From positions 116,796 to 180,795 of the forward strand of contig JAFAGO010000029.1 in NCBI GenBank assembly GCA_023422635.1: DNA of 64,000 nucleotides. Reading direction: 5' to 3'. This DNA is from Bacteroidota bacterium (GTDB lineage Bacteria > Bacteroidota > Bacteroidia > Flavobacteriales > Weeksellaceae). Shown here one piece after another: positions 1 to 64,000 of this stretch. The translations under genes and the position numbers were made by a program. The notes beneath the pieces are model-generated. The model had not been told where the DNA came from, did not search any database, and saw only the letters and a list, made by a program, of their open reading frames with translations. How positions within the stretch are numbered: the stretch's first letter is position 1; every line of letters begins with the position of its first letter.

Positions 1-26
1 CTCTATTCAAAACAAATGAAATATAT

Positions 27-2762
27 TTAGAATTGAGTTACACGAACATCAATTCTTCTGTTTTTCGCTTTACATTCATCAGTATCGTTTTCGGCACACA
101 CTGGAAATTGCGAACCGTAGCCTTCTGCTTCAATTCTATCAGCAGAAATTCCCGACTCAATCAATTTTAGTTTTGCCGTTTGAGCACGCATGTTGGATAG
201 TTTTATATTCGCTTCTTCACTTCCTGTATTGTCGGTGTATCCGCCAAGTTTAATGTTTAAAGTGGGAAAAGCAAGCATAATTTCAGCAAGATTTTGTAAC
301 TGTTTTTCAGAACCAGATTTCAAATCCGCACTCGATGAGGCAAAATAAAGATTTTCTATGGTGAACCAATTATTTTTGTTTAAAAGAGCTTCATCCTGTT
401 GTTTAACACCATTGTAAAATGATTTTATTTGACTTTGGTTTCCGAGCTGAATTGATTTCTCATTAATGAGTTTTATTTCTTCGATCTCGCCCGTATCGTA
501 TACGAAATCACCTTCGTCATTCAAAGTGCCTTTCACAACTTTAACCACCGCAATATCTGTTGACCGATTGGAATGATAAACTTTTTCACCATTTACTTTT
601 TCAGATAAATTTTCATATTTTAATTTTCTTTCCGTTTCAATTTTATCCTTATAAATATTCGCTAAAGTTGGAGCGATGACCAACGAAACAATCGACATCA
701 ATTTAATTAAAATATTCATTGATGGACCTGATGTATCTTTAAAAGGATCTCCAACGGTATCGCCCGTAACCGAAGCTTTGTGAGGCTCCGATCCTTTATA
801 AAAGGTTTCTCCATTAATATCCACACCTTTTTCAAACGATTTCTTTGCATTATCCCACGCGCCACCTGCATTATTTTGAAACATTCCCATTAAAACTCCA
901 GAAACGGTAGCGCCTGCAAGAAAACCTCCTAAAACTTCTGGTCCGAAAATAAAACCTACAAGAATTGGAGTTATAATCGCTATTGCTCCTGGCAGCATCA
1001 TTTTTCTAATGGATGCATCTGTTGAAATCGCTACACATTTCTCGTACTCGGGCTTTGCCTTCCCTTCTAAAATACCTGGGATTTCACGAAATTGTCTTCG
1101 AACTTCTTCAACCATCGCCATAGCGGCTTGACCAACTGCGGTAATGGCCAAAGATGAAAATATAAATGGAATCATGGCGCCGACGAAAAGTCCTGCCAAA
1201 ACATCTGCACGGTAAATATCAATTCCATCAATTCCGGCAATCCCTACAAAAGCTGCAAAAAGAGCTAAAGCAGTTAATGCCGCTGATGCTATTGCAAAAC
1301 CTTTACCCGTTGCTGCCGTTGTATTTCCTACAGCATCTAAAATATCAGTTCTTTCTCGAACTTCTTTTGGCAATTCACTCATTTCTGCAATTCCTCCAGC
1401 GTTATCTGCAATCGGTCCGAAAGCATCGATTGCCAACTGCATTGCTGTGGTTGCCATCATTCCAGCAGCGGCAATAGCAACACCATATAAACCTGCACAG
1501 AGATATGAACCATAAATACCGCCAGCCAATACCAAAATTGGAAGCAATGTAGATTCCATACCAACAGAAAGCCCACCGATGATATTGGTTGCGTGTCCCG
1601 TTGAAGATTGTTTTACAATGCTAGAAACCGGGCGTTTCCCCATTGCGGTGTAGTATTCTGTAATAATACTCATTAAAGTTCCAACCAAGAGTCCGACCAT
1701 TATGGCTCCGAAAACACCGAATTTAGTAAATTCATGGCCGCGAAGTTCCATTGAATCGGGTAAAAGATAGCTGACCAAAAAATAAGAACTTACCGCCGTA
1801 AGTACAATACTTCCCCAATTGCCCAGATTTAATGCATTTTGAACTGCAGCTGTTGAAAAACCGGTACTCTCTTGAATTTTTACGAAAAGTGTCCCAATCA
1901 TGGAGAAAATTATGCCTAATCCCGCAATTAACATTGGCAATAAAATAGGAGCAAAACCACCAAATGCATCATTTGAAATTGTTTCTCTTCCCAAAACCAT
2001 TGTTGCCAACACAGTTGCCACATAGGATCCGAAAAGGTCAGCGCCCATTCCTGCAACGTCCCCAACATTATCTCCAACATTATCAGCAATTGTAGCGGGA
2101 TTACGCGGATCATCTTCAGGAATACCTGCTTCCACTTTACCCACCAGGTCAGCACCTACATCGGCTGCTTTGGTATAGATTCCACCTCCTACTCTGGCGA
2201 AAAGAGCAATTGATTCTGCTCCTAATGAAAATCCAGTAAGGATTTCAATTGTTCTTTCCATTTCGTGGGAATTAACAGGAGCATCGGGCGCAAAAAAATG
2301 TTTGATGATGAGATACAATGAGCCCAACCCCAACACGGCGAGTCCAGCAACACCCATTCCCATAACGGAACCACCCGTAAAGGAAACTTTAAGTGCTTTT
2401 GAAAGTGAAGTTTTTGCAGCTTCTGCAGTACGAACATTTGATTTTGTGGCGATTTTCATTCCGATAAATCCTGCCAAAGCAGAAAATACGGCGCCGAGCA
2501 CAAATGCCAATCCGATCGACCAATGGGCGTTTGCGTTACTCATTCCCATAATACCTAAAAGTACAGCAACGATAATTACGAAATACGTAAGAATTTTGTA
2601 TTCCGCTTTAAGAAATGCCATTGCACCATTTGCAATGTGGCTGGCAATTTCTTTCATTTTTTCATTTCCTGAATCTTGCTTGCTTACCCAATTACTCTGC
2701 AAATACGTGTAGAGCAGCGCAATGACTCCGAAAATGGGAACTAACAAAAATAAAACATTCAT
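27..2762 (-). CDS. hppA: Membrane-bound H+/Na+-translocating pyrophosphatase (K+-dependent type) fused to a C-terminal OmpA-like domain
   Basis: 911-aa ORF. mPPase signatures [28 protein letters not shown] and [13 protein letters not shown] lie in the first ~700 aa. The last ~110 aa fits the OmpA_C pattern ([22 protein letters not shown]...NRRIDVRV). Confidence 0.9.
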
Positions 2763-2851
2763 AGTTTAGAGATTTTTTAAATAAGTATCTAAATATAATA
2801 AATATTATTAATGTTAACTACAGCAATTTTTCGGTTGAGAGAATAAAAAAA

Positions 2852-2874
2852 GGCAAACGAAAAATTCATTTGCC
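2852..2874 (-). terminator. Candidate rho-independent terminator after ppa
   Basis: GGCAAA/TTTGCC stem with an 11-nt loop. On the minus strand it is followed by a T-run (plus-strand A-run 2844-2851). Confidence 0.45.
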
Positions 2875-2899
2875 CTTACATTATTGAGATGCTTCGTTA

Positions 2900-3514
2900 T
2901 TATGCGCCACCGAATTTGTTGGCGTAATCGCGAAGCGATGCTTTTATAACTTCTTTTGCTTCATCTTTACCATATACTTCTTGAATTCTACATTTAGCAG
3001 GTTCATCTGGAAGGTTTTTATAGGTAAGGAAGTAGTGCATTAAACGTTTTACTTCAGCTTGAGGAAGTTCAGAAATATCACGGAAGTGTCCAAAAGCGTG
3101 ATCGCCCTTCATTACCGCAACAATTTTATCATCCGCCTCTCCTTTATCGATCATTTTGAATCCACCGATTGGAATCGCTTCCATCAACATTCCACCGTTG
3201 TGAATATTATGCGAACTTAAAACGCAAATATCCAAGGGGTCCAAATCTCCTCTATCCACATCATCTGCTCCACTTTCAACAGCCAATCTTTTCACTTCGT
3301 CGTGGCAATACGTTCTTGGGATAAAACCGTACAATGCAGGAATAATATTGGAAAACTGTTGTGGACGGTCCACTTTTAAGTAACCGGTTTCTTTATCGAC
3401 TTCATATTTAATAGTGTCGGACGGAACGATTTCTACAAATACATTCACCACGTCCGGAGCATCTTTACCGGCAGTAATTCCGTGCCAAGGATGCGCTTTA
3501 AAATTAGGTATCAT
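2900..3514 (-). CDS. ppa: Soluble inorganic pyrophosphatase, family I
   Basis: 204 aa. N-terminus HPWHGI..., YGFIPRT and DLDPLDICVL motifs are typical of family I PPase. Confidence 0.9.
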   Translation of the reverse strand: MIPNFKAHPWHGITAGKDAPDVVNVFVEIVPSDTIKYEVDKETGYLKVDRPQQFSNIIPALYGFIPRTYCHDEVKRLAVESGADDVDRGDLDPLDICVLSSHNIHNGGMLMEAIPIGGFKMIDKGEADDKIVAVMKGDHAFGHFRDISELPQAEVKRLMHYFLTYKNLPDEPAKCRIQEVYGKDEAKEVIKASLRDYANKFGGA

Positions 3515-3516
3515 TT

Positions 3517-4038
3517 TTATGATTTATAATTTAAAATTAATAATTCTTTTTTGAGTTCATCAATGGTTTCGGAAATAAAATCTCCTTCATTAAGATAATT
3601 GAGCAGGAAAAGAGATTTAAAATCTTCCAAATTTGCATGCGCTCCTAAACCTTCATGAGTGTTACGCAACATATTGAGGATTTGTTCTTTTGCGCTAACA
3701 ATATTCTTCCAATTTACACTGCTCATGTAGATTTGTTGAGCCGTATTGTATTCAAATTCTTCGTGAATACTTTTCTCGGTTAAAAAAAGAAACTCGTGTG
3801 GCGCCAATGTTTTATCAAATCGTGCAACGAGATTCACGGGTTTTATTCGTTCCAAAAAAAGCGTCATTCTTTCAAAAGATTGAAATCGTAGATCGTTTCC
3901 CTCTTTTATTGCAAGCATCTTTAACTCTCTCTCCTTCAAATTAGTATAAACCGTAACAAACTGACGAAGCAAAACCAAAAAAGGAATTGCCAACACTAAT
4001 GCAAAAGCATATGGTAGATAATCGGAATAGCTTGTCAT
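3517..4038 (-). CDS. Hypothetical membrane-anchored protein
   Basis: 173-aa ORF with an N-terminal hydrophobic helix (YAFALVLAIPFLVLL). Ends 2 nt upstream of ppa, so likely co-transcribed. Confidence 0.6.
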   Translation of the reverse strand: MTSYSDYLPYAFALVLAIPFLVLLRQFVTVYTNLKERELKMLAIKEGNDLRFQSFERMTLFLERIKPVNLVARFDKTLAPHEFLFLTEKSIHEEFEYNTAQQIYMSSVNWKNIVSAKEQILNMLRNTHEGLGAHANLEDFKSLFLLNYLNEGDFISETIDELKKELLILNYKS

Positions 4039-4131
4039 AATTTAAGACGCCAAATTTACTAATAATTTACGTATTACTTTCAAATTTTATTTTGCAACCT
4101 TGCTTTTGGTATTAAATTCATAAAATAAATA

Positions 4132-5037
4132 TTAAAGAAACGGAATATACTTTTTAAAAATCGATGTGATTATTTGTTTTTTAGTTTGATAAACAATCGG
4201 ATATTGATAAGCTATTGCGCCAAAACGTTCGTTAAATTTTGCAACATTCTCAACTTCACTTCCCATAAAATCAAAGCTTTTTAATTCAATCACATTTTGA
4301 AGAACATAATCAATCATAATCGAAGGAAAGTTGGTGTTTACAACAGGGAAATTATTAACAAAAAGACTCAGATAAAATTGGTTTTTGCCCTCATATAAAT
4401 ACACGAAGGATTGCGCTTCATTTTTGTATTCCATCACGCTGCACCAACCTATTTTTGCATTTACTAAACTCAAAAATTTGTGATAATACGCTTCACAATC
4501 ACTTTTACTTGTTGCGCCTTTCATATTATTTAAAAAGAAAGATCGGTCGCTAGAGTTTATATCATTTCTAAACTGAAGATGATCTTTAAAATCGTCGAGT
4601 ATTCTTACGTTCCTTCTTCGATGAACACTGTATTTTTTCTTCACCGATGCGTACTCACTTTTCTGAATACGATAAGAAGTTTTACAATTGATGGCATAAG
4701 GAAAGTGATTCTCTGAATTAAACGCATACTGAACCACCAAAAATTTCTCCATTAAAAAGCCATGAAACGCTGCATTTAGTGTGGGGTTATCTGTTTCCGA
4801 AAAAACGCCTAACTGCTGACAAATTTTAGGCATGATCACAAATGGAATCCCAAATTTCTTTTTAATCATCAGTGGCATCACCGCTTGGTAATCGCTGTAT
4901 TCCAAAATCAACCAATCTTCATCGGCGACAATATCTAGAAAATGTATCGCTGCATAATCTGCATTTTGAACTGCATTTTCTAAACACAGATTGTATTTTT
5001 CAATATCGATTTTATTTCTTTTAATGATGGTAATCAT
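4132..5037 (-). CDS. Hypothetical protein, possibly FemAB/GNAT-like acyltransferase fold
   Basis: 301-aa ORF. Its start overlaps the radC stop by ATGA. Family assignment is only a weak pattern impression. Confidence 0.55.
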   Translation of the reverse strand: MITIIKRNKIDIEKYNLCLENAVQNADYAAIHFLDIVADEDWLILEYSDYQAVMPLMIKKKFGIPFVIMPKICQQLGVFSETDNPTLNAAFHGFLMEKFLVVQYAFNSENHFPYAINCKTSYRIQKSEYASVKKKYSVHRRRNVRILDDFKDHLQFRNDINSSDRSFFLNNMKGATSKSDCEAYYHKFLSLVNAKIGWCSVMEYKNEAQSFVYLYEGKNQFYLSLFVNNFPVVNTNFPSIMIDYVLQNVIELKSFDFMGSEVENVAKFNERFGAIAYQYPIVYQTKKQIITSIFKKYIPFL

Positions 5038-5711
5038 AACCTATTTTCGTCGGCAAAACTATAATATCCTTTCTGCGAAATGATGAGGTGATCGAGAAGG
5101 TTGATATTTAATAATTTGCCAGCATCCTTTATTTTTTGGGTAATATTCAGGTCGGATTTGCTGGGCGTAAGATTTCCTGAAGGATGATTGTGCGCCACGA
5201 TAATACTGGTTGACCAATGTTCTAAAGCTGTTTTAAAAAGTACGCGAACATCTACAACCGATTCTGCAATTCCGCCTTTGGTTAAATTGGTTCGGTGAAT
5301 GACTTCATTATTCTGATTCAGAAAGATGGCCCAAAATTCTTCGGTGTGAAGATCAGCAAGCAATGGTCCTAAAACTTGATAAGCTGTTTTGGAATCGGAA
5401 ATTTTTACTCTTTGCGGAATTTCTTGTTGAGATTTCCTTCGACCGATTTCTAATGCAGTTGCAATTGAAATCGCTTTCGCTTCGCCAACGCCTTTAAATT
5501 TTAAGAAATCTTTTATGGTAAATTTTGCTAAAGTATTCCAATTGTTATTGGCAGCATCCAAAATGCGTCGCGCCAATTCCACAGCACTTTCATTACGGTT
5601 TCCGCTTCCCATAATAATCGCGAGCAATTCTGAATCGGAAAGTGAATCTTTGCCTTTAAGCAAAAATTTTTCCCGAGGTCGATCATCTTCAGCAAGTGAT
5701 TTTATGGACAT
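5034..5711 (-). CDS. radC: RadC-family JAB/MPN domain protein
   Basis: 225 aa. N-terminal DRPREKL-type HhH region and JAMM motif HNHPSGNLTPSKSD. Confidence 0.9.
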   Translation of the reverse strand: MSIKSLAEDDRPREKFLLKGKDSLSDSELLAIIMGSGNRNESAVELARRILDAANNNWNTLAKFTIKDFLKFKGVGEAKAISIATALEIGRRKSQQEIPQRVKISDSKTAYQVLGPLLADLHTEEFWAIFLNQNNEVIHRTNLTKGGIAESVVDVRVLFKTALEHWSTSIIVAHNHPSGNLTPSKSDLNITQKIKDAGKLLNINLLDHLIISQKGYYSFADENRL

Positions 5712-5738
5712 AAGTTCATCCGTTTTATGGCAATTATT

Positions 5739-6407
5739 TTATAAAATTAAACCATCTTTCATCACCAATTTTCTATCTGTTGTGTCCGCCAATCCCGCGT
5801 TGTGCGTAACAATTACAAAGGTTTGATTGTATTTATCGCGCAGATCAAAAAAGAGTTGATGAAGATCGTCTGCATTTTTGGAATCGAGATTTCCTGTAGG
5901 TTCATCGGCTAAAATGATTTTTGGTGAATTAATTAAAGCGCGCACCACTGCCACCCTTTGAGCTTCTCCACCAGAAAGCTGGCTCGGTTTGTGGTGAAGG
6001 CGATCTGCAATTCGAAGGTCTTCAAACAGAGAGAAAGCCTTATCCATAAATTCTTTTTCGTTATGCGCACCTGCAATTTTTGTGGGAAGAAGTGCATTTT
6101 CTAAAGCGGTAAATTCGGGAAGTAATTGATGGAATTGAAATACAAATCCAATATTTTCATTTCTAAATTTTGAAAGTTCTTTGTCCTTCATGTTCACGAA
6201 AGATCGTCCATCTAAAGCGATTTCTGTATTGAACTTTTCTGGAGAAGAGGGCTGATCCAAGGTACCCAAAATTTGCAGTAATGTTGATTTTCCTGCTCCT
6301 GATTCTCCAACAATGGATACGACTTCGCCTTCGATAATGTGGATATCTACGCCTTTCAACACTTCGAGATCTCCGTAGAATTTGTGAATATTTTTCGCTT
6401 TAATCAT
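5739..6407 (-). CDS. ABC transporter ATP-binding protein, LolD/MacB-type
   Basis: Walker A GESGAGKST, signature LSGGEAQRV, Walker B ILADEPTGNLD. Confidence 0.85.
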   Translation of the reverse strand: MIKAKNIHKFYGDLEVLKGVDIHIIEGEVVSIVGESGAGKSTLLQILGTLDQPSSPEKFNTEIALDGRSFVNMKDKELSKFRNENIGFVFQFHQLLPEFTALENALLPTKIAGAHNEKEFMDKAFSLFEDLRIADRLHHKPSQLSGGEAQRVAVVRALINSPKIILADEPTGNLDSKNADDLHQLFFDLRDKYNQTFVIVTHNAGLADTTDRKLVMKDGLIL

Positions 6408-6594
6408 AACTTCAAAAATAGTGATTAGTATTGAGATTTAAAATTTGATGGTGCAGATTTTTAGAAATTTTACAATTGCCGTAAAAATAGAAAGGTTATA
6501 CCATCACATCATCTTTTTATTTCAAGAGATTGCGATTCACAAATGGAACTTTTGGCGATTATTATTTTATTCTTTTGAACCGAAATTTTCCAAC

Positions 6595-6727
6595 GGATTT
6601 TCCGTTTCGCGTAAGTGATTGCAGAGAAAATCCCGCAGTGGAGCCGCGGAGCGAAGCGGAGCGGCAAAACGAGGAATTGTAACGGAAAGCACGGTATTTT
6701 TCGCGGTTGGAATTGTTGCTGCGAAAA
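6595..6727. repeat. GC-rich, hairpin-dense intergenic element (REP-like or small structured RNA)
   Basis: Stems GGATTTTC(6595-6602)/GAAAATCC(6626-6633) and TTTTCGC(6698-6704)/GCGAAAA(6721-6727). The core CCCGCAGTGGAGCCGCGGAGCGAAGCGGAGCGGC contrasts sharply with the AT-rich surroundings. Confidence 0.4.
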
Positions 6728-6742
6728 TATACGCCATAAAAA

Positions 6743-6771
6743 AAATCCTTCAACAAAATGCTGAAGGATTT
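6743..6771 (-). terminator. Rho-independent terminator after pdhC
   Basis: Perfect 10-bp stem AAATCCTTCA/TGAAGGATTT with a 9-nt loop. A T-run follows on the minus strand. Confidence 0.75.
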
Positions 6772-6794
6772 TCTGTATGTAATAAGTCGTACGA

Positions 6795-8420
6795 TTACAG
6801 CAATAGTGTTAATGGCTGCTCAAGATACGTTCTTAAAGTTTGTAGAAATTGTGCTCCTGTAGCACCATCGATTACGCGATGATCGCATGCTAAGGAAAGT
6901 TTCATGGTATTTCCCACAACTATTTGTCCGTCTTTTACCACTGGTTTTTCAACGATTCCACCTACGGAAAGTATCGCTGAGTTTGGTTGATTGATGATGG
7001 ACGTAAAGGTTTCGATTCCGAACATACCTAAATTGGATACGGAGAATGTTGAACCTTCCATTTCATTAGCTTTCAACGCTTTTGTTTTTGCTCTGGACGC
7101 CATATCTTTAACAGATGCAGAAATTTGATTGTAGTTCATGAAATCTGTATTTTTAAGTACAGGTACCACCAAACCATCAGGTACTGCTACGGCAACGCCC
7201 ACATTAATGTTTCCGTGGTGTACGATTTTATCGCCTGCCCAAGAAGAATTAACTTGTGGATGTTTTCTTAACGCCATTGCTACCGCTTTGATAATCATAT
7301 CGTTGAAAGAAACTTTTGTATCTGGAAGAGAGTTGATTTCTTTTCTTGCTTCGATCGCCTTATCCATGCTGATTTCCACCATTAGATAATAATGCGGCGC
7401 TGTGAATTTACTCTCTGCCAAACGTTTAGCGATAATATTACGCATTTGCGAGTTTGGCGTTTCGGAATCTTCACCGGCAACGAAATTAACTGCTGCTTGC
7501 GCTGGAGCTGCTGCAGGTTGTGCTGCTTTAGGAGCTGTGGCTGCTGCAGGTGTAAAGTTTTCGATATCTTTTTTAACGATTCTGCCGTTTTCGCCAGAAC
7601 CTTGAAGGGCATGAATATCAATTCCTTTATCTTCTGCCATTTTTCTTGCCAATGGAGAAATTGCAACTCTATCCGAAGATGAAGCGGCTACTGCTGGCTG
7701 AGAAACGTCTTTAGCAGCTACTGCATTTTCTTGCGATTTTTGTGCAGCTGGTACAGCTTGTGGTTTACCTCCTCCTGCAACGATTGCAGAAACATCGGTT
7801 CCCGCAGGACCAATAATCGCTAAGACTGTATCTACCGGTGAAGCATCGCCTTCTGCAACGCCTTGATAAAGTAATGTTCCATCTACTTCTGATTCAAAAT
7901 CTTGAACGGCTTTGTCGGTTTCGATTTCTGCAAGAATATCGCCTTCTTTTACCGCATCGCCAACATTTTTATGCCATTTTGCAACTTTACCTTCAGACAT
8001 GGTATCGGAAAGGCGCGGCATGGTGATAACTTCTACGCCTTCTGGAATTTCTGCTGAAGCAGTTTCCTTTTCAACTGGCTCAGTAGTTTCAACGTCAGTA
8101 ACGTTGTTCTCTGTTTTATGTTCTTCAGGAATAGCTGCTGCTTCTGAAGTGGCACCATCTTTTAGGGAAGAGATATCTTCACCTTCGTTACCAATAATCG
8201 CTAAAATAGAATCTACTGGAGCAGAAGCTCCTTCTTCCACACCGATGTACAAAAGGGTACCTTCAGTTTCGGATTCGAAATCCTGAACGGCTTTATCGGT
8301 TTCAATTTCCGCAAGGATATCGCCTTCTTTTACTTTGTCGCCTACTTTTTTATGCCATTTTGCCACCTTACCATCCGTCATTGTATCGGAAAGTCGTGGC
8401 ATTGTGATTACTTCTGCCAT
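6795..8420 (-). CDS. pdhC: Pyruvate dehydrogenase E2 (dihydrolipoamide acetyltransferase) with two lipoyl domains
   Basis: Two EIETDKA lipoyl-attachment motifs, Ala/Pro-rich linkers, catalytic DHRVIDGA. Confidence 0.9.
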   Translation of the reverse strand: MAEVITMPRLSDTMTDGKVAKWHKKVGDKVKEGDILAEIETDKAVQDFESETEGTLLYIGVEEGASAPVDSILAIIGNEGEDISSLKDGATSEAAAIPEEHKTENNVTDVETTEPVEKETASAEIPEGVEVITMPRLSDTMSEGKVAKWHKNVGDAVKEGDILAEIETDKAVQDFESEVDGTLLYQGVAEGDASPVDTVLAIIGPAGTDVSAIVAGGGKPQAVPAAQKSQENAVAAKDVSQPAVAASSSDRVAISPLARKMAEDKGIDIHALQGSGENGRIVKKDIENFTPAAATAPKAAQPAAAPAQAAVNFVAGEDSETPNSQMRNIIAKRLAESKFTAPHYYLMVEISMDKAIEARKEINSLPDTKVSFNDMIIKAVAMALRKHPQVNSSWAGDKIVHHGNINVGVAVAVPDGLVVPVLKNTDFMNYNQISASVKDMASRAKTKALKANEMEGSTFSVSNLGMFGIETFTSIINQPNSAILSVGGIVEKPVVKDGQIVVGNTMKLSLACDHRVIDGATGAQFLQTLRTYLEQPLTLLL

Positions 8421-8502
8421 ATTTTATAAATGTGATAATGAGTGAATGTGGAATTTAGAAATCGTAATTCCTAACTTCCACAATTACTTAATAATCGATT
8501 GT

Positions 8503-9504
8503 TTAGTTTTCTAATTTGTCTACAAAAGGATAATTTTCCTGAGCATATACATACTCGTAGATTTTCTCTGGATCTGGATATGGAGAATTTTCCATAAAAT
8601 CTACACATTCTTCAACAAAATCTTTAGATTCTGAATCAATTGCGTTTAATTCTTCTTCTGTTGCCCAACCATTTTGTAAAATTCTGTTTTTCACCAATTC
8701 GATAGGATCGTCTTCTTTATGAAGCGCAACTTCTTCTTTGGTTCTGTATGGTTCAGCATCGGACATAGAGTGACCTCTGTAACGATATGTTCTGGCTTCA
8801 ATAAAAGTTGGACCATCACCTCTTCTTGCTCTTTCGATTGCTTCATGAGCTGCTTCTGCCACTTTTTCAGGATCCATAGCATCTACTGCTAAACAAGGCA
8901 TTTCATATCCTAATCCTAATTTGTAAATATCTTCGTGGTTTGCAGTCCTGTGTACTGAAGTTCCCATTGCATATTGGTTATTTTCTACCACAAAAACTAC
9001 AGGAAGTTTCCAGTTCATTGCCATATTGAAGGTTTCGTGCAAAGATCCTTGTCTTGCAGCTCCATCTCCAAAAAACGTCATACAAACCGCTTTACGGTCA
9101 AAATATTTATCTGCAAATGCGATTCCAGCGCCCAAAGGAATTTGGCCTCCAACGATACCGTGTCCACCATAGAAACGGTGCTCTTTGCTAAAAATATGCA
9201 TAGAACCACCCATACCTCCAGAAGTTCCGGTTGCTTTACCGCAAAGTTCAGCAAGGATTCTTTTCGGATCAACACCCATTGCCATTGGATGAATGTGACA
9301 TCTGTAGGCCGTAATCATACTGTCCTTCGTCAAATCCATAGCGTGAGCAAAACCAGCAGGAATTGCTTCCTGACCGTTGTATAAGTGTAAAAAACCTCTA
9401 ATTTTCTGTTTTAGGTAAAGAGAACGGCATTTATCTTCAAACCTTCTCCACATCGTCATGTCTTTATACCAATTCAGGTAGACATCTTTAGAAAACTCTT
9501 TCAT
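8503..9504 (-). CDS. pdhA: Pyruvate dehydrogenase E1 component, alpha subunit
   Basis: 333 aa. ThDP-binding GDGAARQG...ENNQYAMGTS and YRYRGHSMSD phosphorylation-loop-like motif. Confidence 0.9.
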   Translation of the reverse strand: MKEFSKDVYLNWYKDMTMWRRFEDKCRSLYLKQKIRGFLHLYNGQEAIPAGFAHAMDLTKDSMITAYRCHIHPMAMGVDPKRILAELCGKATGTSGGMGGSMHIFSKEHRFYGGHGIVGGQIPLGAGIAFADKYFDRKAVCMTFFGDGAARQGSLHETFNMAMNWKLPVVFVVENNQYAMGTSVHRTANHEDIYKLGLGYEMPCLAVDAMDPEKVAEAAHEAIERARRGDGPTFIEARTYRYRGHSMSDAEPYRTKEEVALHKEDDPIELVKNRILQNGWATEEELNAIDSESKDFVEECVDFMENSPYPDPEKIYEYVYAQENYPFVDKLEN

Positions 9505-9593
9505 GCGTTATTGAAATTATACGACAAAAATAGTAAAAAAGAATTTTGTATTGAATACATCGCCCATTTAATTTACGGAAATGAATATGAGAT

Positions 9594-10250
9594 TTATCCT
9601 ATGCGCTTACGAACAAAAATCTCATAAGCCAAATAGATGAGCGGTAAAAACATTATTGCTAAATACAAAGCGTTTTGTACCGCTTGTGCAGGTTCAACAG
9701 CGACAGCATACACCAAACCTAAAACAGCACCACCCATATGCGCCGCGTGACCAATATTATCTCCAGCTCTTGGATTGATCATGCTGTATACAGAATACCC
9801 GAAATACAACAAACCAAAAATATAACCAGGAATAGGAATGGGAATGAAGAAAAAATAAATACCAATTTGCGGAAAAATAGCAATTGCTGCAAATAAAATT
9901 CCAGATACGCCTCCACTTGCGCCAATTGCGGAATACCAACCTTGATTCTTGTACAAATACAGTGAAAAAAGATTACCCAGAAGAATTGAACCTATATAAA
10001 TGATGACAAAACCAATATCCCCAAACGCCTCTAAAACAATTGGCCCAAAGAAATATAAGGTAAGCATATTGAACAACAAATGCGTGATATCGGCATGTAA
10101 AAATCCGGCTGAAAGCAAGCGTATGTATTCTTTCTTATACACAACGGCGCTAACATTGAATTTATATTTTTCGAAAAACGCAGGATTTTGAAATCCAATA
10201 AAACTCACAATAGCCGTGACCGCAATAAAAATTAGTAATAAAGTATTCAT
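9594..10250 (-). CDS. Rhomboid-family intramembrane serine protease
   Basis: Six hydrophobic segments, GASGGVSG catalytic Ser motif and a downstream HAAHMGG His. Confidence 0.85.
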   Translation of the reverse strand: MNTLLLIFIAVTAIVSFIGFQNPAFFEKYKFNVSAVVYKKEYIRLLSAGFLHADITHLLFNMLTLYFFGPIVLEAFGDIGFVIIYIGSILLGNLFSLYLYKNQGWYSAIGASGGVSGILFAAIAIFPQIGIYFFFIPIPIPGYIFGLLYFGYSVYSMINPRAGDNIGHAAHMGGAVLGLVYAVAVEPAQAVQNALYLAIMFLPLIYLAYEIFVRKRIG

Positions 10251-10284
10251 CTATTTATTTTTTTAACAATTGAAAGAAGCAAAT

Positions 10285-11370
10285 TTAAAGCCGAACAAAA
10301 AGTCCAAAGTTTACAAAATCTGCCTGTGATTTGTGGGAATTTAGTGTTCCTTGAAAGCCGAATTTCGGTGTAAGATAGTATTTTAGATTGGCGTTCCAAT
10401 AGATTTTTTGGTTGTACGGACTTTTAAAATACACATATTCACCTACATTTCCATTCAATGCAACGCTTCCAAATCTGAACTCAATTCCGGCACTTGCACC
10501 CACTCGCAAATGTTCTAAAGATTCCCCAAGATAAATAATCGAGTCCGAATGTACTGCCGGATTATACACCTGCTCAAAATAAACTACATCTGTACCCAAA
10601 CGAAAGCCAATCATTGGATTAAGAAAATAATTGTAGCCCGCGTAGAATCCGTAACGTGTAAAACCACCTTTTTGTCTGTATTTCCCTCTACTCCCAATTC
10701 CTGCGCTGAGCTCAATACCATTTTTTTTGAAATTTAATTCTTGATGTGAAGTGTTAGCTGAATCTTTTTTACTATTAAAATCTTTCCGAATTCCTATGCC
10801 AAGATTAATAGAATTTGCTCCAAAATTTGGGAGATGAAATGCACCATTTGAGGAATGCTGTAAGGTAAAGAACGGAAGCAATTTCCAATCTTCTACCACC
10901 TTAATTTCTGCTCCCAATGTCGCTCCGAAAAGTGCATTAACATGCGATCCAAAAACAATAGATTTCGGTTCGTTAAATACTGTTACTGTTGCATACGCTG
11001 CCCCAATTTCAGGTGCAATAAATACTCTTTGGTGAGGATTTTTAACAAGATTAAGTTCAGTAGAAAGTGAAATCCCATAGACTTCTCCAAAAGAAACGCC
11101 GTTGTATTTCATATCCGTCATATCCCAATACACAAGGGATAAACTAACATTATCGGCACCAAAAAAGCGAACCCATTCTTGAGTATCTGGATTCAGTTTT
11201 TTCCCAGCACTCATACGAATTCCATTGCTATAATTACGATCAACACCATGGATTCGACCAATTCCAACGCCGTAAAACGAACGATAATCCACAAAAAAAT
11301 CTTTGTTTTGAGACCAAAGTGTAAACGAAAAAAAGAAAGCAAAAAGCAGACAGAAAAACTTCTTCAACAT
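10285..11370 (-). CDS. Outer-membrane acyloxyacyl hydrolase (PagL-like lipid A deacylase family), two-lobed
   Basis: Signal peptide, beta-strand-rich, HSSNG motif (PagL His-x-Ser catalytic pattern) mid-protein, second degenerate SHKS near the C-terminus. Confidence 0.5.
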   Translation of the reverse strand: MLKKFFCLLFAFFFSFTLWSQNKDFFVDYRSFYGVGIGRIHGVDRNYSNGIRMSAGKKLNPDTQEWVRFFGADNVSLSLVYWDMTDMKYNGVSFGEVYGISLSTELNLVKNPHQRVFIAPEIGAAYATVTVFNEPKSIVFGSHVNALFGATLGAEIKVVEDWKLLPFFTLQHSSNGAFHLPNFGANSINLGIGIRKDFNSKKDSANTSHQELNFKKNGIELSAGIGSRGKYRQKGGFTRYGFYAGYNYFLNPMIGFRLGTDVVYFEQVYNPAVHSDSIIYLGESLEHLRVGASAGIEFRFGSVALNGNVGEYVYFKSPYNQKIYWNANLKYYLTPKFGFQGTLNSHKSQADFVNFGLFVRL

Positions 11371-11377
11371 TCAAATT

Positions 11378-13954
11378 TTATTCATCGAAAAGACTTTCTA
11401 TTTTTCCTTCATCGGGAATTTCACCATCATCAGAATCGGTATTGGACGGATCTTCTTCAACTTCTAAAACTTCTTCAACGGGTTCAGGAATCGAGATATT
11501 TATCGTTTTCACTTTACTTTTAGTAAGTTGATTTCCTATTGCTTTAATACCTTTTATCGCGATAAAATCATCAATATTAATGGTTTCAGGATCTTTATCT
11601 TTCCCTTTTTCCTTCGCAAAAATAATTTCCGCCGAAGCGTTAGAAGCAACTATTACATTTTCGATGAAAGATTTAGGATGCTCTGAAGGCATAAAACCTT
11701 GCACATTCGTATTGTTTTCAAGTAGGAATCTTTTGATAAAATAGATGCCTTTATCACCATCAAAATAAATACAAGTTACGGCTTGGTCGGGTTTCCACTT
11801 TTCGAGCACTAAGTATTCATCATCAAAGCGATTGCTTAAATCGAAAGTGGTTAAACGGGCTTCACCTTGTGTATTGATGACCAAAATTTTATCGTCTCCT
11901 TTAAAATTTCCAAGTAAAGTTCCGCGACCGTCGGCATTTAAACGACGAACGGTTTCATCGAACCAAATTTTACGCGGTGCTAAAGTAGAAACGCCTTCTT
12001 CTTTCATTTCGACTTTCTTGATTGCATATTTGGTTACCAAGTTTCCTTTGGAATCTCGACCTTTAATTGCAAGTTCCGAAAAGTCGATATCCATCCGGTT
12101 TTTACGGATTCTTGGATTGGGTTTTAAAAGAACAGAAACGGTTTCGGCTTCTCCATTTGGATTGGCAGAAAAGTAAAGCATTTCTGAACTTTTTTTGTCC
12201 GAAGCCAGTTTATAATCGGTATTTCGCGTGATGGAAGTCACCGAGAAACGCTTCATATAATAAGGCCCTTCTCGACCTTCGCGGTAAATCATATTGTACA
12301 CTGTACGTTTGTCGTTCTTCTTCCAAACCGCAACATGCACAATATCTTTCCCGATAAAAGTTTTGGCTTCCACTTTTACCACTTTCATTGTGCCATCTTT
12401 TCGGAAGGTAATGATGTCGTCAATATCCGAACAATCGAACAAATATTCATCTTTACGAAGTGAAGTTCCCACAAATCCTTCTGCGAAATTCGCATAGAAT
12501 TTTACGTTAGCAACGGCAACTTTTGTCGCATCGATGGTATCGAAAATGCGAAGTTCCGTTTTACGAATTTTATCTTTTCCGTATTTTTTCTGAATGTTTT
12601 GATAATACTCTACCGAATACTGAATAAGGTTATCGAGATTGTATTTGCATTGCTCAATTTTACCTTCCAGAGCGGCGATATTTTCTTTAAATTTATCCAA
12701 GTCGAAACGCGAAATTCTTTTAATTCGAATTTCGGTTAATTTTACAATATCTTCTTCGGTAACGGCACGTAAAAGATGTTTGGTATGCGGTTTTAAACCT
12801 TCATCAATCGTTTTGATAACTTCTTCCCAAGATTTAACTTCTTCGATATCGTGGTAAACTCTATTTTCAATGAAGATTCTTTCCAGTGAAGCAAAATGCC
12901 AGCTTTCTTGCAGTTCATGCAATTCAATTTCAAGTTCTTTCTTTAAAAGGGAAACCGTGTGATCGGTATTCATCCGCAAGATTTCGGAAACGGAAAGAAA
13001 CATCGGCTTATCGCCTACAATTACGCAGGCGTTTGGCGATATCGAAACTTGGCAGTCGGTAAAAGCGTATAGTGCATCAATGGTTTTATCTGGCGAAACA
13101 TCGGGATGAAGATGGATGATAATTTCTACTTTATCCGAGGTGTTATCTTCGATTTTTTTAATCTTGATCTTTCCTCTTTCATTTGCCTTTAAAATGGAAT
13201 CAATTAAATCTCCCGTTGTTTTAGAATACGGAAGTTCGCTAATGGTTAACGTATGTTTATCGGTTTGCGAGATTCTGGCTCTGGCTCTTACTTTCCCACC
13301 ACGTTGTCCATCGTTATATTCCGAAACATCTAAAAGACCACCCGTAAGAAAATCCGGAAAAAGTTCGAATTTCTTACCTTTTAAATAGGAAATGGAAGCC
13401 GTAATAAGCTCGTTAAAATTATGAGGAAGAATTTTGGTTGAAAGTCCAACCCCAATTCCCTCAACGCCTTGCGCCAAAAGCAAAGGAAATTTCACAGGAA
13501 GGTCGATCGGTTCATTATTTCTTCCATCGTATGATTTCGCCCAATCGGTAGTTTTAGGATTAAAAACCACTTCTAAAGCAAATGGTGTTAACCTTGCCTC
13601 AATGTAACGCGCGGCCGCCGCGGAATCGCCGGTATAAACGTTTCCCCAGTTTCCCTGCGTATCGATCAGAAGCTCTTTTTGGCCAATTTGCACCATGGCA
13701 TCGGTGATGGAAGCGTCGCCATGGGGGTGATACTTCATGGTATTCCCTACGATGTTGGCGACTTTATTGTATCGGCCGTCTTCTAGTTCCCTCATCGAGT
13801 GCATTATCCTTCTCTGAACGGGCTTAAATCCATCATATACCGATGGTATCGCCCGATCAAGAATTACATACGATGCATAATCCAGAAACCAGTCTTTGTA
13901 CAGGCCTGAAACTTTTTTTAAACTTTCTCCTTCTTTTGGAAATTCTTCTGTCAT
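11378..13954 (-). CDS. parC: DNA topoisomerase IV subunit A (GyrA/ParC family)
   Basis: 858 aa. DGFKPVQRRI, active-site AAARYIEARL, acidic C-terminal tail. Lies in an operon with a ParE-like gene. Confidence 0.85.
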   Translation of the reverse strand: MTEEFPKEGESLKKVSGLYKDWFLDYASYVILDRAIPSVYDGFKPVQRRIMHSMRELEDGRYNKVANIVGNTMKYHPHGDASITDAMVQIGQKELLIDTQGNWGNVYTGDSAAAARYIEARLTPFALEVVFNPKTTDWAKSYDGRNNEPIDLPVKFPLLLAQGVEGIGVGLSTKILPHNFNELITASISYLKGKKFELFPDFLTGGLLDVSEYNDGQRGGKVRARARISQTDKHTLTISELPYSKTTGDLIDSILKANERGKIKIKKIEDNTSDKVEIIIHLHPDVSPDKTIDALYAFTDCQVSISPNACVIVGDKPMFLSVSEILRMNTDHTVSLLKKELEIELHELQESWHFASLERIFIENRVYHDIEEVKSWEEVIKTIDEGLKPHTKHLLRAVTEEDIVKLTEIRIKRISRFDLDKFKENIAALEGKIEQCKYNLDNLIQYSVEYYQNIQKKYGKDKIRKTELRIFDTIDATKVAVANVKFYANFAEGFVGTSLRKDEYLFDCSDIDDIITFRKDGTMKVVKVEAKTFIGKDIVHVAVWKKNDKRTVYNMIYREGREGPYYMKRFSVTSITRNTDYKLASDKKSSEMLYFSANPNGEAETVSVLLKPNPRIRKNRMDIDFSELAIKGRDSKGNLVTKYAIKKVEMKEEGVSTLAPRKIWFDETVRRLNADGRGTLLGNFKGDDKILVINTQGEARLTTFDLSNRFDDEYLVLEKWKPDQAVTCIYFDGDKGIYFIKRFLLENNTNVQGFMPSEHPKSFIENVIVASNASAEIIFAKEKGKDKDPETINIDDFIAIKGIKAIGNQLTKSKVKTINISIPEPVEEVLEVEEDPSNTDSDDGEIPDEGKIESLFDE

Positions 13955-14445
13955 GCGCTAATGATATTGGCTTGGCATTGTTGATTGTTAGCGCTAACTA
14001 CTTTACATAGTGAGCGTTTTAGATCCCGAGCTTGTTTTGATGTTAGGTATGAAATATCGTACTTCAAAACGGTTGCTGTACTTTTTTTACTTGTTATTGT
14101 TATGTATAATCTTCTAAAAATAAAAAGATCTATAAGTTCGTATTTCACAAATTTATACTTTGGAAATTCGTCGTTCAAAGGTTTATTTAGAATTGGAAAT
14201 ACATTTCTATTTCTAAAATTTAGTGCTTCCCCATCACTATCGTATTCAAAAATTTGTCGGCCACGATAATAGAAAAGTAAAAGCAAAAGAATGGGAACAA
14301 TTAGCAAAAGGTAGCTTTTCCAACCTAAAAAATCCATTTTTAATTGATCGATCACAAAAATTGATATTCCTGCGAAAAAAACGACAAGCAACAACGTACC
14401 GACAAAATGGTACCTTGGTGCTTTTGCACGATTACTGAGTCTCAT
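13951..14445 (-). CDS. Hypothetical two-TM membrane protein between parE and parC
   Basis: 164-aa ORF with two hydrophobic helices. Its stop overlaps the parC ATG (ATGA). Confidence 0.6.
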   Translation of the reverse strand: MRLSNRAKAPRYHFVGTLLLVVFFAGISIFVIDQLKMDFLGWKSYLLLIVPILLLLLFYYRGRQIFEYDSDGEALNFRNRNVFPILNKPLNDEFPKYKFVKYELIDLFIFRRLYITITSKKSTATVLKYDISYLTSKQARDLKRSLCKVVSANNQQCQANIISA

Positions 14446-14492
14446 TTGATGTAAAGTTTTTAAATAGTTAAGTTTTTGGTTATTATTTATAA

Positions 14493-16376
14493 TTAAATTT
14501 CTACTTCATCATGTATTTCTTTTCTGTCGATATCAGGATCCTCCACCACTAAGTTATCAAGAATGAACACTTGGCGATCTGGGGTATTTTTTCCCATATA
14601 AAATTCTAATAATTGATTAATCGTTTGGTCTTTACCGATTACAACTGGTTCTAAACGAATATCTTTTCCGATAAAAAATTTAAACTCATCTGGAGAAATT
14701 TCTCCTAAACCTTTGAATCGGGTAATTTCTGGGTTTTTGCCTAATTCTTGAAGCGCTTTTACACGGTCCACTTCTGAGTAGCAGTATCGCGTTTCCTTTT
14801 TATTTCGAACTCTAAACAATGGCGTTTGAAGAATGTACAAATGTCCATTTTTAATTAAATCTGGAAAAAACTGCAAAAAGAAGGTAATCATCAACAAACG
14901 AATGTGCATTCCATCTACATCGGCATCGGTGGCAATAATTACGTGATTATAACGAAGATCTTCCAAAGATTCTTCAATATTTAAAGCGGCTTGAAGAAGA
15001 TTAAATTCTTCATTTTCGTAAACTACTTTTTTGGTTAGTCCGTAACAGTTGAGCGGTTTTCCTTTTAAAGAAAAAACGGCTTGCGTTTCCACATCGCGCG
15101 ATTTCGTAATTGATCCGGAAGCAGAATCCCCTTCGGTAATGAAAATTTGAGTTTCCATTTTACGTTCTGCTTTTTGATCATTGTAATGTTGCCTGCAATC
15201 ACGAAGTTTTTTATTGTGAAGCGACACTTTCTTTGCACGTTCTCGGGCTAATTTCTGAATTCCTGAAAGCTCTTTTCTTTCACGCTCAGAAATTAAAATT
15301 TTTCGTTGAATGGCTTCCGCAATTTCCGGATGTTTATGCAGAAAATTATCCAACTTATTTTTCAGAAAATCGATAATAAATGTTCTCACCGTAGGACCGT
15401 TCGGGCCCATTTCGCTCGATCCGAGTTTTGTTTTGGTTTGAGATTCAAAAACGGGTTCTTCAACATTAATCGAAATGGCAGCAATAATTGATTTCCGAAT
15501 ATCGGAAGCATCAAAATTTTTATTGAAAAATTCGCGAATGGTTTTTACATAAGCTTCGCGAAATGCATTTAAATGCGTTCCACCTTGCGTTGTATTTTGT
15601 CCGTTAACAAACGAAAAATAGGTTTCGGTTTGGGATTTATCGGAATGGGTGATGCCAACTTCAATATCTTCATCTTGCAAATGGATGATTGGATACAAAA
15701 TTTCACCTTCGAGTTCTTCTTCCAATAAATCTTTTAATCCATTTTCGGAATAGAATGTTTCGCCGTTAAAAATAATTTTCAAACCAGGATTTAGATAAGA
15801 ATAATTGCGAAGCATGCGCTCGATATATTCTTTTCTAAACTTAAAATTGGTGAAAATATCGTGATCGGGAATAAAGGTGATTTCGGTTCCGTTTCGATCG
15901 GAAGTATCGACTTCAGGTTTCTCCTCCGTAATTTTTCCGCGAGAAAACTCTGCCATTTTCATTTTGCCTTCCCGGAAAGAGCGTACTTTGAAATAATCAG
16001 ATAGGGCATTTACCGCTTTCGTACCAACTCCATTTAAACCAACCGATTTTTTAAAGGCCTTGCTATCGTACTTTCCACCGGTATTCATTTTGGAAACGGC
16101 ATCTACCATTTTTCCAAGTGGAATTCCACGACCAAAATCTCGTATTACGACTTTTCTTTCATCGAGTTTAATTTCAATTCGCTTACCGGATTTCATACGA
16201 AATTCATCGATGGAATTATCTAAAATTTCTTTCAAAAGAATATAAATTCCATCATCTGCTGAAGAACCATCGCCCAGTTTGCCTATGTACATTCCCGGGC
16301 GAAGCCGGATATGCTCCTGCCATTCCAGCGTTCGTATGTTATCTTCGGAATAATTTGCTTGTTGATTTTCACTCAT
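14493..16376 (-). CDS. parE: DNA topoisomerase IV subunit B (GyrB/ParE family)
   Basis: 627 aa. GHKL ATPase N-terminus ([16 protein letters not shown]), Toprim [18 protein letters not shown]. Confidence 0.85.
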
Positions 16377-16734
16377 AAAAATATCCTTCTTATCTATCGG
16401 AAAGTGCGTTACAGTTGTGTAACAGACAAATTTAATAATTTGAAAATGAACAGAAAAATTTTGTTGATAATTTTAGAAATGATTCATTTTCTGGAATTTA
16501 ATTATTCTAAACAAACATGTTAATAAAATGAAGATTTCATAAAGACATTCCTCTCCCCTTGTAAACGAAGATTTTGAAAATTAATTCATTATCAAATCTT
16601 TTCTTTCAATTATTCTTAGGATGCAATCCAAGAAGAAACGACTTTAGCAAGTTGAAATAACCAGGAAAATGAAAATTATAAAAAAAGCAATAAATAATTG
16701 TTAAACCTAAAAATTATGAATTCATCGATAAAAA

Positions 16735-17427
16735 TTGAGCGCTCTTCTATTTTCCTTAAAACGAAATTGTGACCGATGTACATTTGCAAATAAAAAACGT
16801 AGGTTAATTTACATTATTGTTGTTATTGCATTAGTATTTGTTGTTTTGTTTTTAATCAATTCAAAATTAACCAATGCATTCAGAACCTCCAATGGAAGGA
16901 CTTTCGAGTTTTTCATCTCGCTGATTTCTACTTTTATCGGTTTTTTTATTGCGCTAAGTCTTAATACCGCACTGAACGAAATGAACCAGAAAAAGAACTT
17001 AATTAAACTGCTAACAGCAACCAATCTTTCGTTAGAAAATAGCGAAATGAAAGTTAAGGGAATGTATCTTCTGCCTTCGAAAAATGGAACCGACATTAGC
17101 GAAATTATTCAATTTGCTCCAGTTGAAATGCCAAAACTTTACTCGAATCTGGAATCGAATAGTTTGGTGAGCGATTTCTTCGCTTCCAATGCTTTTCAAG
17201 CCTACATATTGTGTAGCGACAACATGCAAACTTTTGTAAAAAATGCGAATGCCAGTAATCAATCTTCTTCCAAAAAAACGATTATTATGGAAAAATATTT
17301 AAAATATTTAGGTTTCGCCAAACAAGTAAACGAATTGGAAATAAAAAGATTAAACGGCGAAATCTCTCAAACCGAAGAAAATAATCAACTTCAAACCTTG
17401 ACCAAAAAAATTACCACTACCAATTAA
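16735..17427 (+). CDS. Hypothetical membrane protein (start uncertain, TTG)
   Basis: 230-aa ORF with two hydrophobic helices. There is no in-frame ATG near the 5' end. Confidence 0.4.
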   Translation: MSALLFSLKRNCDRCTFANKKRRLIYIIVVIALVFVVLFLINSKLTNAFRTSNGRTFEFFISLISTFIGFFIALSLNTALNEMNQKKNLIKLLTATNLSLENSEMKVKGMYLLPSKNGTDISEIIQFAPVEMPKLYSNLESNSLVSDFFASNAFQAYILCSDNMQTFVKNANASNQSSSKKTIIMEKYLKYLGFAKQVNELEIKRLNGEISQTEENNQLQTLTKKITTTN

Positions 17428-17446
17428 TGAACTCAACTTTACCATC

Positions 17447-18029
17447 ATGAAAAAAAATACTCCTAAGCTTCAATTTTGTTGGATTATTATTACTGAATCA
17501 AAACTGCAATAAATCCGAAGCTACAACGCTAAGAATCGATTATACGCAATCCTATGAAGATGCTGCTCTAGCACTTGCAAGTGCACAAGAAAATTACCAG
17601 AAAGCGGTTGCCACCAATGATCCAATAAAAATTGAAAAAGCTAAAAAGGAATTAGAAGACGCACAGTCCAAATATGAAACTTCTAAAAGTGACTATATTT
17701 CTAGCGGAGGTACAGCAAAAGCCGAATACGAAAACTACCTTACCACCTCTCAACAAACCTTAAGTTCCGCGGAGAGCCAAGCAGGAAAAGCAACTTCCAC
17801 CGTAACCGAAAAAGTGAATACTATTGTGGAAACAAATGCAGCTTTGCAAGAAAAAGCTGAGGATGTGAAAACTAAAATCGACTCGAAAGTTACCGCTGAA
17901 AAAGCTAAAATTTCTGAAGCAAAAACTAAAGTTAAGGAGAATACGGATAAAATTAAAGCATCGAGCGAAGAAGCAAAAACGAAAATTAACCGATCAAAAA
18001 GTGATCTCAATTCTTTGTTAGGAAAATAA
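17447..18029 (+). pseudogene. Helical-repeat lipoprotein gene out of frame after an A8 tract (frameshift or phase-OFF)
   Basis: ATG(17447)+A8 reads MKKNTPKLQFCWIIITESKLQ*. Removing one A gives MKKILLSFNFVGLLLLNQNC (lipoprotein signal) continuous with the open frame to 18029. That frame has no ATG, GTG or TTG before 17814. Confidence 0.55.
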
Positions 18030-18044
18030 AAAGTAGATAAAACT

Positions 18045-18080
18045 AAAACCTCAGATTTCCGTTTGGAAATCAGAGGTTTT
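18045..18080. terminator. Bidirectional terminator between convergent genes
   Basis: 16-nt arms AAAACCTCAGATTTCC/GGAAATCAGAGGTTTT with one mismatch and a GTTT loop, flanked by A- and T-runs. Confidence 0.75.
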
Positions 18081-18108
18081 ATAAGCTTTATTTCTGTAAA
18101 TCTTTCGA

Positions 18109-19200
18109 TTATACATTAAAACGGAAATGCATTACATCGCCATCTTGCACGATATATTCTTTACCTTCTACTCTCATTTTACCGGCTTCTTTCACTTTAG
18201 ATTCTGAGCCAAAGGTTACAAAATCAGCATAAGCAATAACTTCAGCACGTATAAATCCTTTCTCAAAATCGGTGTGAATTACGCCTGCCGCTTGAGGTGC
18301 AGTCCAACCTTTTTCGATTGTCCAAGCTCGAACTTCTTTTACCCCAGCAGTAAAGTAGGTTTGCAATTTAAGAAGATCGTACGCTTTACGAATTAGTCGG
18401 TTAACGCCAGGTTCATCTAAACCAAGTTCTTCTAAAAACATTTGACGTTCTTCAAAAGTCTCCAATTCGTTGATATCTGCTTCAATTTGAGCAGCTAAAA
18501 CCACCACTTCAGAACCTTCACCTTTTGCCATTTCCTCAATTTTTGCAATCCAAGAGTTTCCATTCTTGATGGAGTTTTCATCTACATTACAAACGTACAA
18601 AACGGGTTTCTTGGTAAGCAAGTGAACTTCATCAACGATTGTTTTTGTAAGTTCATCAACCGGAAATTCTCTTGCGTTTTTACCGCTTTCGACAAACGCT
18701 TGCAATTTTTGAAGTGTTTCATAGGTAAGCACATCTTCCTTTTTACCGGATTTAATGAATTTTTTAGCTTTATCCACCGCTTTTCCAAGGGTTTCCAAAT
18801 CTTTTAATTGCAATTCGATATCGATAATTTCTTTATCACGAATTGGATCAACAGAACCTTCTACGTGAACAATATTTCCATTATCAAAACATCTTAAAAC
18901 ATGGATAATTGCTTCACACTCACGAATATTGGCAAGAAATTGATTCCCCAAACCTTCTCCTTTTGATGCGCCTTTTACTAAACCAGCGATATCGACAATT
19001 TCCACAACTGCAGGTTGCACACGTTCGGGCTTAACTAATTCTTCTAGTTTTACCAAACGAGGATCAGGAACTGAAACTGTACCTAAATTGGGTTCAATAG
19101 TACAGAAAGGATAGTTTGCCGATTGCGCTTTTGCATTGCTCAGGCAGTTAAAAAGAGTTGATTTTCCGACATTCGGAAGACCTACGATTCCACATTTCAT
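18109..19200 (-). CDS. ychF: Redox-regulated ribosome-binding ATPase YchF
   Basis: MKCGIVGLPNVGKSTLFN P-loop and C-terminal TGS-like domain. The ORF track start at 19224 is probably an N-terminal over-extension. Confidence 0.9.
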   Translation of the reverse strand: MKCGIVGLPNVGKSTLFNCLSNAKAQSANYPFCTIEPNLGTVSVPDPRLVKLEELVKPERVQPAVVEIVDIAGLVKGASKGEGLGNQFLANIRECEAIIHVLRCFDNGNIVHVEGSVDPIRDKEIIDIELQLKDLETLGKAVDKAKKFIKSGKKEDVLTYETLQKLQAFVESGKNAREFPVDELTKTIVDEVHLLTKKPVLYVCNVDENSIKNGNSWIAKIEEMAKGEGSEVVVLAAQIEADINELETFEERQMFLEELGLDEPGVNRLIRKAYDLLKLQTYFTAGVKEVRAWTIEKGWTAPQAAGVIHTDFEKGFIRAEVIAYADFVTFGSESKVKEAGKMRVEGKEYIVQDGDVMHFRFNV

Positions 19201-19299
19201 ATTTACAAAATTTGAGTTGAGCATTTACAATTATAGGAGTAAAGCCCAAAATTAAGGTGCGCAAAGATAGCGATTTACAGCCGTTCTGCCAATAAAAAA

Positions 19300-19319
19300 A
19301 ATCTGCCCGAGAGCAGATT
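19300..19319 (-). terminator. Candidate terminator after the ferritin gene
   Basis: AATCTGC/GCAGATT stem with a 6-nt loop. A T-run follows on the minus strand. Confidence 0.5.
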
Positions 19320-19347
19320 GAAAAAACTAAATTGATGCGTAATTGTA

Positions 19348-19899
19348 TTATGGGTTAGGCCCTGTTGCTACTCTAGCATCGGGCTCTTCATCTGGTGTTT
19401 GCTCCAATGTTTTATCGAGGTTAAAGAGCGATTCGTCTGTTGCTTTATCTCCTCCCGCAATTTTAAGTTTATCGATTAATGCCAGCGCTAGTTTTTCTTC
19501 TTCAATTTGTTCTTTCACAAACCATTGTAGGAAATTCCATGTTGCCCAATCTTTTTCTTCCATCGCTAAATCAACCAATGCATAGATTTTTTCGGTATTA
19601 TCCACTTCGTGTTCAAAGACCAAATTAAAGCAATCGGTTAAATTTTTAGGATCTTTTCCCGGAGCAGGAAGTGCATCAATTGATGGTTTACCGCCACGGT
19701 CCAATATATATTGCATGAATTTTACAGCATGATTTCGCTCTTCTTGTGCATGACGAAATAGAAAATTCCCAATCCCACCATACGCATTATCCGAAGCCCA
19801 AATTCCGTAGGAGTAATAAACGCGAGATTGTAAATCTTCAACATTCATTTGTTCACTCAGTGCTTTTTCTAATTTAGCGGAAATTCTTTTAGTATCCAT
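19348..19899 (-). CDS. ftnA: Non-heme ferritin
   Basis: 183 aa. Ferritin-like di-iron residues (EERNHA, EHE), four-helix pattern and a short C-terminal extension. Confidence 0.8.
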   Translation of the reverse strand: MDTKRISAKLEKALSEQMNVEDLQSRVYYSYGIWASDNAYGGIGNFLFRHAQEERNHAVKFMQYILDRGGKPSIDALPAPGKDPKNLTDCFNLVFEHEVDNTEKIYALVDLAMEEKDWATWNFLQWFVKEQIEEEKLALALIDKLKIAGGDKATDESLFNLDKTLEQTPDEEPDARVATGPNP

Positions 19900-19998
19900 A
19901 TTTTTTCAATTTTATTGTTAATTATAAAAACAAAATTAGACTACTAAAAGGGAAATCTGGAATGAAAATGGGAATCTTGTAACGATCTTTTCAAATCA

Positions 19999-20832
19999 TT
20001 AATCGAAGATCACGGTTTTGTTGCCGTAAATAAAAACTTTATCTTCAAAAACAAGGCGTAACGCTTCCGACAGCACTTTCTTTTCCACATCCTTACCCAT
20101 TTTCGCCAAATCTTTGGCATTTTGAGCATGATTTACTTTTACGATATCTTGATAAATAATTGGTCCTTCATCCAAATCGTCGGTTACAAAATGTGAGGTC
20201 GCACCAATCATCTTAACGCCACGTTGATACGCTTGTTTATAAGGATTTGCACCAATAAATGCAGGCAAAAAAGAATGATGAATATTGATAATTTGGCGAT
20301 CAAATCGTTTTACAAATTCTGGTGTTAGAATGCGCATAAACTTGGCGAGCACAATATAATCAAACGTATATTGCTCCAATATTTTTAACATTCCTTCTTC
20401 TTGCTCTTCTCGACTTTTATTTTCCGAAGAAACGGTGTGAAACGGAATATCGAATTTCTCGGTAAGATTCTTCAACACCTCATAATTACCGATTACCGCT
20501 ACGATATTAAAATTCAATTCATTGTATTGATTTCGAATAAGCAAATCCGATAAACAGTGATGTTCTTTGGTGACCAAAATTACGACGTTCTTTTTTCTGC
20601 CGTTTAAACAACGAACGCGACTTTCTTCTGGAAGAACTTCAAGGACTTCTTGCACCAATTCATCACGATTACAATTTCCATCAAAGGTAGTTCTCATAAA
20701 AAATCTACCATGCTCGGCATCAACAAACTCATCATTTTTTGTAATACTAAATCCTTTATTATAAAGAAGTTCTGATATTTTATACACCAAACCCTTCTCG
20801 TCGGCACAATTAATTCGTAGAATATTTTCCAT
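19999..20832 (-). CDS. purU: Formyltetrahydrofolate deformylase
   Basis: N-terminal ACT-like domain plus formyltransferase core IINIHHSFLPAF. Start moved to MENILRI so it no longer overlaps the upstream gene. Confidence 0.85.
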   Translation of the reverse strand: MENILRINCADEKGLVYKISELLYNKGFSITKNDEFVDAEHGRFFMRTTFDGNCNRDELVQEVLEVLPEESRVRCLNGRKKNVVILVTKEHHCLSDLLIRNQYNELNFNIVAVIGNYEVLKNLTEKFDIPFHTVSSENKSREEQEEGMLKILEQYTFDYIVLAKFMRILTPEFVKRFDRQIINIHHSFLPAFIGANPYKQAYQRGVKMIGATSHFVTDDLDEGPIIYQDIVKVNHAQNAKDLAKMGKDVEKKVLSEALRLVFEDKVFIYGNKTVIFD

Positions 20833-20851
20833 TGTTATATTTAGTTTTACA

Positions 20852-22603
20852 TTAACTTTTACGGTCCGGTGCAAAGTACATTGGCGCTACCAAATCTACA
20901 CCTGCTTCACCAAAAACCTTCAAAATATTTTCGTTCAAATCCGATTTTATAAAGTACATTTTTTCTGGATTCATGGTGTAAGCATTCAACTGATATCGAA
21001 CACTTGTATCTTTTAAATTGCTTTTAAAAACGTATGGTTTGGGCATTGCCACAATTCCTTCCGTTTGTAAAGCCGCTTGAATCATCAAATCATTCACTTT
21101 TGTAAAAGGCACATTGTATTTAACATCAATTTCTGCGTTTAAAATCAAACCATTTTCGGGAGAAGATGAACTGTAATTAATGGTTTCATTGGTTAAAATC
21201 ATAGAATTTGGAACCGTAATATCTTCATTATTAATGGTTCGAAGTCGGGTAACTAAAGCTGTTTTTTCAATAACTTCTCCAATCATATTATTCACTTTAA
21301 TCCAATCACCCACTTGAAAAGGCCGCATATACGTGATGATAAATCCTGCAACGGTATTGGCAATCGCCGATGAAGATCCCAGCGACAGCAGTACCCCGAA
21401 AAACACAGAAATCCCTCTAAAAGCACTGGTATCGGAACCTGGCAAATACGGAAAAACCATTATGACAACGAAGGCAATTAAACAAATTCTTAAAAGATTG
21501 TACGTTGGCTTTGCCCAATCGATGTGGAAACCGTTTATTTTAAGATTTCCCCTTTGAATTTCAATTGAAAAATAGCGTAAAAGTTGATCAATATAACGAC
21601 CAATTATTAAGAAAACGATTATTCGAAGTAAGTTGGGAAAATAGTTGACCACCGAGTGAAAAACCTCTTTTAAAGGAACGATGACGAAGTGCAAAAAGCG
21701 ATACGCATAATGTTCCGTTGATGGAAAAATGCTGAAAATTAAACTTACAGCCAAACTCAGTAAAACAAAAAACACCAAAATGTGCGCCCATTTTAACACA
21801 CGCACCATTACCATACGCAATTTACGTGGACTAAGAATTTCGTAGTTTTTAACTTTTAACCGTTCAGGATTTTGAGAAGTGGTTTTCTCCACCGTTTTTC
21901 GGATAAGAAATCGAAATAATCTTCGCGAAAGTTTAAGCATCACGAAAAAAGCAACAACAATTCCCAACGTCATAAGCCAACGTAAAGCAATATTTTCAAG
22001 TTGATGACTGCTTCTTGTTTCATCAACGGTATTCGCGATCACTTTAAGATAGCGGTTTGCTAAAGAATCTTGCGAAACATTTTCCCAAAGCGCATCCTCT
22101 TGCGACACGCTGGTGATTACTTCGCCGTTATACATGATGTTGAGATATTCCTGATTGCGCTGAATTTTAAGCGAATCTTTGAAATATACTTTCTGTCGGT
22201 ACAATTCCTCGATGTTTCCTTCCGCATCTAAAGCGCGATCTTTTGTTGAGAATGGACCTAAACCCGAATACACGTCGAAAAGTTTTTGATGAAGAAGAAG
22301 CACAGGATAGGGCTTCACTTTTTTCCGAAGTTTTTCAATACTGATTTTCTGCTGAACCAAACGAAGAGAATCTTCTTGTTTGATTTTTTTTAGTTCGTTT
22401 TTGTATTTTTCAAGCTCCTTGGAACTGGGAGAAACAATATTCCCCAAACCTTCTTTTAAAATTTCGGTTCGGATGGAATCCTTGATTTTTAGGAGCGTAT
22501 TGGTTTCCTTAATGGATTGTAATTCTTGAAGAACGGAATCTTGCTGTGCGGAACTGAATTGAATTCCTAAAAACAAGATTAAAATTGAATAAATCACTTT
22601 CAT
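20852..22603 (-). CDS. Mechanosensitive ion channel family protein (MscS-like, large N-terminal periplasmic region)
   Basis: Signal peptide MKVIYSILILFLGIQFSSAQQ, TM bundle, MscS beta-domain GDWIKVNNMIGEVIEKTALVTRLRT. Confidence 0.8.
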   Translation of the reverse strand: MKVIYSILILFLGIQFSSAQQDSVLQELQSIKETNTLLKIKDSIRTEILKEGLGNIVSPSSKELEKYKNELKKIKQEDSLRLVQQKISIEKLRKKVKPYPVLLLHQKLFDVYSGLGPFSTKDRALDAEGNIEELYRQKVYFKDSLKIQRNQEYLNIMYNGEVITSVSQEDALWENVSQDSLANRYLKVIANTVDETRSSHQLENIALRWLMTLGIVVAFFVMLKLSRRLFRFLIRKTVEKTTSQNPERLKVKNYEILSPRKLRMVMVRVLKWAHILVFFVLLSLAVSLIFSIFPSTEHYAYRFLHFVIVPLKEVFHSVVNYFPNLLRIIVFLIIGRYIDQLLRYFSIEIQRGNLKINGFHIDWAKPTYNLLRICLIAFVVIMVFPYLPGSDTSAFRGISVFFGVLLSLGSSSAIANTVAGFIITYMRPFQVGDWIKVNNMIGEVIEKTALVTRLRTINNEDITVPNSMILTNETINYSSSSPENGLILNAEIDVKYNVPFTKVNDLMIQAALQTEGIVAMPKPYVFKSNLKDTSVRYQLNAYTMNPEKMYFIKSDLNENILKVFGEAGVDLVAPMYFAPDRKS

Positions 22604-22860
22604 TTTCAACGTTTTTGCTTGCTGAAACTCGGCAAACATCCTTTCAAAAATAAAGAATATTTTACAATTTCTGTTAATGAAAGTTAAAAAGCGTTTTAAA
22701 GGCTCTTATTCATCATTACTGTTGATGAATCAGGAAGAGGAATACAAGAAGAAATGTAGGAATTCCTGATTATCGAGAACAATTTCATCATCTTAGAAAT
22801 TTTCTTTTCTTTTAGTGAATGTCCGTTATTACTCATAGTGGTAAAATCCAAAAATTGTAT

Positions 22861-22935
22861 TGTCATTTCGACAAAGGAGAAATCTCTGATTATAAAAGAG
22901 ATTCTTCATTATGCTTTGCTTCATTCTGAATGACA
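22861..22935. repeat. Imperfect inverted pair of TGTCATT...GAGAAATCTC-type intergenic repeat
   Basis: TGTCATTTCGACAAAGGAGAAATCTC (22861-22886) faces GAGATTCTTCATTATGCTTTGCTTCATTCTGAATGACA (22898-22935). Confidence 0.6.
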
Positions 22936-23027
22936 AATTTCAATTTATTACTAAAAATGGATATTCATTTTCTTTGCTATAAAATTCTGTTGATGGGACT
23001 TCTGCCCAGTTCTTATCGAGTAAAAAT

Positions 23028-23107
23028 GCTTCGACTTCGCTCAGCATGACAATCCTAATCCAAACATTTTGAATTGGAGCGATGTCAGTCTGAGCCTAGT
23101 CGAAGAC
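23028..23107. repeat. Second inverted pair of the same repeat family
   Basis: GCTTCGACTTCGCTCAGCATGACA (23028-23051) faces TGTCAGTCTGAGCCTAGTCGAAGAC (23083-23107). Confidence 0.6.
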
Positions 23108-23178
23108 TAAGGTTATAAAACGGACAATCTAACAGCATCCAAATAAAGTTCAAAAACTTCTCAATAATGAACAAAAAA

Positions 23179-23200
23179 AATCCCCTTTTAAAAGGGGATT
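23179..23200 (-). terminator. Rho-independent terminator after the RRM gene
   Basis: AATCCCC/GGGGATT stem. A T-run follows on the minus strand (plus-strand A8 at 23173-23180). Confidence 0.75.
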
Positions 23201-23209
23201 TACAATTTC

Positions 23210-23521
23210 TTAATATCTGTTGTTACGGTTGTTATCTCTACGGAAACCACCGTTTCCACCTCCGAAGTTGCTTCTTGGTTCTCTTGGTCTAGCTTCAGAA
23301 ACGTTTAAGACTTTTTCTTTAAATTCTCTTTGGTTCAATTCTTCGATTGCTTTAAGGCCTTCATCGTTGTTTGGCATTTCTACAAATCCAAAACCACGGC
23401 TTCTACCTGTATCGCGATCCATAATAATTTTTGCTGAATCTACCACTCCGTAGTTTTCAAAAAGTGCTTGAAGTTCTGATTCTCTTGTGTTGTAATTGAT
23501 GTTTGAAATAAAAATGTTCAT
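23210..23521 (-). CDS. RRM-type RNA-binding protein with Gly/Arg-rich tail
   Basis: RNP2 IFISNI, RNP1 RGFGFVEM, C-terminal GGGNGGFRRDNNRNNRY. Confidence 0.9.
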   Translation of the reverse strand: MNIFISNINYNTRESELQALFENYGVVDSAKIIMDRDTGRSRGFGFVEMPNNDEGLKAIEELNQREFKEKVLNVSEARPREPRSNFGGGNGGFRRDNNRNNRY

Positions 23522-23657
23522 TATAAATAAATAAATAGTTGTTGTAATAAAAGTTTAAAGTGAAAACAACATTTGAATGAACATTGATTGTATTCCCTGA
23601 AAAATTTTCTGCAATATACAATAATTCTATTTAAACTAAATGCATTTTTTTTGAAAA

Positions 23658-25235
23658 TTATTTAATGCGTACAGCATAATATTCGCTTTCGTTTCCTAAT
23701 CGATCAATCGCCTTAATTGCCACATTATGAAGGGGTTTCCCATTTTCTGTTTTCAGCAATTTTTTTTCAGTGATATTGCGATCTAAAATTTCGGTTTTCC
23801 AAGTGTCTCCGTATTGACTGTACAGCACCCACAAAAATACAGCCTTCGGTTGATTTAATTCCCAATTTACCACGACATCATTTCCAATATTGGTATTTTT
23901 TAAAGTTGGTTTTGTAAGCGGAATAGTTTTCATCCAAGGCGATTTCGGAACCAATGCTTGTTCCCGATACGGACCATTTTTGAGCATTTGCTGCATTGAA
24001 TAATTTTTTAAAATCCCTGCAATACTCCAATGAACTTCACCTGTATCGCCTTTTAGAATTTCTCTGTTTATGCTGATTTCATTTTTAATTTCAGTAACCG
24101 GATCACCAACTTTGGTGGTTACGGTATTAATTCCTGGCCATAGATGTCGCCCTTTTTTATTTTCATCTTTCCACCATTGCAAAAGTGCGGGATAACTTTG
24201 CCCTTTAGAATCAATCGGCCAATACAATTGTGGCGAAAAATAATCCACCCAACCTTGATTTAACCATAATTTGGCATCTGCATATAAATCATCATATTGA
24301 GAAGTTCCTTTAATTCCTTCTGGATAACCAGGTTTCCAAATTCCGAAAGGACTAATTCCGAATTTCACATCATCTTTAATTTGATGAATTTCTGTATAAA
24401 CCCTTTCAATAAATTTATTCACATTTGCTCTTCTCCATTCCCCTTTCGTTAAATTTCCACCTTCGTTTAAATACGCTTTCCAAGATCGATCATCGGGAAA
24501 ATCTTTTCCTCCATTATACTCTTTATAAGGATAAAAATAATCATCAATGTGAATGGCATCAATATCATAACGTTTTACAATATCTTGAATTACCGCCGAA
24601 GCTTGATCCTGCGTTTTTTGACTTGTGGGATCAAACCAATACATTCCATTTTTCAAGCGAACGACATTTTCGGGAGATTTTTTCACCATTGATTCCGAAG
24701 TTACACTTCCGCCATTTGAATGATGCGCACGATAAGGATTTAACCAAACATGCAACTCTAAGCCTCTTTTATGAGTTTCTTCCACCCAAAACTCCAAAGG
24801 ATCATAATACGGATTAGGCGCTTTCCCGGTAGACCCCGTAAGGAAATACGACCACGGTTCGAAATTACTTTTATACAAAGCATCTGCAGATGGACGAATT
24901 TGCAAGATTACCGCATTAAAATTGATGCTCTTTAACAAATCTAACAACTGAACGGCCTCTGCTTTTTGCTGTTCCGTGGTGAGATTATTTTTAGAAGGCC
25001 AATTAATATTAGCAACGGAAGCAATCCAAGCAGCACGAAATTCGCGTTTAACTTCTGGAAGGTTAAGATGAACCACTTCTGCTTCTTTTTCTTTTTTTAT
25101 CGGTGGAACGGGCTTCGGTTTATCCGTGGTTTTTGCAGGTGTTTTTTTAACGGTTTTTTTGGGTTGAGATGCGCACGAGAACACCAAAACGGCTAGAATT
25201 GCGAAAATCGAAAATCGAAAAAGGATTCTTTTCAT
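23658..25235 (-). CDS. Lipoprotein with glycoside-hydrolase-like (GHL10/YngK-type TIM barrel) domain
   Basis: Lipoprotein signal ending VFSC. The central region resembles family-10-like glycosylhydrolase (DUF4015-type) proteins. This is a recognition-level call. Confidence 0.55.
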   Translation of the reverse strand: MKRILFRFSIFAILAVLVFSCASQPKKTVKKTPAKTTDKPKPVPPIKKEKEAEVVHLNLPEVKREFRAAWIASVANINWPSKNNLTTEQQKAEAVQLLDLLKSINFNAVILQIRPSADALYKSNFEPWSYFLTGSTGKAPNPYYDPLEFWVEETHKRGLELHVWLNPYRAHHSNGGSVTSESMVKKSPENVVRLKNGMYWFDPTSQKTQDQASAVIQDIVKRYDIDAIHIDDYFYPYKEYNGGKDFPDDRSWKAYLNEGGNLTKGEWRRANVNKFIERVYTEIHQIKDDVKFGISPFGIWKPGYPEGIKGTSQYDDLYADAKLWLNQGWVDYFSPQLYWPIDSKGQSYPALLQWWKDENKKGRHLWPGINTVTTKVGDPVTEIKNEISINREILKGDTGEVHWSIAGILKNYSMQQMLKNGPYREQALVPKSPWMKTIPLTKPTLKNTNIGNDVVVNWELNQPKAVFLWVLYSQYGDTWKTEILDRNITEKKLLKTENGKPLHNVAIKAIDRLGNESEYYAVRIK

Positions 25236-25263
25236 AAAGGGTTTGAAATTGATGGAACATTAA

Positions 25264-25285
25264 AAAACCTCAATAAAGAGGTTTT
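25264..25285 (-). terminator. Candidate terminator after the TonB receptor
   Basis: AAAACCTC/GAGGTTTT stem with a 6-nt loop. Confidence 0.55.
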
Positions 25286-25421
25286 AGTAAGTGTTGAAAT
25301 ATTTTGTAAAAATACATTTTTAAAGCATAGAAATTGAGTTTTCTACAAAAATTGAATTTCTCAAAAAAATTGAAATTCGTTTACATTGATAATCGTTAAA
25401 AAACTCAACTTTAAAATCATT

Positions 25422-27221
25422 TTATTTCAGAGTAAATGCGACACCAAGATGAAACCATCTTCCCGGCATTGGAACTCCAAAAACTTCTGTATAATCCGTA
25501 TTTGTAAGATTATTCACCAAGAGATAGGTTTCAAAATTTCCTTTTTTGAAGGTTAATTTTTCATCCAACAATTGATATTTTCCGGTACTTACTCTTTCCA
25601 AATATCGGTACGTTAACTGATTGCTGAAATATTTCAGAAAACGGTTTTCCAGTTTAGCTATGAATTGATGACGAAGATTTTCTGCCACATACTTCGAAAA
25701 CTCGTAAGGAATTTCAAAAGAATTATCAAGATAGGTATAACTCAAATTAATATTTGTGTGGATTGCATCGACTGGAATTTGCACTTCTGTTTCAAAACCT
25801 TTTGTTTTCACTTGTGCGATGTTTTCTGCTGTCCATAATTCTGCATCATTGTTTTTTATCCAATCAATCATATTATCGGTATCGCGCATAAATACGCTCG
25901 CTTTTACCATCCAATTCCTTTTCTTGAATTGATATCCTACTTCGGAAGAAACTGCATTTTCAGGCTGCAAATTCACATTTCCAGATTCGGTTCTACTTAA
26001 ATAATACAGATCGGTAAATGTAGGCACACGGTTTACTTTCGCAATATTTCCATAAATTTTATGGTGCTCATTAAAATCAAATCCGACATCTAAACCAGGA
26101 TAAAAATAATTTCCCGCGTTGGAAAAATCGGCCCAAGAAATCCCTGGAATAATCTGCAAGCGATCCGAAAGTAAAGAAAATCGATGCTCGAAGAACAACT
26201 GAGAAATCAGCCGATCTTGATTTCCTAAATTATTAGAAGCTAAAAACTCTTTTCGAAATTCCGCTCCAAAACCTGTTACTCCCAGCGAAGACGCATAATT
26301 CGCGTTAACTTCTGCACCAAAATTATTGCCGATGTGCATGTTTCGGTAGATTTCGGGCTTTTCTCGATTGTACAAATACATATCTTGGCCTCTTCTCCAA
26401 TTCACATTCGAGTGAATATTCCATTTTTGAAAACGTTGTTCATATTGAACACTTACAATAGAAGCTTGCATTTCTTCATACTGTTCGGTAGCGTTAGGTG
26501 ACGAATAAAAGCCATTGGCTCCGAATTTCTTCTCTGAAAATCCCGCTTGTAAACCAATACTACCGTTTTGCAGTGCAAATTTATTTTGATAGTAAACATT
26601 TCGAATTTCGTAATCGGTATTATGACGATATCCATCTGACGAATTTGTTGATACCTGAAAAAGATTAGTGAAATTTTCGCTTCCAAAAGTAGAAGAAAGT
26701 CCAAGAGCATACGATGAAAAATCTCCACCTTCCGCTGAAATCCGGGCAGATTCTTCGCCGGAAGTTTTCGTGATAATATTAATCGCACCTGCATACGCGT
26801 TTTGGCCAAATCTTCTCGCAGCGGGACCTTTAATGATTTCAATTCTTTCTACAGATGCAAGATCGACGGGAATATTCAAGCTGTTGTGGCCAGTTTGAGA
26901 ATCGTTCATACGAACGCCATTAAGTAAAATTAAAACTTGATCGAATGAACCTCCACGAATACTAACATCACTTTGCACGCCGTTCGCACCTCTTCTTCTG
27001 ATATCCATTCCCGAATACTGCTGTAAAACTTCGTCAATACTTTGTGCAGGAGAATTTTCGATATCCTTTCGGGTAATCACTTCCATATTCTCGGAAACTT
27101 TAGCATAAGGCGTATTCAAAATTTTCCCGTGAATCGTAATACTGTCGATGTCTTTTGTTTGTTGAGCAAAAACGAAACTACAGCTCAATAGTAAAAATGC
27201 TGAAAAAATACTTTTTCTCAT
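25422..27221 (-). CDS. TonB-dependent receptor (small, BtuB-size)
   Basis: Signal peptide ...SFVFAQQ, plug motifs (IEIIKGPAARRFGQNAYAGAINIITK), beta-barrel repeats. Start set at MRKSIFSAF. Confidence 0.8.
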   Translation of the reverse strand: MRKSIFSAFLLLSCSFVFAQQTKDIDSITIHGKILNTPYAKVSENMEVITRKDIENSPAQSIDEVLQQYSGMDIRRRGANGVQSDVSIRGGSFDQVLILLNGVRMNDSQTGHNSLNIPVDLASVERIEIIKGPAARRFGQNAYAGAINIITKTSGEESARISAEGGDFSSYALGLSSTFGSENFTNLFQVSTNSSDGYRHNTDYEIRNVYYQNKFALQNGSIGLQAGFSEKKFGANGFYSSPNATEQYEEMQASIVSVQYEQRFQKWNIHSNVNWRRGQDMYLYNREKPEIYRNMHIGNNFGAEVNANYASSLGVTGFGAEFRKEFLASNNLGNQDRLISQLFFEHRFSLLSDRLQIIPGISWADFSNAGNYFYPGLDVGFDFNEHHKIYGNIAKVNRVPTFTDLYYLSRTESGNVNLQPENAVSSEVGYQFKKRNWMVKASVFMRDTDNMIDWIKNNDAELWTAENIAQVKTKGFETEVQIPVDAIHTNINLSYTYLDNSFEIPYEFSKYVAENLRHQFIAKLENRFLKYFSNQLTYRYLERVSTGKYQLLDEKLTFKKGNFETYLLVNNLTNTDYTEVFGVPMPGRWFHLGVAFTLK

Positions 27222-27292
27222 GAGGATTAGTTTGAGTAATAAAAGCCGCAAAGATAATTTTCATAAAATAAAATCTGCCAACTTTTCATAAA

Positions 27293-27317
27293 AAAATCCC
27301 CAAAAAATGGGGATTTT
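27293..27317 (-). terminator. Rho-independent terminator after typA
   Basis: AAAATCCCC/GGGGATTTT stem with a 7-nt loop. A T-run follows on the minus strand. Confidence 0.75.
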
Positions 27318-27339
27318 ATAGATATCACTATACGTGAAA

Positions 27340-29151
27340 TTATTCTGATTTTGCAACTCTTTCTGCACGTTTTCTTTCTTCTTCAGAAAGAATTTTCTTT
27401 CTCATACGGATGAAGTTTGGTGTAACTTCGATTGCTTCATCACCTTGGATATATTCCATACATTCTTCAAGAGAGAATAAGATTTTTGGTGCAACACCTG
27501 TATCTTTATCTTTACCAGCAGCACGCATGTTGTTCAATTGTTTTGCTTCTACGATGTTTACTACAAGATCTCCTGGTTTGTTTTGTTCACCGATAATCAT
27601 TCCAGTGTAAATTTCCTCACCTGGATCAACGAAGAATTTCCCTCTATCTTGCAATTTTGCAATTGAATATTCTGTAGCTGGACCTGTAGTTTTGCTTACC
27701 AAAACGCCATTGTTTCTTCCTGGAATCGCTCCTTTGAAAGGTTTATATTCAGAAAAACGGTGTGCCATAATTGCTTCACCTGCAGTTGCAGTAAGCATTT
27801 GAGAACGGAGTCCGATTAATCCTCGTGAAGGAATATCGAATTCCATATGTTGCATTTCGCCTTTGGTTTCCATAATTAAAAGGTCCCCTTTTCTTTGTGT
27901 CGCCAAATCGATTACTTTAGAAGAATATTCATCTGGAACATCCACTACCAAAGATTCATAAGGTTCTAATTTTTGACCATTTTCATCTTCTTTCAAGATT
28001 ACTTGTGGCTGACCGATCGTCATTTCATACCCTTCTCTTCTCATTGTTTCAATTAAAACAGATAAGTGAAGAATACCTCTACCGAAAACTAGGAAAGTGT
28101 TCGCATCATCCGTTTGTTGAACTCTTAATGCTAAGTTTTTCTCTAATTCTTTGGTTAATCTTTCTTTTAGGTGATTAGAAGTTACATACTTTCCATCTTT
28201 TCCAAAGAACGGTGAATTGTTGATGGAGAACGTCATGTTCAACGTTGGTTCATCAATAGCCGTTCTTTCCAAAGGTTCTGGATTTTCAAGATCTACGAAA
28301 GTATCACCAATTTGGAAAGCGTCAAAACCTACAACAGCACAAATATCACCTGCACCAACTTCAGAAACTTTTTTCTTACCAAGACCTTCAAAAACGTATA
28401 ATTCTTTTACTTTTCCTTTTACAATTTTGTCGCCTTCTTGTGCAAGACCAATCCATTGTCCTTCTTTTACGGAACCTCTCGCAACTTTACCGATCGCAAT
28501 TCTTCCTAAGAAAGAAGAAAAATCAAGTGAAGTAATTTGCATTTGAAGGTTACCTTCTTCTACTTTTGGTTCAGGAACATATTCCAAAACACCATCCAAA
28601 ATTGGAAGAATAGAATCGGTTGGTTCTAATGAAGTATTAAACCATCCTTGTTTTGAAGAACCATAGAAAGTTGGGAAATCCAACTGTTCTTCTGTAGCAT
28701 CCAAAGCAAAGAAAAGATCGAACACTTTATCGTGAACTTCTTCTGGACGGCAGTTTTCTTTATCTACTTTATTAATAACCACAATTGGTCTTAATCCTAA
28801 TTGAAGCGCCTTTTGAAGTACAAATCTAGTTTGTGGCATTGGTCCTTCGAAAGCATCAACCAAAAGAATTACACCATCTGCCATTTTCAAAACACGTTCC
28901 ACTTCACCACCAAAATCGGCGTGTCCTGGGGTATCGATAACATTAATTTTGGTGTCTTTATAATTTACAGAGATGTTTTTAGAAAGAATGGTAATTCCTC
29001 TTTCTCTTTCCAAATCGTTGTTATCCATAATCAACTCTCCAGATTCCTGGTTTTCGCGGAAAATGTGTGTTGCATGAATAATCTTGTCCACCAAAGTTGT
29101 TTTACCATGGTCAACGTGAGCGATAATCGCGATATTTCTAATGTTTTGCAT
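27340..29151 (-). CDS. typA: Translational GTPase TypA/BipA
   Basis: [35 protein letters not shown]. 603 aa with EF-G-like domain order. Confidence 0.95.
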
Positions 29152-29264
29152 CGTGAATTTTTACGGGTGCAAAAGTACATCTTTTTTGCGGAAAATCAAT
29201 TTAATACAGATAATTTTTTAATAAAACACCGACTTCCCGTAATTTAATAGAAAACCGAGAATTA

Positions 29265-29639
29265 TTATAGACTTTTAATGAGATAAATGGAAAGCAAAAT
29301 ACCAACAACCAGCATTGCCAACGTAATCACTAAACTAAATGGCGAGCCGGATTGGTAATCGGCACGGTTAATTTCTTTCTGAATTCTTTTATAATTATAA
29401 TACGAAAACACCACCATAACTGCACCAATTAACACGAGTGAAATACCGATAATCCCAGAAAAACCTTGGTGATGTTGCACATCTTTCGCGTCCACCAATA
29501 ATGTAAACTGCCGAACAAATAAAGAAAACTTAACCACAACAAATCCAAAACCCATTACGGCAATTGCCGTTCGAATCCATGCTAAAAAGGTTCGTTCGTT
29601 TGCTAAATGATCGGTTACATTTTTTGGTTTATTTTCCAT
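29265..29639 (-). CDS. DUF202/YidH-family membrane protein
   Basis: LANERTFLAWIRT motif and three TM helices. Confidence 0.7.
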   Translation of the reverse strand: MENKPKNVTDHLANERTFLAWIRTAIAVMGFGFVVVKFSLFVRQFTLLVDAKDVQHHQGFSGIIGISLVLIGAVMVVFSYYNYKRIQKEINRADYQSGSPFSLVITLAMLVVGILLSIYLIKSL

Positions 29640-29719
29640 ACATCAACGATTAAAAGTTTAAAACTAATCATTTCCAAATTGAAAATGCACAAATAATTTT
29701 TAATTCTTAAAATTGAACT

Positions 29720-29727
29720 TATTTTTG
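29720..29727 (+). promoter_or_regulatory. Candidate Bacteroidota -7 box (TATTTTTG) for tex
   Basis: Matches TAnnTTTG about 35 nt upstream of the ATG. Confidence 0.3.
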
Positions 29728-29762
29728 CTCAAACAAAGAAAAAAACAAGATAAAATTTACAA

Positions 29763-31883
29763 ATGACCGTAACTTCTTATATTCAACTCTATCAAAATAT
29801 TTCTAATAAAAGCATTGATGCAACTTTAAAACTGCTTTACGAAGATTGCACGATTCCGTTTATTTCTCGATACCGAAAAGATCAAACTGGAAATTTGGAT
29901 GAAGTTCAAATTGAAAACATTTCCAAACTCAGCAAACAATTCGATGAGATTGAAAAACGTAAAGCAAGTATTTTGAATTCCATTGAAGAACAAAATGCTT
30001 TAACTCCAGAATTAAAAGATAAAATTGAACATTCTTACGATTTAAAAGAATTGGAAGATTTCTATTTGCCTTTCAAAAAAAGAAAGAAAACCAAAGCAGA
30101 TGCTGCTCGCGCAAAAGGATTAGAACCTTTGGCGAAAATCATCATGAGCCAAAAATCCGACAATCTCTACTCTACCGTTTCAAGATTTACTTCAAAAGAA
30201 ATTTCTGAAGATGAAGCTTTGCAAGGTGCAAGAGATATTATTGCTGAATGGCTAAATGAACATTTGTACATCCGAAAAAATCTGAGAAGATTGTATCAAA
30301 AAACAGCGCAAATCACTTCAAAAGTAGTCAAAGCGAAAAAAGAGGAAGAAGCCGCACAGAAATTCAGTCAATATTTTGAATGGCAAGAATCTTTAAATCG
30401 AATTCCTTCGCATAGATTGTTAGCAATTCTTCGTGCGGAACAAGAAGGTTTTGTAAAAGTGAATATTTCCGTTGAAAACGAAGAAGCATTTCAAATAATG
30501 GAAAGAGCGGTGATTAAAGGAAATTCTGAATCTGCTGAACAAATATTTTTAGCCATAAAAGACAGTTTCAAGAGATTGCTCGATCCAGCGATTTCCAACG
30601 AAGTTTTGCAAGAAGCCAAAACCAAAGCCGACCAAAAATCGATTGAAGTTTTTGCGGCAAATTTAAAACAACTCCTCCTCGATTCTCCACTCGGTGAAAA
30701 ACGAATCTTGGCGATAGATCCAGGTTATAGAACAGGTTGCAAAGTCGTTTGCTTAGATGAAAAAGGCGATTTACTCCACAACGAAACCATTTTTCCGCAC
30801 GCTCCACAAAACGAATCTGGAATGGCGATGAAGAAAATTCGTTCAATGGTGAGTTCTTATAAAATTGAAGCGATTTCGATCGGAAATGGAACGGCAAGTC
30901 GTGAAACAGAATTCTTCATCAAGAAAATTGCGTTTGATCAACCCATTCAGGTTTTTGTGGTTTCCGAAGCGGGCGCGTCTGTTTATTCAGCGAGTAAAAT
31001 TGCGAGAGATGAATTTCCGAATTATGATGTTACGGTTCGCGGTGCGGTTTCGATTGGACGAAGACTTGCTGATCCTTTGGCTGAACTCGTGAAAATTGAT
31101 CCAAAATCGATTGGTGTTGGACAATATCAGCACGATGTCGATCAAAATTTATTGAAAGCGGAACTTGATTCGACTACAATGAGCTGTGTAAATGCAGTCG
31201 GAATTAATTTGAATACTGCGAGTAAATCCTTATTAAGTTACGTTTCGGGAATCGGTGATAAACTTGCCGAAAACATTGTGAAATATCGTTCGGAAAACGG
31301 TTCATTTGAAAGCAGAAACGAATTGAAAAAAGTTCCAAGAGTGGGCGAAAAAGCGTATCAACAAGCAGCAGCGTTCATTCGAATTAAAAATGGGAAAAAT
31401 CCTTTGGACGATTCTGCAGTTCATCCTGAAGCATATTCGATTGTTCAAAAAATGGCAAAAGATTTAGGTTTGAAAGTGAAAGAATTGATTTCTAACGCTG
31501 AAAAAATTAAAAGCATCAAACCTGCAGATTACGCTACTACAGAAATTGGAATTTTAGGAATTGAAGATATTTTGAAAGAGCTTTTAAAACCTGGTTTAGA
31601 CCCAAGAAAAGCGGCAAAAATATTCGAATTTGATTCTTCTATAAAATCCATAAAAGATTTAAAAACAGGAATGATACTTCCTGGAATTGTGAATAACATT
31701 ACCGCTTTCGGATGTTTCGTCGATTTAGGAATTAAAGAAAGTGGACTCGTTCATATTTCTCAACTCAAAGAAGGTTTTGTTTCTGATGTGAATGAAGTAG
31801 TAAAACTCCAGCAACACGTAAAAGTAAAAGTCACAGAAATTGATGAAGCCAGAAAGCGAATTCAGTTGAGTATGATTCTGTAA
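29763..31883 (+). CDS. tex: Tex-like transcription accessory protein (YqgF/RuvC-like, HhH and S1 domains)
   Basis: 706 aa. N-terminal CTIPFISRYRKD motif and C-terminal S1 domain GMILPGIVNNITAFGCFVDLG. Confidence 0.9.
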   Translation: MTVTSYIQLYQNISNKSIDATLKLLYEDCTIPFISRYRKDQTGNLDEVQIENISKLSKQFDEIEKRKASILNSIEEQNALTPELKDKIEHSYDLKELEDFYLPFKKRKKTKADAARAKGLEPLAKIIMSQKSDNLYSTVSRFTSKEISEDEALQGARDIIAEWLNEHLYIRKNLRRLYQKTAQITSKVVKAKKEEEAAQKFSQYFEWQESLNRIPSHRLLAILRAEQEGFVKVNISVENEEAFQIMERAVIKGNSESAEQIFLAIKDSFKRLLDPAISNEVLQEAKTKADQKSIEVFAANLKQLLLDSPLGEKRILAIDPGYRTGCKVVCLDEKGDLLHNETIFPHAPQNESGMAMKKIRSMVSSYKIEAISIGNGTASRETEFFIKKIAFDQPIQVFVVSEAGASVYSASKIARDEFPNYDVTVRGAVSIGRRLADPLAELVKIDPKSIGVGQYQHDVDQNLLKAELDSTTMSCVNAVGINLNTASKSLLSYVSGIGDKLAENIVKYRSENGSFESRNELKKVPRVGEKAYQQAAAFIRIKNGKNPLDDSAVHPEAYSIVQKMAKDLGLKVKELISNAEKIKSIKPADYATTEIGILGIEDILKELLKPGLDPRKAAKIFEFDSSIKSIKDLKTGMILPGIVNNITAFGCFVDLGIKESGLVHISQLKEGFVSDVNEVVKLQQHVKVKVTEIDEARKRIQLSMIL

Positions 31884-31930
31884 ATTCAACATTAAAAAGA
31901 AGAAATTAATAATCATCGAAAACATCAAAA

Positions 31931-32812
31931 ATGGAAACATTAAATACGTCAATTTGTTTCGGAATTTTATATCCCGGCGATATGGGACAAGCGATTGCAA
32001 AAGAACTTTTGTTGCACAATTACAAGGTAATTACCGCAAGTGAAGGCAGATCGGAATCCACAAAAAAAAGAATTTCAGAAATAGGAATCACTGATGTAAA
32101 AGCGGTAAAAAATGTTGTAGAACAGGCAGATTACATTCTGAATTTAACCAATGCGGCAAGCAGTGTAGCAATTGCACAATTGGTGGCAAAAGAAATTGAA
32201 TTCACGAAAAGAAAGCCCATTTACGTGGATTTAAATTCAAACAATCCGAAAACAGCTTTGCAGATTAAAGCTTGTTTTGATGAAGTGGATTCTCATTTTA
32301 TCAATGCAGCAGTTTTAGGAATTCCGAACAACGTGAAAGAAACGGCGAAAATAATTGTTAGTGGAAAAAATACGGAAGCGCTCATTCATCATTTATCTGT
32401 TGCGCTACAAGTAAAAAATGTGGGAGAAGATATAGAATCGGCATCCGCTTTTAAATTGTTGTTTGCAATGGTGAACAAGGCAATTTGCGGACTTTTTTTC
32501 GAAACGATGCTTGCCGCTTCTCATTACGGATTTCTTGAAGAATTGAACGACGAATTGCAAGATTTTTTACCGGGAACCTATCAAGATTTAATTAAAACCT
32601 CAACGACTTATCCGAAACATATCAAACGTCGTATTCCTGAAATGACAGAATTGCAAGAAATGCTTGAAGGCGAAAATCTAGAAGCCAATTTTGCAAAATC
32701 CACCAAACGTATTTTAAAAATAGTAGATGAATCGGGAATAATGGAAGGAAAAAATCCAAAAACGGTTCGAGAAGTTTTTTCTTATTTCAATGAAATTAAA
32801 CCAAAAGAATAG
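31931..32812 (+). CDS. NAD(P)-binding 6PGDH-like oxidoreductase (DUF1932-type C-terminus)
   Basis: N-terminal Rossmann-like GILYPGDMG. Overall pattern resembles HIBADH/6PGDH-related proteins. Confidence 0.5.
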   Translation: METLNTSICFGILYPGDMGQAIAKELLLHNYKVITASEGRSESTKKRISEIGITDVKAVKNVVEQADYILNLTNAASSVAIAQLVAKEIEFTKRKPIYVDLNSNNPKTALQIKACFDEVDSHFINAAVLGIPNNVKETAKIIVSGKNTEALIHHLSVALQVKNVGEDIESASAFKLLFAMVNKAICGLFFETMLAASHYGFLEELNDELQDFLPGTYQDLIKTSTTYPKHIKRRIPEMTELQEMLEGENLEANFAKSTKRILKIVDESGIMEGKNPKTVREVFSYFNEIKPKE

Positions 32813-33038
32813 TTTTGAAAATCCTTTAAGAGCCTATTTAAATTTTATTGCTAATAATTTTTATAGGTATTTTGAGATGGATTATTTGCTTCATATTTGC
32901 AGATTTAGCGGGCTAAATCAAAAATGGAAAGTAAAAAATACGCTCAAAAGAGCATTAAAATTTAGCAAAGATGATTTCCTGAGGCCGTATAAAAAATTTC
33001 GATAAAATTTTAAACAGGTTCTAAATTCAAAAAAAATA

Positions 33039-33071
33039 AAATCGCTCAGAATTTTGCACTCTGAGCGATTT
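33039..33071. terminator. Bidirectional terminator
   Basis: Perfect 12-bp stem AAATCGCTCAGA/TCTGAGCGATTT with a 9-nt loop, between convergent genes. Confidence 0.75.
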
Positions 33072-33129
33072 CTATTAAACTATTATTGATTGACGATGCA
33101 ATAATGATTTTTTCATTTTTAAATTATGA

Positions 33130-34530
33130 TTAAAAAAGTCCGATTGCTTTCCACCAAAGTGAACCTACGGTTACCCAAATAAAGATGATGAGTAAACTCA
33201 TAAAGAAACCGATTTTCCACCAAGTTACAAGCGGAACGTAATTGGTTCCGTACAAAATTGGCGCTGGACCACTTGAATAATGGGTGATCGACATATTCAA
33301 ATTACTGAAGAATGCGAACAATAAAACGGTAGGAATTGCGGGCGCACCAGCGGCAATCGCAATTGTTACGAAAATCGTGTACATTGCACTGATATGTGCA
33401 ATCGCACTTGCCATCATATAATGGATGTAATAGTACACGAGCAGCAGTACAGCGAGCATTGGCAACCAAGCCATTCCTTGAACAGTTTCTGCCATAAAAT
33501 TTCCAAACCAAGGGATAAAACCTAATTTATTTAATTGTCCGGCAAGCGTCATCAAAATTGCAAACCAAACAATCGTGTGCCACGCTTCTTTTTCCGCAAT
33601 AACATCGTTCCACTCTAACGCTCTGGAAACCAACAAGAAACTCAAACCAATAAATGCAATTAAAGTAGCATCAATATTTAAAGTATTTCCAAGAACCCAG
33701 AAAATTACAAGGAACAAAAATACGGCAAGAACGATCCATTCATTTCTGGTCATTTTTCCCATTTCTTGCAATTTCACTTTTGCAAGTGCTTTCATTTCTG
33801 GCGTTTTTTTCAATTCTGGTGGATAAAAACGATACAAAACGTAAGGAATTACCACCAAAGAAATTAAACCAGGAACAATTGCTGCAAGCGCCCAATCCAT
33901 CCAAGTGATGGTGTAGCCCATTCCTTTTGCGAATTCGGTAATCATTGGATTTCCTGCCATTGATGTCATAAACATCGCACAAGTAATTGCATTACATTGA
34001 AAAATACATTGTACTAAGAAAGCACCAATTCTTTTTTCGGTTCCTTGTTCTGGAGTTGATTCATACGCTTCTGAAATAGATCGAAAAAGCGGTGTAATAA
34101 TTCCACCACAACGAGCAGATGTAGAAGGCATTGCAGGCGCGAAAAGCAAATCCGTCATCACCAATCCATAAGAAAGACCAAGTGTGCTATTCCCTAACTT
34201 GTTGATAAATAAATATCCGACTCTTCGCCCAAATCCTGTTTTAATAAATCCACGCGAGATAAAAAATGCACAAGCAATCATCCAAATTGTTGAATTTCCA
34301 AAACCTTTTAAGGCATCTTCTAAAGGAACAATTCCTAAAACAACAACGACGGTTAAACTGAAAATTGCCATCGCTCCCAATGGATAGGGAGATAAAATTA
34401 AGCCAATTACTGTGGCTACAAAAATTGCCATTAAGTGCCAAGCATTTGCACTTACTCCTTCCGGTGCTGGTATGAAATACAGTACGACTCCTATCAGAAT
34501 CACCAGCAAAAACTTTGTTAAACTATTCAT
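33130..34530 (-). CDS. DASS-family anion:sodium symporter (di/tricarboxylate or sulfate-type permease)
   Basis: 466 aa, polytopic. Its hairpin-loop regions (SNLNMSITHYSSGPAP) are typical of the SLC13/DASS family. Confidence 0.75.
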   Translation of the reverse strand: MNSLTKFLLVILIGVVLYFIPAPEGVSANAWHLMAIFVATVIGLILSPYPLGAMAIFSLTVVVVLGIVPLEDALKGFGNSTIWMIACAFFISRGFIKTGFGRRVGYLFINKLGNSTLGLSYGLVMTDLLFAPAMPSTSARCGGIITPLFRSISEAYESTPEQGTEKRIGAFLVQCIFQCNAITCAMFMTSMAGNPMITEFAKGMGYTITWMDWALAAIVPGLISLVVIPYVLYRFYPPELKKTPEMKALAKVKLQEMGKMTRNEWIVLAVFLFLVIFWVLGNTLNIDATLIAFIGLSFLLVSRALEWNDVIAEKEAWHTIVWFAILMTLAGQLNKLGFIPWFGNFMAETVQGMAWLPMLAVLLLVYYYIHYMMASAIAHISAMYTIFVTIAIAAGAPAIPTVLLFAFFSNLNMSITHYSSGPAPILYGTNYVPLVTWWKIGFFMSLLIIFIWVTVGSLWWKAIGLF

Positions 34531-34564
34531 ATCATTAATTTCTAATTTTCTAAATTAATCAAGT

Positions 34565-35713
34565 TTAAAACTTGAATTGGAACTGCGAAAACAGGTAATT
34601 AGTATTGTACATGGAAGTGTTTTCGTAGGTATTTTTATAACGATCGAATACAAAACCTACGCTTAACCTTGCGGCGTAATTATCTGCCAACAAAATAGAC
34701 ATCATTGGAGTGATGGTTTCGCGAGGATTATTCAATGTTTTTAATTTTTCAAAATATTCGTATCGGGCGGAAACTTCAATTCCGCGAATTCTTGGTTTGT
34801 TCAAATTGTAGGTTAATCTTGGCGTAAAATAAAAACCTGCCATTCGGAAATCATCCAACGATTTATTTTCGATTGTAGACGCATTAAATTGATTAAAGTT
34901 TGTTCCGTTTTTATATTCCGCATCCATTGCAAAGTTCCATTTATCCGTAATTGGACTAATAAATTCAGCATCGATTCCGTAGGCGTTTGCTTTTTGATTT
35001 TTATAATTGGTAAATCCACCATTTACTCCAATTTTCAGTTTTTTGAAAAACTTATAATCAATTCGCGCGGTGACATCTTTACTTTTATCGTTATCTCCGG
35101 TTTTGTTTTTGCCATTTCCGTTCACGGCAGAGATGTAATAATTAAGCGGAATTCCTTTTTTGGAAAGTGAACCTGTAAGCGCAACTCCTAATTGAAAGCT
35201 TTGCCAACCATTCTTCCCAAATTCATCGTAATTATTCGACCACACGTAGGATTTGTTGAATTCGTAAGGGTACAAATCTTCTAAACCGAAATACGGACGA
35301 AACTGCCCAACTTGTATATTAATGTAAGAATTGTATTCGTATCTAATAAAAGCGTTTTCTAAAACTCTGGTTTGTGGATCGTTTTTAAAATCAGCCAAAT
35401 TCACCAAAACCGTAGCGCTAATTTTGTCGTTAAGTTGGTATTTTCCTGAAACACGAACATAACGTAGAAAAGTTCCATCGTAAGAATCGACTCCTTCAGA
35501 ATTGTGTAGCCCATTCATATCCACATTATGTGTTAAAGACGATTTGTATTCCGCCACAAATAAAGCACCCATTTTAAATCCTTTTTTGTAGAACGAATAA
35601 TTTGATATGGTGTCTTTTTTCTCTTCTTTTTCTTCTTTATCTTGAGAATAATAAAAACTTGGCGTTGCCACCATAAATAAAATTAAAAACAACTGAAGAT
35701 AATTGGTATTCAT
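34565..35713 (-). CDS. OprO/OprP-like anion-selective porin
   Basis: Signal peptide, Porin_O_P-like VGQFRPYFGLEDL, C-terminal aromatic residue (...FQFKF). Confidence 0.7.
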   Translation of the reverse strand: MNTNYLQLFLILFMVATPSFYYSQDKEEKEEKKDTISNYSFYKKGFKMGALFVAEYKSSLTHNVDMNGLHNSEGVDSYDGTFLRYVRVSGKYQLNDKISATVLVNLADFKNDPQTRVLENAFIRYEYNSYINIQVGQFRPYFGLEDLYPYEFNKSYVWSNNYDEFGKNGWQSFQLGVALTGSLSKKGIPLNYYISAVNGNGKNKTGDNDKSKDVTARIDYKFFKKLKIGVNGGFTNYKNQKANAYGIDAEFISPITDKWNFAMDAEYKNGTNFNQFNASTIENKSLDDFRMAGFYFTPRLTYNLNKPRIRGIEVSARYEYFEKLKTLNNPRETITPMMSILLADNYAARLSVGFVFDRYKNTYENTSMYNTNYLFSQFQFKF

Positions 35714-36065
35714 GATAACTGGTATTCGTTAAACGTTCTATAAATATCTTTTAAAAAGGATCATAAATCGCTCAACAAATGTAGCAGTATCTCATAAGGA
35801 TATCATGATTTTGGAATTGATATTTCTCATCAGAAAATATGTGTTTTGTCATGATTTTTTAAATGATTTTTCTGTAAATGCGGTATTTCAAAATAAGAAG
35901 ATAAACAACGAAAGTAACAAGATTTTATCAAAACCCTACACAAACGAACTAAAAACGAAAACTTATATAAAATTTTAACTTATATTATACTTCTTTAAAC
36001 ATTGAAGTTTTATTGAGTAAAAATGGTAATTTATTACATAAAACTAAATTATATCGTTAAAAATA

Positions 36066-36098
36066 AAAACGGATTACCTATTGCAGACAATCCGTTTT
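36066..36098 (-). terminator. Terminator after the siderophore receptor
   Basis: AAAACGGATT/AATCCGTTTT stem with a 13-nt loop. A T-run follows on the minus strand. Confidence 0.65.
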
Positions 36099-36126
36099 GT
36101 ATGGTAAAAAATAATTCTTTACACTA

Positions 36127-38343
36127 TTAGAATTTGTAATTAAGTTGTACCGAGAAATTTCTCATAGGAATTTGATCGATGTATCCACCTCTGAAATAAG
36201 AGCTGTACCCAACCGCATCAAAAATATTATTGAAAAATACTCGAACTCCCAAACCGTTATTAAACGCATATCCAACTTGCGCGTCCACCGTAGTATATTC
36301 GTCCATTAGGAAAGGTTTTGTTCCTGGAGTTACACTGTTTACGTGACCAGAAATAATTGTTTTTTGAGTGTAATCATCAACAGGTCTTGTACCTACATAA
36401 TAAATACCTGCACCAACATCTAATCCACGCAACGCGCCATCTGCAAATTTATAATTCAACCAACCATTTGCGGTATTTTTTGGTGTGTTCATTGGTGACG
36501 AACCGTCGACATAAGCTGGACTATCGTGATATTGTGCATCTAAATACGCCCAACCCGTCATAATTTGTAAATTAGGAAGAATTCTTCCGATCAATTCAAC
36601 TTCAACCCCTTTTCTACGAAGTTCACCTGCTAGACCATATTCACCAGTAGCATTTCCTGCTTCGTTCAATACAGAATAAGAAAGATTATCGGTGTTAATA
36701 TCGAATAAAGTGATGTTAAATCTTAATTTTTCATCAAACCAGTCCGATTTAATCCCTGCCTCCCATTGTTTTGTGGTAGATGGGCCAACTGTTCCGCCAC
36801 CATATAGCGGATTATTTGCAGTTCTAAGAGAAGTGGTTGTAGTATAAGAACCAAACACATTCAGGTTTTCAATTGGGAAAATCATTAAACCGAAAGTTGG
36901 GTTCCATGCTTCATTTTCTTTACCTTCTGCAACACCATTTAATTTGCTATAACGAATTCCTAAATGTGCTTTTACGTATTTATTAACGGTAATTACATCT
37001 TGTGCCATTAAACCGAAAGTCGCAGCTTTTGAGTTTACGGCATCTCCTGCAACATACGTAACGTCATAAGGCAAAATATTATTAATATCCTGCAAAACAT
37101 TAATAACATCAATAGGATTTGCAGCATTAATTACAGTACCATCTGCTCTATTCGCAGTGTAGCTTGTAGTGGTAACATTGGATTCTTTCCAATCGAAACC
37201 TAATTGAAAGGTATGTTTTGCGGACCACGTATTGACCTCTTGACCAATGAAATCAAACTGGAACACTTTATTTAAATCTGCACGATCGCTTTTAGCAATA
37301 AATCTCTTTCTGAATTCATCTGGGCTACTGCTGTTTACTGGGGATAAAGAAGCACCAATATTCTCGAAATTATAATTGGAACTCATATATGCCGCTCTTA
37401 ATTTCAATTTGTTGGTAAGCTTTCTAACCGCAGTTGTTGAAAAATTAAAAGTTTCTGTTTTCGCATTATCGGTAGAAAAACCAAGGAATTTACCTTTTGG
37501 CATTTCGTAAAGCGCATTAATATCACCCGTAGCAAGATTTACAGTACCGCGATCTGGAGTGGTATTATTGTGCATATAATCCATTTCTACTACGATTTCT
37601 GTTTTATCGTCTGGACGAAATGCCACACTTGGATTCACGTAAATTCTTTCGGTAGAAACATAATCTCTAAAAGATTCACTGTTTTGGTAAGCGCCATTAA
37701 AACGTACAGCTACTTTACCTTTTGAATCTAAAACTCTTTGAAAATCTACTGTTGGACGGTAGAAATTCCAGCTTCCGTAACGGAATCCAACATTTGTTTC
37801 ATTATAAAATTTAGGAATTTTCGTTATCACATTAATTACACCACCAGCGGCACCTAAACCATCACCAATCCCTTGTGTAACTGCTGCAGAACCTTTAATC
37901 ACTTGGATACTCTCAATGCCTTGCATGTCGGTAAGCATTGCCGAAGTACGGAAATCTGAATCCATCATCACACCATTTTTTAATACAGGAACACCTCTGT
38001 ATCCGCGGATCGACATACTTTCGCGGGTACCACCATAGCTTCCAAACTGCGTAACACCTGGAATATTTTTCGCCACATCGGTTACGGTAAGTCCGCCCAA
38101 TTCTTCAATTACTTTGTAAGAAATTACCGAAATACTTTGAATTTGATCTCTTGTTTTCAAAGGTAATCTGGTAATTACTTCTAAACCTTCTGGCTGTTTG
38201 TTTTTTTCACCAAAAAGCTCCACTTCTTGAATTTGAGCTTCTTTTTTGATGGAATCTTTCGCCTGCTGACCTGCAGCAAAACTAAATCCTATCACCGCTA
38301 AAGCTGCAGCTATCGTTCTCTTCATAATTTTTTCTTTTTGCAA
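36127..38343 (-). CDS. TonB-dependent siderophore receptor
   Basis: Plug (IESIQVIKGSAAVTQG) plus a 22-strand-size barrel ending ...QLNYKF. An alternative start lies at 38325. Confidence 0.85.
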   Translation of the reverse strand: MQKEKIMKRTIAAALAVIGFSFAAGQQAKDSIKKEAQIQEVELFGEKNKQPEGLEVITRLPLKTRDQIQSISVISYKVIEELGGLTVTDVAKNIPGVTQFGSYGGTRESMSIRGYRGVPVLKNGVMMDSDFRTSAMLTDMQGIESIQVIKGSAAVTQGIGDGLGAAGGVINVITKIPKFYNETNVGFRYGSWNFYRPTVDFQRVLDSKGKVAVRFNGAYQNSESFRDYVSTERIYVNPSVAFRPDDKTEIVVEMDYMHNNTTPDRGTVNLATGDINALYEMPKGKFLGFSTDNAKTETFNFSTTAVRKLTNKLKLRAAYMSSNYNFENIGASLSPVNSSSPDEFRKRFIAKSDRADLNKVFQFDFIGQEVNTWSAKHTFQLGFDWKESNVTTTSYTANRADGTVINAANPIDVINVLQDINNILPYDVTYVAGDAVNSKAATFGLMAQDVITVNKYVKAHLGIRYSKLNGVAEGKENEAWNPTFGLMIFPIENLNVFGSYTTTTSLRTANNPLYGGGTVGPSTTKQWEAGIKSDWFDEKLRFNITLFDINTDNLSYSVLNEAGNATGEYGLAGELRRKGVEVELIGRILPNLQIMTGWAYLDAQYHDSPAYVDGSSPMNTPKNTANGWLNYKFADGALRGLDVGAGIYYVGTRPVDDYTQKTIISGHVNSVTPGTKPFLMDEYTTVDAQVGYAFNNGLGVRVFFNNIFDAVGYSSYFRGGYIDQIPMRNFSVQLNYKF

Positions 38344-38713
38344 AAATACTTATTTATAAGAATTCTAAATAAAAATAAAATTATGACAAATATCAGTTCT
38401 ACATCTAGCGTAGCTGCAAACGCCCTTTAATAAAGCATTTACAAAAAGTATAAAAAACAAAGCTGAAGCGTAAATGGGGTAAAATCTTAAATTTTTTAAG
38501 AAAATTTCATTTTTTTAATTGTTAAAAAACAAGAAAAGATTCTTGTATAGAACCAAAAAAATCTTGAAGAAAAGCAACATTATGAAGATGAAATCACGCT
38601 TTCTTAATAAAAGTTAAAAATTTGTTGCTCTACCATAAAGTTTCTATTTTCGAATGTTGAAATATGGCACCAGTAACCATACAGTACTAACTCGGAAAAC
38701 AGGACATGAAATT

Positions 38714-41176
38714 ATGAAGATTAAAATACTTCCGACCCCATTAAAATCTAAATTCTTTAGGATTTTTATCCCTTTATCAATTGCAATTTCTACAGGAAAT
38801 TTATATGCTCAAAATGCAGCGGAAAATGCGCTCAGCATTATGAACCAAAAAATTCCGCAGGAAAAAGTATACTTGCTTCTCAGTCAAGATCAATTTGCGG
38901 CTGGCGAAACGGCATATTTTAATGCATACGTTTATCAAGGTTACGAAAGTTCGGCGATCTCGACAACTCTTTTTGTAGAGCTTTTGGATCAGAATAAGAA
39001 ATCGGTTTCCAAAACATTAATTCCGCTTTACGATGGACAAGGATTTGGAAGTTTAACAATCCCAGAAAAGCTTCAAGAAGATGTATATTACATTCGTTCG
39101 TACACGACTTGGATGCTTAACTTCCCAGAAAAATTTCAGTTTCTTAAACCTGTTGAGGTATTCAATCCTTCGTCGGAAAAGAAATTAGTGAAAGATGAAA
39201 AAACAAAATGGACAGCAACGCTTCATCCTGAAAGTGGCGTTTTGCTTAATGGCGTAGAATCCAAAATTGCGGTTCGTTTGCATTCTGAAGGTACGCCGCC
39301 TAGCGAATGGTCCGGTTTTGTCACCTCAAATACCGATCCTTCCAAACCAATTGCCAACTTTAAAAATTTGGATGGAAATGTAGCTTTGTTTAACCTCATT
39401 CCAGAAACTGGAAAAACCTATTCGGTAACCGTAAAAGATAATCTTGGACAAGAATCGATCATTCCGCTTCAGCAAAGCAAAGATTCTGGCATCAATTTAA
39501 AGGTCGAAAACCTTCCAGAATCTATAAAATATACCATTCGATCAAAAAGTGAGTCGGACGAGGCGCAGAAATTTAAAATGATTGGAACCGTGAACAGCGT
39601 TTTGGTGTATAAAGCCAATATTACCAAAAGAAAAGGCGTTGATGCTTCTTCTGAAATTCCAATGAAGGATTTCCCAAATGGTGTTTTACAGCTTACGATT
39701 TTCGATCAAAGCGAAAATGTGGTTGCAAAACGTTTGGTGTTTATGAAGCCAAATCATATCGAAGTTCAAAAACCGAATATCACTGTAACCTCAAAAAACT
39801 TGGCGCCACGCGGTGAAAACGAGTTTGATGTTAATTATACCGAGGGCTTTTCCGATTACGCAATTGTGGTAAATCCAATTGATAAAGATGACAATCCTGA
39901 CCGCAATAACTTTATTAGCAATTTGTATTTAGCGGGTGATTTATCTTCTAAAATTTTCGATCCTTCACAATACTTTCAGAAAAATACCAATACCGCAGCT
40001 TTGGATGCGTTGCTGATTTCTGAAAATTGGGAACGCTTCGATTGGGAATCTTTGGTGAATGGAAAATTTCCAACATTAAAATATACGCCAGAAAATTATA
40101 TCTCGTACACGGGATTGGTAACCACCAACGGCAGACCTGCAGTGAACAAACTTGTGAGTTTAGTTTTTGATTCTCCCGATGCGGGAAATTCCGTAAGTCA
40201 ACAAGTTACAGATAGCAACGGAAAATTTGTGATCGATAACATGAATTTCACCGATAATACAAAAGTGAGCTATCTATTGGAAACGGGTAAGAACGATTAC
40301 ACCCAAGTATTTTTTCAACCGAATAATCAGTTTGTTGCCTATACCAGTTCTCTCCCCAAAATTGGCTATCATTTAGAAACCAGAAATAAAAACGAACCTG
40401 TTCCTACAAAAGTTTCGCAATATGTTGCATCGCGAGATTTAAATAAGAAAGTGAATGAGAAAGTATACAACATTGAAGAAGTAAAAATTAAAGGAAGATT
40501 GCAAGATAAAACCAAAAAACTGGATGAAGAATTGAGTTCTGGTTTGTTTAGAGGAAATTCCGATAAAATTTTCGATTTCGTAAATGAAGACCAAATTGTA
40601 GGAGGTTTCACCAATATCATCCAATGGTTACAAGGTAGAGTTGCTGGACTTCAAGTTAAATACGAATCCGATGGAACTGGATCCACCACATATGTGCCGT
40701 ATCTGCGTAATACAAAAGCGGATATTTATGTAGACGAAATGAAGATGGACGCTGGAATGTTGAATACCATTAACCCTTCCACCATTGCAATGGTAAAAGT
40801 AATCCGAAATTTTCTTGGTGGCGCAAACAGCAGTGGAACCGCAATTGCCGTCTACACGAAACGAGGCGATATGGGCAACAGTCAAGATAAAGAACCCAAT
40901 ATGAATCTGAATGCAGGGAATAATTTTTCTGTGTTGCGTGGATTTCAAGCTGAAACAGAGTTTAACAACTTGGATTATGCGAGTTCAAGCGCACAAAACA
41001 TCAATGGTGACTTTCGAAAATTGTTGTACTGGAATCCGATGTTTAGTGTTCCTTATGGTGATATGTCGAATTTCAGATTCTACAATAATGATGAGGCCAA
41101 AAAATACAGAATCACTATAATCTCCGTAAATAAGGATCTTGACGCTCCCTTATTTTACGAGGAAGTAATTCAGTAA
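38714..41176 (+). CDS. Secreted MG2-like / CarboxypepD_reg-like / TonB-plug-like multidomain protein lacking a barrel
   Basis: Signal peptide ...GNLYAQ. N-terminal MG2-like segment (YFNAYVYQG...YYIRSYTTWMLNF). C-terminal plug-like LQGRVAGLQV...INPSTIAMVKVIR...AIAVYTKRG, followed by only ~75 aa. Confidence 0.7.
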   Translation: MKIKILPTPLKSKFFRIFIPLSIAISTGNLYAQNAAENALSIMNQKIPQEKVYLLLSQDQFAAGETAYFNAYVYQGYESSAISTTLFVELLDQNKKSVSKTLIPLYDGQGFGSLTIPEKLQEDVYYIRSYTTWMLNFPEKFQFLKPVEVFNPSSEKKLVKDEKTKWTATLHPESGVLLNGVESKIAVRLHSEGTPPSEWSGFVTSNTDPSKPIANFKNLDGNVALFNLIPETGKTYSVTVKDNLGQESIIPLQQSKDSGINLKVENLPESIKYTIRSKSESDEAQKFKMIGTVNSVLVYKANITKRKGVDASSEIPMKDFPNGVLQLTIFDQSENVVAKRLVFMKPNHIEVQKPNITVTSKNLAPRGENEFDVNYTEGFSDYAIVVNPIDKDDNPDRNNFISNLYLAGDLSSKIFDPSQYFQKNTNTAALDALLISENWERFDWESLVNGKFPTLKYTPENYISYTGLVTTNGRPAVNKLVSLVFDSPDAGNSVSQQVTDSNGKFVIDNMNFTDNTKVSYLLETGKNDYTQVFFQPNNQFVAYTSSLPKIGYHLETRNKNEPVPTKVSQYVASRDLNKKVNEKVYNIEEVKIKGRLQDKTKKLDEELSSGLFRGNSDKIFDFVNEDQIVGGFTNIIQWLQGRVAGLQVKYESDGTGSTTYVPYLRNTKADIYVDEMKMDAGMLNTINPSTIAMVKVIRNFLGGANSSGTAIAVYTKRGDMGNSQDKEPNMNLNAGNNFSVLRGFQAETEFNNLDYASSSAQNINGDFRKLLYWNPMFSVPYGDMSNFRFYNNDEAKKYRITIISVNKDLDAPLFYEEVIQ

Positions 41177-41194
41177 ATCAATAAAATACAAAGC

Positions 41195-41223
41195 AAAAGC
41201 GGTTCATGATGAGCCGCTTTTTT
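41195..41223 (+). terminator. Rho-independent terminator
   Basis: AAAAGCGGTTCAT/ATGAGCCGCTTTT stem with one G-U pair, followed by a T-run. Confidence 0.7.
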
Positions 41224-41364
41224 CATTTCAGTTTCTTCAAATTCAAGTCAAAAAAAATGTTCACAATTTTTCTTTATTGGAATAAGTTGGGAATTCAAAT
41301 TCGAAAATTCCTCATTACATCAATCCAATTTCTCAAACGTGAAAACACATTTTCAAAAATATCT

Positions 41365-42933
41365 TTACTTTTCTGAGTCCGTACGCATCGGCTGTTTCTG
41401 AACCGGCCATTTGGTAGATTCTCCATTATTGTTGTACGGCATAATTCTTTTTTCTCTGCTATTAAAATGAGGATCTTCCGAAGCCATATACGCCAAAGTT
41501 GCCGTAAGAATTACATTGCTTTTCACTTCGTCAAAAATAATTTTATCGTATGTATCTTTATTGGTATGCCAAGTATAACCGAAATAGCCCCAATTCAGCG
41601 AACCGAGCATGAATGCGGGAACTCCGGCTGCAACAAATGACGAGTGATCCGAACCTCCTCCACTTGGCATTCCAGGGAAATCAGTTTTAATATGATCGCG
41701 AATATTTTTTGGAACGGCACTTAAATACCTTCCAATAAAATCATAAGAATCGGCGAAACCTTGTCCACCCAAACTCACCACTCTACCCGTTCCGTTATCT
41801 TGATTAAAAACAGCTTGAATGCCCTTCACGATTTCTGGGTGATCCGCGACAAAAGCGCGCGAGCCATTCAATCCTTGCTCTTCGCTTCCCCAAAGACCAA
41901 TAATAATGGTTCGTTTATTATTAGGATAGATTTTTTTTAGAATTCTGATGGTTTCCAACATCGTTAAAGTGCCCGTTCCGTTATCTGTCGCTCCTTGTGC
42001 GCCATCCCATGAATCCAAATGCGCAGAAAGAACAACGTACTCGTTTGGTTTTTCTTTTCCTAAAATCATCCCAACGGTATTAAAAGTGGTTGCTTTAGGA
42101 AGTGATTTTGATTCTATTTGGAACTTAATTCTTGGCTTTATACCTTGTTCTGCTAGTCGATACAAACTTCCGTAATCTTCCAATTCAATATCGAACATTG
42201 GAATTTTTTTCGTTTTCGCGCTGAAGATTCTATTTGCTCCCATCACTCCTGTCCAATTTGATATAGCGATTCCTGCAGCTCCCGCTTTTTCTAAGACTTC
42301 GGGTAAGGAATTTTGATCGTATCCAATCTTTCTGAAATAGGCAATGAAATTTTGATTCGCCGAATCTTTTTCAGCTTTGAGTTTCTCATAAAGTTCTGGC
42401 GTTGCAAAATCTTTTATTTGTTCATCGGATCTGCCGATTTTTTGGTATTGCGAAATGAGAACAACTTTCCCCTTTACACTTGGTAGAAAAGCTTCAAAAT
42501 CTGCTTTATTCGAAACATTAGGTAATACGACAACTTCTGCTTCAATCGGCTTTTTCGTTGAAGGGCTCCATGCCAATTGCATTGCGTTGAGGGTTTTAAT
42601 TCGTGGAGCAATCATATCGATATGCGTAATTCCTCGTTGCCAACCTTTCCACGTTCCATACGCTTCGTTGGAAGCATCAATTCCCCAAGAATTCATTTTT
42701 GAAACTGCCCATTGATGTGCTTGTAGCATTTCGGGAGTGCCGGCCAAACGAGGGCCAATACCATCAAGAAGTTCAAATGCCATCGATTCTAATTGAGAAT
42801 TGGTATTGACTTCATCCACAAATTTTTGAACAATAGGTTGCAGGTTTTCTGTAGAATGTTCTAATTGTTGTCCAAAATAAAAAGTAAAATTTTGTAGCAA
42901 AAAAAAGAGTGCAATAAATATGGTTTTCTTCAT
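41365..42933 (-). CDS. M28-family aminopeptidase with PA domain
   Basis: Signal peptide and zinc ligand motifs HLDSWDGAQGATDNGTG and GLWGSEEQGLNGS. Confidence 0.85.
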   Translation of the reverse strand: MKKTIFIALFFLLQNFTFYFGQQLEHSTENLQPIVQKFVDEVNTNSQLESMAFELLDGIGPRLAGTPEMLQAHQWAVSKMNSWGIDASNEAYGTWKGWQRGITHIDMIAPRIKTLNAMQLAWSPSTKKPIEAEVVVLPNVSNKADFEAFLPSVKGKVVLISQYQKIGRSDEQIKDFATPELYEKLKAEKDSANQNFIAYFRKIGYDQNSLPEVLEKAGAAGIAISNWTGVMGANRIFSAKTKKIPMFDIELEDYGSLYRLAEQGIKPRIKFQIESKSLPKATTFNTVGMILGKEKPNEYVVLSAHLDSWDGAQGATDNGTGTLTMLETIRILKKIYPNNKRTIIIGLWGSEEQGLNGSRAFVADHPEIVKGIQAVFNQDNGTGRVVSLGGQGFADSYDFIGRYLSAVPKNIRDHIKTDFPGMPSGGGSDHSSFVAAGVPAFMLGSLNWGYFGYTWHTNKDTYDKIIFDEVKSNVILTATLAYMASEDPHFNSREKRIMPYNNNGESTKWPVQKQPMRTDSEK

Positions 42934-43061
42934 AAGAATATCAGTTGTGATAAAGATAATACTATTTTGAATCTTTCACAAAATCTGAAATTTTGAAGAA
43001 ATTAATGATTGAAATAAATAACATTTGAACTGGAAATAAACAGTAAACGAAAACGCATAAA

Positions 43062-43099
43062 AAATCCCGAAACGCCATTTAAATAGCACTTCGGGATTT
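43062..43099 (-). terminator. Hairpin plus T-run, inferred original terminator of tRNA-Arg now separated from it
   Basis: Perfect AAATCCCGAA/TTCGGGATTT stem directly abutting the left 18-bp tRNA 3'-end copy. Confidence 0.6.
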
Positions 43100-43116
43100 G
43101 TAGACCCATGAGGAAT
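43099..43116. repeat. Left att direct repeat (duplicated tRNA-Arg 3' end)
   Basis: TGTAGACCCATGAGGAAT, identical to 49370-49387. Confidence 0.9.
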
Positions 43117-43250
43117 ATAAATACGGTATTATCCTAAATTAGATTGAATTTACAGATTTTCAAATAAAATCATAAATACCTGATTATCAATATACATAAA
43201 TACTATAAAATTAAAATAGGTTAAAATGGATTTTAAATAAAAAAACATTT

Positions 43251-43271
43251 GGTTCTCCAACGGTTCTCCAA
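43251..43271 (+). repeat. Tandem GGTTCTCCAA x2 (candidate arm-type recombinase site, left)
   Basis: GGTTCTCCAAcGGTTCTCCAA. The same tandem recurs at 49306-49326. Confidence 0.6.
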
Positions 43272-43286
43272 GTTTTAGAATTATGC

Positions 43287-43294
43287 TATATTTG
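43287..43294 (+). promoter_or_regulatory. Candidate -7 box (TATATTTG) for the integrase gene
   Basis: Matches TAnnTTTG 21 nt upstream of the int ATG and just downstream of the tandem repeats. Confidence 0.35.
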
Positions 43295-43315
43295 TAATGT
43301 TCAAACTTTACCGCT

Positions 43316-44659
43316 ATGGCAACCGCAAATTTTCTTATCCGTTCAAAGAAAGACAACTCTACCATTTTCCTATCTTTTTCAATAGATAGACAAAATAAAT
43401 TCAGACGTGCAACACGTGAAACCGTAAACCCTGAAAATTGGAACGGAAAAATAAATGCTACAGGGAAACCCAAAAATATCAAGTCAGGAACAAAGAGTTT
43501 TTTAACTGACCACGAAAACCTAAAACAAAGACTTTCTGCATTACAGAATTTCGTACTGAATCAATACGCCCAAAGGACAGAAACCGAAATAATAAACGGT
43601 GATTGGCTGGATGAGGTTATAAACGCATTTTACAACGATGGGAAAAGGACTATTGAACTTGATTTCATAGATAATTATTTAACGCATTACAAAACCAATA
43701 TACTACCATTCCGCAAGTACAGAGGACAACCAATAACCCACCGCACACAGCAGAAACAGGAAACTATTATTTCAAAATTTCAGGAATTTTTAACTACTGA
43801 AAAGAAACGCCCAAAAGTATCAGATTACAATTTGGCAATGGGAAACCGTTTTGTATTGTTTTTGCGAGGTCAAAACCTTTCTGATAATACCGTAGGAAAG
43901 TATCTAAAATACACCAAAACCATTTTTAAAAGTGCAAGACAGGAAAACATTCAACTGAATGAGCAGATAGACGAAATTAAGGGATTTACTGTTGATACAC
44001 CTACACACTATCTTACAGTACATGAACTTTTGAAAATTCAGGATTTGAAATTAGTAGGTAACGAAAAACTACAATTAACACGAGATTGGTTAATTATCGG
44101 ATGCTACACAGGACAAAGAGCATCTGACCTATTTTCAATGACTAAAAAGAAAATTGTAAACATAAACGGTAGAGATTTCATAAACTTGGTACAAAAGAAA
44201 ACTAAACAAAATGTTCCTGTACCTATTCACAATGAAGTGAAGAAAATTTTAGAAAAATACAACGGTGATTTTCCGCCTGTATTTTCAACAAATATTGAGA
44301 GCAGTAAAACAATATTCAACACCCATTTAGAAACCGTTTGTAAACTTGCAAATATTGACCGTTTAGAATATGGTAGAGTTTACGACAAAGGAAAAAAATG
44401 TTATGTTTTTGGAAACTATCCATTTTATCAATTGGTATCCTCACACGTTTGTCGTAGAACTTTTGCAACAATGTATTACAGTAAAATTCCCACAGCAATA
44501 ATAATGAGTGTTACAGGACACAAAACAGAAAAAGAGTTTTTGGGATACATTGGTATTGAGAACAGCACATTATCAGAACAGATGTTTACATATTGGGAAC
44601 AGTTTGACAAACAACAAACCCAAAAAACCCAAATCAGAAACCCAAAAACCGCAAATTAA
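43316..44659 (+). CDS. int: Tyrosine-type site-specific integrase
   Basis: 447 aa. Bacteroidota Arm-DNA-binding-like N-terminus. Catalytic pattern GQRASD ... SHVCRRTF ... GHKTEKEFLGY. Confidence 0.9.
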   Translation: MATANFLIRSKKDNSTIFLSFSIDRQNKFRRATRETVNPENWNGKINATGKPKNIKSGTKSFLTDHENLKQRLSALQNFVLNQYAQRTETEIINGDWLDEVINAFYNDGKRTIELDFIDNYLTHYKTNILPFRKYRGQPITHRTQQKQETIISKFQEFLTTEKKRPKVSDYNLAMGNRFVLFLRGQNLSDNTVGKYLKYTKTIFKSARQENIQLNEQIDEIKGFTVDTPTHYLTVHELLKIQDLKLVGNEKLQLTRDWLIIGCYTGQRASDLFSMTKKKIVNINGRDFINLVQKKTKQNVPVPIHNEVKKILEKYNGDFPPVFSTNIESSKTIFNTHLETVCKLANIDRLEYGRVYDKGKKCYVFGNYPFYQLVSSHVCRRTFATMYYSKIPTAIIMSVTGHKTEKEFLGYIGIENSTLSEQMFTYWEQFDKQQTQKTQIRNPKTAN

Positions 44660-44683
44660 TTTTTAACCCTAAATATTTTTATC

Positions 44684-44953
44684 ATGGAAAAACCATTAGC
44701 ATCATTTGAAAAAGATTTAAAAAAATTGGAAAACTTGGTACATTCTATTAAAACTATGAATACCGATACAGAGAACCGATTATTTGATTTTGAAACAAAC
44801 TTTAATGAACAAAAAGTACGCATTGAAGATTTAGAGCCAATGTATAGAAACAGTTTCTCGATAAATGAACTACTGGAACTAATTACCGAAATGAACTTAC
44901 AGGAACGTTTTACAGATTATTCCAATGCAACTTATCAAAAGGTTTATAATTAG
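44684..44953 (+). CDS. Hypothetical protein
   Basis: 89-aa ORF 24 nt after int, predicted helical. No recognisable motif. Confidence 0.45.
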   Translation: MEKPLASFEKDLKKLENLVHSIKTMNTDTENRLFDFETNFNEQKVRIEDLEPMYRNSFSINELLELITEMNLQERFTDYSNATYQKVYN

Positions 44954-44965
44954 AACCAATTTCTT

Positions 44966-44997
44966 ATATTTCATTTTATAAAAAAATATTTCATTTT
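44966..44997 (+). repeat. 12-bp direct repeat ATATTTCATTTT x2 upstream of higB (candidate operator)
   Basis: Copies at 44966-44977 and 44986-44997, spaced 20 bp start to start. Confidence 0.5.
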
Positions 44998-45012
44998 CTG
45001 AAACTTTATTTT

Positions 45013-45020
45013 TAACTTTG
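45013..45020 (+). promoter_or_regulatory. Candidate -7 box (TAACTTTG) for higBA
   Basis: Matches TAnnTTTG and ends 4 nt before the higB ATG, implying a leaderless or near-leaderless mRNA. Confidence 0.3.
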
Positions 45021-45024
45021 TCCT

Positions 45025-45318
45025 ATGGTGATTATCTCGAAAAAGATTCTAAAAGAATACGCAGAATTACACCCGAAACATAGCGCACCATTAGAACGTT
45101 GGTATGATATAACCGAAAATGCGGACTGGAAAAACTTTGCAGAATTAAAAAACGATTTCAATAGTGCAGATAATGTGGGCGATAGTCTTTTTGTATTCAA
45201 CATTAAAGGGAATGATTGCCGATTGGTAGCACGTATATTTTTTAATGTAAGAACTGTTTTTATCCGTTTTATAGGAACACATCCCGAATACGACAAACTA
45301 AATTTAAAAGAGCTTTAA
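45025..45318 (+). CDS. higB: Type II toxin HigB (RelE-fold mRNA interferase, HigB_toxin family)
   Basis: 97 aa. W..W....DW...A....F...D pattern, FNIKGNDCRLV and the IRFIGTHPEYDK signature. Confidence 0.85.
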   Translation: MVIISKKILKEYAELHPKHSAPLERWYDITENADWKNFAELKNDFNSADNVGDSLFVFNIKGNDCRLVARIFFNVRTVFIRFIGTHPEYDKLNLKEL

Positions 45319-45319
45319 G

Positions 45320-45682
45320 ATGAAAATAACAAACGAAAAACAATATAACACCGCCTTAAACCTCATTAATGAGATAATGAAAAAAGGGGAAGATAATGTA
45401 TCGGAAAAAGAATTGGAAACCTTGCAAACATTAACCAACGAAGTTAAAGAATACGAGAACCAATACTATCAATTTCCTGCACCAAAAACCATTATCGAAA
45501 TGGTGAAAATAAAAATGTTTGAAAAAGAGATGAGCCAAACGGAACTATCGAAAAAAACGAATATTCCTTTGCCTAAACTAAACCAAATATTAAAGGGCAA
45601 CCGAAAACCCGATATAGATTTTCTGAAAGGTATTTACCACAACCTAAATATTTCTGCAGATTTCATTTTTAGTAGAATTTAA
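45320..45682 (+). CDS. higA: Antitoxin HigA (XRE-type HTH)
   Basis: 120 aa, 1 nt after higB. C-terminal HTH MSQTELSKKTNIPLPKLNQILKGNRKPDIDFL. Confidence 0.8.
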   Translation: MKITNEKQYNTALNLINEIMKKGEDNVSEKELETLQTLTNEVKEYENQYYQFPAPKTIIEMVKIKMFEKEMSQTELSKKTNIPLPKLNQILKGNRKPDIDFLKGIYHNLNISADFIFSRI

Positions 45683-45687
45683 TACAG

Positions 45688-45711
45688 GGTGCAGAAATGC
45701 ACCTTTTTTTT
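45688..45711 (+). terminator. Rho-independent terminator after higA
   Basis: GGTGCA/TGCACC stem with a GAAA loop, followed by T8. Confidence 0.7.
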
Positions 45712-45731
45712 AACGTTCAAACCCACAACCT

Positions 45732-46682
45732 ATGAGTGACGATATTCGGATTCAAATATTTAATAATTTCGATGAATTTCAAATAAATTTTAGTCCGAAA
45801 AAAATTGAAAAAGAATTAATACAAAAGGATGTAAAATATGAGGACTATTTAGAGCATCTTAAAGATATTTACATTGATATTTATGAAGTTCTTACGGATA
45901 GATTAGATAGTTTAAAAAACCTACAAACGTTAGTATCAAATCATTATGAAACAATTATTAACATTGATTTTCTAAAAGATAATAGTTCTTATAATCCTTC
46001 ACTCTCAAAAGATTTATTAATTCAAAAACAAAAAGATATTTACATTGATAAAATATTTAATTCAATAAATAATTTAAATAAATTAGGAAAAAAAATAAGA
46101 TTTCAATTACAAAGTGACGACTTTAAAGAAAATTACAACTTTGAAGATTATCAAGATTATGATTTTGAAATTCTCAATGATAATATTAGCGAAAATATTT
46201 CTGAAGATGATTATTTAAAAAAAGAGGTTACAAAAATTCTCTTATTCTTAAATAACAGAATAAATGACGAACATTCAAAGATTGTAGAATATATCGAAAC
46301 TAAAAGTAATGTTAATAAGAAGAAATTACCACATATTGAAAGTCTTGAAAAAGTTCTTTATGATAGTGTAGATAGAGATAAATCAAACACTTTAGCCAAC
46401 GAGGTTTTTTTTGGTGATTTAGGAAAATTAGAATTACTAATTTTTTTTAATGAAAACTTTACTATATCAGCAAAAAACTTTACTGATAAAACAAAATACA
46501 CGCAGATATATTTTTATTTAACTTCAATTTGTGAACACAACATTCCTAAAAAACCCTATCAAGAATTAGTAAAAAACTTGTTTGGATATGATTATAAAGG
46601 TGCAGAAATAAAGGGAACAACTTATAAACACCAAACTTTTTTAGGAAAAATACATTCAGACTTCAAAGACATAAAAAGTTAG
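45732..46682 (+). CDS. Hypothetical protein (orphan cargo)
   Basis: 316-aa uninterrupted ORF, very AT-rich, rich in Asn/Lys/Asp/Ile. No motif recognised. Confidence 0.55.
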   Translation: MSDDIRIQIFNNFDEFQINFSPKKIEKELIQKDVKYEDYLEHLKDIYIDIYEVLTDRLDSLKNLQTLVSNHYETIINIDFLKDNSSYNPSLSKDLLIQKQKDIYIDKIFNSINNLNKLGKKIRFQLQSDDFKENYNFEDYQDYDFEILNDNISENISEDDYLKKEVTKILLFLNNRINDEHSKIVEYIETKSNVNKKKLPHIESLEKVLYDSVDRDKSNTLANEVFFGDLGKLELLIFFNENFTISAKNFTDKTKYTQIYFYLTSICEHNIPKKPYQELVKNLFGYDYKGAEIKGTTYKHQTFLGKIHSDFKDIKS

Positions 46683-46751
46683 CATATTTTAAATAAGAAT
46701 AAAAAGGTAATGAAATAGGAATAAAACCCGAATAACTCATTATTTCCTTTG

Positions 46752-46773
46752 TACTGTTCAATTTAAAACAGTA
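46752..46773 (+). promoter_or_regulatory. Inverted repeat TACTGTT-N8-AACAGTA just upstream of the xis-like gene
   Basis: Perfect 7-bp arms ending 5 nt before the ATG at 46779. Confidence 0.4.
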
Positions 46774-46778
46774 TAAAG

Positions 46779-47054
46779 ATGACATCAATTCAGTTTATCG
46801 GTTTAGAGCCGACCGCCTTAATTCAGGAAATAACCGCACAGGTTAAAAATTCCTTACTTCCCGAACTCACAAAAACTTTACAGAACGATAATCTCGAATA
46901 CCTTTCCGCTGAACAGGTATGTAAAAGATTATCCATTACAAAACCAACCTTACACGAATGGAAAAAACGAAAAATTATCCGTTCGTTCAAATTAGGTGCG
47001 CGGGTATATTACCGCTGGGATGAGGTGCAAAATGCAATGATTATTAACGATTAA
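46779..47054 (+). CDS. xis: Excisionase-like helix-turn-helix protein (MerR/HTH_17 type)
   Basis: 91 aa. LSAEQVCKRLSITKPTLHEWKKRKIIRSFKLGARVYYRWDEV is typical of Xis/AlpA-type HTH. Confidence 0.7.
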   Translation: MTSIQFIGLEPTALIQEITAQVKNSLLPELTKTLQNDNLEYLSAEQVCKRLSITKPTLHEWKKRKIIRSFKLGARVYYRWDEVQNAMIIND

Positions 47055-47065
47055 TTTTTATTGCA

Positions 47066-47473
47066 ATGGAAAAAAAGACGTTCATTCCCGACAGTTACAA
47101 AATGGTTTATTCTTTTGACCTCGCAAAAAAGACCTTTGCACAATTCAAATTACAAACCGCAGAAAAACCGCTATTATCTAACCTTATCCGTTTAGAGAAA
47201 AACAAAGGTTACAATTTAATTAAAGATGCAATTCTACTATTGCGAATCCGAAATGCAACTAATTGGAGTAAATGCAATCTTTCAGGATTAAGAGCAACGG
47301 ATGTGCCTGATTTTTACTATTCAGATTTGCCGATAAACAGCGTAAAATCTTTGTGTATCGTGAAATACCTTTCCGATGTTGGAACAATCGAAATACGCGC
47401 CTGTAAACAATTCTATCCGCACAACAAAACCGACCGTACCCGATTGGTAAACTACCTTATACAAAACTTTTAA
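47066..47473 (+). CDS. Hypothetical protein
   Basis: 135-aa ORF 11 nt after xis. No motif recognised. Confidence 0.5.
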   Translation: MEKKTFIPDSYKMVYSFDLAKKTFAQFKLQTAEKPLLSNLIRLEKNKGYNLIKDAILLLRIRNATNWSKCNLSGLRATDVPDFYYSDLPINSVKSLCIVKYLSDVGTIEIRACKQFYPHNKTDRTRLVNYLIQNF

Positions 47474-47482
47474 GAACAAAAA

Positions 47483-47509
47483 AAAGGGAGTGCAAACCGC
47501 ATTCCCTTT
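47483..47509 (+). terminator. Candidate terminator hairpin
   Basis: AAAGGGAGTGC/GCATTCCCTTT stem with one G-U pair. The T-run is short. Confidence 0.45.
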
Positions 47510-47563
47510 ATAGGCGTTCAAACCTCACAACAGTCAAACCATTGATTTTACAAAGATAACAAA

Positions 47564-48853
47564 ATGCTGGATAATATAAAGTTTAGAATCAAAGATAAAA
47601 CAGTAATAAATAAATTACTGTTACATTCTGATTTTACACCTTTGTATTCACGTGTTAATTCATTAGCGAAATACAAACACAAAGACATTGGAGCAAAGTT
47701 ACATTTTGAACTTAAAAAAGAGTTTGTAAATGGACAATTTGCAGGATATGAGTTTGCAGATTTATGTATAAGTCCGCACTATTATTTTAACCAATACCGC
47801 CACAATGGTAACGATTTCACGCCCGAAAATTGCATCAATTCCGTTTATGATATTCTTACCTACATTGGAATAAAACCTAACGAATTTAACGCACTAAAAG
47901 TAGTAAACCTCGAATTTGGTTTGAATCTCATTCCTGAAACTGATATAAAAACAATCATCAATGGACTTTTGTTTTACGGAAAAACGCCTTTTAAAGTTGG
48001 TAATTTTCCATACTTCAAAAAGACCGATGCAACCGCCTACAAATTCATAAAGGCATACGCCAAAGGATTACAATTTATTGAAGTTCCCGAATACGGTATA
48101 CATCCTAACACATTCAGATTTGAGATTAAAACGAAAGAGGCAAAATACTTAAGAACTGATGAAATCAGAATCTACAATGCAACAGACTTGCTGAAATTAG
48201 ATACTTATAGCCGATTAGGGCAAACCTTATTGAATGAATGGGAAAATGTATTGATAACGAATTTAACGCCTGATTTGAAAGGTTTAAAATCCGATGAAGT
48301 GAAGTATCTCACAAATGCCAAAACCTTTGATTTTTGGCAGGGAATAATCACTAAAAAACACCGAAATACATTCGGCATAAACAAGGTAAAATACTTCAAA
48401 ATACTTCAAGGGAAAAACAATCTGCACACCCAAATAAAACTACAAATTATTGACAAATTATTTACTTTTTCAAAATGTGCAAATTCCACACAGAGAACAC
48501 CGATAAATAGGGGAAAAGTGCAAAACTCAAAAAACACCTTAACCCTGATAAACGTGGAAAATGCACATTTCAATAAATGTTTAGTAACGGGATTAGATAT
48601 TTCAATGCAGAAAACAAGTAGTAAATTTTTGTGTCATTCAGGACTAAAATATTATAAAGAGAATAAACCTACAATTTACAAAGAATTGGAAAAAAAATAT
48701 TTGAAAGATAAACAAAGAAGTGAGAGTGAGGAAAGACAAATATATTTAATCTGTAAAAACATAAGGGACGTTGATAGTAATCCACGCAACAACAGGAAAC
48801 AGTTTGAGAAACGGAACTATCATCCGAATCAATTACAATTTAGATTTCTGTAA
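47564..48853 (+). CDS. Hypothetical protein (possible element replication/maintenance factor, speculative)
   Basis: 429-aa ORF, the largest cargo gene. It has a basic C-terminal tail with a C-x20-C pair and is followed by ~500 bp of non-coding AT-rich DNA. Confidence 0.55.
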   Translation: MLDNIKFRIKDKTVINKLLLHSDFTPLYSRVNSLAKYKHKDIGAKLHFELKKEFVNGQFAGYEFADLCISPHYYFNQYRHNGNDFTPENCINSVYDILTYIGIKPNEFNALKVVNLEFGLNLIPETDIKTIINGLLFYGKTPFKVGNFPYFKKTDATAYKFIKAYAKGLQFIEVPEYGIHPNTFRFEIKTKEAKYLRTDEIRIYNATDLLKLDTYSRLGQTLLNEWENVLITNLTPDLKGLKSDEVKYLTNAKTFDFWQGIITKKHRNTFGINKVKYFKILQGKNNLHTQIKLQIIDKLFTFSKCANSTQRTPINRGKVQNSKNTLTLINVENAHFNKCLVTGLDISMQKTSSKFLCHSGLKYYKENKPTIYKELEKKYLKDKQRSESEERQIYLICKNIRDVDSNPRNNRKQFEKRNYHPNQLQFRFL

Positions 48854-49305
48854 TCTCTACTAATTGTAGATTGGCAGAAAATCAAATTTGAAAAAACGAT
48901 TTTTTTAGTTAAAATTTAGAGGGGCGGGGTATTTTTTCACTTCGCCTTTTGCGTTTTTTTCCTCTAACAATATATATACTACTATAAAACAGGTCATTAA
49001 CTCAATATAATTTATATATAACGAACTACTACAAAAGACATAAAAACTACATAGAAACCTAAAAATCAAAACATTACAACACAAACAAAGTCAATATTAA
49101 ATTATCTACCTGATAAAGAGGTATTGGTTTAGTATAAATGGACTGGTATAGTACCATAAGATTTTTAATAAAGTGTTTAAAAACTTAAAATATAAAGATG
49201 TTGAAATATGGAAAGTCAAGAATTTGAATCTCTCACCAATTTAGGTGAGCAAAAAGGAAAAACCGAAATAAAAAAAAACACGTTTAAAATGTAAAAATTC
49301 AAACT

Positions 49306-49326
49306 GGTTCTCCAATGGTTCTCCAA
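49306..49326 (+). repeat. Tandem GGTTCTCCAA x2 (candidate arm-type site, right)
   Basis: GGTTCTCCAAtGGTTCTCCAA, in the same orientation as 43251-43271. Confidence 0.6.
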
Positions 49327-49329
49327 AAT

Positions 49330-49358
49330 AAAAAAAACACCCTGAAAATCAGAGTGTT
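49330..49358 (-). terminator. Element-encoded terminator immediately downstream of the tRNA-Arg 3' end
   Basis: On the minus strand: AACACTCTGA/TCAGGGTGTT stem with one mismatch, followed by T8. Confidence 0.6.
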
Positions 49359-49369
49359 AATTACAATTA

Positions 49370-49387
49370 TGTAGACCCATGAGGAAT
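49370..49387. repeat. Right att direct repeat (within tRNA-Arg)
   Basis: TGTAGACCCATGAGGAAT, identical to 43099-43116. Confidence 0.9.
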
Positions 49388-49443
49388 CGAACCTCAACCT
49401 AAAGAACCGGAATCTTTAATTCTATCCATTAAACTATGGGTCC
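49372..49443 (-). tRNA. tRNA-Arg (anticodon CCG)
   Basis: Hand-folded cloverleaf. Acceptor GGACCCA/TGGGTCT, anticodon stem AAAGA/TCTTT with loop TTCCGGT, T-arm TGAGG-TTCGATT-CCTCA, D-loop containing GG. Confidence 0.85.
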
Positions 49444-49531
49444 CCTTTCTATTTTTATCAATTGAAAATTGTAAGGATTACAACTTTGTTTGTTTCAACT
49501 CCATATTCCAAAAAAGAATTTTACTTTGCTG

Positions 49532-51295
49532 TTAGAAAGTAATTTTTACACCGCCTAAAACCTGAGCGCCCAAAACTTTATATCCTTTAAAGGTTTGATA
49601 GTTGGCGTTGAGTAAATTATTTCCGTGTGCAAAAATACTGAAATTTTTATGGATTTTATACTCTGCAGAAAGATTTAAATCTGCGTATCCGCCAACCTTT
49701 TCATTACGAAGTTCTTGAATGCCATCAACTGGAAAAGTTTGAGGAACTAAAAACATATTGGTCGTTCTATCGCTTACAAAATATCCATTAAAGCCAAGTT
49801 GAAGTTTTTTGTCGAGCATTGTATATTTGGCTCCAATATTTGCTTTCAATAAAGGTTTGTAAAAAATATGTTCATAGTTATCTAAATCGTATTTGGTATA
49901 GTTCAGTTCGCCATTAATAACAAGATTTTCGAGAGGGAAATACTGAACGCTACCTTTCACTTCACTAATTTTTCCGTTATCATAAACAGCGGAAAATGTA
50001 TTGGCAAATCCGTAAGGAGTTTGAACGGCGTTATCAGCATTGATCAAATTATTCCCTTCGTAAAACATAATATCATTTGCTTTACCAAATCCTGCGGAAA
50101 AATCATATTTTAAGTTTTCTTGAATATCCCCGCGTAAACCAAGATAAAAATGATACTTGGTTTCTGTAGGTTTCAATACTTGGTCGGAAAGCAAATACGG
50201 ATTTTCTTGAAGCATATCCGTATATGAATTGAGTTTCAAACCACCATCAACTCCTGCATAAAATTTAAATTCATCAGCGGCGGCAATTTGCAATTCTGCT
50301 CTTGGAAACCAATACGTTTTATTCGATTTCAGTTGTTCTTCTAAAAGAGAATTGTTGTTTTTGGAAGTATTAAAAGTAAAATCAGAGCCCAACATTAAGT
50401 ACGATTCTCCTTTAAATAACGTTACTTTCGGGGAAATCGTTCCGTTGAAAAAACTCGAAGTATTGGCATTTAAAATATCAAAAGTTGTGCTTTGCGTGTC
50501 AATTCCTAAACCTAAATCTCCATTTAACGTAACATCATTGTACACCGGAACGGAATGCTTCGAAAGATTAAATAAAGCAGAAGCTTTGTTTTCGGAAGCA
50601 TCAAAAACATCGGTTAAAAAAGACGCTTTTACACGAGCATCATTAAGAATTTCATTGGAATAAAAATCGTAATATCCATCAACATTAATTACGTTTGTTT
50701 TCTGTTTAATATCAATATCAGCACTTGGATTCACGGCATAAATCCCGTAATAATTATACTGATTCGTGGCATAACCTGCGTTGATGTTAAATTTACCTTG
50801 TTCTCCGTAGTTATTTAGAAAAACATTCAAATCTGCTTCGCTTTGTTTCGATTTCCAATCGTAGATTTTCTTGAGTCCGTTGGTTGAATTAAAGTGTACA
50901 TCAGCACCCACTTCCATTTTACTTTCCAAAACTGTAGAAATATTTGCATCCGCCAAAATTCGACCGTAATTTCCCATTCCAAAACGCACATAATTATTTT
51001 GATACGTGTTGCTGAATTCGGGCGCGATATCCGAACCTTGAATGGTTGATGTTTTAAAATCAGAAACCGCAGGAACATCTGTAATATCATATTTCAGATT
51101 TAAAGAATCCTGAATTTTCTTTTCTTTTGGGGGATAATTTTTAACGGTTTCTACTGAAGTTTTTTTCTTTTCAATTTTGCGAATTTCGGGTTCTCTTTTT
51201 TTATTTAAGATGAGTTTTTCTTCCTTAATCTGTGCGAAAGAAAAAGTCGAAACGCCCAATAATAGGAAAGAAAGTATTTGAATTTTTGTATTCAT
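49532..51295 (-). CDS. Outer-membrane beta-barrel protein (receptor-like barrel, no obvious plug)
   Basis: Signal peptide ...FSFAQ, alternating beta-strand pattern, C-terminal ...GGVKITF. Confidence 0.65.
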   Translation of the reverse strand: MNTKIQILSFLLLGVSTFSFAQIKEEKLILNKKREPEIRKIEKKKTSVETVKNYPPKEKKIQDSLNLKYDITDVPAVSDFKTSTIQGSDIAPEFSNTYQNNYVRFGMGNYGRILADANISTVLESKMEVGADVHFNSTNGLKKIYDWKSKQSEADLNVFLNNYGEQGKFNINAGYATNQYNYYGIYAVNPSADIDIKQKTNVINVDGYYDFYSNEILNDARVKASFLTDVFDASENKASALFNLSKHSVPVYNDVTLNGDLGLGIDTQSTTFDILNANTSSFFNGTISPKVTLFKGESYLMLGSDFTFNTSKNNNSLLEEQLKSNKTYWFPRAELQIAAADEFKFYAGVDGGLKLNSYTDMLQENPYLLSDQVLKPTETKYHFYLGLRGDIQENLKYDFSAGFGKANDIMFYEGNNLINADNAVQTPYGFANTFSAVYDNGKISEVKGSVQYFPLENLVINGELNYTKYDLDNYEHIFYKPLLKANIGAKYTMLDKKLQLGFNGYFVSDRTTNMFLVPQTFPVDGIQELRNEKVGGYADLNLSAEYKIHKNFSIFAHGNNLLNANYQTFKGYKVLGAQVLGGVKITF

Positions 51296-51359
51296 AATGA
51301 AATTTGAGACTTTAAGATGAGAGAGTTTGAAACTTTGAAATCATGTTCAAATCGCCACA

Positions 51360-54320
51360 TCATTTGATTTGTTTTTTCACTGCTTTTGCTTCTGCTACAA
51401 CATCGGGAAAATCACCATAATTCGTAATAATTTGGTCACAGGTGTAACTCGCTTGATACTGATCTTTTAGCGCTAAATAATTTTTTGCCATAATCACCAG
51501 CGCTTTTGCGCCCCAATATTCTTCGGATGCATAATTATTCGCAAGTTTAAAAATCGTTTCATTCGAAGATTTAAATGCTTTTCCTTTATTTTGATAAAAT
51601 GCTTTTGCATATAAAGCTTCCGCGGCAACTTCAGTGTTCGAAGATTTTTCTAATGCAGCGTAAGCATTTTGAGCATCTTTATCTTTCCCTTTATTCATCA
51701 AGCTTCTCGCCTTAATTACTTTTGCACTTTCCAAAATGGTATTGGAATTTTTTGAATTTGCAATTACAGCGTCAGCATATTTTTCTGCTTTGTTAAAGTC
51801 TTTTTCCTCACCATAAAGTTTCATCAATTCAACATTTGCGAAATTTTTAATATTCACATTTGCAGAATTTGAAAGACTTTCGAGATACGTTTTTGCCTCT
51901 CCATTTTTACCTTGAGCCAAATAGATTTGTGCAATTCTGGTTTGCGCATCTTCCTGATAATCATTTTGTACCTGTGCTACATCTTGCAAAACCAAAAGTG
52001 CTTTTGCAGAATTATTAGTTTGATACAAACTTTCTCCCATTTCATATTGCGCTTGGTAAAGACCATCACCCGTTGGATTTTGAGAGAGATACTTTTCGTA
52101 ATACGGAATGGCCGTTTTGTAGTCTTTTCGAGCAAAAGCATTTTTAGCCGATGTTAAATTAATTTCATCGATTTCCGAAGCATCTACATTAACACCAACA
52201 CTTTTAGCAAAGGTTTGATATCCTGAAACATCCCCATTTTTTACATAAATTGGTCGCGCTGCTTGTACAATTTTTGAAGCATAGGCCGAATTTTGATATT
52301 GTTTGCCTAAAGATTTCAACTCCGAAAGCGCCTTACTTTCCTGATTAAGATCGATGAAATTCTGAGCACGATAAATTTGAGCGTTGGCAACAAGATCTTT
52401 ATCCGAAGACGATTTTATCACTTTATCAAAATAGGTATTTGAAGTAGAAAAATCATCCTGTGCGGCATACGCGGTTGCAATTTCATAATTGGAATCGTCT
52501 GCATAATCTGAATTTGGATATTGCGAAAGCAAATTTTTCAGATTGCTAATTTTCGCTTCGGTGTCGCCTTTAAATCCAAGAGCCATTGCTTTTTGAAAAA
52601 TAGTATAATCGTTCGAAGCATCAGTTTTATCATAAATTGCAATCGCTTCATTTAAATCATTATTCGCATAATACGTATCTGCTAAACGAAGTTCGGCATC
52701 TGTTTTAAATTCTTGTTTTGGATTTTCGAGATATTTTTTGAAATACGCACCTGCCTTTTCGAAGTTTTTCGATTTAAAATACGCATATCCTAAATCATAA
52801 TCCAATTGCTGTTTTTCTGGAAAACTTTCGTTCAATAGTTTTTCATAGCGTACAATTGCAGAAGGATAATTTCCTTTTTGATAATACGTTTGCGCAAGCC
52901 AATATAAGGCACGTGGCGTAAATTCTTTATTTTCGTTGAGTTCTAAACTTCTGAGTAAATATTTTTCCGCTTCATCATAATTGCCTTTGTTAAACTCTTC
53001 CGTTCCTAAAAGAAAAGAAACTTCTTGATCAATTTTATCCGTTTCGTTAGTTGAATTGGGCAATTTATCGATCGCCTCGAGCGTCTCTTTAAAATTCCCG
53101 GAATACAGATACGATTTTACAAGTAGCGATTTTAACGCTGTAGTTTTGCTTCCTGAAGGATATTTGCTGATGTAACTTTGAATAACTTTGGGAGCCGCTT
53201 CAAAAGGATTCCCAATATCGTAACTTAGTTTTGCATATTGCTCATGCGCCAATTGTTGTACTGTTTGGTCGTAATTCATTTGATACGCTGAACGAAATGC
53301 TGAAAGTGCTTCTTGCTTTTTGCCGGTTTGCAAATAGGCATTTCCCAATTGATAGTACGCATTTTGCGCTAACGGCGAATCGGAATTTACCAACTGATTG
53401 TAATACGAAACCGCTTCATCATATCGGCCCATTTTTGAAGCAACAAAACCCATTTCATACAAATCGCTTTCGGACGGATTATTTTGAACATCCAAATAGG
53501 TTTTCAAATTGGGATACGCTTTTTCATACTCTCCAAGCATAAAATAACTTTCACCAATAATTTTATGAACTTCAGCTTTATAGTCAGAAGAAATAGTGTA
53601 ATTCAAAAGCTCATTTCCTTCATCAATGGCCTTTTCGTAGTCTTTATCGTTAAAATACAATTGCACATAGTATGGACGAACCAATTGGGAAAATTTTTCG
53701 TCATTCTTAATGGAATCAAAATACTGAAAAGCCTTCTCACTTTGTCCATCTTGATAATACAAATGTCCCAACATATAGGCAACATCGCCTTTTTCGGTTT
53801 CATCTAAATTTTGATACGATTCTTCCAACGCTTCAATTGCGCCTGCTGAATCCCCAGTCATAAATTTGGCATAACCCAACTTTAATATATATTGGGTATT
53901 TTCTTCTTTTGAAAGCTGATATTGATTGACCTTTTGCAAGGTTTCAAGTGCTTTTTCAAAATCTTTTTGAGCTAGGTAATAATCCGCTAAAGGCAAATTT
54001 GCTTGCGCGAAATACGCAGAATTTGGGTATTGCTTCATAAAAGCAGCCAAACCTTCCTCCGCATGATTTTTTTGCAGAATCACACCAATTACATTATCAA
54101 AAAACTGAGCTGCTTCCTTTCGAGAATTGGAAAGTGTAGCGTTGTAGAAATACTGTTGCGCAAATTCATACTGCGCAGCATTGTATATCTTCGTTTGATA
54201 AAGATTTTCAGCAAGATTGAACGTATATTCATCTTTATCCCTATAATATTGAGAAAGTTGCGCGTTTGCATACCCGAAATATGCAAAAGCAACAGCGATT
54301 AAAATTTTCTTCGAATTCAT
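51360..54320 (-). CDS. Large tetratricopeptide-repeat protein
   Basis: ~986 aa from MNSKKILIAVAF (signal peptide). Repeated A..Y..G..Y...Y..A TPR-like heptads throughout. Confidence 0.75.
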   Translation of the reverse strand: MNSKKILIAVAFAYFGYANAQLSQYYRDKDEYTFNLAENLYQTKIYNAAQYEFAQQYFYNATLSNSRKEAAQFFDNVIGVILQKNHAEEGLAAFMKQYPNSAYFAQANLPLADYYLAQKDFEKALETLQKVNQYQLSKEENTQYILKLGYAKFMTGDSAGAIEALEESYQNLDETEKGDVAYMLGHLYYQDGQSEKAFQYFDSIKNDEKFSQLVRPYYVQLYFNDKDYEKAIDEGNELLNYTISSDYKAEVHKIIGESYFMLGEYEKAYPNLKTYLDVQNNPSESDLYEMGFVASKMGRYDEAVSYYNQLVNSDSPLAQNAYYQLGNAYLQTGKKQEALSAFRSAYQMNYDQTVQQLAHEQYAKLSYDIGNPFEAAPKVIQSYISKYPSGSKTTALKSLLVKSYLYSGNFKETLEAIDKLPNSTNETDKIDQEVSFLLGTEEFNKGNYDEAEKYLLRSLELNENKEFTPRALYWLAQTYYQKGNYPSAIVRYEKLLNESFPEKQQLDYDLGYAYFKSKNFEKAGAYFKKYLENPKQEFKTDAELRLADTYYANNDLNEAIAIYDKTDASNDYTIFQKAMALGFKGDTEAKISNLKNLLSQYPNSDYADDSNYEIATAYAAQDDFSTSNTYFDKVIKSSSDKDLVANAQIYRAQNFIDLNQESKALSELKSLGKQYQNSAYASKIVQAARPIYVKNGDVSGYQTFAKSVGVNVDASEIDEINLTSAKNAFARKDYKTAIPYYEKYLSQNPTGDGLYQAQYEMGESLYQTNNSAKALLVLQDVAQVQNDYQEDAQTRIAQIYLAQGKNGEAKTYLESLSNSANVNIKNFANVELMKLYGEEKDFNKAEKYADAVIANSKNSNTILESAKVIKARSLMNKGKDKDAQNAYAALEKSSNTEVAAEALYAKAFYQNKGKAFKSSNETIFKLANNYASEEYWGAKALVIMAKNYLALKDQYQASYTCDQIITNYGDFPDVVAEAKAVKKQIK

Positions 54321-54393
54321 GAAGTACGATTTAAAATACCACCGTTTAGGCAATTTTATGATTGATTAATTCTTTATCGGAAAAACCGAAAAG

Positions 54394-54402
54394 TTATCCA
54401 CA
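54394..54402 (+). promoter_or_regulatory. Perfect DnaA-box consensus TTATCCACA
   Basis: Exact 9-mer in a divergent intergenic region. Confidence 0.5.
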
Positions 54403-54465
54403 ATTAGGAAACGAAATTATCAAAAACTTATTGCATTTACAATAGTTTTTAGCATATTGTTAATT

Positions 54466-54474
54466 TGTGGATAA
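54466..54474 (-). promoter_or_regulatory. Perfect DnaA-box consensus (TGTGGATAA on the plus strand)
   Basis: Exact 9-mer inverted relative to 54394-54402. The context AATTTGTGGATAA mirrors TTATCCACAATT. Confidence 0.5.
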
Positions 54475-54543
54475 TTTAAGATATATTAACGTAAAGTTTC
54501 AGTACGCACGCTATTTTTTTAACAATTATTTTACATAAATGAT

Positions 54544-54551
54544 TACATTTG
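54544..54551 (+). promoter_or_regulatory. Candidate -7 box (TACATTTG) for the permease gene
   Basis: Matches TAnnTTTG about 37 nt upstream of the ATG. Confidence 0.3.
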
Positions 54552-54588
54552 TTCAAGAAACGACTTTAAAATTCAATCTTACAATTCA

Positions 54589-56262
54589 ATGAATCAATTA
54601 TTCAGGAGGAAAAAATATGGAGCTGGCGACCAGACTTCAGGACTATTGCGTGTGCTTGGCGTTTGGGATATTGTATTTTTTGGAATTGCCGCCATTATTG
54701 GAGCGGGAAGCTTCAGCAGTTTAGGCGAAGCGGTATTTAAAGGCGGACCAGGCGTTATTCTACTCTATTTAATATGTGGTTTTGCATGTGCTTTTACCGC
54801 TTTATGTTATGCTGAATTTGCAAGCCGAATTCCTATGGCTGGTTCCGCATATACCTATGCGTACGCAAGTTTCGGAGAATTAATTGCATGGATTATCGGT
54901 TGGGCACTTATTATGGAATATTCCTTTGGGAACATTTATGTCGCCTTTTCTTGGTCGGATTATTTTACCAGTTTTCTGGAGCGTTTAGGTTTTCATATCC
55001 CTGACTATTTAACGTGTAGTTACAGCGAAGCAAAAAAAGCATTTTTGGGGAATTCACAAAATGCTGAATTGCTCAACGCTTGGAAATCTGCGCCCATAAT
55101 TGGTGGATTAAAAATAATTTTAGATGTTCCCGCGTTGGTGATTAACGCCTTAATTACATGGTTGTGCTACGTTGGTGTGAAGGAAAGCAAGAACTTCAAT
55201 AATGTTCTCGTGATTCTAAAATTAGCCGTAATTGTATTGGTGATTTTAGTAGGAATACAATATGTTTCGGTTGATAATTGGACTCCCGTAAATCCCGAAA
55301 CAGGCGAACACTCTTTTATGCCAAATGGATTTGCTGGAGTTATGAGCGCTGTTTCTGGAGTGTTTTTTGCGTACATTGGATTTGATGCCTTGAGTGTACT
55401 TTCTGAAGAAACTAAAAATCCCCAGAAAACACTTCCACGGGGAATGATCATTTCATTAATTGTATGTACCGTTATTTATATCGCATTAACCTTAGTATTA
55501 ACAGGAATGGTTGATTATCGCAAGTTTGATGGCGTTGGCGATCCACTAGCGTTTATATTTGCAGCCGGAAATGCCAATCTTGCTTGGATGGAACTGGTCG
55601 TTTCTTTTATCGCAATTATTGCGATTACCACGGTACTTTTGGTATTTCAAATGGGACAACCTAGAATTTGGTATGCCATGAGTAGAGATGGATTAATGCC
55701 AAAGAAATTTCAAGAAATTGATCCAAAACACAAAACACCATCTTACGCTACAATTATGACGGGCTTGGTAGTTGGAGTACCTATTTTGTTCACCGATAAA
55801 ACCTTTATATTAGACTTCACAAGTATCGGAACCATTTTCGCTTTTGTGCTGGTTTGTGGAGGCGTTCTTTTGCTTCCAGAAAAAGAAAAAATTAAAGGCA
55901 GATTTCATTTACCCTATATCAATTCCAGATTTATTTTCCCCATTTTATTCCTAGGTGGATTGGCATTTTTTTACTTCTGGCAGAAAGATTTCTTCATAAA
56001 TGTAATGGATTGGAAAGATCCTAATGAAGGGGAATTTCGCATTTCTGTATTCTTTTACATCTTGATCAATATTGGACTTTGCGTTTTAGCATTTGTAAAA
56101 AAACTTTCGCTAATTCCGCTTATTGGTTTAAGTTCTTGCTTATACTTACTTACAGGAATGAGCCATAACAATTGGTTTTGGTTCGGGCTTTGGTTTGCCA
56201 TTGGTTTGCTAATTTATTTTTTTTACGGATACAAACACAGCAAATTGAGAAACGAGAAATAG
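54589..56262 (+). CDS. APC-superfamily amino acid permease (CAT/YfnA-like)
   Basis: 557 aa with ~14 TM segments. N-terminal GAGSFSSLGEA-type motif. Confidence 0.8.
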   Translation: MNQLFRRKKYGAGDQTSGLLRVLGVWDIVFFGIAAIIGAGSFSSLGEAVFKGGPGVILLYLICGFACAFTALCYAEFASRIPMAGSAYTYAYASFGELIAWIIGWALIMEYSFGNIYVAFSWSDYFTSFLERLGFHIPDYLTCSYSEAKKAFLGNSQNAELLNAWKSAPIIGGLKIILDVPALVINALITWLCYVGVKESKNFNNVLVILKLAVIVLVILVGIQYVSVDNWTPVNPETGEHSFMPNGFAGVMSAVSGVFFAYIGFDALSVLSEETKNPQKTLPRGMIISLIVCTVIYIALTLVLTGMVDYRKFDGVGDPLAFIFAAGNANLAWMELVVSFIAIIAITTVLLVFQMGQPRIWYAMSRDGLMPKKFQEIDPKHKTPSYATIMTGLVVGVPILFTDKTFILDFTSIGTIFAFVLVCGGVLLLPEKEKIKGRFHLPYINSRFIFPILFLGGLAFFYFWQKDFFINVMDWKDPNEGEFRISVFFYILINIGLCVLAFVKKLSLIPLIGLSSCLYLLTGMSHNNWFWFGLWFAIGLLIYFFYGYKHSKLRNEK

Positions 56263-56322
56263 TATTTGCGTTAAACCTGATTCAATTCATCTTATTTAAA
56301 ATCATTACAACAAAAGTATGCG

Positions 56323-56330
56323 TATTTTTG
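56323..56330 (+). promoter_or_regulatory. Candidate -7 box (TATTTTTG) for hemN
   Basis: Matches TAnnTTTG and ends 4 nt before the ATG. Confidence 0.3.
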
Positions 56331-56334
56331 TAGA

Positions 56335-57693
56335 ATGAATTCTTTGGTTGACAAATACAATATTCCTGGACCGCGCTACACTTCCTACCCTACAGTTCCT
56401 TATTGGGAAGAAAACCTTTTTTCTGCTGATCAATGGATCAAAAGTGTACAAAGCTCCTTTATTGAAAGCAATAAAAAAGAAGGCATAAGCATTTACATTC
56501 ACTTGCCTTTTTGCGAATCTTTGTGTACATTTTGCGCGTGCCACAAGCGAATTACCAAACAGCATTCTGTAGAAACAACATACATTGAAACGGTTTTAAA
56601 AGAGTGGGAATTGTACCTAAAACTGTTTGATGAAAAACCACTGATAAAAGAACTTCATTTGGGAGGCGGAACTCCAACTTTTTTTTCGCCAGAAAATCTT
56701 GAAATTCTTTTAAAAGGAATTTTTGAAACTGCTGAAATAGCAACACATCCAGAATTTAGTTTTGAAGGTCATCCCAACAACACTACAAAAGCGCATTTAC
56801 AAAAACTCTACGATTTAGGTTTTCGAAGAGTGAGTTTCGGTGTGCAAGATTACGATTTAAAAGTACAGAAAGCCATCCACAGAATTCAACCTTTTGAAAA
56901 AGTTAAACAAGTTACGGATTGGTCTCGAGAGATTGGATACAAAAGCATTAGTCATGATTTGGTTTTTGGATTGCCCCATCAAAATTGGGAGACCATGGAA
57001 GCAACAATTCATAAAACTTTGGAGTTAAAACCAGATCGACTTGCCTTCTATTCTTATGCTCACGTCCCTTGGATTAAAGGTGTCGGGCAACGCGGCTTCG
57101 ATGAAAACGATCTTCCAACGGGAGAAGAAAAAAGAAAATTGTACCAAAATGGAAAATTGCTTTTTGAACAATTAGGGTATCAAGAAATTGGAATGGATCA
57201 TTTTGCGCTAACCAATGACGATTTGTACCTGTCGATGGAAGACAAAAAATTACATCGAAATTTTATGGGTTACACCTCGAGCAAAACCCAACTGATGATT
57301 GGTCTTGGGATGTCGGCAATTTCGGATTCTTGGTATGCGTTTGCCCAAAATGTAAAAACCGTTGAAGAATATCAAAAGTTGGTAAATGAAGGACAAATCC
57401 CTTTATTTAGAGGACATCTTTTAACGCAAGAAGATTTAATTATCCGAAAACACATTTTGAATTTAATGTGCCAATTAGAAACAAGTTGGGATATTGAAAC
57501 AGCATTTCCTGAACTCGAAAATTCACTATCAATTTTAAAAGAAATGGAAAAAGATGGTTTGGTTGCCATCGACAAAAATAAAATTACAATTACTGAAAAA
57601 GGAAGAACATTCACAAGAAATGTCGCAATGGCATTTGATCTTCGTATGCTTCGAAACAAACCTGAAACCCGAGTGTTTTCAATGACGGTGTAA
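56335..57693 (+). CDS. hemN: Oxygen-independent coproporphyrinogen III oxidase (radical SAM)
   Basis: PGPRYTSYPT N-terminus, CESLCTFCAC radical-SAM cluster motif, HLGGGTPT. Confidence 0.9.
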   Translation: MNSLVDKYNIPGPRYTSYPTVPYWEENLFSADQWIKSVQSSFIESNKKEGISIYIHLPFCESLCTFCACHKRITKQHSVETTYIETVLKEWELYLKLFDEKPLIKELHLGGGTPTFFSPENLEILLKGIFETAEIATHPEFSFEGHPNNTTKAHLQKLYDLGFRRVSFGVQDYDLKVQKAIHRIQPFEKVKQVTDWSREIGYKSISHDLVFGLPHQNWETMEATIHKTLELKPDRLAFYSYAHVPWIKGVGQRGFDENDLPTGEEKRKLYQNGKLLFEQLGYQEIGMDHFALTNDDLYLSMEDKKLHRNFMGYTSSKTQLMIGLGMSAISDSWYAFAQNVKTVEEYQKLVNEGQIPLFRGHLLTQEDLIIRKHILNLMCQLETSWDIETAFPELENSLSILKEMEKDGLVAIDKNKITITEKGRTFTRNVAMAFDLRMLRNKPETRVFSMTV

Positions 57694-57703
57694 CTAAAAA
57701 TAA

Positions 57704-57737
57704 AAAAACGGACAATCGTAAAAGATTATCCGTTTTT
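57704..57737. terminator. Bidirectional terminator
   Basis: AAAAACGGACAATC/GATTATCCGTTTTT stem with one mismatch, between convergent genes. Confidence 0.7.
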
Positions 57738-57740
57738 GTT

Positions 57741-58106
57741 TTATTTCATATTAATTACGCGATCTACCACATATTTTGTGTTTCCCCTCCATGGAACCGA
57801 CCCGTGATATTCTTTATAATGAAGATCGAAATATTTACCGGAGTTGTTTTCTAATTGTTGAAAAACAGCATCATCTTCAATCGAAAATTCAAATTCGTAG
57901 CTGGTAAGATTTCCGGTTTTTGGATTTCCACCAAAGCCTTGCTGTATTAATTTTCCTTCGTAGGTTTTAAATACGTTTCCTTTCCGTACGGCGTAATTTA
58001 AATATCCGGATTTTACTCCTTCACCGAAAACGAAAAAATATTTGTACCAAACAAAACCTCCTAAAAGAATCAGTATGGCAATAAGCGTAATCCAAAGATA
58101 TTTCAT
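57741..58106 (-). CDS. Hypothetical membrane-anchored protein
   Basis: 121-aa ORF with one N-terminal TM helix. Confidence 0.55.
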   Translation of the reverse strand: MKYLWITLIAILILLGGFVWYKYFFVFGEGVKSGYLNYAVRKGNVFKTYEGKLIQQGFGGNPKTGNLTSYEFEFSIEDDAVFQQLENNSGKYFDLHYKEYHGSVPWRGNTKYVVDRVINMK

Positions 58107-58142
58107 AAGTGCATTTTTTAAAATTTCCTCAAACTTAAGAAA

Positions 58143-59285
58143 TTATTTCTTCGAAATCGATCTGGAAATTACAATTTTTTGAATTTCTGATGTTCCCTCG
58201 TAAATTTGGGTGATTTTTGCATCTCTCATCATTCTTTCCACGTGGTACTCTTTCACATAGCCGTAACCACCGTGAATTTGAACGGCTTCCACCGTAGTGT
58301 CCATTGCCACTTGAGAAGAATATAGTTTTGCCATTGCTCCAATTTCAGAAATATCTTTGCCTTCATCTTTTTCTGCAGCTGCTTTATACACCAACATTCT
58401 TGCCGCTGTAATTTGAGTATGCATATCTGCCAATTTAAAAGCAATTGCCTGATGATTAATAATTTCCGTACCGAAAGCTTTTCTTACTTTCGCATACTGA
58501 AGTGCCAATTCATACGCTCCAGAAGCAATACCAAGCGCTTGAGAAGCAATACCAATTCTACCTCCATTTAAAACTGCCATAGCGAAATTAAAACCAAAAC
58601 CATCTTCGCCAATTCTGTTTTCTTTCGGAACTTTTACATCCGTAAACAATAAAGAATGGGTATCGCTGCCTCTAATTCCGAGTTTATCTTCCTTAGGGCC
58701 AATTTCAAATCCTTCCCATCCTCGTTCAACAATAAAAGCGTTTATGCCTTTATGCTTTTTTTCAGGATGCGTTTGTGCAATTACAATATAATAGGTTGCG
58801 CGACCACCATTGGTAATCCAATTTTTGGTACCATTTAACAAGTAGTAATCCCCTTTATCTTCGGCGGTCGTATGTTGAGAGGTAGCATCAGAACCTGCTT
58901 CTGGTTCAGAAAGGGCAAAAGCACCAACTACTTCCCCACTTGCTAATGGTACTAGATATTTTTGTTTCTGCTCTTCGCTTGCGTATTTATCAATTCCAGT
59001 ACAAACAAGAGAATTGTTAACCGACATAATTACCGCTGCCGAGGCATCTACTTTCGCGATTTCTTCCATAGCGACAACGTACGACATTGCATCCATTCCC
59101 GAACCACCATATTCAGGAGCTACCATCATACCTAAAAATCCCAGTTCAGCCATTTTTTTCACCAACTCTTCTGGAAATTTTTGATCACGATCTCTTTCAA
59201 TAACACCGGGCAATAATTCGGTTTGTGCAAAATCTCTAGCAGCTTGCTGAATCATCAGCTGTTCTTCAGATAGATTAAAATCCAT
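58143..59285 (-). CDS. Acyl-CoA dehydrogenase (short/medium-chain type)
   Basis: MDFNLSEEQ start, SEPEAGSDA, C-terminal QIYEGTSEIQ. The upstream 37 codons of the ORF track are likely not translated. Confidence 0.9.
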   Translation of the reverse strand: MDFNLSEEQLMIQQAARDFAQTELLPGVIERDRDQKFPEELVKKMAELGFLGMMVAPEYGGSGMDAMSYVVAMEEIAKVDASAAVIMSVNNSLVCTGIDKYASEEQKQKYLVPLASGEVVGAFALSEPEAGSDATSQHTTAEDKGDYYLLNGTKNWITNGGRATYYIVIAQTHPEKKHKGINAFIVERGWEGFEIGPKEDKLGIRGSDTHSLLFTDVKVPKENRIGEDGFGFNFAMAVLNGGRIGIASQALGIASGAYELALQYAKVRKAFGTEIINHQAIAFKLADMHTQITAARMLVYKAAAEKDEGKDISEIGAMAKLYSSQVAMDTTVEAVQIHGGYGYVKEYHVERMMRDAKITQIYEGTSEIQKIVISRSISKK

Positions 59286-59419
59286 TTTGTTTAAAGTTTT
59301 TTTTGTAAGGTTTGTGTGCTTGTAAATGTACAATTTCTGTAATAATACCAAAATTCTTTTTTTTGGTAGATTCCTAAAAAATTTTATATTTACCAAATCA
59401 CCCTTTTATAAGATAGAAT

Positions 59420-61195
59420 ATGATTTTTACAAGACTTTTCGATATTGCCTACTATGCGGCCAATAATCTACCGAATACGGATATGTTCGTTACGAAACAC
59501 CAAGGAGAATGGCAAAAAACTTCTTCCCGAGAGTTTATAGGCTTGGGCAATCAGTTCTCTCGAGGCATTATTAAATTAGGAATTAAACCTGGCGATAAAA
59601 TTGCCATCATTACATCGAATACACGTACAGAATGGTCTATTGTTGATTTTGGTAGCTTGCAAGTAGGAATCATCACCGTGCCTGTTTATCCTACGATTGC
59701 TCCTACTGATTATGAATTTATTTTCAATAATGCAGAAGTGAAATTCTGTTTTGTTTCGGATAGAGAACTTTATGATAAAGTTGATCAAATAAAAGATCGT
59801 GTTGCCAGTTTGCAAGGTGTTTTCTCGTTTGATAATATTGATGGCGTTCCAAATTGGCGTGAAGTTCTCGATTTAGGTAGGGATGATTCTACACAAAATG
59901 AAGTAGACGATATTGCTAAAACCATCAATCCTACCGACTTGGCAACCATTATTTACACCTCGGGTACTACAGGAAAACCAAAAGGAGTGATGCTTACCCA
60001 CGACAATATTGTGGCAAACATTAAAGGCGCAGATGAACGAATTCCTATGAAACCTAATTTCGATTATAAGGAAGCGCGTGCATTAAGCTTTTTACCAATT
60101 TGTCATATTTTCGAAAGAATGCTTTTTTACCTCTATCAAAGCAAAGGAATCTCCATTTACTTCGCAGAAAGCATTGATAAAATGGGCGATAACATAAAAG
60201 AGGTGAAACCTCACTATATGACTGTTGTACCGAGACTTTTAGAAAAAGTGTACGATAAAATATACGACAAAGGAACTGCAGCAGGCGGTTTAAAATCGAA
60301 AATTTTTCTTTGGGCTTTGAGTGTAAATGAAGCGAAGAAAGAAATTTCAAAACCAAGCGGAATTAAAGAAATTATTGCCGACAAATTGGTATTCAAAAAA
60401 TGGAGAGAAGGCTTAGGTGGCGAAATCACCACTTTAGTTTCTGGTTCAGCTGCGTTATCTGTGCGATTGAATAAAATTTTTCAAAATGCAGGAATTCCCA
60501 TTTTAGAAGGATACGGACTTACTGAAACTTCACCGGTAATTTCGGTAAATTCGTTCGGACATATTAAAGCTGGATCTGTGGGACATCCGCTAAAAAATGT
60601 TCAAGTAAAAATTCAAGAAGATGGTGAAATCACCGTGAAAGGTCCATCCATTTTTTCGGGATATTACAATAATGAGGAACAAACACGAGAAGCATTTACA
60701 GAGGATGGATTTTTTAAAACAGGCGATATTGGCCATATCGACAGCGAAGGTTATTTAACGATTACCGACCGTAAAAAGGAAATGTTTAAAACTTCAGGAG
60801 GTAAATATGTTGCGCCGCAAGTGATTGAAAATTTAGTGAAAGCTTCCAAATTTATCGAGCAATTAATGGTTGTTGGAGAAGGCGAAAGAATGCCTTGTGC
60901 AATTGTTCAACCGGATTATACGTTTGCGAAAAACTGGGCAGAAATCCATCATATTTCTATTGGTGGTTCTCCAGAAGAAATGTCGAAAAGTCCAGAACTT
61001 AAAGCAAGAATTGAAAAAGAAATTGAAAAAATCAACAAAGATTTAGGCAATTGGGAAAAAATTAAAAAAATTGAACTTTCACCAGAAATTTGGTCAATTG
61101 AAGGTGGCGAACTAACGCCAACTTTAAAGCTAAAAAGGAAAAAAATTAAAGAAAAATATATGTATTTATACGACAGAATGTATCAGCAACAATAG
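59420..61195 (+). CDS. fadD: Long-chain fatty acid-CoA ligase (AMP-forming)
   Basis: AMP-binding YTSGTTGKPKGV, GYGLTETS, TGDIG...DRKKE. Confidence 0.9.
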   Translation: MIFTRLFDIAYYAANNLPNTDMFVTKHQGEWQKTSSREFIGLGNQFSRGIIKLGIKPGDKIAIITSNTRTEWSIVDFGSLQVGIITVPVYPTIAPTDYEFIFNNAEVKFCFVSDRELYDKVDQIKDRVASLQGVFSFDNIDGVPNWREVLDLGRDDSTQNEVDDIAKTINPTDLATIIYTSGTTGKPKGVMLTHDNIVANIKGADERIPMKPNFDYKEARALSFLPICHIFERMLFYLYQSKGISIYFAESIDKMGDNIKEVKPHYMTVVPRLLEKVYDKIYDKGTAAGGLKSKIFLWALSVNEAKKEISKPSGIKEIIADKLVFKKWREGLGGEITTLVSGSAALSVRLNKIFQNAGIPILEGYGLTETSPVISVNSFGHIKAGSVGHPLKNVQVKIQEDGEITVKGPSIFSGYYNNEEQTREAFTEDGFFKTGDIGHIDSEGYLTITDRKKEMFKTSGGKYVAPQVIENLVKASKFIEQLMVVGEGERMPCAIVQPDYTFAKNWAEIHHISIGGSPEEMSKSPELKARIEKEIEKINKDLGNWEKIKKIELSPEIWSIEGGELTPTLKLKRKKIKEKYMYLYDRMYQQQ

Positions 61196-61212
61196 TAAAT
61201 AAACGAGAGAAA

Positions 61213-61249
61213 AAAAAGCGGCGGCATCTTCAGATGCCGCCGCTTTTTT
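61213..61249. terminator. Strong bidirectional terminator
   Basis: Perfect GC-rich stem GCGGCGGCATC/GATGCCGCCGC with a TTCA loop, flanked by A-run and T-run. Confidence 0.85.
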
Positions 61250-61276
61250 ATATGTTCCGTAAGTAAAAATCGGTGA

Positions 61277-62059
61277 TTAACCGAATTTAATTACTTCTTT
61301 CATTCTTTCATTTTCTTCGTTTACCAATTCTTCATCCACTAAGATTTTACCAGAATGTTCATCGATAATGATTTTCTTTCTTTGTGCAATTTCCATTTGC
61401 TTTTGTGGTGGAATCGTGAAGAATGATCCTTTAGCTGCACCTCTTTCTAAACCTACAACTGCAAGTCCGTTTTTCGAACTCGTACGAATTCTGTTATAAG
61501 AAGCCAAAAGTCTTTCATCAATTTTTTCAGAAAATTCTTTGGATTTTTCAATCAGATATTCTTCTTCTTTTTGAGTTTCAGAAATCAAATCATCCAATTC
61601 ATTCTTTTTGAATTTTAGATGTTGTTTTAACTGATCAATTTTAGAATTAAGTTCGCCTAAAGTTTCTTCTTTATGGGCAATTTTAGCACCGAATTCTCTA
61701 ATTTTCTTTTCAGAAAGTTGAATTTCAAGTTCTTGATATTCAATTTCTTTCCCAAGAGATTCGAATTCTTTATTATTTCTTACGGTATCCTGTTGGCTTT
61801 TGTATTTTTCAATTAAGCTTTTGGAATGATTAATCACTTCATTTTTTGTAGAGATTTCTTCATTCTGTTCTTTAATTTCTTGTTGAAATTTTTCGGATCT
61901 CTTTTCTAATCCGGCAATTTCAATTTCCAAATCTTCCACTTCAATTGGTAATTCACCTCTGGTGTTACGGATATCGTCCAATCGGGAATCAATAATCTGA
62001 AGGTCATATAACGCCCTTAGTTTTTCTTCCACAGGAATGTCGTTTGTTTTCTTAGCCAT
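61277..62059 (-). CDS. COG1579/DUF164-type coiled-coil protein with a cysteine-less zinc-ribbon remnant
   Basis: 260 aa. Long coiled coil, then a C-terminal GLAVVGLERGAAKGSFFTIPPQKQ...IIIDEHSGKILV. Conserved position downstream of the Nif3 gene. Confidence 0.75.
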   Translation of the reverse strand: MAKKTNDIPVEEKLRALYDLQIIDSRLDDIRNTRGELPIEVEDLEIEIAGLEKRSEKFQQEIKEQNEEISTKNEVINHSKSLIEKYKSQQDTVRNNKEFESLGKEIEYQELEIQLSEKKIREFGAKIAHKEETLGELNSKIDQLKQHLKFKKNELDDLISETQKEEEYLIEKSKEFSEKIDERLLASYNRIRTSSKNGLAVVGLERGAAKGSFFTIPPQKQMEIAQRKKIIIDEHSGKILVDEELVNEENERMKEVIKFG

Positions 62060-62062
62060 ATT

Positions 62063-63160
62063 TTAAATAAAGTAGTTTACTGGATTGGTATTTTCTCTAG
62101 ATTTAGAGATTGCAAATTTAGTAAATTTTTCCGATAAAAGTTCAAACAATTGTTGAGTAACAAATTGTTCCGATTCAAAATGACCAATATCGCAGAATAG
62201 AATTTTATTTTCTGCCTGAAAGAAATCGTGGTATTTTACATCTCCCGTTAAATACGCATCGCAGCCCCAATTTTTAGCGGCAGCAATTCCACTTGCTCCA
62301 CTTCCGCCCAAAACCGCAACTTTTTTAATTTTCTTACCGGTAAATTCGGAATGACGAATCACTTTTAATTGAAAGGTTTCCTTTACAAAGTGCAAAAAAT
62401 CCGGCTCATCCATTTCATTCGCCAATTGGCCATATCGACCGAGACCAAGATAATGGTTTTCATTTTCTAATTGATAGATTTGATAGGCAACTTCTTCATA
62501 TGGATGTGCATTTTTTACGGCAGATAAAATCGTATTTTTTTTGGCACTTTCGAAAATGGAGGAAATCATTACTTCGTCTGCATTTTCCCGCACATTTTCG
62601 CTTCCAGAAAATGGATTTGATCCAGCTAACGGGCGAAAAGTTCCAGTTCCTGGAATACTGAAGCTGCATTGATCGTAGAATCCAATATGTCCTGCTCCCG
62701 CTTGAAACAAAGCATCTTTCACCGCTTCAGCAAAAGCAGAAGGAACATACACAGCCATTTGCATTATATCGGATTTTTTTGGCATTAAGACCTTTTGATC
62801 TTTCAAACCTAAAGCCTCACAAATTCCGAAATTCACTCCGAAATAATCATTATCAAAAGCTGTATGCACCGCAAAAATCGCAATTTTATTTTCCATTGCT
62901 TTTACGATTGCACGTTCAACATAATTTTTTCCTGTAATGGATTTTAAACCCGAAAACAAAATAGGATGAAACGCCACAATTACATTATGATTGGTCTCAA
63001 TAGCTTCATCAACCACCGATTCCAAAGCGTCGTGCGCAACTAGAACACCCGATATTTCACGGTCGGGATTTCCACAAAGTAAACCTACATTATCAAAATC
63101 TTCCGCCTGCCAAAGAGGAATACGATCTTGAAAAGCTTGTACAAATTCTTTTATTTTCAT
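62063..63160 (-). CDS. Nif3-like dinuclear metal centre protein (GTP cyclohydrolase 1 type 2 homolog)
   Basis: 365 aa. NIF3 pattern WQAEDFDNVGL...AFHP...HTAFD...GDVKYHD with an inserted PII-like middle domain. Confidence 0.85.
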   Translation of the reverse strand: MKIKEFVQAFQDRIPLWQAEDFDNVGLLCGNPDREISGVLVAHDALESVVDEAIETNHNVIVAFHPILFSGLKSITGKNYVERAIVKAMENKIAIFAVHTAFDNDYFGVNFGICEALGLKDQKVLMPKKSDIMQMAVYVPSAFAEAVKDALFQAGAGHIGFYDQCSFSIPGTGTFRPLAGSNPFSGSENVRENADEVMISSIFESAKKNTILSAVKNAHPYEEVAYQIYQLENENHYLGLGRYGQLANEMDEPDFLHFVKETFQLKVIRHSEFTGKKIKKVAVLGGSGASGIAAAKNWGCDAYLTGDVKYHDFFQAENKILFCDIGHFESEQFVTQQLFELLSEKFTKFAISKSRENTNPVNYFI

Positions 63161-63254
63161 TTTAAAAGTGAATGAATTTCCGTATTTTTTATTTTGATTT
63201 AAATTTTCTAAAAACGTTTCTTTCTAATTGAATTTAAACCATTTTTCTACTCGT

Positions 63255-63710
63255 TTACGTTCTGATAAACAAACGTTCATCAAAACTGAACTTTTCTATT
63301 ATGTGTACTTTAACTTTATTAAAATCAGGATGGCGAGGATTGAGTAAATAATTAAACTCACCTTGAACTGCCGCAGATGGAACTTTTAGCACCAACTTTT
63401 TTGCATCAAAAATAAATGTATCGCCTAATTTTTGAGTATCATCTGGATGCGGAAAAATATTCCAAGCAACAGGTAGTTTTTTTACTTCTGCCATTGAATC
63501 ATCAGGAATATCGATATGTACCAAACAATAATCTATCGGAAGAATACCAAGCGGAACATGAACCGCAATTTCTGCCACACAAAGCGCAATCGATTGAGCG
63601 GTATAAAGCATTGCCACACCCTTACTGTTCCAACGGCCACCAACAATTTCAGCACCTTTTCCGCTTAAATCGTTTGCATACATTCTTTTCGAAAGACGGT
63701 AAACAATCAT
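63255..63710 (-). CDS. RES-domain toxin (NAD+-targeting family)
   Basis: 151 aa. VYRL...GAEIVGGRWNSKG...LYTAQSIALCVAEIAVH carries the R-E-S pattern. Confidence 0.8.
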   Translation of the reverse strand: MIVYRLSKRMYANDLSGKGAEIVGGRWNSKGVAMLYTAQSIALCVAEIAVHVPLGILPIDYCLVHIDIPDDSMAEVKKLPVAWNIFPHPDDTQKLGDTFIFDAKKLVLKVPSAAVQGEFNYLLNPRHPDFNKVKVHIIEKFSFDERLFIRT

Positions 63711-63716
63711 GGTGAG

Positions 63717-64000
63717 TTATGCTAAAACGCCATGCTCAATGCGCGTTAATTCATCCATTAATAGAGAAATACCGAAGGAAGTATCCAAGATTTCTTGGGG
63801 CTTTATTTTACCCAAAGCAAGATTCTCTGCCTGCAACCAAATGATGAAATGATCGTGAGAGCCAAAAACCTCTTTACCCCTGGTGTAAAGCAACTCAATT
63901 TGAAGAATTTTTTCTGATTGCAGAGCATCAAAGGTTTTGCCTTCTTTTTGATAGCGCGACAACGTTTTGCCAGAAATATGAAGAAAATCCGCCCAATTCT
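63717..64000 (-). CDS. Xre-type antitoxin with DUF2384 toxin-binding domain (5' end beyond the window)
   Basis: The frame stays open to the window edge (..NWADFLHISGKTLSRYQKEGKTF..). The C-terminal part resembles ParS/MbcA DUF2384. Ends 6 nt upstream of the RES gene. Confidence 0.7.
   Translation of the reverse strand, partial: NWADFLHISGKTLSRYQKEGKTFDALQSEKILQIELLYTRGKEVFGSHDHFIIWLQAENLALGKIKPQEILDTSFGISLLMDELTRIEHGVLA

Follow-up and report, generated by a model that had tools for sequence, protein, structure and literature searches.

The last 18 bp of a tRNA-Arg(CCG) gene, in the 64-kb stretch of DNA analysed here (the window), were entered through site-specific recombination by a 6,271-bp insert. 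We regard this insert as likely to be an integrative, excisable, plasmid-like rolling-circle replicon, and to travel, probably, with the aid of a helper. If ORF429 is a rolling-circle replication or nicking enzyme, as its predicted fold and active-site motifs suggest, the insert would be a plasmid-like element able to sit in the chromosome and not a gene-poor dead end. Its features are listed in Table 1.

Table 1. Features of the tRNA-Arg element and its insertion site (window coordinates).
Feature	Position	Strand	Remarks
Original tRNA-Arg intrinsic terminator	43062-43098	-	8-bp stem ATCCCGAA/TTCGGGAT, then T-run; abuts left repeat
attL core	43099-43116		Left 18-bp repeat copy, identical to tRNA-Arg 3' end
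Left-arm tandem repeat	43251-43271	+	GGTTCTCCAA x2, 11-bp spacing; candidate arm-type integrase binding sites
Tyrosine integrase	43316-44659	+	447 aa; Pfam Phage_integrase 1.7e-8, Phage_int_SAM_5 2e-7; PHROG integrase 5e-22
ORF89	44684-44953	+	Orphan small ORF; cargo slot
HigB toxin	45025-45318	+	RelE-like; Pfam HigB_toxin 1.1e-31; PADLOC PD-Lambda-2_A 1.1e-31; cargo
HigA-type HTH antitoxin	45320-45682	+	120 aa; Pfam HTH_3 1.3e-5; cargo
ORF316	45732-46682	+	Hypervariable protein at backbone position; GC 24-26%
HTH_17 protein	46779-47054	+	Xis/AlpA-like; Pfam HTH_17 6e-7; conserved backbone
ORF135	47066-47473	+	Conserved backbone protein; all-beta, 8 strands, C-terminal helix
Conserved control module	47478-47558	-	Upstream of, and adjoining, rep start
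Stem-loop 2	47486-47506	-	Control module; then T-run 47478-47485
Invariant TTGAAC	47516-47521	-	Control module, between the two stem-loops
Stem-loop 1	47528-47544	-	Control module, after -7 box
Bacteroidetes-type -7 box	47551-47558	-	TATCTTTG; first part of control module
ORF429	47564-48853	+	Predicted divergent Rep_trans/gpII-like rolling-circle initiator or relaxase (fold and motifs)
Non-coding right arm	48854-49369		No plus-strand ORF of at least 50 aa
Right-arm tandem repeat	49306-49326	+	GGTTCTCCAA x2; candidate arm-type integrase sites
Replacement tRNA-Arg terminator	49326-49358	-	Element-borne; hairpin AACACTCTGATTTTCAGGGTGTT then T-run; terminator scan
attR core	49370-49387		Right 18-bp repeat copy; forms functional tRNA 3' end
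tRNA-Arg(CCG), integration target	49371-49443	-	ARAGORN; Rfam tRNA 59.5 bits

The insert is bounded by the 18-mer TGTAGACCCATGAGGAAT, which is present in exactly two copies in the window; no further copy with up to 2 mismatches was found there, and there were 0 in 100 shuffles. Since ARAGORN places the tRNA on the minus strand, the right copy is the tRNA 3' end. The left copy adjoins a hairpin and T-run that were split from the tRNA by the insertion. In six conspecific, element-free contigs (L031, L033, L034, L035, L037 and L038), which encode an identical 587-aa flank protein, a single core copy is present. In L031 the tRNA stands directly before this hairpin, and the empty site reads ...cacttcgggatt-TGTAGACCCATGAGGAAT-cgaacc..., that is, left flank, one core copy and tRNA. 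Occupied and empty sites differ by exactly 6,271 bp. The insertion restores the tRNA 3' end, and the element supplies its own terminator, with homologous right-end hairpins in relatives L042, L043, L048, L001 and L041. All eight ORFs of the element are on the plus strand, the flanking genes (41365-42933 and 49532-51295) are both on the minus strand, and GC content is 0.24-0.33 within the element versus 0.35-0.39 in the flanks. A sequence-only reading of this DNA had described the perfect repeat, its relation to the tRNA and to the original terminator, the change of strand and the AT-richer interior, and had pointed to empty sites in relatives as a check; all of this was borne out, and the empty sites demonstrate a discrete integrative element variably present among close relatives.

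The same reading recognised an integrase, an Xis-like HTH protein and HigBA, and profile matches agree. At 25 related loci, an integrase homologue is found at the equivalent place. All 4 copies of GGTTCTCCAA in the window fall within the two arms (0.09 expected), and 13 of 15 related elements have tandem repeats of other sequence at equivalent distances. In almost every related locus the HTH_17 gene immediately precedes rep; its product matches the TIGR01764 excisionase domain at 9e-5, under that model's cut-off, and is a candidate excision directionality factor or activator. A DUF3853 gene adjoins HTH_17 in the relative L049. About 470 bp of the right arm are unique to the element, the last 40-90 bp being common with Gln-type relatives (blastn), and no sso-like fold was found in this arm.

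HigB is 88% identical in L010, and an intrinsic terminator (45686-45705, terminator scan) follows the HigA gene. The pair resembles the PD-Lambda-2 defence system in that HigB matches its A component and is followed by an HTH antitoxin gene. The B protein of that system, however, has 402 aa with an additional domain, and HigA matches PD-Lambda-2_B solely over positions 7-117, about the first 110; PADLOC detected no C component in the element, and the pair is therefore ordinary HigBA. ORF89 had no match in Pfam, PHROG, NCBIfam or PADLOC and no tblastn match in related loci; its exact sequence occurs solely with the tRNA-Arg element.

ORF429 passes no curated sequence model in Pfam, PHROG, NCBIfam or PADLOC. 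Its AlphaFold2 model (pLDDT 76 overall, about 90 for residues 1-230) retrieved only RepDE from the PDB with Foldseek (4cwc/4cwe, E 2e-6, probability 1.0), at low TM-scores of 0.31/0.45, and Inoviridae G2P and relatives from BFVD (E 6e-8 to 1e-4). Residues D3, H72, N76, N81, E117, G119, N121, K163, Y165, K167 and R185 are invariant, and the catalytic motifs are retained among homologues that are only about 25% identical. These motifs, D3 / N115xE117xG119xN121 / K163xY165xK167 / R185xE187 (ExGxN, KxYxK, RxE), correspond to D46 / R140xD142xA144xD146 / R189xY191xK193 / R212xE214 of RepD (Carr 2016, PMC4797284), with spacings of 48 and 22 residues versus 49 and 23. Aligned with hhalign, Y165 falls on RepC Y191, the motif segment being aligned at an E-value of only 0.07, and divergent family members show weak, sub-threshold matches to Pfam Phage_CRI and Rep_trans. 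From fold and motifs together we infer that ORF429 is a divergent tyrosine nickase of the Rep_trans superfamily, with Tyr165 as candidate catalytic residue and D3, E117 and E187 as candidate metal ligands. No nick site, dso or sso was identified for it; a terminator follows at 48919-48950. The earlier statement that the element has no replication gene thus holds for sequence-profile searches and fails on the fold and motifs of ORF429, which argue against an element devoid of replication or transfer functions.

Adjoining the rep start is a conserved control module, found in 27 distinct loci at a length of 72-92 nt. Positions TA..TTTG of its -7 box are invariant, the "nn" positions vary, and no clear -33 element was found for the predicted antisense promoter. 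Stem-loop 1 pairs in 27/27 loci though its sequence differs in 26; the mean z is -2.8 for this stem-loop and -4.8 for stem-loop 2. No Rfam family matched. The module is predicted to yield an antisense (counter-transcript) RNA of about 65-70 nt; the hairpin and GTTCAA might instead be where Rep nicks.

For the unknown half, an undescribed role in, for instance, defence, helper exploitation or replication had been put forward. That it mainly houses novel defence is not supported: ORF135, the HTH_17 protein and the ORF316 position are family backbone, ORF429 is Rep_trans/gpII-like, and PADLOC defence models gave no match to the unknown ORFs. ORF135 is syntenic in L003, L004, L006, L007, L009-L011, L013, L015 and L021. 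It has 44 homologues, all unnamed, and its AlphaFold2 model (pLDDT 88) found no Foldseek match in the PDB better than E 0.03. Similarity between ORF316 and its positional homologues is confined to a short motif at the N-terminus and some 100 residues at the C-terminus (the latter 1e-10 to 1e-23 to L005, L007, L012, L015 and L021), and a search of 5.8 billion proteins returned none but itself. Assemblies break at ORF316.

The element belongs to a large, hitherto unannotated family in Flavobacteriia. Its synteny recurs at 28 genome loci, all integrated and adjoining a minus-strand tRNA or tmRNA. Members delimited by direct repeats of 12-34 bp measure 5.5-9.3 kb and lie at the 3' ends of tRNA-Cys, -Gln, -Leu, -Arg or tmRNA. 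The common gene order is int, variable cargo, hypervariable protein, HTH_17, small protein, rep, with toxin-antitoxin and defence cargo exchanged between members. Family members were also recovered as 6-7-kb circular contigs. L049 and L050 are 6,396-bp circular permutations of one another, 100% identical, with end overlaps of 30 bp and 25 bp; they come from two runs and form closed circles with no chromosomal branch. L043 and L048 carry the attP junction (right end, core, left end) at the contig start, and the L041 contig closes inside its right-end hairpin. All contigs of the tRNA-Arg element itself are integrated, and the circular forms come from relatives; their existence makes the immobility that had been entertained for the element unlikely. 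A search of 72,556 plasmid records gave no homologue, and the family therefore does not correspond to a known plasmid replicon. Viral collections held one relative among 2.9 million IMG/VR contigs and one weak match among 50,697 phage records. In L040, a family member stands in tandem with a prophage-like region and has a tmRNA core in common with it, and a gut contig labelled phage has HTH_17 and rep next to Bro-N/ANT genes.

On the replicon reading, Int would bind both the core and the arm-type GGTTCTCCAA repeats and release a circle together with the HTH_17 protein, which would serve as an excision factor or an activator. ORF429 may nick this circle through Y165, with D3, E117 and E187 as metal site, and prime rolling-circle replication, by which the element could persist as an episome. 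An antisense RNA of about 70 nt, starting from the conserved -7 box a few bases upstream of the rep start codon, may control rep in a pT181-like manner, and HigBA would stabilise the element or provide abortive-infection defence. Searches of Pfam, PHROG and NCBIfam found no gene for a T4SS, a coupling protein, a capsid or a terminase in the element, in line with the sequence-only reading. With neither mating pore nor capsid, spread between cells requires a helper, as had been anticipated; no helper or oriT was found for the element. In Tn916, ICEBs1 and streptococcal IMEs, Rep_trans proteins are rolling-circle initiators and relaxases alike (PMC5704250). The likeliest transfer route, a conjecture, would have ORF429 act as a MOBT-like relaxase that hands the DNA to the T4SS of a conjugative element already in the cell.

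The element might instead be a phage satellite: a helper phage, on infecting the cell or on being induced, would trigger its excision and replication and then package it. Such a helper might be tailed (PICI/PICMI-like) or filamentous; a filamentous one would coat the single-stranded product of rolling-circle replication, as happens for RS1 or TLC in Vibrio cholerae. Minimal satellites are likewise small and combine an integrase, an AlpA-like HTH_17 protein, a replication initiator and toxin-antitoxin or defence cargo; Inoviridae G2P is the best named viral fold match of ORF429, and the L040 tandem and the phage-labelled gut contig fit as well. We nevertheless consider a satellite unlikely: Pfam and PHROG searches gave no terS, capsid-redirecting, cos/pac, coat or Zot-like genes, relatives are nearly missing from the viral records, no inovirus helper is known here, and the tandem at tmRNA may only mean a common integration hot spot.

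A pure integrative mobilizable element, in which ORF429 would act solely as a conjugative relaxase at oriT and the circle would not replicate autonomously, fits the 28/28 integrated loci, the absence of the family from plasmid databases and the fact that MobT relaxases are Rep_trans proteins (PMC5704250). We give this account little credence, as we do its corollary that the circular contigs merely reflect frequent excision. Closed circles without a chromosomal branch in two runs are hard to obtain from rare excision, the conserved counter-transcript-like module that precedes rep is characteristic of copy-number control, and the MobT proteins of Tn916 and ICEBs1 drive replication too (PMC5704250). 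A decaying or immobile islet, kept by the HigBA addiction module and with ORF429 unrelated to DNA mobility, would accommodate the long non-coding right arm and the unknown ORFs that lack sequence-family matches. This already disfavoured reading is very improbable against intact, syntenic backbone ORFs, perfect att repeats, presence or absence among genomes with an identical flank protein, circular relatives and the invariant motifs of ORF429.

Taken as an integrative rolling-circle replicon, the element has several partial counterparts. With pT181-family plasmids (RepC/RepD; 4cwc, 4cwe) it shares the predicted fold of ORF429, the order and spacing of catalytic motifs, and the small counter-transcript-like unit immediately upstream of rep, which recalls pT181 copy control. 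It differs in integrating by its own integrase, in sequence similarity confined to the motif segment, in the length of ORF429 (429 aa) and its distinct helical C-terminal half, in having no identified dso/sso and in being unrepresented among the 72,556 plasmids. NBU1/NBU2 and Tn5520 are small helper-dependent Bacteroides mobilizable elements that integrate at tRNA 3' ends, and in them, as here, small accessory genes, one of them for an HTH_17-type protein, come after the integrase; the DUF3853 gene beside HTH_17 in L049 adds to the likeness. NBU elements, however, use a MobP-type relaxase and the primase-like PrmN1, both replaced here by one Rep_trans-like protein. RS1 (RstA, Rep_trans) and TLC (Cri), satellite filamentous phages of Vibrio cholerae, and PICMI are also gene-poor and integrated, with a Rep_trans/Phage_CRI-type initiator or other replication protein as main enzyme. 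They rely for particles on helpers that are known and use XerCD or other recombination routes, whereas the tRNA-Arg element relies on a tyrosine integrase of its own, equipped with arm sites, and has no known helper or packaging signal. Rep_trans has been linked with CTXphi (PMC4797284).

Streptococcal non-canonical IMEs with Rep_trans/MobT, such as IME_Sga2069_rpmE and IMESag-rpsI, and the MobT systems of Tn916, ICEBs1 and ICESt3 are alike in being small and integrated and in combining a tyrosine integrase, an HTH protein of excisionase type, a Rep_trans-fold nickase and toxin-antitoxin cargo but no mating pore; such a nickase can both replicate the excised form by the rolling-circle mode and support transfer (PMC5704250). 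Unlike these, our element resides in Bacteroidota, where the IMEs so far reviewed all have canonical MobP or MobV relaxases (PMC5704250), and it targets tRNA/tmRNA 3' ends, not ribosomal-protein genes or oriT; ORF429 escapes PF02486, and a relaxase role and a helper are conjectural here. The element is best read as a non-canonical IME or an integrative rolling-circle plasmid.

The boundaries of the element are fixed by an exact direct repeat, the 18-mer TGTAGACCCATGAGGAAT, which occurs twice in the 64-kb window; near matches were found neither in the window nor in shuffled sequence. ARAGORN and Rfam both map a tRNA-Arg(CCG) gene to the minus strand across the right copy, which is therefore the 3′ end of the tRNA. 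The interval between the repeats holds eight plus-strand ORFs, the adjoining genes lie on the minus strand, and GC content is 0.24–0.33 within the interval versus 0.35–0.39 outside. At the left end a hairpin and T-run on the minus strand correspond to the original terminator of the tRNA. On all these points the sequence-only reading was borne out. The insertion leaves the tRNA restored, and the element brings a replacement terminator of its own. Each arm carries two tandem copies of GGTTCTCCAA, with no others in 64 kb (4 in total), and these repeats are candidates for classical arm-type sites.

Coordinates of features of the element and its insertion site (window positions)
Feature	Position	Strand	Remark
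Original tRNA terminator	43062–43098	minus	hairpin + T-run
Left 18-bp core (attL)	43099–43116		TGTAGACCCATGAGGAAT
Left-arm tandem repeat	43251–43271		GGTTCTCCAA x2
ORF316	45732–46682	plus	lowest-GC stretch (24–26%)
Control module	47478–47558	minus	just upstream of rep
rep (ORF429)	47564–48853	plus
Second CAAAGATA	47590–47597		TATCTTTG on minus strand; rep codons 9–12
Right arm	48854–49369		non-coding
Bare stretch of right arm	48854–49330		about 470 bp
Segment folded in the search for a single-strand origin	48955–49185		both strands
Right-arm tandem repeat	49306–49326		GGTTCTCCAA x2
Replacement terminator	49326–49358		brought by the element
Right 18-bp core (attR)	49370–49387		TGTAGACCCATGAGGAAT
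tRNA-Arg(CCG)	49371–49443	minus	ARAGORN + Rfam

The search for an empty site in related genomes, which had been proposed as a check, was run on 11 public contigs with an identical 587-aa protein encoded beside the tRNA. In L031, L033, L034, L035, L037 and L038, the gene for the 587-aa protein comes immediately before the tRNA and an M28 peptidase gene; L031 reads from the left flank through a single 18-mer into the tRNA. In L032 the site is occupied by the eight-gene insert, and the intergenic distances of occupied and empty sites are exactly 6,271 bp apart. Conspecific genomes are therefore polymorphic for an insertion that is both real and precise. An integration/excision module of its own with att sites, as is characteristic of an IME, is thus present in the form of an integrase, 18-bp cores, an empty site, arm repeats and, in relatives, attP junctions. 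A Logan contig with the same flank genes (L036, 9,081 bp) stops after 39 bp of the element's right end (contig positions 9043–9081), consistent with coexistence of occupied and empty sites, or with excision, in that sample.

Whether the layout recurs in other Flavobacteriales had been put forward as a check; among GTDB genomes, our scan yielded 28 loci with HTH_17 before rep and an integrase 3–5 kb upstream; an ORF135 homologue usually lies upstream of rep as well. Downstream of rep, related loci have a minus-strand tRNA-Cys, -Gln or -Leu gene, or tmRNA, and direct repeats of 12–34 bp that match the 3′ end of the tRNA or tmRNA sit about 200 bp upstream of int, bounding elements of 5.5–9.3 kb. 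Tandem repeats at 11-bp spacing are found in both arms, at conserved distances, in 13 of the 15 delimited elements, and their sequences vary with integrase type. Every member has a gene at the ORF316 position, which is hypervariable, its common part being a short N-terminal motif to which some members add ~100 shared C-terminal residues. Cargo varies by member and comprises HigBA (the window and locus L010), Gp49/HTH pairs, HicAB, ParE, Fic (SoFic-like) and an MmeI-type IIG restriction-modification enzyme. It occupies two slots, one between int and the ORF316-position gene and the other downstream of rep (for example L016 11814–14567, L003 6848–8233 and L041 1581–2765). A ~197-aa protein that recurs downstream of rep in L006, L007, L009, L010 and L021 matched no family. 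We found no description of this element family in the literature.

Several observations bear on the range and history of the family. The Arg(CCG) core TGTAGACCCATGAGGAAT closely resembles the tRNA-Gln core GTAGACCCACAGGGA of relatives L011, L016, L042, L043 and L048; the integrases closest to that of the element (58–80% identity) use this tRNA-Gln core, and the last 40–90 bp of the right arm are common to the element and the Gln-type relatives. To judge by the core similarity and the common right-arm end, the target tRNA seems to have been switched recently. In L051 (MT835707.1, an unverified 'Bacteriophage sp.' record from human feces), a 390-aa protein distantly homologous to ORF429 (29.5% identity, with 45% of the query aligned) is encoded beside an HTH_17/AlpA gene, a pair of Arm-DNA-bind_5 integrases, a Bro-N/ANT antirepressor and an ORF6N protein. 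Gut mobile DNA, probably of Bacteroidales, therefore contains the HTH_17-rep module as well.

Circular forms were found in relatives. Two Logan contigs from two sequencing runs, L049 (6,426 bp) and L050 (6,421 bp), represent one and the same 6,396-bp molecule in circularly permuted form (100% identity), with terminal overlaps of 30 bp and 25 bp and break points within different genes. The first 30 nt of L043 and L048 consist exactly of 14 nt of the element right end and the 16-nt tRNA-Gln core, followed by the left end; this start is an attP junction at a k-1 branching node. In relative L041 the circle closes inside the hairpin of the right end. Circles of family members are therefore abundant enough to be assembled. 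Circular forms were thus observed for relatives L049/L050, L041, L043 and L048 but not for this exact element, of which no circular contig was found and whose contigs are all integrated.

Profile searches identify four of the eight genes, namely those for the tyrosine integrase, HigB, a HigA-type HTH protein and HTH_17 (Xis/AlpA-like); ORF89, ORF316, ORF135 and ORF429 have no match in Pfam, PHROGs, NCBIfam or PADLOC. The earlier statement that only the integrase, an Xis-like HTH and HigBA are recognizable thus stands for profile searches but not for ORF429, which is recognizable by fold and motifs. ORF429 has >455 homologues in Chryseobacterium, Elizabethkingia, Epilithonimonas, Kaistella and Flavobacterium, all unnamed and devoid of a Pfam domain, with 'hypothetical protein' as each source name returned; a profile search puts the family at ~1,958 clusters at 50% identity. 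The AlphaFold2 model (pLDDT 76 overall, about 90 for residues 1–230) matches in the PDB only RepDE of S. aureus, a rolling-circle initiator (Foldseek, 4cwc/4cwe, E 2e-6, probability 1.0, TM 0.31/0.45), with the next match only at E 0.02. Its matches among viral models (BFVD) are Inoviridae 'replication-associated protein G2P' and relatives, at E 6e-8 to 1e-4. The predicted structure has the crescent beta-sheet catalytic fold of RepDE and RepSTK1.

The active site of Rep_trans proteins, in RepD numbering, is formed by D46, R140xD142xA144xD146, R189xY191xK193 and R212xE214, with metal bound by D46, D142 and E214 (Carr et al. 2016, PMC4797284). Homologues of ORF429 at ~25% identity share the invariant residues D3, H72, N76, N81, E117, G119, N121, K163, Y165, K167 and R185, and E187 is nearly invariant. 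Counterparts of the N-terminal Asp, the acidic xDx strand, RxYxK and the RxE strand are thereby found in D3, N115xE117xG119xN121, K163xY165xK167 and R185xE187, where D3 and E117 are matched by position and spacing and not by residue-level structural alignment. The motif spacings are 48 and 22 residues in ORF429 versus 49 and 23 in RepD. The sole segment aligned by hhalign with pT181 RepC (FIKAYAKG...FRFEIKTK / FIRIYNKK...WRVEIELK; weak, E 0.07) sets Y165 on the catalytic Y191 of RepC. Neither PF02486 nor Phage_CRI (PF05144) matched ORF429 or 27 close homologues above cut-off. Among 47 divergent family members Phage_CRI matched two (E 0.007) and Rep_trans one (E 0.03), all below threshold, and family profiles had no match among PDB sequences. 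Because the curated sequence models fail, we do not class ORF429 as a PF02486 member by sequence; on model and motifs, it is very probably a divergent nickase of the Rep_trans superfamily. The claim that the element lacks recognizable replication and transfer genes is therefore only partly upheld, as fold and active-site motifs point to a Rep_trans-type nickase. A known plasmid replicon was rejected as an identity for the element, as tblastn of ORF429 against 72,556 plasmids gave no match.

Directly before rep lies a conserved module that we compared, in minus-strand reading, at 27 distinct loci, where it takes up the 72–92 nt preceding the rep start codon. It consists, in order, of TAnnTTTG (variable at 'nn', otherwise invariant), which matches the Bacteroidetes -7 promoter box, a stem-loop, an invariant TTGAAC, and a GC-rich stem-loop followed by a T-run. 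Folding was evaluated per sequence with shuffle controls; RNAalifold on MAFFT alignments was unsuitable, with hairpin arms misaligned. The first stem-loop pairs in 27/27 loci despite 26 differing sequences (mean z -2.8), and the GC-rich stem-loop and T-run have a mean z of -4.8. Rfam matched only the tRNA over the element and nothing in the module. This arrangement is that of a putative gene for a small antisense RNA, facing the rep leader as in copy control of the pT181 type. Alternatively or additionally, the hairpin and invariant GTTCAA upstream of rep could be a nick region, which makes them a candidate double-strand origin, and the antisense RNA gene explains the same DNA equally well. 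The second CAAAGATA, inside rep, might be another antisense -7 box or merely coding sequence (IKDK). An sso-like palindrome considered in the right arm was rejected, as the segment was, on both strands, no more stably folded than its shuffles (z +0.8, +1.3).

Of the remaining genes, the HigB_toxin match (1.1e-31) precedes the HTH_3 match (1.3e-5), so that the toxin lies upstream of the antitoxin, 1 bp apart; one HigB cluster member is named 'HigB family toxin' by NCBI. PADLOC matched component A of PD-Lambda-2 in full (1e-31) and B over positions 7–117 of 402, with no match to component C in the element. Membership in this three-component system (A, B of about 400 aa, and C) was rejected: with the B match confined to the first ~110 positions and C missing, the pair is an ordinary HigBA module. 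None of the unknown ORFs matched a PADLOC defense model. ORF316 has no homologue but itself and ORF89 has none, and the alignment of ORF316 positional homologues was too divergent to model. ORF135 gave a good AlphaFold2 model, yet Foldseek returned no significant fold neighbor, which led us to drop the idea of an SSB/OB-fold. Three assemblies of the element, independent of one another, are interrupted at ORF316, the hypervariable gene of the family and the lowest in GC: L053 and L054 end directly after higA, and L045 begins in the last 59 codons of ORF316. Variation between strains, or AT-rich DNA that was poorly covered, could account for these breaks. Where relatives have one to four genes downstream of rep, the element has a bare stretch with no ORF, no similarity to relatives, no significant secondary structure and no detectable remnants of their downstream genes; it may be an emptied cargo slot.

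We propose that Int and the HTH_17 protein would excise the element as a circle, which ORF429 would nick to start rolling-circle replication under antisense control, and that HigBA would serve in stabilization or defense. Transfer would require a helper, and we conjecture that the likeliest route has ORF429 acting as a MobT-like relaxase on a Bacteroidota conjugative element. In Firmicutes, Rep_trans proteins act as relaxases on conjugative elements (PMC5704250). The absence of a coupling protein noted earlier was upheld, with none of the eight ORFs matching a T4SS or coupling-protein family in Pfam, NCBIfam or PHROGs, and no conjugative genes were found within 10 kb of the element.

The main rival is a satellite lifestyle, in which the element would depend on a phage. 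It draws on the inovirus initiator as the best viral fold match of ORF429 and, as circumstantial evidence, on L040 1–14376 (IMG/VR UViG_3300012252_000039), which holds a family member (int 52% identical) followed by a second tmRNA core at 5505–5519 without a tmRNA; beyond this, an early region resembling that of a prophage encodes a repressor-like protein, an SbcC-like ATPase, RecT, a metallo-hydrolase and a ParB-like nuclease, so that element and prophage are apparently integrated in tandem via the same core. However, viral collections contain almost no members of the family and the element lacks a packaging function: as the sequence-only reading held for capsid and terminase, no PHROG or Pfam match to packaging or helper-exploitation genes (terS, capsid redirection) was obtained. 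An inovirus prophage was rejected, as none of the eight ORFs matched a Zot-like morphogenesis ATPase or small membrane coat protein in Pfam or PHROGs. A bolder reading, which we consider unlikely, posits an unrecognized Bacteroidota class of 'integrative rolling-circle hitchers' whose excised form would make ssDNA with a new Rep_trans-like clade and be exported by a helper, either a filamentous or tailed phage or a Bacteroidota T4SS, with the ORF316-position protein and ORF135 as a helper-sensing, helper-exploiting or anti-phage module. If true, it would constitute a new satellite or defense mechanism rather than plain IME biology.

Elements of this kind are already known, and the biology is largely an extension of known principles. 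Small integrative elements with a nickase related to rolling-circle initiators have been described in streptococci, and the Bacteroidetes IMEs of a 2017 review have canonical MobP or MobV relaxases (PMC5704250). NBU1-type Bacteroides elements encode a MobN1-type (MobP) relaxase and the PrmN1 primase, whereas our element has no relaxase or primase family match in Pfam or NCBIfam and shares with NBU1 only tRNA 3′-end integration and an HTH_17 gene. What is new is the unannotated Rep_trans-like clade, the defined Flavobacteriia backbone and the predicted antisense regulator. A function is thereby proposed for a large unannotated protein family, and Rep_trans-type initiators/relaxases are extended to integrative elements of Bacteroidota. 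The compact backbone (int, variable protein, HTH_17, small protein and rep, with arm repeats and antisense unit) is easily recognized. In Chryseobacterium, Elizabethkingia, Epilithonimonas and Flavobacterium, which include fish and opportunistic human pathogens, it delivers toxin-antitoxin, Fic and restriction-modification cargo to tRNA and tmRNA genes. It could be developed into a small vector for shuttling or integration in genetically difficult Flavobacteriia, and it offers a tractable case of how gene-poor 'hitcher' elements move.
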